A stretch of DNA of 62,974 nt, filler included, from Octopus bimaculoides (Eukaryota), in assembly GCF_001194135.2 (NCBI RefSeq). It is 7 parts of 7 records of this genome, joined end to end, with 100 filler letters (N's around TTAATTAATTAA, not from the genome) between each part and the next. Parts side by side here need not be neighbours in the genome. Positions count along the whole stretch, not along the records: positions 48,218 to 62,974 come from NC_069009.1; 6 more parts are not named here. One strand, 5' to 3'. The position numbers and the translations under genes are program-made. The notes under the pieces are model-generated. The model was not told the origin of the DNA. It saw only the letters and a list, made by a program, of their open reading frames with translations, and did no database searches. Positions 1-62,974 of this stretch are shown here, piece by piece; within the stretch, counting starts at the first letter, position 1, and the number at the start of each line of letters is the position of its first letter.

Positions 1-901
1 GACGGTGTAGATGCAGTGGTTGACGGTGTAGATGCAGTGGTTGACGGTGTTGATGCAGTGGTCGACAGTGTTGATGCAGTCGTTGACGCTGTTGATGCAG
101 TGGTGGACGGTGTTGATGCAGTGGTTGACGGTGTTGATGCTGTGGTCGACGGTGTTGATGCAGTGGTCGACGGTGTTGATGCTGCGGTTGATGGTGTTGA
201 TATAGTGGTTGATGGTGTTAATGCTGTGGTTGACGGTGTTGATGCAGTGGTTGACTGTGTTGATGTAGTGGTTGATGCTGTGGTTGACGGTGTTGATTCA
301 GTGGTTGATGGTGTTGATGCAGTGGTTGACAGTGTTGATGCTGTAGTCGACGGTGTTGATGAAGTGGTGGACGGTGTAGATGCAGCGGTCGACGGTGTTG
401 ATGCAGTTGTCGATGGCGTTGATGCAGTGGTCGATTGTGTAGATGCTGTGGTTGACGGTGTTGATGCTGTGGTTGACGGTGTTGATGCTGTGGTCGACGG
501 TGTTGATGCAGTCGTGGACGGTGTTGATGCTGTGGTTGACTGTGTCGATGCAGTGGTTGACAGTGTTGATGGTTTTGATGCAGTGGTCGACGCTGTTGAT
601 GCCGTGGTCGACGGTGTAGATGCTGTGGTTGACGGTGTAGATGCAGTGGTCGATGGCGTTGATGCAGTGGTCGACGGTGTAGATGCAGTCGTTGACGGTG
701 TTGATGCAGTGGTGGATGGTGTTGATGCTGTGGTTGACGGTGTAGATGCAGTGGTTGACGGTGTTGATGCAGTGGTCGATGGTGTTGATGCTGTGGTCGA
801 CGGTGTTGATGCAGTGGTCGACGGTGTAGATGCACTGGTTGACGTCGTTGATGCACTGGTTGACAGCGTTGATTCATTGGTTGACAGTGTCGAGGTTTTT
901 T
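1..901 (-). CDS. Probable mucin-like PTS tandem-repeat exon (S-T-P-S-T-T-A x ~40), runs off the window start
   Basis: 21-bp unit GACGGTGTTGATGCAGTGGTT. The minus frame reads KTSTLSTNESTLSTSASTTSTSASTPSTTASTPSTTA... and I saw no stop. It is preceded on the minus strand by an acceptor-like ttctacAG (AG at 903-902, phase 1). Most unit-to-unit variation falls on shared third codon positions. Confidence 0.6.
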
Positions 902-2159
902 CTGTAGAAGTACATATAGAACATAGTAATTTTATATGAATTTTCATGCACATTACTAAATAAATCATTGAAATGTATTAACTTTCGAAGAATAATGTTT
1001 TTGCCTTCTCTGTGTTTTTTCCTGTTTTGATGTATTTATAAACTTGTACATTTTTCTGAAGGCTTTTTAATTATTACTGATGTACATCACGGTAGTTTAT
1101 GATACCGGACAATTTACTGACCTGTATATAGTTTATTTCTGAATTCCTCTGCAATATCTGTTACAAATGTATGTGTGAAAATTTTTGTGTTTGCTATAAC
1201 CTCCTCATCTGAATTTATCCTTGTGTATTACCTGTTATGTATAGTAATATGTGCTCTCTTTCTGTCTTCCTGTCTCTTTCTGTTCGTGATATCAGGAATG
1301 TGTCTATTAATTTGTCCATCTCTCTTACAATTACTAAATATGGAGCTTCCTGTCAGAATGGTTTCTACAGGCGTGCGAAGGATATATTTATAGATGTGGT
1401 GGTCAATTGATTTTGTGGATGATGTTGACCATGATGATGATGATGATGATGATGATGGCAATGACGACAATATTGATAGTTCTTCCATCAGTTTCACTCA
1501 TTTTCAATGATAATGATAGTGATGATGATGATAATGAAATGGCTAATTGTTTTTCCTACATTGCTGTGGATCCCAGAGTATAAGGAAGTGACTAAGCACA
1601 TGGCCTCAGCTAATGTCAAAGTGGCTGAACCTGCATATTGAGCAGCCAGTTTGAACTAAACTAACTGAAAGAAATTAATACATTTTATTTTCTCCATGGT
1701 GTCTAACTTTGTTGCTTTCTTTATATGTGTGACTATAATTGTATCAAATTTTCTTTCTGGCCCTAAGCCTTCTCCCACCAATTTCACTGTCTGAATTATA
1801 TCTTAAGGATAATAATAATATTGTCTCTCTTTCTTTCTGTCTATTTTGTTACTATCAATCTGTCTATCTCTCCTACAGGTACTATATATAGGGGTTCTCT
1901 ATCAACAGGTAAAACGCTTTCAATTCTTGTCAGCAATTTTCATACAGGACCATCTAGTGGTATGATTTCNNNNNNNNNNNNNNNNNNNNNNNNNNNNNNN
2001 NNNNNNNNNNNNNNNNNNNNNCTATGCACACCTTACCCCTACGTTTGTGGAGGAAGTTTGAGTGCTTGCATACATATAACATTCTCAGCAGAAACAGGAA
2101 CAGGCATATGCTTATGAATACAAAGTCCTTCCCAAATGAAGAATGCATAACAAAACAGA

Positions 2160-4400
2160 GGTTTGTGATTAGCAACTTCAAACTCAGAGCTAGAAGGATC
2201 TAGAGGCACAAATAATATGGAAAAGAAGGTTATGAAAGCTCAAAGTTCCTTCAGACAGGAAGGGATTTACAGGTGTTCTTAATGAAGCTTTGATGAGAAA
2301 GAAGAGACAGAGACATAAGATGAAGAGGATAACGAGAAGTTCTTGTAAAACAATCTACTGAGTACAACGGACCAAGCCAGAGGTTGGAGCAAAGCTTCTA
2401 CCAGACCAAGAGTGATATGGCGGTGAAACAGTGCGTTTGACAGGGCCATAAAAGAGAAGAGATGGTTGAGAAAAGTTTAGATTTGGGTTGCAAAGAACCA
2501 TATAAGATAGCTAAAAGGGAAGATAGTGTCAGATTTATCTTGCAAGGGCAGAAGCAGAAAGAGGTTGGCCAATGTCTTCCAGTATGAAGATCATTGATTG
2601 AAGGTGTTCCGGATTGCTAGGCAGTGTGTCAGAGAGAATCGAGATGTTGTGAGAGGGAAGTGTGTATGGATGAGTAATGGTTTGCATGTGCTTACAGATT
2701 CTGTAAGGAAAGAGGCATGGAAGAGCTACTATGAAAGACAATTAAATGTAGTGAAGGAATGGGAAATCCAATCGAAGGACCAGCTATCCTAGATTGCAGT
2801 ACGATAGATAAGGCAATTAAAGATATGAAGACAGAGAAAGCCCCTGATTTATCAGGAGTCACAGCTGAGTTGCCTAAAATATCTGGTAGAGTAGGACACA
2901 GTCTGATTACCCATATAATTATTTAGGTTATTCAGGAAGGCATAATCTACAGTGACTGTTGTAGCACCATCATTGGCAGGGACTACAAGGGTAAGGGAAA
3001 TGCCTTAGAAGTAATTATAGAAGCATCAAATTACTGGACCAAGTGATGAATGATATATAGAGAGTTATTGCCTAATTAATTAGAAACAAAATTAGACAAG
3101 ATGAAATGCAGTTTGGCTTTGTGCCCGGAGGAAGTATCACTGATGCTATTTCCATATCTAGGCAACTGTTAGAGGAGTATTTAGCTAATAACAATTCATT
3201 GTATTTGGCATTTGTTGATCTGAAGAAAGCCTTTTGACAAGGTACTTCACTCTGTGTTAGGGTGGTCACTGAGGAAGCTAAGAGTATACAAATGGCTTGT
3301 GAAAGTAGTACATCCCATATACAGGGATGTTGTTAGTAATGTAAGCGTTAACCATGAGTATAGTGATGAATTTTGTGTACAGGTAGCTGTTCACCATGGT
3401 TCAGTTCTCATCTCCCTGCTATTCATCATCGTTCTCCAGACCATAAGAGAGGAATTTAAGACTGGAAGCCAATTTAAACTACTATATGCTGATGGTCTTG
3501 CCCTCATAGCAGAATCTGTAACAGAACTAGAAAAGAAATTCCAGGTGTGGAAACAAAACTTGAGATTAAAGGGTCTTAAAGTTAACTAAGCAAAAACCAA
3601 GGTCCTAATTAGCATGAAATCAAACAGGACCTTACCTTATTGAAGGCCCTGCTCAATATGTAGGAAAGGTATTGTCAGTAATTCGATTTAGTGTACTCAG
3701 CACAAGCTATGATCACACAAGACGTGCAGTGGAATAATAGGAGGGTTAACAGAGAAAGTAGTGTTTGTATGTGGAAGATGTACAAGAGCAATAAAGCCTA
3801 CAGGAAATTGATTTCCTCAAATGTCTTGGAGGCTCTTTAGAAATACTAGATGGTTTCTGATACTTAGGTGACCTAATTAGCAGTGAAGTAGAATTTACTA
3901 AAAGTGTAATTGCTAAAATAAGAATAGGATGGAGAAATTTCAGACAGGTTTTTATCTCTGTTTCTGAGTGAAAGGAAGATTGTATGATGCATGTGTATGA
4001 ACATTGCTATATGGTATTAAGACATGAGCCCTGAATGCAGAGGACATGTGAAGACAGACAGGAATTAACATGGTATGCTTTGTTGGATGAGCAATGTCAG
4101 TGTGCATGTGTAACCAAGCACTAGTATATTGAGAGAAAAGTAAGGTGTAAAAGGAATGATATGCAGTGTACAAGAGAGAAGACTGTGCTTATTTGGTCTT
4201 GTGATGCATATTGATGTGGACTGTTGTATAAAGAAGTGCTGATCTCTTAAAGTGGCTGGAACTCGTGGGAGAGGGAGATTTAGGAAGATATGGGACAAAG
4301 TATTAAAAGCCAATTTCACTGTGCCTTATGAAGGAGATGGCAAAGGACCAAGACATCTGGTGCTTTGCTTCGCTCAAGAAGACCCATCATCCACAACCTA
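2160..4400 (+). mobile_element. Degenerate RTE-clade LINE (RT region and C-terminus)
   Basis: Fragments KVFRIARQCVRENRDV, DEMQFGFVPGGSITDAISI, VHHGSVLISLLFIIVLQTIREEFKTG..LLYADGLALIAES (YADD motif decayed); many stops and frameshifts. Confidence 0.9.
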
Positions 4401-5069
4401 ATTAATATCCTAAAACCATTTTGGTAATTCCAACCTCATCAACCTTCTTCCACTTTTCATTTAACACCCATCATGTTCCTCTTCACCTGAGGTCAGAATA
4501 GGCACACACTTTATCCTCTAGGTTTCTCAGTCACCTTTTCCTCTTTGCCTCCCACCCCATTGCCTTTCTTCCCCCATCTACTGTCTCCACCAATCACTTC
4601 CTTTCTATTCCCTCCCTCCCCTCCTTGTGCTGCTTTCTTATCAACACCTCACTTCCTGCTATCACCCTCAATACTTTCACATATCTACCATAATCCCCAC
4701 TGCCTCTGCTATATGTCCAGCATTTGCTAAAGTCACCTCATCCTGCCCACTCACCTAGTCCAAGCTTCTATATCACCATACTTATTTTGACCCCACCCCA
4801 CCCCAATGTCCCTTGAGATCATGTTCCAACACATCTTTGCCATCATCTCTCTCCCTGTCTCTCTCTCTTTATCTTACTCTGTAACTCACTCTCCTTTGTT
4901 TTCTAATTAGTGTACCTATATATCAATGCTAAAGCAAGACACCTGAAATCTCTCAAATGGCATAATACCAAACCCCCGCTCAATTCTACTCTCCCTTCTC
5001 CCCACTCAGTTGAGGAGGTTTTATCTTGCAAGGTACTTTGTAATCTTGTTGGAGCACTGGTGTTGATGG

Positions 5070-5370
5070 CACATAAAATGCTCTGATGACGGTGCCATGT
5101 TTAAAGCACTATTGATGGTGTCTCAAAAAAAGCATTGTTAATGGTGCTGTGTAAAAAGCGCTGGTGCTGGTGTCAGGTAAAAAGCACTGATGCTGATTCC
5201 ACATAAAGAGTACACAGTACACTCTGTAAAGTGGTGGACATTAGGAAGGGCTCCAGCTGTAGAAATCGTGCCAGAAACAGACAATGGAACCTGGTGTGGC
5301 TTCTGGCCTTGCCAGTCACTATAAAACCATCCAACCCATGCTATCTTGGAAAATTGATGTTAAATAACTT
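5070..5370 (+). mobile_element. RTE 3' UTR / tail fragment
   Basis: ttaggaaggg..ccagctgtagaaa..aacccatgcta..gatgttaaat, the same tail as at 7700, 12920, 16190, 36570, 49660 and 50800. Confidence 0.7.
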
Positions 5371-5607
5371 TTCTTTTATTTCTTTTACTTGTTTTAGTCA
5401 TTTGGTTGTGGACATGCTGGAGCACCACCTTTAGTCAAACAAATCTACCCCAGGACTTATTCTTTGTTATCCTAGTACTTATCTTGATATTATCTTGATC
5501 TTATGATATTTACTTTGCATTGTACTTTTAATTATAGATTTTTTCTATGTGACAGTGGATTTTCATCGATGAGTTCATAAACGTTGGTTCTTTTCCCTAA
5601 TACCATA

Positions 5608-5643
<36 letters not shown>

Positions 5644-6104
5644 GGGCTTCTTTCAGTTTCCCCTCTACCAAATTCACTCACAAGGCTTTGAATTGGCTTG
5701 AGGTTATATTAGAACATGCTTGTCCAAAGTACCACACAGTAGGTCTGAACCCAGAACCATTGTGTTTGTCTTGCATCCTTTAAACATTTTTCTCTTTCAT
5801 TTTTTGACTGTTGACTCCTGCATATTGTTCTAACCATTTCCCCCTTGCCTCTTGTGACTTGGAAACTTTTTGAAAATTAAAACAGGAATTAAATGAAAAA
5901 ATGTGTGAAAGTTACATGAATATATTTACAAGTGTGATTGAAATAAATGGCGATTGTGAAATGCCACATACACACACACACACACACATACACACATACA
6001 CAGCATATCAAATATCAGCATCTCTCTCTCCCACTTTTCCCCTCTCTTTGTGCCAACTTTCTTTCACCTTCACCTATAGAACAGACATACAGTATCTAAC
6101 ATCA

Positions 6105-6216
<112 letters not shown>

Positions 6217-6517
6217 CTATCTTTCTCTCTTTCAACTTCTCTTATAGAAACTTGTTTTCTCTCTCTGTTTCTTTCTGTCTTCTCTCTGTCTTTTTCTCAT
6301 TCTGTGTTTCTCTCACTCACACATATTCTCTCTCATCCACTGTAACAGTTTCTCTCTTTTAGTCTATGTCTGTTTCTTTCACTTTGTCTCTCTCTCTTTC
6401 TAACTCATTCTGACACTGTTTACATTTGTCCCTCCTTTTGCATCTGTTTACCATGATACACATTTAACCACTACATTAGATTTATAAACCCTAACATTCA
6501 CTCCATAATTGCCCACA

Positions 6518-6780
6518 GACATATGGCGTAGTGGTTAAGAGCATGGGCTACTAACCCCAAGATTCCGAGTTCGATTCCAGGTAGTGACCTGAATAATAAT
6601 AACAAACATTGAAATATACCTTGGGAATGAGAACCCAGGTTCAAAATTTCCCCAAGACACCTGATGAAGGCTGGAGGATATATCAGCCAAAACGTTGTGT
6701 TAACAACAAACAAGATGAGAACAAATATCCGACAATTGTAAATAATGTACATAATTCTTCATCTCTTAAATATAGAACTG
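6518..6780 (+). mobile_element. Short element with tRNA-derived head and downstream hammerhead-like tail
   Basis: Box A TGGCGTAGTGG (6523), 7-nt loop CTACTAA, box B GTTCGATTCC (6569); hammerhead-like motif at 6656-6701. Confidence 0.7.
6656..6701 (+). ncRNA. Minimal type I hammerhead ribozyme motif, core G12>A (probably inactive copy)
   Basis: GACAC-CTGATGA-A-GGCTGG..TCAGCC-AAAAC-GTT-GTGTT. Stem I and the 6-bp stem II pair; GAAAC is replaced by AAAAC. Confidence 0.7.
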
Positions 6781-6789
6781 AATGACTTT

Positions 6790-7400
6790 GGTCTTAGCAA
6801 GATTAACTTTAAGGCCCTTTGATTCCAGGTTTTGCTTCCATACCTAAAATTTCTTCTCCAACACAGATACTGCAATAAGAGCAAGGTCATCAGCAGGTAG
6901 TAATTCCCATGGGTAACCAGTTTTGAATTCCTCTGTTATGGCCAGGAGGGCTATAATGAATAGCAGTGGATTAAGAACTGAGCCCTGGTGAACCCCCGCC
7001 TGTATGCTGAATTCTTCACTGTATTCATTGCTGAGTCTCACCTTACTGATAGCCCCTCTGTACATGGTTTGTATGACTCTAACAAGATTCCTCTACTCCT
7101 AGCTTCCTTAGAGGCTACCATATAATAGAGCAAGGAACTCTGTCAAAAGCTTTCTCCAGGGTAACAAAAGCTGAGTACAGTGGCTAACTCTTGGCCAAAT
7201 ACTTTTTCTGCAGCTGTCTCACTAGGAAGCTGGCTTCTGGGGTACTCTTCCCAGATACAAAAACCAAATTGCATTTCATCTAATTTAATTTTATTCCTAA
7301 TCAGTTGAGCTATAACTCTCTCTCATGTTTTCTGAATCACTTTCACTTGCTCTTGACTTACACACACCATTAATTGCAGGCATGTTCACCAATTCACAAG
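6790..7400 (-). mobile_element. RTE LINE RT fragment (same family as 2160-4400)
   Basis: GVHQGSVLNPLLFIIALLAITEEFKTGYPWELLPADDLALIA; upstream DEMQFGF..GKSTPEASFLVRQLQKKYLAK..LYSAFVTLEKAFDR. Confidence 0.9.
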
Positions 7401-7689
7401 CACTCATAGATGAACTTGTAGACTTTTTTTTTTGAAACCAAAACAAGTCTAGAGTTGTTTGCTGAGAAGAAGCTTATTTTTCGCTCTCTATAAATTTCTT
7501 GGTAACATGCAGAAGCATCTGTTTTGGTTGTAGAAACTTTTGCACTTTGTTCAAAATTTGGATCTTATATTTGAAAAATTTCAGCTCACCATACAAAAGT
7601 GAGCTGTAAAATAAAACTTATAACCTAAGGGTCTCATAAAGTGGGTCCTCATAAAGTGAGAACATGTAAAAGTACTCATTACACTCTTG

Positions 7690-7980
7690 GAATGGCTGGC
7701 ATTAGGAAGGGCAGCCACAGAAACCATGCCAAATCAGACTAGAATCTGGTACAGCGTTTCAGCTTGTCAGTCCTGGTCAAACTGTTCAACCCATGCCAGT
7801 ATGAACAATGGATGTTAAATGATGATGATGATGATATATCAAAGTATATACACATACATACATATACATATGTATCGTGGCACTCCGTCGGTTACGATGA
7901 TGAGGGTTCCAGTTGATCGTATCAACGGAACAGCCTGCTTATGAAATTAACGTGTAAGTGGCTGAGTACTCCACATGCAA
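7690..7980 (+). mobile_element. RTE tail ending in (GAT)n, followed by a SINE fragment (ggcactccgtcggttacg..gaaattaacgtgtaagtggctgag)
   Basis: Tail motif as above; the second part recurs at 18640-18775. Confidence 0.65.
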
Positions 7981-8171
7981 GGAAACCACTTAGTGGTTTT
8001 CTTCTTAGCATATAATTACTTATGGTTATACACATATATATAAAAATAATTTACCGTCTATGGACAATTTTTACACATGCTAGCCACTGGTATAAATTAT
8101 TATTTTTAATAATTTTTACCCTTAATATGTTTATGTATATATATATATATAAATACACATACATATATATA

Positions 8172-9747
8172 CAGTATCTCATATATAAGTATCCATGCCC
8201 CTAAAAAAATTCAATAAAATTGTCATTACTCTGGTAATATTGAAGGGAAACAAACGAAATTTATACTGAATAAAGTATATTATACTTGCAAACATACAAA
8301 TTTGGAACTCAAAACAATAAACATTTTCAAAGATATGAACGAAATATTAATTTTTAAATGATACAAAAATATGTACACCCTAAAGGATTATTTGCTATAA
8401 TCAATATTTGGTGTGACCGTCCTTTCTTTCAATGATTGCATTAAGTCTTCTGGGCATAGAGTTGACTAAATTTCTTCATATAAACGATGAAATTGACCTC
8501 CATTCATCCTGAATGATGTCTTTCAACTGTTATGTTGCAGGGTATTTTTTGTCTCCTCAACATTCCTTTTCAAAACACACTACAGATGTTCTATTGGGTT
8601 AAAATTAGGTCACATGGTAGGCCAAGGCAATACCTTTACCTTTTTATTTGATTAAAAACTTAGATGGCATCTTTGAAGTGTGTTTAGGATCATTATCATG
8701 TTGGGACATGGAATATCTTCCTAGTTCCTTGATGCTTTTCAACATTGTTTTCTGCAATATGCCACAATAAAACCTTGGATCCAATCTTCTTTCAATAAAT
8801 GTGAGTCCTCCCATACCAGCTGCACTCATGCATCCCCAAAGCATAACACTTCCTCCGCTGTGTTTCACAGTACGCACAGTGCATTTGTTGCTATTATCTT
8901 CACCTGGTCATTGCCAAACTCACTTAATACCATCTGACCCAAACAAGTTGACTTTGGTCGCATCAGAAACAAGAATTTTATTCCGAAACTCCTTCGCTTA
9001 CATAGGTTTTGGCAAAAGAAAGACGACTTGATTTATGCCTGATAGTGAGGAGAGTCTTCCTATGAGGAATGCGTCCATGAAGACTACAATGGTTCAAACT
9101 TCAACAAACTGTTAGGACGGAGACACTCTTTCCACTAACAGAAGACATTTTTTGGGCCAAGGATGAAGTGGTACAACACCTGTCCTCCATCACACAGCGT
9201 TGGATGTTACGAATATCACGTGTGGTTAAAATAGAAAGACGACCTGGATGTTGTTATTGCTTAACCATCAAGTAGCCTTGTACTTCTGAATTAGTTTGGC
9301 AACTGTGCTAACACTAATATGTATTTGTTTGCTAATTAACTTGTATCCTAAATCATTCTTGTGCAAATCAAAAATAATTTTCTTCAAATCTGCAGACAAT
9401 TCTTTTCCTTTTCATGCCATATTAATCACATTGAAGATTTTCACCATGGAAGTTTTCAGCAATCTCTGAATTTAATTACAAAAAAGTCGGTAAAATATTG
9501 AATATAGCAAATTTCCTTTCAGGTGTACTTTTGTAACTTTTGAAAATTAACACTTCATTCATATCTTTGAAAATGTTTGTTGTTTTGTGTTCCAAATTTG
9601 TATAATGTTTATGCAAACATTATACAAATTTGGAACATATTTTAATCAGTATAAATTTTGTTTGATTTCCTTTAATATTATTAGAGTAATGGTAATTTTA
9701 CTGAAATTTTTTAGGGGTGTTGTGCATACTTCTGTGAGGAGATACTG
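8172..9747 (-). mobile_element. Full-length (1576 bp) Tc1-family DNA transposon with long TIRs, TA TSD and inactivated transposase
   Basis: TA|CAGTATCTC...GAGATACTG|TA ends, TIR similarity over about 150 bp. ATG at 9420 (MA*KGKELSADLKKII..); TVKHSGGSVMLWGCMSAAGMG, QHDNDPKHTS, WPTM*PNFNPIE motifs. Confidence 0.95.
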
Positions 9748-10020
9748 TACACACACACATGCATATTATATATACTAGCCTCTTGATAATATTTTCACAT
9801 TAGATTTTTATATTTTACATCTAATTATTTCTTTGTATAATAGTGCTCACTTGCTTAGTAAGTATTGCTTTCATTATTTTATCAGTCATAATCTCTTTTG
9901 TTTAAACAGACATCACAGTAGTCCAACAATAGAGGGAGAAGCAGTTGTCAGGTTTTACCTTCCCCTCAAAGCAACATAGAGATTTCAATTCAGTAGCCAT
10001 ACGTATACATGTATATGTAA

Positions 10021-10059
<39 letters not shown>

Positions 10060-10069
<10 letters not shown>

Positions 10070-10361
10070 TCTATGGTCACCCAACAGTACAAAATTAACA
10101 GCAGATCTTGAAGCAATCCAGTGAAGATTCACAAACATTGTCTCTTTGCAACTGCTCAGCTACTGGGAAAGGCTGAAACAGCTAAGTCTCTACTCCCTGA
10201 AGGCAAAGATGGAGAGATATGCAGTAATATACATCTGGAAGATCCTGGAAAGAATTGTGCCAAATTTTGGCATTGAAAGCTACACCAGAACCAGAATGGG
10301 TCAACACTACATAGTGCCAAAGATCCCAGCAAAGCCATCGCACTTCAGGACCAGTTACTGC
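10060..10361 (+). mobile_element. CR1/L2-like LINE C-terminal fragment
   Basis: WSP..LEAIQ*RFT..SYWERLKQLSLYSLKAKMERYAVIYIWKIL, matching the YxERLxxLxLxSL post-RT motif. Confidence 0.75.
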
Positions 10362-12919
10362 ANNNNNNNNNNNNNNNNNNNNNNNNNNNNNNNNNNNNNN
10401 NNNNNNNNNNNNNNNNNNNNNNNNNNNNNNNNNNNNNNNNNNNNNNNNNNNNNNNNNNNNNNGATAATCCTAATGTTATATATATTCTATATACATGTAA
10501 AGAGGGAAAGAGCTAAGGAGTGAAAGAAAGAAAGAAAGAGAGAGAGGGAGAGAGGAAGTGAGATAAAGGGAGAAAAGATAAGAGAGATTGGTAGAAATAA
10601 GAGACAAATGAGATAGAAAGAAATCTTGGTGTTCTAACGTTGATTTTGTATATCCCATGCAAATGAGAACTGGATAATTTATACTTCCGTAGCTTGTGGA
10701 ATGGATTATCAGAAAGATTTAGAAGTGAGTGAAAATATGAGTGCAAATGAGGAGTAAAAATATGTGGAGAGAGTGGAAAGACTGAGAAGGGAAACCATTA
10801 ATAAATGAGAGGCACGAAAGTAGAGTGAGGAGATATAGGTGTAAGGTAATGAGGGTGGTAGAAAGAGCAAGACAGGGGTAATGAGAGAGCGAGAGAGAGA
10901 GGGAGAGGATAAAAGGAAACATGAGAGAGACAGAGAGAGGTTGAAAAGGAAAGAGAGAGACAGAGAAAAGGAAGGACAGAGAGAGATTGAATAGGAAGAA
11001 GAGAGGCAGAGCCATAATTTGCATAGAAATATGAAGAGATGATGGGTTCCTTTTGAAATGAAAGGCAGAGCATACAATGAAAAGGAATATACCTGTTGGT
11101 GGTTGCACGGTTACTTTTGTATTTGGTTTGTTAGACGGTTCTAGAAATTGGAGGAAAAAAGTTGTTGAAAAATATAATGGTTTTGCAACACCTCTCATGC
11201 ATTACGAATTTTGAAAAAGATACCTTGTAAGTTATTTAATTAACTCTCTTGATATCTTGAATAAAATTTATAATGAGACTTGAATTAAGTGTTTGTGAAC
11301 GTAAGGCAGAAAATTGGAGAGAATAGATATGTATGTATTAATGAGAGAGCAAAAGTGGAGGAGGAGAGTGTGAGAGAAGGCAGGTAGAATGAGTGAGAGA
11401 GAGTGAAGGACGATAGCATGTGAGAGATAGGGAGAAATGCTTGGAGTTGTTAGCAGTATGAATAGCTTTGGGAGATGTGGAAGCATTCAGATAAACTTTG
11501 CCAAATGAGAAACACATTTCAGTTGTCTCATTTTCAGATATTCTTACACCGCACTTGGTGTGCACTTTCTACAGGGGATAATGAAGTCGGTTTTTGCTCG
11601 ATTAATAAACATAGGTTTGTATATATTTAAANNNNNNNNNNNNNNNNNNNNNNNNNNNNNNNNNNNNNNNNNNNNNNNNNNNNNNNNNNNNNNNNNNNNN
11701 NNNNNNNNNNNNNNNNNNNNNNNNNNNNNNNNNNNNNNNNNNNNNNNNNNNNNNNNNNNNNNNNNNNNNNNNNNNNNNNNNNNNNNNNNNNNNNNNNNNN
11801 NCTGTTGATAATTTAATTCTCTCAATTTCTTTACACCTCTCTTGTCTCTATTGTAGCATTATGTTTTGTGAATGTTTGAAATTGCACATTGTATTTTCCT
11901 CAAGATCATATCCTTGTTCAGTGTCATATAGCTGCTCTAGTCTTTGGACACAATTATACAAAACGTATTATGAATATGTTTTATGATTTTAGCATGATAA
12001 AATTTTCAAAAATGTTCTTAAAACACTGCAGACTGTATGAGCATTGAACAGTTCTGTTAATATGCATTTCAGTCCTGTATTGTGTGATAAGTAAGTAATT
12101 GAGAAAGCATCAGATGGGCTAGATTTCATTTGAATTATACCTCTAGTCATACCTTTAATAGCGTTGAAGGTGGGACAAATATAAAATTCTGGTACCATAG
12201 CTACATAACTCAGGCATAGTAGTATGTGAGTTGACCTGAACAGCAGATGAATATATTGAAGATGTTGCTAGCCTCGCTGTAATACAGTAGCTTGCTTTGA
12301 TATAGTAGTCTTATTCTGAGCTATACAGTAGACTTGATCTCAGTTGCTGCCAGGCCTTGGTCAAAGACACATGTCTTCACTTCGACTCCTCACGTTATCT
12401 CCCATATATGTTATTCACATGTCTAGTCACCTCAAGACAATATATAATGGTTTGTAAAGAAAGATATTTCATCACACACACATACTCAAAATGATTTTTC
12501 TCATTATACACATGCATACATACTTTAATACAAATATTATATGTTACTTCTTTGAGAGCAAAAGCAAAAATCAAAATTTCCTATGTAAACATACGTTTTT
12601 GTATCATACCACATGCTTCCATCACCAAAGGTGAACACAGAAGAAAGTATATATTTATTCACAAAAATGTTTTATGGTGATTCATACTAACTGTTTTATC
12701 ATTTAATAATAATCACTTGAACACCCAACGACTGCAGCTATAAAATGGTGACCCTGACATAAAAAAAATATACATATATATACACATATACATATACATA
12801 TATATACATGCATGTATATGCATGTATATATATATATGCATAAACATATATATACAAACATACATATATGCATACATATATATATACATATATATATACA
12901 TACATATATATATATACAC

Positions 12920-13067
12920 AGCGTTAGGAAGGGCATCCAGCTGTAGAAACTCTGCCAAATCAGACTGGAGCCTGGTGTTGCCATCCGGTTTCACCAGTCC
13001 TCAGTCAAATCGTCCAACCCATGCTAGCATGGAAAGCGGACGTTAAACGATGATGATGATGATGATG
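12920..13067 (+). mobile_element. RTE tail / SINE-like 3' end with (GAT)n terminus
   Basis: gcgttaggaagggcatccagctgtagaaactctgcc..catggaaagcggacgttaaac(gat)n. Confidence 0.8.
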
Positions 13068-13089
13068 AGAACATAAATAACCGATAATT

Positions 13090-14280
13090 CTGGTTTAATA
13101 CTTTGTAACATAACCATTATTCAGTTCCACTTCAACCAATTTGTTCTTGTTGTTCTTAATCAATGACTCGCATTTTTGTTTAGGAATTTTTTCCCATTCT
13201 TCTCGACAAATTTTCTTCAAATCTGGAATGTATGTTGGGGCTCTTGAATGAATTTTAATTTTCAAATAGCACCACAAATTTGCAATGGGGTTCAAGTCAG
13301 GTGGCTGGCGTGGCCATTCTAATAATTTCATATTGTGATTGACAGTCCATTTTTTGGTAGACTTTGCTGTGTGCTCAAGGTCATTATCCTATTGTAAAAC
13401 CCACCCTTCACAAAGCTGGAGCTTTTCTACAGAGTCCCATAAATTATTGTTCAAAATATTTTGGTACATATCTGCATTCATTCTACCATCTATCACATGT
13501 AAATTGCCAGAGCCATTTGCAGAGAAACACCGCCACACCATGATGTTGCCACCTCCAAACTTTATGGTAGGAATTGTGTTTTTCGGTGAATAGGCGGTAC
13601 CATCTTTCCTCCAAACATGGCTATGCAAATTTCGTCCAAACAATTCAATTTTCCCAGAATGTATCAGATTTATCTTCATGTTCATAAACAAATTTTAAAT
13701 GGGCATCTCTATGCCTTTTAGTCAACAGTGGAGTTTTTCTAGGAGAGCATGACTTCAGTTCATTCCTATGAAGTTCATTGCTGATTGTTCGTAGTGTAAC
13801 ACTAGTCCCTGAAGCTAACAAATCTTCTTGAAAGTCTTTTCCAGTGATCATTGCAAGATTTTTTGATTCTTTGCTTCATTTTTTTTAAAGATCTAGGGGA
13901 AATCTTGCATGGTGCACTGGATCTTATTCTGTTTTCAACAGTTCCCGATTTTTTATAAATTTGAATAAATGAAGATATGGTAGAAAATGGAATACAAAGG
14001 GTCTCTGACATTTTCCTGTAACTTTTACCTGCTTTCCACTATTCAATAATTAAGTTTTTCACTGAATTTGTGAGTTCTTTACTTTTCGCCATTATTGTGA
14101 CACTACTTTATGTTGTCTCAGTGCTGAATGATGAAGCTAGCGTTTTGACACTTAAAAATGACTACTGATAAGATTATTGGAACAAACGAGAAAATTCTAG
14201 TAGAAAAAATTAATTTAACAGTATTTTGTGGCATAGAAAATCATAAATTTATTCTGTCCGAATACTTTTTTCACCCCTAA
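13090..14280 (-). mobile_element. Tc1-family transposon, 3' end truncated, transposase pseudogene
   Basis: ATG at 14092 (MAKSKELTNSVKNLII), [47 protein letters not shown]; TIR-like AGGGGTGAAAAAAGTATTCGG at about 14280-14258. Confidence 0.92.
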
Positions 14281-14528
14281 ATATTTATGATTGTATATAA
14301 ATTCATTAGTTACTATAATTTATTAGTTTCTTTTGTATAGTCTTAGTTTATGCATGTGTTTGCAAATATAGTATTGGTATATCCCATTTATGTTAATTAG
14401 AAATTAAATAAACTGAGATATTATACCTGGTTAAGGGGTAGAAATTCCATGTTAAAGTGATGTATTTTGAGTTGATATAAAGAATAATAATAAATGGAAC
14501 AAAACGCATATAATCAATAAGTTCCTTT

Positions 14529-14620
14529 AATTCCTACACATGTTTCAAAAATTATATGCATTCTACTCCAAAGGAATAAGAGATGCTGGTTTATACATAT
14601 AATTTTATCATCAGGGAACT
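14529..14620 (-). ncRNA. Type I hammerhead ribozyme motif with long stem II
   Basis: Minus strand AGTTCC-CTGATGA-T-AAAATTATATGTA..TGCATATAATTTT-T-GAAAC-ATGT-GTA-GGAATT: 6-bp stem I, 13-bp stem II, palindromic ACATGT in stem III; the first stem II pair is U-U instead of G-C. Confidence 0.7.
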
Positions 14621-14939
14621 ATTTTACAAATGCAAGACTTGTGCTGAATGCTAAGATTACGAAGTTAAATGACCGTTAGAAACAAGAACGTTAGTTTACA
14701 GGGAGCTGTTTTGGGAGAGAGGCTATGGACGCTATACTAAGAGTTTAAATTAAGAGAAGACATAATGAACCGCAGAAAATTCTTAAAATTAATAATAGTG
14801 GTAATAAAAAAAAAAATTTGTAAGTGGAAGGAGAAAAGGAAAGAATCAAATGGATTTGTGAATTGAGTAAATTTTCATATTAGACTAATTACGTAAATAA
14901 ACGTTTAGAAGGAAGGAAATTAAAGATGGATAGTAAATA

Positions 14940-15950
14940 TGGGTAAACATTAATGTTGTATCATATCAAGTTACGGTAATTAACCTAAATAAATGGCAAT
15001 AGAAGTGTACAAAACTATAAAATAATGAAATAATAAAAGAATACGTAACGTAGGTAAAAGTATATGCAAAAATACCTATTTGATGTAATATTGTAAATCA
15101 TGATAAACTAACGTATTATATCCCACCAGAGAAAAATGTGCTTCTTATATATTACTGTATAGCATAAATGTATATTAATGAAAAACGGGAGTGAATATTG
15201 GACATAATATAGAAGAAAGTACAATTAGAAAGATATCTTAGAATATTCTAATGGATAAGGAAAGAAGTGAAATAAATCTTGATTTGATAAAGATGAACGA
15301 AGGGGAATAAGCATGAAATTTATTTTGCAAAATTACTTACGCTAGCAAGAACTTTAGTATATACATAACAATATGTGTGAACTATATAAATATGACTATA
15401 TCTGGAATAAAAAAAGCCGTGCTAACTTGAGGAGTAAGAGAGTAGAGATTAACTTACAATGGGGGATAACCACTGATATTTTATCATATTAAGATACAGT
15501 AACTAATCCAAATAAATGGCAATACTTGATGCAATATCGTAAATTAATAAAAGAATACGTATGCAATGAATACATATTTAAAGTTATATTGGGATACTTG
15601 TCTAACTAAAACATTATATCCTGTCAGGAAAAGCATGCTACTTTGCATATTACTTTGTAGCACAGAGGTATATTAAAAGTAGAGTTAAAAGTAGGATGGA
15701 ATATTGAGATAAGGTACAAGTATTGATATATCTTCAAAAAAATATACTTATACATAAAGAAATAAATGAATTAAACGTGGATTTAGGAGGATTTGAAGGA
15801 GATGAACAAAGGGTAGTTAGCATGAAATTTACTTTATAGACTTACTTATGATAACAAAATCGATAGTATATCTGTAAATATACTTAAAACTCCATGAATA
15901 TAACTCTACGGGGGTTGAACTAACTGTACTAACTTGAGAAAGAGAGAGAG
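14940..15950. repeat. Diverged direct duplication of a ~510-520 bp AT-rich unit (2 copies)
   Basis: Shared anchors aaataaatggcaat (14987/15510), gatgaac..gcatgaaattt (15292/15801), ctaacttgag (15422/15930). Confidence 0.75.
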
Positions 15951-16184
15951 AAGGTAGGAACAGCTGGCGTTGGAGTTAGATATAATTGTTATTTTAGATA
16001 ATATTATAATGTTATTATTCTTATTATTGATATTATTATTATTATTATAAATTATTATTATAAATATAAAAAAATAAATTTATTATTATTACTATTATTG
16101 TTATTATTATTAATGTTAATATTAAGGAGATGGATATGTCATAGTAATATTTTGATTACTATAAAAAAAGTAAATTAATAATCA

Positions 16185-16432
16185 TCATCATCATCATCAT
16201 CGTTTAATGTCCGCTTTCCATGCTAGCATGGGTTGGATGATTTGACTGCGGACTGGTGAACCAGATGGCTACACCAGGCTCCAATCTGATCTGGCAGAAT
16301 TTCTACAGCTGGATGCTCTTCCTAACGCCAACCACTCTGAGAGTGTAGTGGGTGCTTTTACGTACCACTGGCACAAGGGCCAGTCAGGTGGTACTGGCAA
16401 CAGCCACGCTCAAAATGGTGTTTTTATGTGCC
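16185..16432 (-). mobile_element. RTE tail / SINE-like element
   Basis: (CAT)n-cgtttaatgtccgctttccatgctagcatgggttgga.., reverse complement of the 12920 copy. Confidence 0.8.
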
Positions 16433-16498
16433 ATATACATACATATATATACATAGATATATACATATACATATACATATATATACATATACATATGT

Positions 16499-16543
<45 letters not shown>

Positions 16544-16894
16544 TATATACATATATACATAAATATACATATACACACACACACATATATATATATGTAT
16601 ATATATATATCTGTTAAAGTCTGTCGTACCGGCCATGATGAAATACCACAAGGTATAGAAAATACGTATTCGCCTTTATATATTTAATCCTTTATATTGA
16701 ACACTCAATATTTCATCTATTCAATAAGACATATTCCATATATTCAATAAGACATTCAATACTTTATTTCATTGTACCATCCATTTTTATTTTATATTAT
16801 ATATTGTATATTCCATATTCTATATCCCACATTGGTTTTGCAGGAATATAAATAAAACATAAAAAACAGACAGTGCTGGAACTCTTTTAAACAA

Positions 16895-16935
<41 letters not shown>

Positions 16936-17347
16936 TACATACATATGTAGTAACGCCTGCGCACGCGTAGTCTTACGCATGCGTAGAATTAAACAAGCAA
17001 GCGTCTCCCGCTCAGTTCATTCTCTTTCACGCTGGCCAGCGATTGAGCATGGACGTTTGTTTAAAGCTGTCTCTACATCTTTCGGTCTTATACTCGACAG
17101 CTCGTTATTCTCACCTCTAAAGATGTATAACTAAAAAATTTGTATGTTTATCACCTAAATAAATGTTGTTTGAGTTGTTTAGTCTGGAGTTCAGCGTTCT
17201 GTCTATTTCTTTAATTTTATAGTAGAAAGTCAGGTATACAATCTAAAGATGTATAACCCACTTTCTACTAAACATATATACATATATATATATATGCATA
17301 TATATACACATATATGTATATATAGATACATATAGATAGATAGATAG

Positions 17348-17392
<45 letters not shown>

Positions 17393-17636
17393 NNNNNNNN
17401 NNNNNNNNNNNNNNNNNNNNNNNNNNNNNNNNNNNNTTAATTAATTAANNNNNNNNNNNNNNNNNNNNNNNNNNNNNNNNNNNNNNNNNNNNTATATATA
17501 TATATATATATATATTGTCTTTTTACATGCTTACACCGCGACCATACTGAGGCACCACCTAAAGGAATTTTTAGTCGAATAAATCAACCCCAGTACTTTG
17601 AAATGCACACGTGTGTTCCTGAGTGTGCATATATAG

Positions 17637-17682
<46 letters not shown>

Positions 17683-18132
17683 GTTTTTACAGATTCGTAT
17701 TCGTATGTTATACTGAAAATACGACTATGTTGCAGTTGAGTATTTATCATTTGGGTGTTAGTACCTTTTTGTAAGATCTTTGCACTTAGTGTAGTATAAT
17801 GAAGTTCTTAAAGACATTTTTCAGTATACTATACCTCAATCTAAACCTAGATATTCCACATATATATGCATGTATATATGTATGATTATGTATATGTGTG
17901 TGTGTGTATATATATATACATACATATATACGAACATAGTAATAATTTTATATTCAGGTATGTTCCTTATAGTATGTTGTTTAAAGCCCGTCCACAGTAT
18001 TCGGCTGCCTGATGTCAACAACAGTATGGTGACATATGCCACTGAATTTGCTCCAGGAATCCTTTTGTATCCGTCGGTTTTATATAAAGAAATGTGACAG
18101 ATAGAAAAAGAAATTCACAAGATACTTTATTC

Positions 18133-18295
18133 AAAACCACTACGATCGTTCCCAGCCATCATGCACCAGTATCATTTTGAAAAGTCACCTGAGGAGTCGG
18201 ATCAGCACTTATGATGCTTAACAATGGCTTGTACTACATCTCACCTGTAAGGTACCGGTGTATGATGGGTCGAAATGATCGTAGAGGTTCTAAAT
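18133..18295 (+). mobile_element. Penelope-like terminal remnant with partial inverted duplication and degenerate hammerhead
   Basis: GTCAC-CTGAGGA-G...C-GAAAT-GATC-GTA-GAGGT. The reverse complement of 18133-18172 (..catgatggctgggAACGATCGTAgtggt) matches 18253-18290. Confidence 0.45.
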
Positions 18296-18639
18296 AAAGA
18301 GTCGCGAGAATTTCATTTTCTATCTCACATTTTTGTACACACACACACACGCGCACACAGAAATAGCCTGAAACCAGGTCTGGTCTACTGGTCCCGTCGC
18401 TAGAAGGTGATAGGGGTTCGCTACCCTGCTCACAGTTCATTGGATGCAGTTCTGCATCGTTAACCAGCTAGAGGAGATGTCCTCCTGGGGTTAAAAATTC
18501 GCAGTAGAGTCCCTTCGAACGGATAGCCATGCTGAAGTGGCTACGAATATTACTTGTCAGTACAACCACTGCGTTGATCTCTTAGAGAGATTTGAAAACT
18601 AGCATTTTTGCACATAATATATACTAATATCATAAAAGG

Positions 18640-18775
18640 ATCAACAGAACAGCTTTCTCGTGAAATTAACGTGCAAGTGGCTGAGAACTCCACAGACACG
18701 TGTACTCTTAACGTAGTTCTCAGGAAGATTCAGCGTGACACAGAGTGTGACAAGGCTGGCCCTTTGAAATACAGA
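18640..18775 (+). mobile_element. SINE fragment
   Basis: gaaattaacgtgcaagtggctgag..cacagagtgtgacaaggctggccctttgaaatacag; shares sequence with 7930-7975. Confidence 0.6.
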
Positions 18776-19114
18776 CATGTATATCTAGAGAGGGAGTGAT
18801 ACACACACACACATATATATATATAAATCAAAAATGGAAAAACAAAACAATAAATTGAAGAATTATAAATTCAATTCAATTTTATACAAATGACACATCT
18901 CATAAATTACAGCTCTTTCCGCTAAACTGTTNNNNNNNNNNNNNNNNNNNNNNNNNNNNNNNNNNNNNNNNNNNNNNNNNNNNNNNNNNNNNNNNNNNNN
19001 NNNNNNNNNNNNNNNNNNNNNNNNNNNNNNNNNNNNNNNNNNNNTATATATATACATATATATATCATTAGTATTATTATTATATTATTATTTATATTAT
19101 TTATATTATATATA

Positions 19115-19535
19115 TATGCCTATATACATACGTATATGTATATACTTACATATATACGTATATACATATGCATATGTGGGCACATGACGTCACAGAACGT
19201 AAACAACATAATATACGAAAACATGAAATACGAAATACACCAATTTTGACCCCCCCCCCACGCAAAATCCCAAATTTTATTTAATTTGCTTTGCGGGAGC
19301 AACTGTTTTATCGAATGCGTATCTTGTCGTGAATTGCTGGAAATACAGATTAGAAAAACAGCCGACAACTGATGAAGGGTCATTCATTTTGTTGTTCGCA
19401 AAAAAGTTCATATTCCATGTATTCGTATTTCGTATTTTATGTTGTTTACATTCTGTGACGTCCTTTGCCCACATATGCATATGTATATATGTATATATGT
19501 AAGTATGTACATATACATATGTACATATGCATATA
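19115..19535. mobile_element. Foldback/MITE-like element with ~120-bp inverted arms
   Basis: catatgtgggcacatgacgtcacagaacgtaaacaacataatatacgaaa (19171) is the near reverse complement of tttcgtattttatgttgtttacattctgtgacgtcctttgcccacatatg (about 19428-19477). Confidence 0.8.
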
Positions 19536-19734
19536 TATATTATTTATATTATTATATGATTGAACGCCACGCATCCATTTCCAAGTAAGTTTTATCTATA
19601 TATATATAAATCCTCCTACAAAAAACAACACAACGCATAAAAATCTCATAAACAAAATATTACCTTACTCGGCTATAAATAATAATGTAAGACCAGAACA
19701 ATTAATAAACTTGTTGATATGACTATTATGTCCT

Positions 19735-20130
19735 GGAGCTCCTACCAACGAATTTTGAGCGAGGGATTGCGAATGAAAAGAGTTGCAGCAAAACTTGTGC
19801 CACGCTTGCTCACGGAAGATCAAAAGCAATCACGAATGCGTGTCGTGAACTAAAAGAACAGTTAGAAGTTGACCCAAACCTCTTTTCGAAGGTCATCACT
19901 GGTGACGAAATTTGTGGATGTAGAAGAGGTGAAGGAAAAAAACAACGGAAGCATTAAAAGGCATCACTTCGCAAGAGTTCCAGCACTGCTTAGAATAGTG
20001 GCAAACGCTCCTGGGCCGATGCTTTGCTTCAAGTGGAGAATACTTTGAAGACAATAAAAGAGTAAACATGTAAAACTAAGGGAATAAAATAATTTTGCAA
20101 AATTCTGGTTTCTTTTGGGTGTTCCCTCGA
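19735..20130 (+). mobile_element. Internally deleted mariner element
   Basis: RILSEGLRMKRVAAKLVPRLLTEDQK..VITGDE joined directly to the C-terminal ..SSGEYFE; TIR-like ttcttttgggtgttccctcga at the end. Confidence 0.85.
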
Positions 20131-20199
20131 TACAAACACACATACAAACACAATATTTATATTAGATACATATTTCATACTATATACATGTATGTATAT

Positions 20200-20415
20200 A
20201 TCTTTTATCTTTCACTATTTTCAATCATTAGACTGTAGCCATGCTGGGGCGCTTAAAGGAATTTTCGTCGAATGAATGGACCCGAATACTTCTTCAAGCT
20301 GGTACTTATTTCATCGGGACCTTCAGATGAACCCTCTAAGTTACATGTACATAAACATACCAACACCGTTGTCAAGTGGAGGTGAGTTCAAACACAAACA
20401 CAATGAGACACACAC

Positions 20416-20461
<46 letters not shown>

Positions 20462-20585
20462 GACGGGCTTCTTTCAGTTTTCTTATACCAATTCCATTCA
20501 CAAGATCGTCCTGAGGCTCTAATAGAAGACACTTGCCCAAGGTGCCACGCAGTGGGACTAAACCTGGAACCATGTTCCAGAGAAA
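20200..20585 (-). mobile_element. tRNA-derived SINE (same family as 46765-47152)
   Basis: gacgggcttctttcagttt..gaagacacttgcccaaggtgccacgcagtgggact. Confidence 0.75.
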
Positions 20586-21356
20586 TTAGCTAATTACCAT
20601 GCAGCTAATCCCGCGCCTATACGCATATACGTATCTGAATGCGATTACACAGACACATACACACACACACACACACACACATTTGTGTGAGAGTGTAGTA
20701 GGAAGGGAGAAGGAGGGGACGAGGAGGAGGAGGTGAAAAAGAAGAAGAAGAAGAAGAAGAAGAAGAAGAAGAAGAAGAGTTATAACATTGGTCCGTCCGT
20801 AAGAAGGCAAGCTGACTGTGGATGATGGATAAATTTCGGAGCATTATTGCAAACACACATACACACAAATACACACACACACGCACACACACGCGCACAC
20901 ACACATACAAGCACACACACACATACCAACACACGCGAACACACATACACACACATACACACACATACACACAACTAAGTGGAAGCTGTTTGATTCTAGT
21001 TATCACTTGGGACACTATTCTGCTATCATGCACACCACTGCAAATATATCGATATATTTTAGCAAGTGTAAAGATGCTTCTAATGGATATCTGTCTGAAG
21101 TGTCTGGTTGTCACGGCAACTGCATTCCTATATATACTTCCCTCGCGCCCCTACACCATTCTCTGCATTGTGGGGATATCAGCTCCGAACTAATACTATT
21201 TTGATAATCATTGGAATGCTATTGATTTGTAGCTTCAGAGTTATCTTTTTTTGTAGACACTCACTCGCACCCTCAGACACAGAGGCGAGCGCGCTCACAC
21301 ATACATACTTGCCTACATATACATGTATTCTGGTCGATAGACAGACAGACAGGCAA

Positions 21357-21412
<56 letters not shown>

Positions 21413-21453
21413 ATAGATAGATAGATAGATAGATATGCATACACACACACGCG

Positions 21454-21503
<50 letters not shown>

Positions 21504-21552
21504 CACGTATACATATACATATATATTCATATGTATATATATTTATATATAT

Positions 21553-21584
<32 letters not shown>

Positions 21585-21934
21585 GTATCTATGTATGTAT
21601 ATATACATNNNNNNNNNNNNNNNNNNNNNNNNNNNNNNNNNNNNNNNNNNNNNNNNNNNNNNNNNNNNNNNNNNNNNNNNNNNNNNNNNNNNNNNNNNNN
21701 NNNNNNNNNNNNNNNNNNNNNNNNNNNNNNNNNNNNNNNNNNNNNNNNNNNNNNNNNNNNNNNNNNNNNNNNNNNNNNNNNNNNNNNNNNNNNNNNNNNN
21801 NNNNNNNNNNNNNNNNNNNNNNNNNNNNNNNNNNNNNNNNNNNNNNNNNNNNNNNNNNNNNNNNNNNNNNNNNNNNNNNNNNNNNNNNNNNNNNNNNNNN
21901 NNNNNNNNNNNNNNNNNNNNNNNNNNNNNNNNNN

Positions 21935-21991
<57 letters not shown>

Positions 21992-22839
21992 TACATTATT
22001 CACACAGAGACACGCACATATATAAACTGTGTTCATATGTGCGTGCGTATGTGCAAATTATAATTTTATATATGTATGTTTATCTATATGTGTCTATATT
22101 TATTTTGGAATTCTTACCCGAATGAAGGGGACGAAAGAAACAAGGTTCCTTCTCTGAAATTTGAATATTAACAATGACTGTCTCATGTTGAACTGGAGAA
22201 AAGTTTTGTACATTTTTACCGTTGCGCTTACAAATTGTATTTGTAAGGTGAGTGTTAACTGTTCTCTTTTTTTTTTTTTTTGCCTAAAAGTTAAACATTT
22301 ACTAGAAGCACCAATAATTATTAGTTGAAATGTATATAATCCGGGTAGATGAGCTGCAGGTCCCGAATCAGTTGTCTATGTATGTTAATTTTCTTGTTAA
22401 TATTCGAAGAGATGCACAATGTCAGTTAACCTCCATAATTATACGTGAATTTTCTTTTCTGTCCCAAACAGCTATATGAGACGTGTTTAGTAGGTAATAA
22501 GATAGAAGTTATGATCTGAATACATACTTTGATAAGTATGTATTCAATAGCAGGGTTGCTGCTTATGTTTATCTCACGGCTGTCTTTTTTTAGGAATATC
22601 TTAGCAACATCATATCGCAATGACATTTGGGGGCAGTTGCTGATTACATAATTCATGTTCTCCACTGAAGTGTGACATAGTGTGACATAACCGATATTTA
22701 CAGTTGCATATTAGGGGCTTAAAAGTGTTATTATTTAATTAGACTAAAAGTTATCTCGCAACTATTTCTAGCTATTGGATTGCAAAAGCATAAGCTTATA
22801 AATGTGAGATGATATAGCAGCCATTGAGCCAAGAGTAGG

Positions 22840-23270
22840 TACATTTAAAGCAGCAAGCAGGCAGAATCGTTAGCACGCCGGCAAAAATATCTAGCGGCAT
22901 TTCGTCCGCTTTACGTTCTGAGTTCAAATTCCGCTGAGCTCGACTTTGCCTGTCATCTTTTCGGGATCGATAAAATGAGTACCAGTTGAGCACTGGGGTC
23001 GATGTAATTGACTTACCCCTTCACCCCAAACTGTTGGCCTCGTGCCAAAATTTGAAATCAATATTACCATTCCCTAAGGCAGCGAGCTGGCAGAATCGTT
23101 ACCGAGCTTAGAAGTATTTCTTCCGGCTTTACGTCTTGAGTTCAAATGCCGCGGAGGTCTACTTAATCTTTCATAATTCCAATGTTGATAAAATAAGTAC
23201 CAGTTGAAAATTGGGTCGATGTAATCGACTTACCCCCTCATCCAAAATTGGTGGCCTAGAAACCAATATT
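22840..23270 (+). mobile_element. Two adjacent copies of a second SINE family (ggcagaatcgttagcacgcc..ttctgagttcaaattccgc..aagtaccagttg..ggggtcgatgtaat)
   Basis: Recurs at 31098-31690, 41007-41270, 45420-45640, 47727-47900, 55540-55645 and 61140-61330. Confidence 0.75.
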
Positions 23271-23479
23271 AGCATTCCATTCATGTCTTCCTTTTCTGGC
23301 ACAGAGTGTTTATCTTCCGAGTGAGTGCTTCTTGAGAGTATGCAGTCAGCTCGCAGGATGTAATTCACTTTTGAGCATTTGGTCAATTCATTTATCTTTG
23401 CTATTGCCGTTTATTTATCTGAGTGATTTCATACGAAACGCACAAGCTATCTTCAGTCAGTAATATCATCTGACACTCA

Positions 23480-24000
23480 ACAGCTTTTTCCTCTTTTCTT
23501 CTGATGTAGAGGCTGTCGATATTATTCATTCTATGTTTGTTTGCACTCTTCGAGAACAAGAAGTAGGAACACAGGACACAACTGAATTTACTTTGAAAGA
23601 GAATTCGATAGCTAACTTCATCGATCGCTTGTGATGGAGACTATGATGAATAGTACTTTGTAGAAGATTTACTATAGCAGCATATGCAATTTGAACGACC
23701 TGTTTCAGTAAATAAAATAGCTTTGCCACTTTTCGGGACAACCATCATACGTTAGTGAAATCTATCTTGAGCCCAATAACCAGCAATGAGGTCAATGGGT
23801 GTCTTCCCATTATACAGTTTTCCCACAACATTGATGAATGTTAATGTCGATAAAAGTAGTTTTACTATTGATGTTATAACACCATTCTTGCTTGGTTATA
23901 TTTACCCATATTGTATTCTGATTAAAATCTTTCCTGCCATTCCAAGTCTTAGATGAAAATGATTTAAAATATTCCTGAGAAATGACTCTTTCTACTAAGA
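23480..24000 (-). mobile_element. Possible highly decayed piggyBac-like transposase C-terminus
   Basis: YNGKTPIDLIAGY..SRKVAKLFYLLKQVVQIAY loosely resembles piggyBac YNxxMGGVDxxD..KWxxKxFxxLLxxxxxNAY. Confidence 0.3.
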
Positions 24001-24230
24001 CATAACGGGATTTTTCACACTAGGAGTTTCCAGTTCTTGTTTCATTGTTATTAGGCCCAGTTCACTTTCTGTTGTTGGTGTACTGTGAACTTTTTATTTC
24101 ATTCCTTACAATGATTTTTAACCGTCCAGTATTCAGCGATCATATATATTTCCCTCTTCTATTGTTACTAACTTAGGTTGCATAATGTTGAATTGTTTCA
24201 TTACTACAACTGCTGTATTGGCAAACAAAT

Positions 24231-24720
24231 TTGCCATTCATGAAACAAAGTGAAAAATTAAAAAACTAATCAAACACTTATCTTAAGCAAAAGGCAATCA
24301 CAAAACCTAAAGAAACTATTATCTTGAACAAATAGGTTGAAACATTCACAGTATCCAATTGTAATGATAACCGATGTGGAACGTGTCGATACATTCATAC
24401 GGGTAGATCCATTAGAATAAAAAATGGAGATTTTCAAATGCAGATATGAACTGCAAAAGCAGAAATTTGATCTACTGCATTAAATGCCCTAATTGCGACG
24501 GGAAATGCATTATCAGAACGCTCATGAGTTCACAGACAACAAATCCGGAACGCTAATGTTGGTCAAATTTCATTGAGCGAACATATAGAAACATGTGGTC
24601 AGAAAATATTTCTAATTTTTCATTTCCACAAACTACATGACAGGAGTGAGGTTGGAAGAAAAATAAAGGAAAAACGTTTCATTAAAATGTTCAAACTTGT
24701 TCTGAACAGAACTAACAACA
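24231..24720 (+). mobile_element. Penelope-like element GIY-YIG endonuclease remnant
   Basis: SKRQSQNLKKLL..CNDNRCGTCRYI..MNCKSRNLIYCIKCPNC..VHRQQIR..LSEHIETC..KEKRFIKMFKLVLN across frameshifts. Confidence 0.75.
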
Positions 24721-26751
24721 ATAATATAACAACCAGTTCATGAGGTGTATTAAAAAATATCTTTAACATATGAATATAAGCAAATGACAGAAGACCCCCA
24801 TCGATTGAAATAAAAACGATCGAAGCCAACTAAGTTTATTCACTCATAAAACCATTACATGTAAATCGCAAACTAATTGGTTAAAATAAAGGTGGGGTCT
24901 ATGCCAATAATATCGGTGTGCCAGGAAAACTGTGATGCTTAAGCTGCACGCTGATTGGTCAAAACTGTATTCCAAAAGTTCAGCTTGTCAGAGCCTTCTA
25001 AAAAGTATAAAAAGGAAAAGGAAGAAGCCAGTCATTTTACTACAGTTGTCAAGCACTAAGCTCAACTGTCAGTCAATACATTTTGAAATCTGATACTACG
25101 AACGTATGAAAGCGCTAATTCAACTTTATGAACATTACTAAATATTTTTTTATGTTTAACACACTTCAACATTGTAAAACATTCTTTTGAAATACAGTAA
25201 TACAAAACTTGAAAACCAGACGATGTTGTAACTTTATTCAACAGATATATATATATATAAATGCACATACACCTACTCGTGTACATTTGTGCGAGTATAC
25301 ATTCAAATAAATTGTTAAGTCGTCTGATAAGGTTTTAATAACAGGTAGAGTTGTGGTCGTTGATTTATTTATTTATCTATTTGCTTCTATATTTTACAAG
25401 CAAGAATATATCCGCATTGCATTGCTTCGCACTTAGACGCGCATTGATATTTTGATATATAGCAGATAGGTTTAAATATTTTAGTCGAATGTACATTTGG
25501 ATACCCTGCTAAACTTGACATTAAGCATATTTTGGTAAATAGGAATGCTTTCAGTACAATCATTTCACCCCTGTTATTTATGATCATTGCCGGGCACCAT
25601 TATAACGGTTACATGAATCTTAATGATCTGCAAATCATCATTTAAAAGTTGCAATTTAAAGGATAAGTCCAAATAGAATTCAAATTTTCTTCCCTTCAAT
25701 GAACTTCAAATCTCCTTTCTAGATCGTTAACGTCTGATGACAAAATATAGTTATTTTAACTGCTTTGATAGTTGTATTCTCAAACGCTGTTTTGTGCTAT
25801 AGCACATTACTAGCATTACAAACTAATAGAACTATGTCAGCGGTTTTAGATGAGCGTGTAATTTTATAACTACTTCATAGATATCATATACGATTTGACA
25901 TTTTTTTATCGTTATGAACATACAATGAAAACATCACTCATTACTAATCTGAAGCCTAAAAGAATTTCCGATGTCCGTTGATTGAAGTAGTCCCTCTAAT
26001 TATCATTGGCTTACAATTGTTTCTAATCAGCTTAAATCCAATGCAATATCCTGACAACACCATAAGACGAAATTGCTATATTGACAGATTATGTCTCCTG
26101 TATAAAGGTGACATGAATGGTCAGTAAGAGTTAACACAAGTTCCATCTTCTGTAATTGGTACTAAATAAAAGAACGAAAATACAGATATATATATCCATC
26201 TGTGTATTGTCCTTAATGGAAATATGTTACGAACGGCAAATTAAGTGTAGTCTTCGCCCGGAAATAATATCTCTTACGGACGTGCCATGTGTAAAAACAT
26301 TAATATAATCAGTAGCAAACGAAAATGATCAAGCAGTGGTGGTGAAAATGATAGATGTGTATTTTTGATTTTTATGACTTTGCCTGAAGCAAGTATCCAT
26401 TGGAAAGCATATACTAAAGCAAAATCCAACGTTTCTGATAAAGGAAAACTGTGATTGAAAAATCGTTGATGTTGGAATTAGCCGCCAGGCTAATCTCTTA
26501 AGCTACTGACAAAACCTTTAGAGGCAGAAATGCGCTTCTAGCTTTCTCATCACCACTGCTGAGCGATTTTCCGCTACTACTGATGAATTTGTGTTTTTAG
26601 CCATAGAACGTTCTTAAGAGATATTATCTTCGGACGAATGCCACAATTAATTTGCGGTCATGTATTCGCATTAAGAGTGATACACAGATGCCTATCTTAA
26701 TGTAAGACTGCTTCTGTTGCATATAGCAGATGTTTATATATGCCTATTTAT

Positions 26752-26830
<79 letters not shown>

Positions 26831-51166: not shown

Positions 51167-54055
51167 ATGTCACCGATTCTTCTTCGGAGTCTCTGCTTAA
51201 TTTTTGTGATTTCCTCATTGACCAATCATATAACAGCTTCTACGATGACCCCATCGATTCCATCACACAGCGTCACAACTGCTGCTAGTGTTTCTGCTGC
51301 TGCTGCTTCTGCTGCTGTCGTTCCTTCTGATTCGTCACCGCGAACAATGGCGATGATAACAAGGACCCTGCAGCCTGACAAAGGGATTATTATGACTCGG
51401 CTTGCACCAACTGCTGAACTTCCGCCTCCTCAACAGACATCAACCGATTCCTTGCAGGGTTCAGGGTTGATCAACTCCAAGATGGATGACCTGACATTGT
51501 CGAAGCCAACGAAATGTTTGACAAACGTTAGCAGGCAGGGAACAATGCCAGGCAAGGTTTTCTCCCCTGAGGATAGCTTCAGTTCTCTGAGAGAAACAGA
51601 GAGAGATTTGGACGAAATGAACTCAAGTGCTATCCAAAGTGACAATAGTGATGCTTTGTCAAAAGAAAATACCTCCAGCTTTAAGAGACGAGCAACCAAA
51701 AATCATAGCAAAATGAATGCAAGTGTTTTCAAAGCAGACGAGAGTGACGTAACACCTCAAACACATAGACTTAGTTACAAGAGACAAACAGATAGAACCC
51801 CTGATAAAAATGACACGGGTTTGCTCCAACGAGACCATACTGATAATATATCACATACAAATAACTCCATTTTCGATGGACAAACAGACATACATCTTGA
51901 TAAGAACAGCACAGATGTTTCCCAAAGTGGACATACAAACATTACACCACAGGCAAATGATTCTGTTTACAAGAGACGAACAGACAGACATTTCAATAAA
52001 AATGACACAGTTGCTTTCCGAAGAGACTATACTGACAATATTCCAAATGCAAATGGCTCCATTTCCAAGAGAAAAACAGACAGACATCTCAACGGAAATG
52101 ATACAGATGTCTTCCAAAAAAATCATACTGGTGCTATATCACATGCAAATGGCTCTGCTTATGAGAGACAAACAGACAGACATTTCACTAAAAACGACAC
52201 ACGTGTTTTCCAAAGAAACCAAACTGACATTGCCCCACAAACAAATGTCTCTAATTACAAGACACAAACAGACAGACACTTCCATAAAAATGACACAAGC
52301 ATTTTCCAAACAGACCAAACTGATATTGCCCCACATACAAATGGCTCTGGTTACGAGAGACAAACTGATAGACACATTAATAAAAACAACACAGATAACT
52401 TCCAAAGAGAAAATACTAGCGTTATATTGCATGGAAACAGTTCTGACTATGAGGGACTAACAGACAGACATTTGAATAAAAACAACTCAGATATTTCCCA
52501 AAGAGACAAAAGTAACATTGTACTTCAGTCAAAGAACTTCGGTTATAAGTGGAAAGCAAACCAAAGCCTCAATATAAAGGACGTTAAAGTTTTCCTGGCA
52601 GATGACAGTAATGTAACTCCGAGAACAAATTCTTCAGGTTACAAGAGATGGCATGATGAGAGATCCAGTAAAATAAATGCTGTTATTTCTGATATGAATA
52701 CCTCCAAAAGTCTATCAGTAGCGAATTTTACAAGTTACAGGAAATGGATAACCAACAAAATCCTTGGTAGAGATAATACTGCTTTTTTTCCGAAGGCCAT
52801 ATCTAATAATAGAAACGCAACAAATGACTCCAGTGATGGTGGAAGGTTTAGCAAAGAAGATGTGGGTGTTTTCAAAACAGATCCCTTCAGAAGTTTGCCC
52901 TCAACTACGGTGAGAGATGGTGTAAACCCGACAAGTCCCCTTGAAAAGTTACCTTCAACAACAGAGAGAAGACGCTTATATCAGAACAACTCCCATAAAG
53001 ATTTTCCCTCTGCAACACAGAGAGAAAGTGTATACGAGACGAGCCCCCTTAAAGATATACCCTCAACAACAGAAAGAAGAAGTATACATCAAATAAATCT
53101 CCTTAAAGAGTTACCTTCAACAACAGAGAGAGGAGGCTCACATCCGACGGAATCCTACGATGGTTTGTCCTCAGCAGTAAAAATAAGTGATATGCATCAG
53201 TCAAACTCTCTTGAAGGTTTGCCAACCCCAGCAGAAGGAAGAAGAGAACATCAGACAAACGTTCTTCATGGTTTACCCATTACGGAGAGGGGAATTCAGC
53301 CATTAACGAAGAACGAGAGATCTTATTCGCATTCCAAACTTTCGAGAGAAGACGACACTTTTCGTGATAGCACACATGCGTATGATGCGCAGCAATTTCT
53401 GTCATTTAGACATGCTAATAGAACTTCCATTGGTGACCCTCCAGACGACATCAGTGAACGGAAAAGAGAAGGGGTAGGAATAGAAGGAGAGCAAGAAGAA
53501 GAAGACGAAGATGAAGACGAGTCGGGAGATGGAAGTGAAGGAGAATTTGGGCAAAAGAGTTTTATATACAATTCTAGCAACACTTCGATAGAGTCGGACA
53601 TAATTCAAAGCGATACAGGCGCTTGGACGACGAGGGACAAATTGGATGCTCCAAATGTGATCCGTCTGGGTTATTTGACTGGCTCCCAGACCAGAACAAT
53701 GAGAAGAGAGAACAGCAATATATACAGGCGTAGCATTAGCAGTGGTAGTAGTACCAGTAGTAGTAGTAGTAGTAGTAATAGTAAAAGACGTGGAGATGAA
53801 TATTATCGAAGGCCAGGCCAGGCAATTTCTGGAGCTCTGAGCCTAGCGGTGGCCGAGATCAATAGTAACCCATCAATACTTCCCGAACACCGACTGGAAT
53901 TCATACCACAGGAGACTTACGGTGAGGAATCGGAAAGCATTCGTAAAACGACGCTGCTGCTCGATGCCAACATTTCAGCTTACATTGGTCCCCAAGAGAC
54001 ATGCTTATATGAGGCCAGAATTGCCGCTGTCTTCAATGTACCGATGTTGTCCTAT
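51167..54055 (+). CDS. Gyc32E: Receptor guanylyl cyclase (Gyc32E-like), coding exon 1: signal peptide, ~800-aa repeat-rich extension, start of ANF-receptor domain (exon begins at acceptor 50991)
   Basis: MSPILLRSLCLIFVISSLTNHITAS signal-like start. IRLGYLTGSQ..RRPGQAISGALSLAVAEIN..ETYGEESESIR..SAYIGPQETCLYEARIAAVFNVPMLSY matches my recollection of the Gyc32E ectodomain. Donor GTGAGT at 54056, phase 0. Orthology is from memory, not a search. Confidence 0.88.
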
Positions 54056-54542
54056 GTGAGTATATGGTTTATTACACCGTTTTCTATTTTTGCACAAACC
54101 ATTTGCAAAATTGGTTATAGAACTAGATACTAATAGATTTAAATTGAGGAGTTTACGAAATTGCAGTTAGATTATTTATTTATGATGAAGCTCGCTCTTA
54201 AAAAGCGTTTTTTTTTCTTTTTGAAAAGCGTTAGCAATTATAAAAATTTTCAATTGCTATTTTTCGTGAGATATTTGAGAAGATATGTCAATCTGATGAA
54301 ATTTCATTATATTTAAACGGTGTTTTATTATTCTTGAAAAACTTGTTTTTATTAATGGAGTGGAAACAGCTGTAATTTATGAGATGTGTCATTTGTTTCT
54401 ATAAAATAATTAAATTGAATTTAATTTATCATTTAAAGATTAAATTATCAAATTATTTAATTGTTCAATTTATTGTTTTGGTTTCTATTTCTTATATATA
54501 TATCTATATATATATAATATTGTACATCTATATCTTTTCAAG

Positions 54543-54725
54543 TATTGCTCAGACTACACAGTCAGTGACAAACAGCGGTACCCAACCTTCATCCGGACCA
54601 AACCCACAGAGGCCCAAATCTCCCAGAGTGTCGCCTCTCTCTTATTGACCTTCCAGTGGACAAAGGTCACTTTTGTCTACTCAGATGAAATGGAGTTCCA
54701 GTTCACAGCTGAGGCTATTGTCAAG
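54543..54725 (+). CDS. Gyc32E: Receptor guanylyl cyclase coding exon 2
   Basis: ttttcaAG|YCSDYTVSDKQRYPTFIRTKPTEAQISQSVASLLLTFQWTKVTFVYSDEMEFQFTAEAIVK|GTtagt; 183 nt, phase 0-0. Missed by the ORF track. Confidence 0.92.
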
Positions 54726-55251
54726 GTTAGTAACTAACACCATTTTCTGAATTCCTAGTTTTGGCTGTGTGGTTCTAGGTTCGATCCCACTGTGCAACAA
54801 ATTGGGTAATTTTTGTTTTTGCTTTTAGAATTTGATGAGGGCGGGATTGGTTAGTCATAGGAAGAAGGGCAGTGTTTGTTTGACTTTTTTTAAGGGCTTT
54901 TTTGGAAAGAGGTGGAAGGAGAAAGAAATTTACTCTACGCATAAGCATATAATATTATATCATATTACACATGCATGCGCACACACATATACATACATGC
55001 ATACACACACACACTCATATACACATACATTCATATATCATATATCGAGGCTATCTTTACTATTTTGTACTATTTTGGCCATTCGTTATGTAACTAAAGT
55101 TAGGTTGAGTAAAATTCAATATCCTTTCTTGCGTCACGTAATTATTATATATATATATATATGGGAGAATTCACGAAAAGACAACAGACGAAGACAGGTG
55201 GTGTAAACAACAAATGGACGTATTAGTATAACACTCGGGAATAGAGAAAGT

Positions 55252-55287
55252 CTTTAACGTTTCGAGCCTATGCTCTTCAATAGAAAG
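55252..55287 (-). ncRNA. Hammerhead remnant with mutated core (same family as 29727 and 32088), in cyclase intron 2
   Basis: TTT-CTATTGA-A-GAGC-ATAG-GCTC-GAAAC-GTT-AAAG; the CUGANGA core is broken. Confidence 0.6.
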
Positions 55288-55347
55288 GAACACAGAAAGA
55301 AACAAGGAGAGAAAAAAATATGTGCAGTGGTCAGCGATCTATCATGG

Positions 55348-55389
<42 letters not shown>

Positions 55390-55647
55390 NNNNNNNNNNN
55401 NNNNNNNNNNNNNNNNNNNNNNNNNNNNNNNNNNNNNNNNNNNNNNNNNNNNNNNNNNNNNNNNNNNNNNNNNNNNNNNNNNNNNNNNNNNNNNNNNNNN
55501 NNNNNNNNNNNNNNNNNNNNNNNNNNNNNNNNNNNNNNCAATTAAATAAGTACCAGTTACGCATTGGGGTCGATATAATCGACTTAATCCCTTTGTCTGT
55601 CCTTGTTTGTCCCTTCTATGTTTAGCCCCTTGTGGGCAATAAAGAAT

Positions 55648-55686
<39 letters not shown>

Positions 55687-55731
55687 TCACACACACACAC
55701 ACTCTCTCTTTTTCTTGTTCTGTGTTTGCAG

Positions 55732-55852
55732 CTGCTCGAAGCTAACAATATAGCGGTGACCCAGCAGGAGATGTATGACGGCCCCTACTTCCACAATCAC
55801 GTGGAGAACCCTTTTGCAGACATTGTCTCGCGGACCTACGTGGACACACGGA
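55732..55852 (+). CDS. Gyc32E: Receptor guanylyl cyclase coding exon 3
   Basis: tttgcAG|LLEANNIAVTQQEMYDGPYFHNHVENPFADIVSRTYVDTR-A|GTaagt; 121 nt, phase 0-1. Confidence 0.92.
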
Positions 55853-56522
55853 GTAAGTCCATCATCATTGCTACCGTCATCATTGTCATCACCACCACCC
55901 TCCGCCACCTCCTCCTCCTCCTCATCATCACAACCACCACCATCATCACTATCATCATCATCACTATCATCATCATCACTATCATCATCATCACCATATC
56001 ATTGTTACCATTTTCGTCATTGTCACCACCACAATCAACAATACTTTCACTACTACCACCATCACCGNNNNNNNNNNNNNNNNNNNNNNNNNNNNNNNNN
56101 NNNNNNNNNNNNNNNNNNNNNNNNNNNNNNNNNNNNNNNNNNNNNNNNNNNNNNNNNNNNNNNNNNNNNNNNNNNNNNNNNNNNNNNNNNNNNNNNNNNN
56201 NNNNNNNNNNNNNNNNNNNNNNNNNNNNNNNNNNNNNNNNNNNNNNNNNNNNNNNNNNNNNNNNNNNNNNNNNNNNNNNNNNNNNNNNNNNNNNNNNNNN
56301 NNNNNNNNNNNNNNNNNNNNNNNNNNNNNNNNNNNNNNNNNNNNNNNNNNNNNNNNNNNNNNNNNNNNNNNNNNNNNNNNNNNNNNNNNNNNNNNNNNNN
56401 NNNNNNNNNNNNNNNNNNNNNNNNNNNNNNNNNNNNNNNNNNNNNNNNNNNNNNNNNNNTACTTCCACCATCACCACCACCACCACCACCACCACCACTA
56501 CTACTACCACCACCACTACCAT

Positions 56523-56553
<31 letters not shown>

Positions 56554-56585
56554 TCCACCATCACCACCACCAGCAACAACAACAT

Positions 56586-56616
<31 letters not shown>

Positions 56617-56650
56617 GCTGCTGTTGTTACTGCTACTGTTACCATTTCAG

Positions 56651-56797
56651 TCTATGTGATGCTGGGCCAGTCGTACGACTTTGTTGGCCTGATGTCGAAC
56701 CTGTACGAGAGAGGATTGCTGGACAGTGGAGAGTATTTCGTTGTTGGCGTCTATTTGGATTATTATGATTACAGCAACCCAGCCAAGTACCTTGCGG
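56651..56797 (+). CDS. Gyc32E: Receptor guanylyl cyclase coding exon 4
   Basis: tttcAG|(I)YVMLGQSYDFVGLMSNLYERGLLDSGEYFVVGVYLDYYDYSNPAKYLA-G|GTaagt; 147 nt, phase 1-1. Confidence 0.92.
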
Positions 56798-57713
56798 GTA
56801 AGTATATGGTACCTCCCCACTGGCGTAGGTAGGGGGGAGGCGCTAGGGGTGGCACCTTTAAAGGGGCACCACTTTTGGGTCTGCTGTAGGCAATATGTGT
56901 CCTTTTGTGGGGTACGGGGGTGGCAAATGTAAGGGGCGGCACATGCTCTAGCTACGCTAGTGTGCCTCCCCGCCTGCTGTACCTTGTGATGTATGTATCT
57001 ATGTGAGTCTGTGTGTGTGTGTATGGGATTGCTTACTATATTATTTGTATCCGTGCTGTTTATATAGATAGATTTTTTCGTTTGTTTACTTATTTTTCTC
57101 TATTTCTTATATTTCATCGTAAGTATGTGCATGTTTGTCTTTTGTGCGTGTATTATACCGTTTGTATCTGTGCCTGTTTTTTTCTGTCTTTTGTCATCGT
57201 GTTGCATTGTGTGGTGGTGGGTGTTATTATTCTATTTGTGTTTTCTGTTGAAGCTCAGTCTGTCTATATTCCTATGTGCGTGGCATCCGTGATTTGTCTA
57301 AGCGTCGTATCTGTTCTATGCATTAATAATGCACTGAGAGACATGACACTTAGACACACATACACATACATACATACACATATACACACACATCCAAACA
57401 CATACACACACATATACACACACATAGAAACACATACACAAACACATACACACACACACATACACACACATACACACACGTACACACACATACACAAACA
57501 GACACACATACACACACATACATGCACATATACGCACACATATACATAGACACATGCACACATACAAACATACAAACACACATATACACACACAGCTGCA
57601 CACCTACCCATGCACCCCTACAACCAGTTACCCACCTCTTCCCGCTACCCACCTCTTCCCGCTACCCTCTGTATTCTTCATATTTTACTGTTTTACTGGG
57701 TTTTTTTTCTCAG

Positions 57714-57895
57714 GTACGTTTGTGTTCCAAAACCTTGATCTTATCGCCGTGGCATTCAAATATTACATAGGGGTGATCCACTCGAGCCCTATGTACCCTG
57801 AATATACCCAGTTCACTGAGCAAGTGAACCGCTACCTTCAGCTGCCGCCTTTCAACCACCACAACCCCTACGATGCGATCAATATAAATAAGATC
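57714..57895 (+). CDS. Gyc32E: Receptor guanylyl cyclase coding exon 5
   Basis: ttttctcAG|(G)TFVFQNLDLIAVAFKYYIGVIHSSPMYPEYTQFTEQVNRYLQLPPFNHHNPYDAININKI|GTaagt; 182 nt, phase 1-0. Confidence 0.9.
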
Positions 57896-58331
57896 GTAAG
57901 TATTCAATCATATCACCACTGCCATCATTGTTTGACATCATCATGAACATCATCATCATCACTACCACCACCACCACCACCAATACCACCGCCATCATCA
58001 TCATCATCATTGTCATCGTCGTCGTCATTGTCGTCATCATGATCAAAATCATCATCATCATCATCATTATCATCAGCCTCACCACCACCAGCATCATCAT
58101 CACCATCATCATTCTCATCCCTATGCTACTGGTAAAAATATTTGTTGATCACGCATGTGCCTTGTTTTAATAGTACACTGTTATATTAGGGAAAGTCTCA
58201 GTACTTACTATAGTGACAACACTACCTATCTGTCTACCTTTCACATACATACACATTCTCTCGACAACAACTACTCACACTATAGTGAAAGCCTTTTTTA
58301 AAAGTCTGTGTTGCATTTTCTCTTTGCTGAA

Positions 58332-58366
<35 letters not shown>

Positions 58367-58498
58367 CACGCACACACACATATGCAAACAAACAACTCAA
58401 AATAATAACTATATTGCTAAATAGTGAAAGTGTTTTTTCTTGAAGTCTGTTTTCACTTTCACACATTGCCATTTTGTTTTTCCTTTTCCGGTCTGCAG

Positions 58499-58634
58499 TT
58501 ACGACCCGAAGCAGCATACCTGTACGATGCAGTGAAACTGTATGCAGACGCAGCCCACCTGGCCTGGAAGGAGGGTCAAGCGGTGGACAACGGGCAGGAG
58601 ATCTTCAACAGGATTCAGAAAAGGACATTCAAAA
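58499..58634 (+). CDS. Gyc32E: Receptor guanylyl cyclase coding exon 6
   Basis: ctgcAG|LRPEAAYLYDAVKLYADAAHLAWKEGQAVDNGQEIFNRIQKRTFK-A|GTaaga; 136 nt; AYLYDAV is the ANF-receptor motif. Confidence 0.93.
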
Positions 58635-58639
58635 GTAAG

Positions 58640-59086
58640 ACCCCACCACCACTCTTTTGCCAAGCCGCTAAGTTACAGGGATGTAAACACACCAGTATCG
58701 ATTATCAAACGATGTTGGGGGGACAAACACAGACACACAAACACACATATATATATATACATATACATATATACGACGGGCTTCTTTCAGTTTCCGTCTA
58801 CCAAATCCACTCACAAGGCTTTGGTCAGCCCGAGGCTATAGCAGAAGACACTTGCACAAGGTGCTATGCAGTGGGACTGAACCCAGAACTATGTGGTTCG
58901 TAAGCAAGCTACTTACCACACAGCCACCCCTGGGCTTCTTTCAGTTTCCGTCTACCAAATCCACTCACAAGGCTTTGGTCAGCCCGAGGCTATAGCAGAA
59001 GACACTTGCACAAGGTGCTATGCAGTGGGACTGAACCCAGAACTATGTGGTTCGTAAGCAAGCTACTTACCACACAGCCACCCCTG
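58640..59086 (-). mobile_element. tRNA-derived SINE with exact 154-bp tandem duplication of its head half
   Basis: gggcttctttcag..cagccacccctg at 58778-58932 and 58932-59086. Confidence 0.8.
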
Positions 59087-59162
59087 TGCCTGATGTAACT
59101 ACTTTATATAAATCCCAACATCTCCATCGTATTTCCATATTTGTATCTCATTCATTTCACAG

Positions 59163-59311
59163 GTGCCAGTGGCCTATTCTTTCGTATAAACTCTGATGGT
59201 GATGTAGAAGGTAACTTTTCACTGGTGGCAAGGCGTTACACGAAAAGCAAGGGCTGGGGATTGTATCCTGTCGGGGTTTTCCTGCTAAGTGAAAATCTCA
59301 CGGGCCATCCG
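59163..59311 (+). CDS. Gyc32E: Receptor guanylyl cyclase coding exon 7
   Basis: tttcacAG|(S)ASGLFFRINSDGDVEGNFSLVARRYTKSKGWGLYPVGVFLLSENLTGHP|GTaagt; 149 nt, phase 1-0. Confidence 0.93.
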
Positions 59312-59605
59312 GTAAGTAAGCAAATCCTTTCTCAACTGACACCCATCTCTCATTTTTGCTTGGTATGCATTTGCACTATTTCTAATCAGCTGATTTATTG
59401 ATTAAAGGAGGAAAATGGGTATGACCGTTCTGAGGAGCAGGTAACAAGCCATGAAACAGTCTTTCAGGGCACTCCCTGCCTCTTAGTATTTACATTTTTG
59501 CTTAATCCACAGAAAAACTTTATTTTTGCATTTATTTCAGTTCTTCTGATTTACTGTGATGTGTAAGTATGTGTGTGTGTTTGTGTGGGTGGGTGTGGGT
59601 ATATG

Positions 59606-59646
<41 letters not shown>

Positions 59647-60124
59647 GAGATATTAATATTTCTAAGTTTCTCTAAAGGAGACTATGGCAGCGGTACTGGA
59701 AATTAATAAATTATCGCCAAGCCAACATGGCAGTTCCAAATATAGGACGAATGCTGCCGCGGATTAGCTACAAGAAGCCATCGCCTCTAGCTAGCTATGT
59801 GACACACGAATCTGTGTCCATTATAACCTTCGAACAGGGGAGGTCAGCAGCTTCCCCAGGTGAAACAAGTAAAAGAGTAAAAAAGAGTATATATATACTC
59901 TTTTTTACGTGCCAGTTATGAAACACTGGCATCGGCCATGACTACAATATGTGTGTGTTTACATACATACATAAAAAACTACCCTGCTGTTGATATTGAA
60001 ATTCCAATGAAGAAGCCATGGGTCTAGGTTAGAAACCAGCTCTTTCTCTATTGGCAAGAAATCTAGAAGTAAAATTGAATAATGGCATACATACATTCAT
60101 ATAGATATAGATATAGGTATACAG

Positions 60125-60285
60125 AATGGGCTTCTTTCAGTTTCCATCTACCAAATCCACTCACAAGGCTTTGGTCAGTCCAAGGCTATAATAGAAGACA
60201 TTTGCCCAAGGTGCCATGCAGTGGAATTGAACCCAGAACCATGTAGTTTGGGAGCAAGCTTTGTGCTACACTGCCATTCCTGCAC
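60125..60285 (-). mobile_element. tRNA-derived SINE head half
   Basis: atgggcttctttcagtttccatctaccaaatccactcacaaggc..gtggaattgaacccag. Confidence 0.75.
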
Positions 60286-60372
60286 ATACTGGATCAGAAT
60301 AGACCTGGGGTTAAACAGTAACAACAACAAAACTACATCTACTAAACTCTCATTCTCTCTCTCTCTCCATAG

Positions 60373-60481
60373 ACATTCCACCTGTATGAGGGCGAGAAAA
60401 TAATGTGGCCTGATGGGAAGGCACCTCCCCTTGATGAACCCCCATGTGGGTACAGAGGGGAGCGCTGTATCCCCCCCAAAA
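60373..60481 (+). CDS. Gyc32E: Receptor guanylyl cyclase coding exon 8 (juxtamembrane Cys region)
   Basis: ctccatAG|TFHLYEGEKIMWPDGKAPPLDEPPCGYRGERCIPPK-A|GTgagt; W..G..PPxDxPxCGxxGExC hallmark. Missed by the ORF track. Confidence 0.95.
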
Positions 60482-61354
60482 GTGAGTACCTTCAAAATAT
60501 TTCATAAAACATACTTTTGCATTTGTTTGTCCCCCTGCCGGGGTACATGTGTATAGGCAGACAAACTTCTTAACCTCATAGCTATTGCAGCTAATAATTA
60601 ATAATTGATAAATAATTAATATAAATGCATTAATTATTCATAGGCCAATAGACCATTAATTATTCATAGGACTATTTCCACAGTGGAAGGTTTTCTTATG
60701 TTCAAGTATACATAAATCTGTTAAATATGAATTCAAGGATAATTTTGACCCCCAAATAATATTTATGTGAGTTTTTGAATAGCTAAATATGTTTCCCACA
60801 TTGTAATTGCTTTAGCTTCGATGCTTGGTCTGAAATGAATTCACTTGTCAAGCAAGTACACCTCTGAATTAATAATATTTATTGTGAGCGAAACAGTTGT
60901 TGGGTACAATTAAATTAAGAACTGTATATGAATTTTATGCTTTTCTTCTTTTTATTCTAAAGTAGAGACCCATAAATTATGGTTTAATTCCCCTTTCTTC
61001 CTCCATTACTAGTGTAAGCGGTTCTGAAATAGCGAGGGAAGTTGCTGCCCTAACACATCAGTCTTAAGCATGAATGAAGAGACAGCAACAGAGATGCATC
61101 CCACAAAAAATTACCCTTCTTCCAATATTCCTTTCTGCTCTAGTCACAAGGCCCGAAATTTATGGGGAGTGGTGGGGGGGCCAGTACGCAACTGTTACTT
61201 AATTTATTGACCCTGAAAGGATAAAAGGCAAAGTCGACTGCGGAGGAATTTGAACTCAGAACGTAACAGCAGACAAAATACCTCTAAGCATTTTGCCCGG
61301 CGTGCTAACGATTCTGCCAGCTCACTGCCTCCCTTCTTCAAATGTTATAAGATG

Positions 61355-62310
61355 TAGCTTGAAGAGGATAAACTACCCCTATTTTGCAGAAAAAAGTGTA
61401 GGCGGCCAGCCATGAGTCTCATAGCTGGCCACCAACATTTTTTTCTGCAAAATAGGGGCAGCTTATCCTGTTCAGTCTATATTATTAGCATTATCCTGCG
61501 ATTGAGAATTTAAAAATCACTTCTTTAACTTTCTAAAACATCTCAACGCTTCTAAAAGCAAACTTCGTTTGTTTATTTACGTTTGTCGTAATTTGAATTT
61601 AACATATGAGAGCGTCTCATAAAGCGAGATTTCTGTACATCTTAAATTTGCAGAGGAATTTGTAGTGGGTAGTTTAGCTCAATCGGTCAGAGCATCGTGA
61701 CGCGTAATCACAGGGATGTGAGTTCGAGTCTACAGCTAGCCACCTACACTTTTTTCTGCAAAATAGGGGTAGTTTATCCTGTTCAGGCTATATTATTAGC
61801 ATTATTCTGCGATTGAGAATTTAAAATCACTTCTTTAACTTTCTAAGACATCTCAACGCTTCTAAAAGCAAATTTGGNNNNNNNNNNNNNNNNNNNNNNN
61901 NNNNNNNNNNNNNNNNNNNNNNNNNNNNNNNNNNNNNNNNNNNNNNNNNNNNNNNNNNNNNNNNNNNNNNNNNNNNNNNNNNNNNNNNNNNNNNNNNNNN
62001 NNNNNNNNNNNNNNNNNNNNNNNNNNNNNNNNNNNNNNNNNNNNNNNNNNNNNNNNNNNNNNNNNNNNNNNNNNNNNNNNNNNNNNNNNNNNNNNNNNNN
62101 NNNNNNNNNNNNNNNNNNNNNNNNNNNNNNNNNNNNTACAGCTAGCCACCTACACTTTTTTCTGCAAAATAGGGGTAGTTTATCCTGTTCAGGCTATATT
62201 ATTAGCATTATTCTGCGATTGAGAATTTAAAATCACTTCTTTAACTTTCTAAGACATCTCAACGCTTCTAAAAGCAAATTTGGTTTGTTTACGTTCATCG
62301 TAATTTGAAT
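61355..62310. repeat. ~311-bp tandem unit containing a tRNA-like sequence, preceded by an inverted copy
   Basis: ctgcaaaatagggg..gcgattgagaatttaaaa.. at 61445, 61756 and 62162; inverted arm 61355-61410 pairs with 61424-61480. Confidence 0.8.
61668..61742 (+). tRNA. tRNA-like pseudogene or SINE head (loop CGCGTAA, nominal CGT/Thr), followed by a T6 tract
   Basis: Box A TAGCTCAATCGG, D stem GCTC/GAGC, anticodon stem GTGA/TCAC, box B GTTCGAGTC, T6 at 61750-61755. U33 is missing and the acceptor and T stems are imperfect. Confidence 0.5.
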
Positions 62311-62362
62311 TTATTATAAGATGTATTTCTATATGGCCACATGATCTGTTTGTTTTTCACAG

Positions 62363-62441
62363 ATTACATCAGAGAGATTATAGGTGGCGTTGTTGGTGGT
62401 ATTGCTGTGGTCATTATTGTCTTCCTGGTTGTAATCTACAG
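62363..62441 (+). CDS. Gyc32E: Receptor guanylyl cyclase coding exon 9 (transmembrane helix)
   Basis: tttcacAG|(N)YIREIIGGVVGGIAVVIIVFLVVIY-AG|GTgagt; 79 nt, phase 1-2. Confidence 0.93.
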
Positions 62442-62728
62442 GTGAGTTATCCATTCGTTATACCTTGATGTAGTGGCTTTCATTCATTTGTGTTTGTATA
62501 TATAAATTAATAGATGGTTATAATTATATATATGTATATATATATATGCATTTATAACTTTGTATGTGTGGGTGTGTACATATAGAAATGTATATGAATG
62601 ATGAATATCTTGGCCACCAATGCTACCATGCCCACCACTTCCTACTTTTGAATCTAAATCCCTCCTTTATGGCCCCTTTTCCTTACCTTCTTTCTCTCTC
62701 TCTCTCTTTCTCTTTCTCTCATTGACAG

Positions 62729-62837
62729 GAACTGGAAGTATGAGCAGGACCTTGCCAGCCTCTTGTGGAAGATTGACTACAAGGAGATCACGTTTCGCGA
62801 GCCCCTGGGGACCACTCCCACACAGAATTACACAAGG
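62729..62837 (+). CDS. Gyc32E: Receptor guanylyl cyclase coding exon 10 (cytoplasmic juxtamembrane); gene continues past the window
   Basis: ttgacAG|(R)NWKYEQDLASLLWKIDYKEITFREPLGTTPTQNYTR|GTaggt; YRxWxYEQxLxSLLWKID motif of invertebrate receptor GCs. Confidence 0.93.
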
Positions 62838-62974
62838 GTAGGTGGTAGAATCTATACATATATATATAGATTCAAGGTGAATATGGTATTTAAGTTTAGG
62901 CACCAGAATTAAGTATGGTTCAAAATAAGCAACAAGGATATCCAAAGTTAATGACTAGAATTAATTACTAGCCT

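What the first reader, a model, noticed from the sequence alone, without database searches (positions are those of the whole stretch)
51167..53653. Gyc32E-like receptor guanylyl cyclase with an ~800-aa repeat-built N-terminal extension in a single 3-kb exon
Seen: a stop-free frame runs from a signal peptide (51167) through about 805 aa of S/T-rich, repeat and acidic sequence before the ANF domain starts at residue about 830, then splices in frame through nine more exons. Established: receptor GCs normally place the ANF ligand-binding domain right after the signal peptide. Inference: a lineage-specific, heavily glycosylated module distal to the ligand-binding domain. It might act as a shield, adhesion or mechanosensory element, or a cleavable pro-region (many dibasic sites: FKRR, YKRR, SKRK, ERRR, ERKR). 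An intact 2.9-kb ORF in such a mutation-littered region implies selection.
Basis: partly seen in the sequence, partly recalled or inferred. Interest (0 to 1): 0.8.

Follow-up and report, generated by a model that had tools for sequence, protein, structure and literature searches.

The report
Octopus guanylyl cyclase receptor with glycan-brush leader
An octopus cell-surface receptor that makes the messenger cGMP carries an unusual 800-residue repeat-built, probably sugar-coated tail in front of its ligand-binding domain; cuttlefish have a shorter, unrelated-looking version, so it is a real but modest cephalopod peculiarity.

Summary
Window 51167-54055 is one stop-free coding exon (963 codons). 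It encodes a signal peptide, about 805 residues of low-complexity sequence, then the start of an ANF_receptor domain ("LGYLTGSQ" at residue 834). Nine further canonical exons complete the ANF domain, the transmembrane helix and the start of the kinase-homology domain before the piece ends. The orthologous O. vulgaris locus continues into kinase-homology and cyclase exons.

The extension holds 12 tandem 32-residue units, 8 tandem 18-residue units and an acidic run. It has 36 N-glycosylation sequons against 13.6±3.2 in shuffles, and 1 Cys against 12-16 expected.

Against O. vulgaris, all 8 indels preserve the frame. dN/dS is 0.52 (CI 0.39-0.72), against 0.03 for the adjacent ANF part. So the extension is translated and weakly constrained.

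It is not octopus-only. Cuttlefish and another decapodiform-like taxon have a signal peptide plus a 340-385-residue Ser/Thr-rich leader in the same exon, with no sequence similarity to the octopus one. Named annelid, priapulid and arthropod relatives have the canonical layout.

My best reading is a disordered, heavily glycosylated brush at the membrane-distal tip of a Gyc32E-type orphan receptor. The cleavable pro-region idea is poorly supported. This is a new variant of a known kind, of moderate interest.

The parts
51167..51241 (+). Start codon and signal peptide (res 1-25, MSPILLRSLCLIFVISSLTNHITAS)
   Evidence: First in-frame ATG shared with O. vulgaris. 24 of 26 residues are identical and dS is 0. 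The hydrophobic core was judged by eye.
51242..51598 (+). Ser/Thr/Ala/Pro-rich non-repeat segment (res 26-144); holds the extension's only Cys (C117)
   Evidence: dN/dS against O. vulgaris is 0.64.
51599..52750 (+). Array of 12 tandem 32-residue (96-bp) units, consensus DRHFNKNDTxxFQRxxTDIxPxxNGSxYxRQT, each with 2-3 N-x-S/T sequons (res 145-528)
   Evidence: TRF gives period 96. The 32-residue register is exact. O. vulgaris has one more unit, a 96-nt indel.
52751..52894 (+). Linker between the two repeat arrays (res 529-576)
52895..53326 (+). About 8 degenerate tandem 18-residue units (LPSTTERRxxxxxxxxxx), res 577-720
   Evidence: Register printed. The units are too diverged for TRF.
53327..53590 (+). 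Non-repeat segment containing the acidic Glu/Asp run (res 721-808; acidic run about res 764-795, 53456-53551)
   Evidence: dN/dS is 0.43.
53591..53656 (+). Motif just before the ANF domain, conserved between octopus and cuttlefish (res 809-830, ESDIIQSDTGAWTTRDKLDAPN)
   Evidence: Homology to the cuttlefish proteins starts at 809-811. Not seen in non-cephalopod relatives.
53657..54055 (+). First part of the ANF_receptor domain (res 831-963), with an octopus-specific poly-Ser insert at res 842-882 (53690-53812); donor GTGAGT follows 54055
   Evidence: Pfam PF01094. dN/dS is 0.03 for res 886-963. Donor.
54543..54725 (+). Exon 2 (ANF domain; YCSDYTVSDKQRYPTF...)
   Evidence: Canonical AG/GT, phase 0. 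Within the ANF_receptor match.
55732..55852 (+). Exon 3 (ANF domain)
   Evidence: 100% identical to O. vulgaris P0001. Splice sites.
56651..56797 (+). Exon 4 (ANF domain)
   Evidence: 98% identical to P0001..
57771..57895 (+). Exon 5 (ANF domain)
   Evidence: Missing from the O. vulgaris gene model but present in its DNA.
58499..58634 (+). Exon 6 (ANF domain)
   Evidence: 93% nucleotide identity to L001.
59163..59311 (+). Exon 7 (end of the ANF domain)
60373..60481 (+). Exon 8 (juxtamembrane region, TFHLYEGEKIMWPDGKAPPLDEPPCGYRGERC)
   Evidence: Matches the juxtamembrane motif of homologues and of NPR-A. The acceptor was corrected.
62363..62441 (+). Exon 9 (transmembrane helix, model res 1292-1312)
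62729..62837 (+). Exon 10 (start of the kinase-homology region, NWKYEQDLASLLWKIDYKEI); the gene continues beyond the edge of the piece

Best explanation
Window 51167-54055 is the first coding exon of the octopus orthologue of Gyc32E, a protostome orphan receptor guanylyl cyclase.

Shown:
- The exon encodes, in one frame, a signal peptide, an extension of about 805 residues, and then the canonical ANF ligand-binding domain. Transmembrane, kinase-homology and cyclase parts follow.
- The extension is low in complexity, almost free of Cys and dense in N-glycosylation sequons.
- It was built largely by tandem amplification of a 96-bp unit (12 copies) and a 54-bp unit (about 8 copies).
- It evolves about ten times faster at non-synonymous sites than the ANF domain, but always in frame and with dN/dS below 1.
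- A non-homologous Ser/Thr-rich leader of 340-385 residues occupies the same position in cuttlefish-like cephalopods.

Inferred:
- The extension is translated and stays on the mature receptor as an intrinsically disordered, heavily N-glycosylated (in cuttlefish mucin-like, O-glycosylated) polymer brush. It is attached to the membrane-distal N-terminus of the ligand-binding domain.
- Selection acts on its presence, length, hydrophilicity, lack of free cysteines and glycan sites rather than on its exact sequence.
- Its likely effect is steric and hydrodynamic. It would shield or gate access to the binding cleft, space receptors apart, project above the glycocalyx, and protect the ectodomain from proteases.
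- A leader arose before the octopus-cuttlefish split, and in the octopus lineage it was remodelled and doubled in length by repeat expansion.
For: The coding frame is real.
- 0 stops in 830 codons, against 25-80 in the other five frames, in two species.
- All 8 nucleotide indels against O. vulgaris are multiples of 3 (3, 3, 3, 6, 6, 9, 21, 96). Only 1 of 9 indels in flanking non-coding DNA is.
- The signal peptide is conserved, and the frame upstream of it is not.

The extension is constrained, weakly.
- dN/dS is 0.52 (bootstrap 95% interval 0.39-0.72) at dS 0.15. Residues 886-963 of the ANF domain give 0.03.
- Decapodiform comparisons give 0.43-0.88 for the leader and 0.03-0.08 for the ANF part.
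- There is 1 Cys against 12-16 expected from base composition, and 0 against 2-6 in the decapodiform leaders.

Glycosylation is plausible.
- 36 sequons against 13.6±3.2 in shuffles; 0 of 5000 shuffles reach 36. 29 of the 36 are conserved in O. vulgaris.
- The sequon columns are among the most conserved in the repeat units.

The rest of the protein is a receptor GC.
- ANF_receptor covers model positions 4-348 of 353 at E 5e-46.
- The best solved relatives are ANP receptor 1 structures, aligned through the transmembrane helix.
- Kinase-homology and cyclase exons lie downstream in the syntenic O. vulgaris locus.

No known fold was found in the extension.
- Pfam and PDB searches found nothing.
- None of the 150 best of 373 hits in 1.84 billion representatives touches residues 1-808.
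- AF2 gave pLDDT 30-41 and no stable secondary structure for three repeat units.

The leader is shared with decapodiforms.
Against: - No transcript, protein or glycan data were available. Inclusion of the whole exon in the mRNA, and glycosylation itself, are inferences.
- ORF integrity would be maintained by selection on the downstream receptor anyway.
- A dN/dS near 0.5 is what many tolerated disordered linkers show. The closest sepiid pair gives 0.88.
- Sequon enrichment is partly inherited through duplication of one unit, so the 36 sites are not independent events. The 29 of 36 conserved between species is not clearly above what 84% residue identity predicts.
- Both AF2 runs used very shallow alignments and also failed on the (truncated) ANF part, so they do not prove disorder. 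The exon-wide run drew weak beta-strands in the repeats.
- No expression site is known, so the proposed steric role is generic.
Confidence: 0.6

Rival explanations
1. Tolerated near-neutral spacer. The extension is translated but has no function of its own. It is a slippage-prone low-complexity tract that grew by tandem duplication. It stays open only because any stop or frameshift would destroy the essential receptor encoded downstream in the same exon.
For: - Nucleotide identity of the extension (91.6%) is similar to that of the flanking introns (80-93%).
- There is no similarity between the octopus and cuttlefish leaders.
- Repeat copy number differs between two Octopus species.
- dN/dS is 0.88 in the closest sepiid pair.
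- No domain was detected.
Against: - dN/dS is significantly below 1 in octopus (CI 0.39-0.72) and is 0.43-0.45 in the deep decapodiform comparison.
- Cys is strongly depleted.
- Sequon columns are the most conserved in units that are otherwise 40% identical.
- A leader of at least 340 residues is kept in both the octopus and the cuttlefish lineage, although in-frame deletions could have removed it.
Confidence: 0.2
2. Cleavable pro-region or polyprotein. Proprotein convertases cut at the dibasic sites, which removes the extension to unmask the ANF domain or releases repeated peptides.
For: About 20 dibasic positions are present (FKRR, YKRR, SKRK, ERRR, ERKR). Several sit at a fixed position (29-31) of the 32-residue unit.
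Against: - There is no R-x-K/R-R furin-type site anywhere in residues 1-1290.
- Column 29-31 of the unit is variable (K 0.40, R 0.55, Q 0.40), so only a minority of units carry a dibasic pair.
- The cuttlefish leaders are Thr/Ser-rich with very few basic pairs.
- The peptides between the sites are not better conserved than the sites themselves.
Confidence: 0.07
3. Folded repeat domain. The 32-residue units form a beta-rich solenoid or beads-on-a-string binding module for adhesion, a lectin or a ligand, rather than a disordered brush.
For: - Aromatic or aliphatic residues recur regularly (F4, F12, I19-20, Y28) and Pro sits at column 21.
- AF2 on the whole exon drew beta-strands through residues 238-435, with slightly higher pLDDT (33-41) than elsewhere.
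Against: - pLDDT never reaches 50. The three-unit run gave pTM 0.09 and no secondary structure.
- Hydrophobic content is 21% against 31% expected.
- Units are only about 40% identical to each other.
- There is no Pfam or PDB relative.
- The cuttlefish equivalent is plainly mucin-like, with poly-Thr and 36% Ser+Thr.
Confidence: 0.08
4. Not part of the mature protein. The real transcript starts elsewhere or removes most of 51242-53590 as an intron, and the open frame is incidental.
For: - No transcript data could be consulted.
- The O. vulgaris gene model is fragmentary and starts at Met27.
- A possible acceptor (ttccttacag) lies at about 50990.
Against: - The only signal peptide is at 51167. 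No Met followed by a hydrophobic stretch lies near the ANF start.
- Frame-preserving indels, dN/dS below 1 and Cys depletion are not expected of an intron or UTR.
- The same layout in one exon is seen in five independent cephalopod sequences.
- The O. vulgaris annotation includes the extension in its coding sequence.
Confidence: 0.05

Closest known systems
Drosophila Gyc32E and the protostome Gyc32E clade of orphan membrane guanylyl cyclases (clade described in PMC12611267)
   Same: - The ANF domain is 40-48% identical to proteins named guanylate cyclase 32E(-like).
- It shares the N-terminal signature LGYLTGSQ...RPGxxISGAxSLAV, the juxtamembrane PPxDEPxCG motif, a single transmembrane helix, the WKI(D/N)Y start of the kinase-homology domain, and (in the O. 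vulgaris orthologue) the cyclase exons.
   Different: In the other named members the LGYLTGSQ motif lies about 20-55 residues from the N-terminus, directly after the signal peptide. Here it is at residue 834. There is also a 40-residue poly-Ser insert in the first loop of the ANF domain.
Vertebrate natriuretic peptide receptor A (NPR1; PDB 9bcv, 1dp4)
   Same: It is the closest solved structure. It shares the domain order ANF domain, juxtamembrane Cys motif, transmembrane helix, kinase-homology domain.
   Different: By sequence it is a different clade (E 1e-18 only). From my own knowledge, not tested here: NPR-A has no leader, and its mature N-terminus is the first strand of the ligand-binding domain.
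Cuttlefish-type orthologues (Acanthosepion esculentum reads, L002-L005; L006; P0198/L007)
   Same: - One exon holds the signal peptide, a Cys-free Ser/Thr-rich leader, the conserved motif (I/V)xSxTGxWTTxxKLxAxxVIRLGYLTGSQ and the ANF start.
- The leader evolves fast (dN/dS 0.43-0.88) and the ANF part slowly.
   Different: - The leader is 340-385 residues, not 805.
- It is 36% Ser+Thr with poly-Thr runs, which is mucin-like.
- It has no 32- or 18-residue repeat arrays, and its N-sequons are not significantly enriched.
- It shows no detectable similarity to the octopus leader.
N-terminal mucin-like regions of cell-surface receptors, such as the variable O-glycosylated N-terminus of CD45 (analogy from my own knowledge, not tested here)
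   Same: A disordered, glycan-rich, fast-evolving, length-variable segment sits at the membrane-distal end of a signalling receptor's ectodomain. This is a works-like comparison only.
   Different: The protein family is unrelated. In octopus the chemistry looks N-linked (N-x-S/T) rather than classic Pro/Thr/Ser O-linked mucin. There is no evidence of alternative splicing.

Membership tests
Receptor (membrane) guanylyl cyclase | N-terminal signal peptide | tested here: met
   MSPILLRSLCLIFVISSLTNHITAS at the first conserved ATG, conserved in O. vulgaris. Judged by eye; no signal-peptide predictor was available.
Receptor (membrane) guanylyl cyclase | Extracellular ANF_receptor (periplasmic-binding-protein-like) domain | tested here: met
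   PF01094 at E 5.1e-46, profile positions 4-348 of 353, on the spliced model. NPR-A is the best PDB match.
Receptor (membrane) guanylyl cyclase | Single transmembrane helix after the juxtamembrane Cys motif | tested here: met
   PPLDEPPCGYRGERC followed by IIGGVVGGIAVVIIVFLVVIY (res 1292-1312). This stretch aligns to the NPR-A transmembrane region.
Receptor (membrane) guanylyl cyclase | Intracellular kinase-homology domain | tested here: inconclusive
   Only its first roughly 35 residues lie inside the piece (exon 10). The full domain is present in the syntenic O. vulgaris locus: P0001 carries PF07714/PF00069, and tblastn finds exons at L001 25800-40433.
Receptor (membrane) guanylyl cyclase | C-terminal class III cyclase catalytic domain (PF00211) | not testable with these tools
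   It lies beyond the edge of the piece. In the O. vulgaris orthologous locus, cyclase exons follow on the same strand (L001 42125-46965; the neighbouring gene model carries PF00211).
Gyc32E clade | Closer to Gyc32E-type than to Gyc76C-type or other receptor GCs | tested here: met
   Named best hits are guanylate cyclase 32E(-like) at 40-48% identity. Gyc76C-like proteins, including an octopus paralogue (P0019), are at 29-32%. No phylogenetic tree was built.
Gyc32E clade | ANF domain immediately after the signal peptide (canonical layout) | tested here: not met
   LGYLTGSQ is at residue 834, against about 20-55 in named relatives. This is the departure that makes it a variant.
Mucin-domain (Pro/Thr/Ser-rich, O-glycosylated) proteins | Pro/Thr/Ser-rich tandem repeats, typically more than 25-40% Ser+Thr | tested here: inconclusive
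   The octopus extension has 22% Ser+Thr and 4.6% Pro, with tandem repeats. The cuttlefish leader has 36% Ser+Thr and 6.7% Pro, without clear repeats. Octopus looks more N-glycan-rich than classically mucin-like.
Mucin-domain (Pro/Thr/Ser-rich, O-glycosylated) proteins | Dense glycosylation demonstrated | not testable with these tools
   This needs glycoproteomics or glycosidase shift assays.
Proprotein-convertase-processed pro-regions | Conserved R-x-K/R-R or conserved dibasic cleavage sites flanking conserved products | tested here: not met
   There is no R-x-[KR]-R in residues 1-1290. Dibasic pairs occur in a minority of units, at variable columns.

The most novel reading that the evidence does not exclude
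Coleoid cephalopods turned an orphan Gyc32E-type receptor into a new kind of sensor. In this reading the hypervariable glycan brush is itself the sensing element. It would bind lectins, microbes or matrix, or transmit shear or contact force to the ANF dimer. Extracellular glycan or mechanical interactions would then be coupled directly to cGMP synthesis, perhaps in chemotactile or epithelial tissue.
Probability: 0.08. Interest if true: 0.75.

Novelty: new variant of a known kind. Interest (0 to 1): 0.4.

Why it matters
As far as I know and could find, receptor guanylyl cyclases have an invariant ectodomain plan: signal peptide, then the ligand-binding domain. Two full-text searches of the held paper library turned up no description of a receptor GC with a long glycosylated N-terminal leader.

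A leader of 340-805 residues kept in both octopus and cuttlefish lineages shows that the membrane-distal tip of this receptor class can carry a large disordered module. It also gives a natural test case for how such a brush affects ligand access, dimer geometry and cGMP output in an orphan receptor clade.

It is a clean example of a protein segment conserved in presence and composition but not in sequence, and of rapid repeat-driven remodelling (one whole unit differs between two Octopus species).

Practically, the public O. vulgaris gene model is fragmentary. It has no signal peptide and no transmembrane helix, and the cyclase part is split off as a separate model. The ten-exon structure given here could be used to correct it.

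Tried and rejected
- The first two word-index protein searches were swamped by poly-Ser and poly-Glu words. They returned few, mostly short, proteins, so their negative results about the extension are weak.
I searched exon 1 alone instead.
- That search did not return the O. vulgaris orthologue's cluster at all. Octopod sequences therefore seem to be absent from that library, and 'no hit to the extension' says nothing about other octopods.
- AF2 on exon 1 with a two-row alignment was uninformative: pLDDT 29.7, and poor even over the ANF part.
- An alignment of overlapping four-unit windows collapsed onto the identical stretches and was useless for structure prediction.
- A three-unit, four-row run gave pLDDT 40.9 and no secondary structure.
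- The exact-sequence look-up of the window's own ORF found nothing, so the source species is not identified. About 15% synonymous divergence from O. vulgaris, together with full synteny, points to another Octopus species.
- I tried to find exon 1 in a gastropod through the Pomacea model, but the protein was not on record.
- I tried to name the organisms behind the unnamed relatives from assembly and run accessions. This worked only for ERR12945500, which is A. esculentum.
- tRNA and Rfam scans of the piece found nothing.
- An RGD motif at residues 875-877 is not conserved in O. vulgaris (SGD there), so I dropped it.
Full report
WHAT IS THERE

The piece (48218-62974) is octopus genomic DNA. It is colinear with a stretch of Octopus vulgaris chromosome OX597842.1, fetched as L001. 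Introns are 80-93% identical and exons 93-100%. Synonymous divergence is about 0.15, so the window comes from another Octopus species. The species could not be identified.

The only long ORF is 50975-54133 on the + strand. Its first ATG that is conserved and in frame in both species is at 51167. A signal-peptide-like sequence follows it. Upstream of it the two species differ in frame, so that stretch is untranslated. The coding exon ends at 54055 with TAT|GTGAGT.

Nine more exons follow, each with a pyrimidine tract, AG and GTRAGT (54543-54725, 55732-55852, 56651-56797, 57771-57895, 58499-58634, 59163-59311, 60373-60481, 62363-62441, 62729-62837). They join in frame into a 1349-residue partial protein without a stop.

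On this spliced model Pfam ANF_receptor matches at E 5e-46 over profile positions 4-348 of 353. The best solved relatives are ANP receptor 1 structures. Their alignment runs through the juxtamembrane Cys motif, the transmembrane helix (res 1292-1312) and the start of the kinase-homology domain.

The piece ends there. In the O. vulgaris locus, kinase-homology exons (L001 25800-40433) and cyclase exons (42125-46965) follow on the same strand.

ANATOMY OF THE EXTENSION

| Residues | Content |
|---|---|
| 1-25 | signal peptide |
| 26-144 | Ser/Thr/Ala/Pro-rich segment |
| 145-528 | 12 tandem 32-residue units in an exact register; TRF sees the central 7.6 copies of the 96-bp unit |
| 529-576 | linker |
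| 577-720 | about 8 degenerate 18-residue units (LPSTTERR...) |
| 721-808 | non-repeat sequence with a Glu/Asp run |
| 809-830 | short motif also conserved in cuttlefish |
| 831 onward | VIRLGYLTGSQ, the conserved start of the ANF domain in all Gyc32E-type proteins |

The extension has 36 N-x-S/T sequons. Composition-preserving shuffles give 13.6±3.2, and none of 5000 reaches 36. The whole ANF-to-membrane region has 3.

Within the 32-residue units, which are only about 40% identical to each other, the best-conserved columns are D1, K6, N7, S/T9, F12, S/T17, N24, S/T26 and Y28. The two sequons N7-x-T9 and N24-x-S26 are thus among the most conserved features.

There is 1 Cys against 12-16 expected from base composition. 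Hydrophobic residues make up 21% against 31% expected.

Pfam, the PDB sequence search and an exhaustive phmmer scan of 1.84 billion representatives found nothing that matches residues 1-808. Two AlphaFold runs with very shallow alignments stayed below pLDDT 50 throughout. This is compatible with disorder but is not proof of it.

IS IT TRANSLATED AND CONSTRAINED?

Frame 1 has no stop in 830 codons in either species. The other five frames have 25-80 stops each.

All 8 nucleotide indels between the two octopuses in the extension are multiples of three, including one whole 96-nt unit. Only 1 of 9 indels in flanking non-coding DNA is.

Nei-Gojobori dN/dS values:

| Comparison | Extension / leader | ANF part |
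|---|---|---|
| window vs O. vulgaris | 0.52 (bootstrap 95% 0.39-0.72), dS 0.15 | 0.03 (res 886-963), same dS |
| decapodiform pairs | 0.43-0.88 | 0.03-0.08 |

A stop or frameshift here would also remove the receptor encoded downstream. The reduced dN/dS, the Cys depletion and the conserved sequon columns do show weak selection on the extension itself, at the level of composition.

DISTRIBUTION

The only protein in the 5.8-billion-sequence index that shares the extension is the O. vulgaris model 'guanylate cyclase 32E-like' (P0001). It is 80% identical over the extension and 99-100% over the ANF exons.

The two best hits in the exhaustive search are genomic ORF fragments from Logan assemblies (P0034, P0035). 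One of their runs, ERR12945500, is short-read data of the golden cuttlefish Acanthosepion esculentum according to bioRxiv 10.1101/2025.04.22.649952.

Reading their frames upstream shows the layout: a signal peptide (MRHVRTLWLLAVFWSVVIHFLLLGTANP), a 341-residue Cys-free leader with 36% Ser+Thr and poly-Thr runs, the shared motif before the ANF domain, and the ANF start. All of this lies in one exon.

A third, much more diverged sequence has the same plan with a leader of about 385 residues. It is P0198, from ENA assembly ERZ21867824, with dS 0.8-1.8 against the sepiids.

BLASTP finds no similarity between octopus and cuttlefish leaders upstream of residue 811.

By contrast, named relatives from an annelid (Owenia), a priapulid, spiders, a scorpion and Drosophila put LGYLTGSQ within about 20-55 residues of the N-terminus. 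Unnamed genomic ORF fragments put it within about 135.

No full-length N-terminus from a non-cephalopod mollusc could be obtained. The origin of the leader is therefore bracketed only as 'before the octopus-cuttlefish split'.

HOW IT MOST LIKELY WORKS

Shown: the extension is part of the coding sequence between the signal peptide and the ligand-binding domain. It is hydrophilic, Cys-free, sequon-dense, repeat-built and fast-evolving, but it keeps its frame.

Inferred: it remains on the mature receptor as a disordered, heavily glycosylated brush on the membrane-distal N-terminus of the ANF domain. About 36 N-glycans would add tens of kDa.

Its effect would be steric and hydrodynamic. It would shield the binding cleft, space receptors apart, reach through the glycocalyx, or protect against proteases. 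Selection would act on presence, length and glycan sites rather than on sequence. I give this 0.6.

Rivals:
- A tolerated near-neutral spacer (0.2). It is favoured by intron-like nucleotide divergence, and disfavoured by dN/dS below 1, Cys depletion and long-term retention.
- A convertase-cleaved pro-region (0.07). There is no R-x-K/R-R site, and the dibasic pairs are variable and absent from the cuttlefish leaders.
- A folded binding repeat (0.08). The support is regular aromatic spacing and weak beta-strand predictions only.
- Exclusion from the mature transcript (0.05). No other signal peptide exists, and the evolutionary signatures are those of coding sequence.

COMPARISON AND NOVELTY

By sequence the protein belongs with the protostome orphan Gyc32E clade. 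That clade is described in PMC12611267. Identity to Gyc32E-like proteins is 40-48%, against 29-32% to Gyc76C-like proteins.

It meets every testable defining feature of a receptor guanylyl cyclase. It departs from the canonical layout in one respect, the position of the ANF domain.

Two full-text searches of the held library found no description of a receptor GC with such a leader. The sequence is already public inside a fragmentary automatic gene model.

I rate it a new variant of a known kind, with interest 0.4. It is a real, cleanly documented architectural oddity shared by octopus and cuttlefish lineages. Long disordered glycosylated leaders are common in surface proteins generally, and its function is unknown.

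Noticed in passing
window 53690-53812 (model res 842-882): A second octopus-specific low-complexity insert (TRTMRRENSNIYRRSISSGSSTSSSSSSSNSKRRGDEYY) lies inside the first loop of the ANF domain, between LGYLTGSQ and RPGQAISGA. Cuttlefish have 16 residues there and other taxa about 10. Its length differs by 4 Ser between the two Octopus species. An RGD in it is not conserved (SGD in O. vulgaris).
   Followed up: partly
L001 (O. vulgaris OX597842.1) 9923-49287: The public O. vulgaris model (P0001, 'guanylate cyclase 32E-like') is fragmentary.
- It starts at Met27, so the signal peptide is lost.
- It omits the exons homologous to window exons 2, 5, 6, 8, 9 (the transmembrane helix) and 10.
- The cyclase domain is called as a separate 269-aa gene.
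All omitted exons are present in the DNA.
   Followed up: partly
window 58652-59090, 60086-60290, 55541-55650, 61181-61330: Intronic copies of interspersed repeats. One is present as two tandem copies at 58652-59090. They have tens of 80-94% identical copies on both strands within the 50-kb O. vulgaris locus. No tRNA or Rfam match was found.
   Followed up: no
window 55390-55538, 56068-56459, 61878-62136: Three assembly gaps (runs of N) lie in introns. They are flanked by microsatellites and by (ACC/ATC)n-like low-complexity DNA, which gives long spurious poly-Thr/Ile ORFs. No exon appears to be lost, because the spliced ANF domain is complete.
   Followed up: partly
window 52175-52270 region / L001 about 11000-11100: The two Octopus species differ by exactly one 32-residue unit (a 96-nt indel). 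The array is therefore still changing copy number.
   Followed up: partly
window 50975-51166 and L001 9764-9922: O. vulgaris has an in-frame upstream ATG (MSSQQW...), 53 codons before the signal-peptide Met. In the window it is out of frame. A possible 5'-UTR intron acceptor (ttccttacag) lies at about 50990 in both species.
   Followed up: partly
(representative library): The exhaustive search did not return the cluster of the O. vulgaris orthologue, which should score about 1600 bits. Octopod orthologues therefore seem to be missing from that library, and its negative results do not cover them.
   Followed up: no
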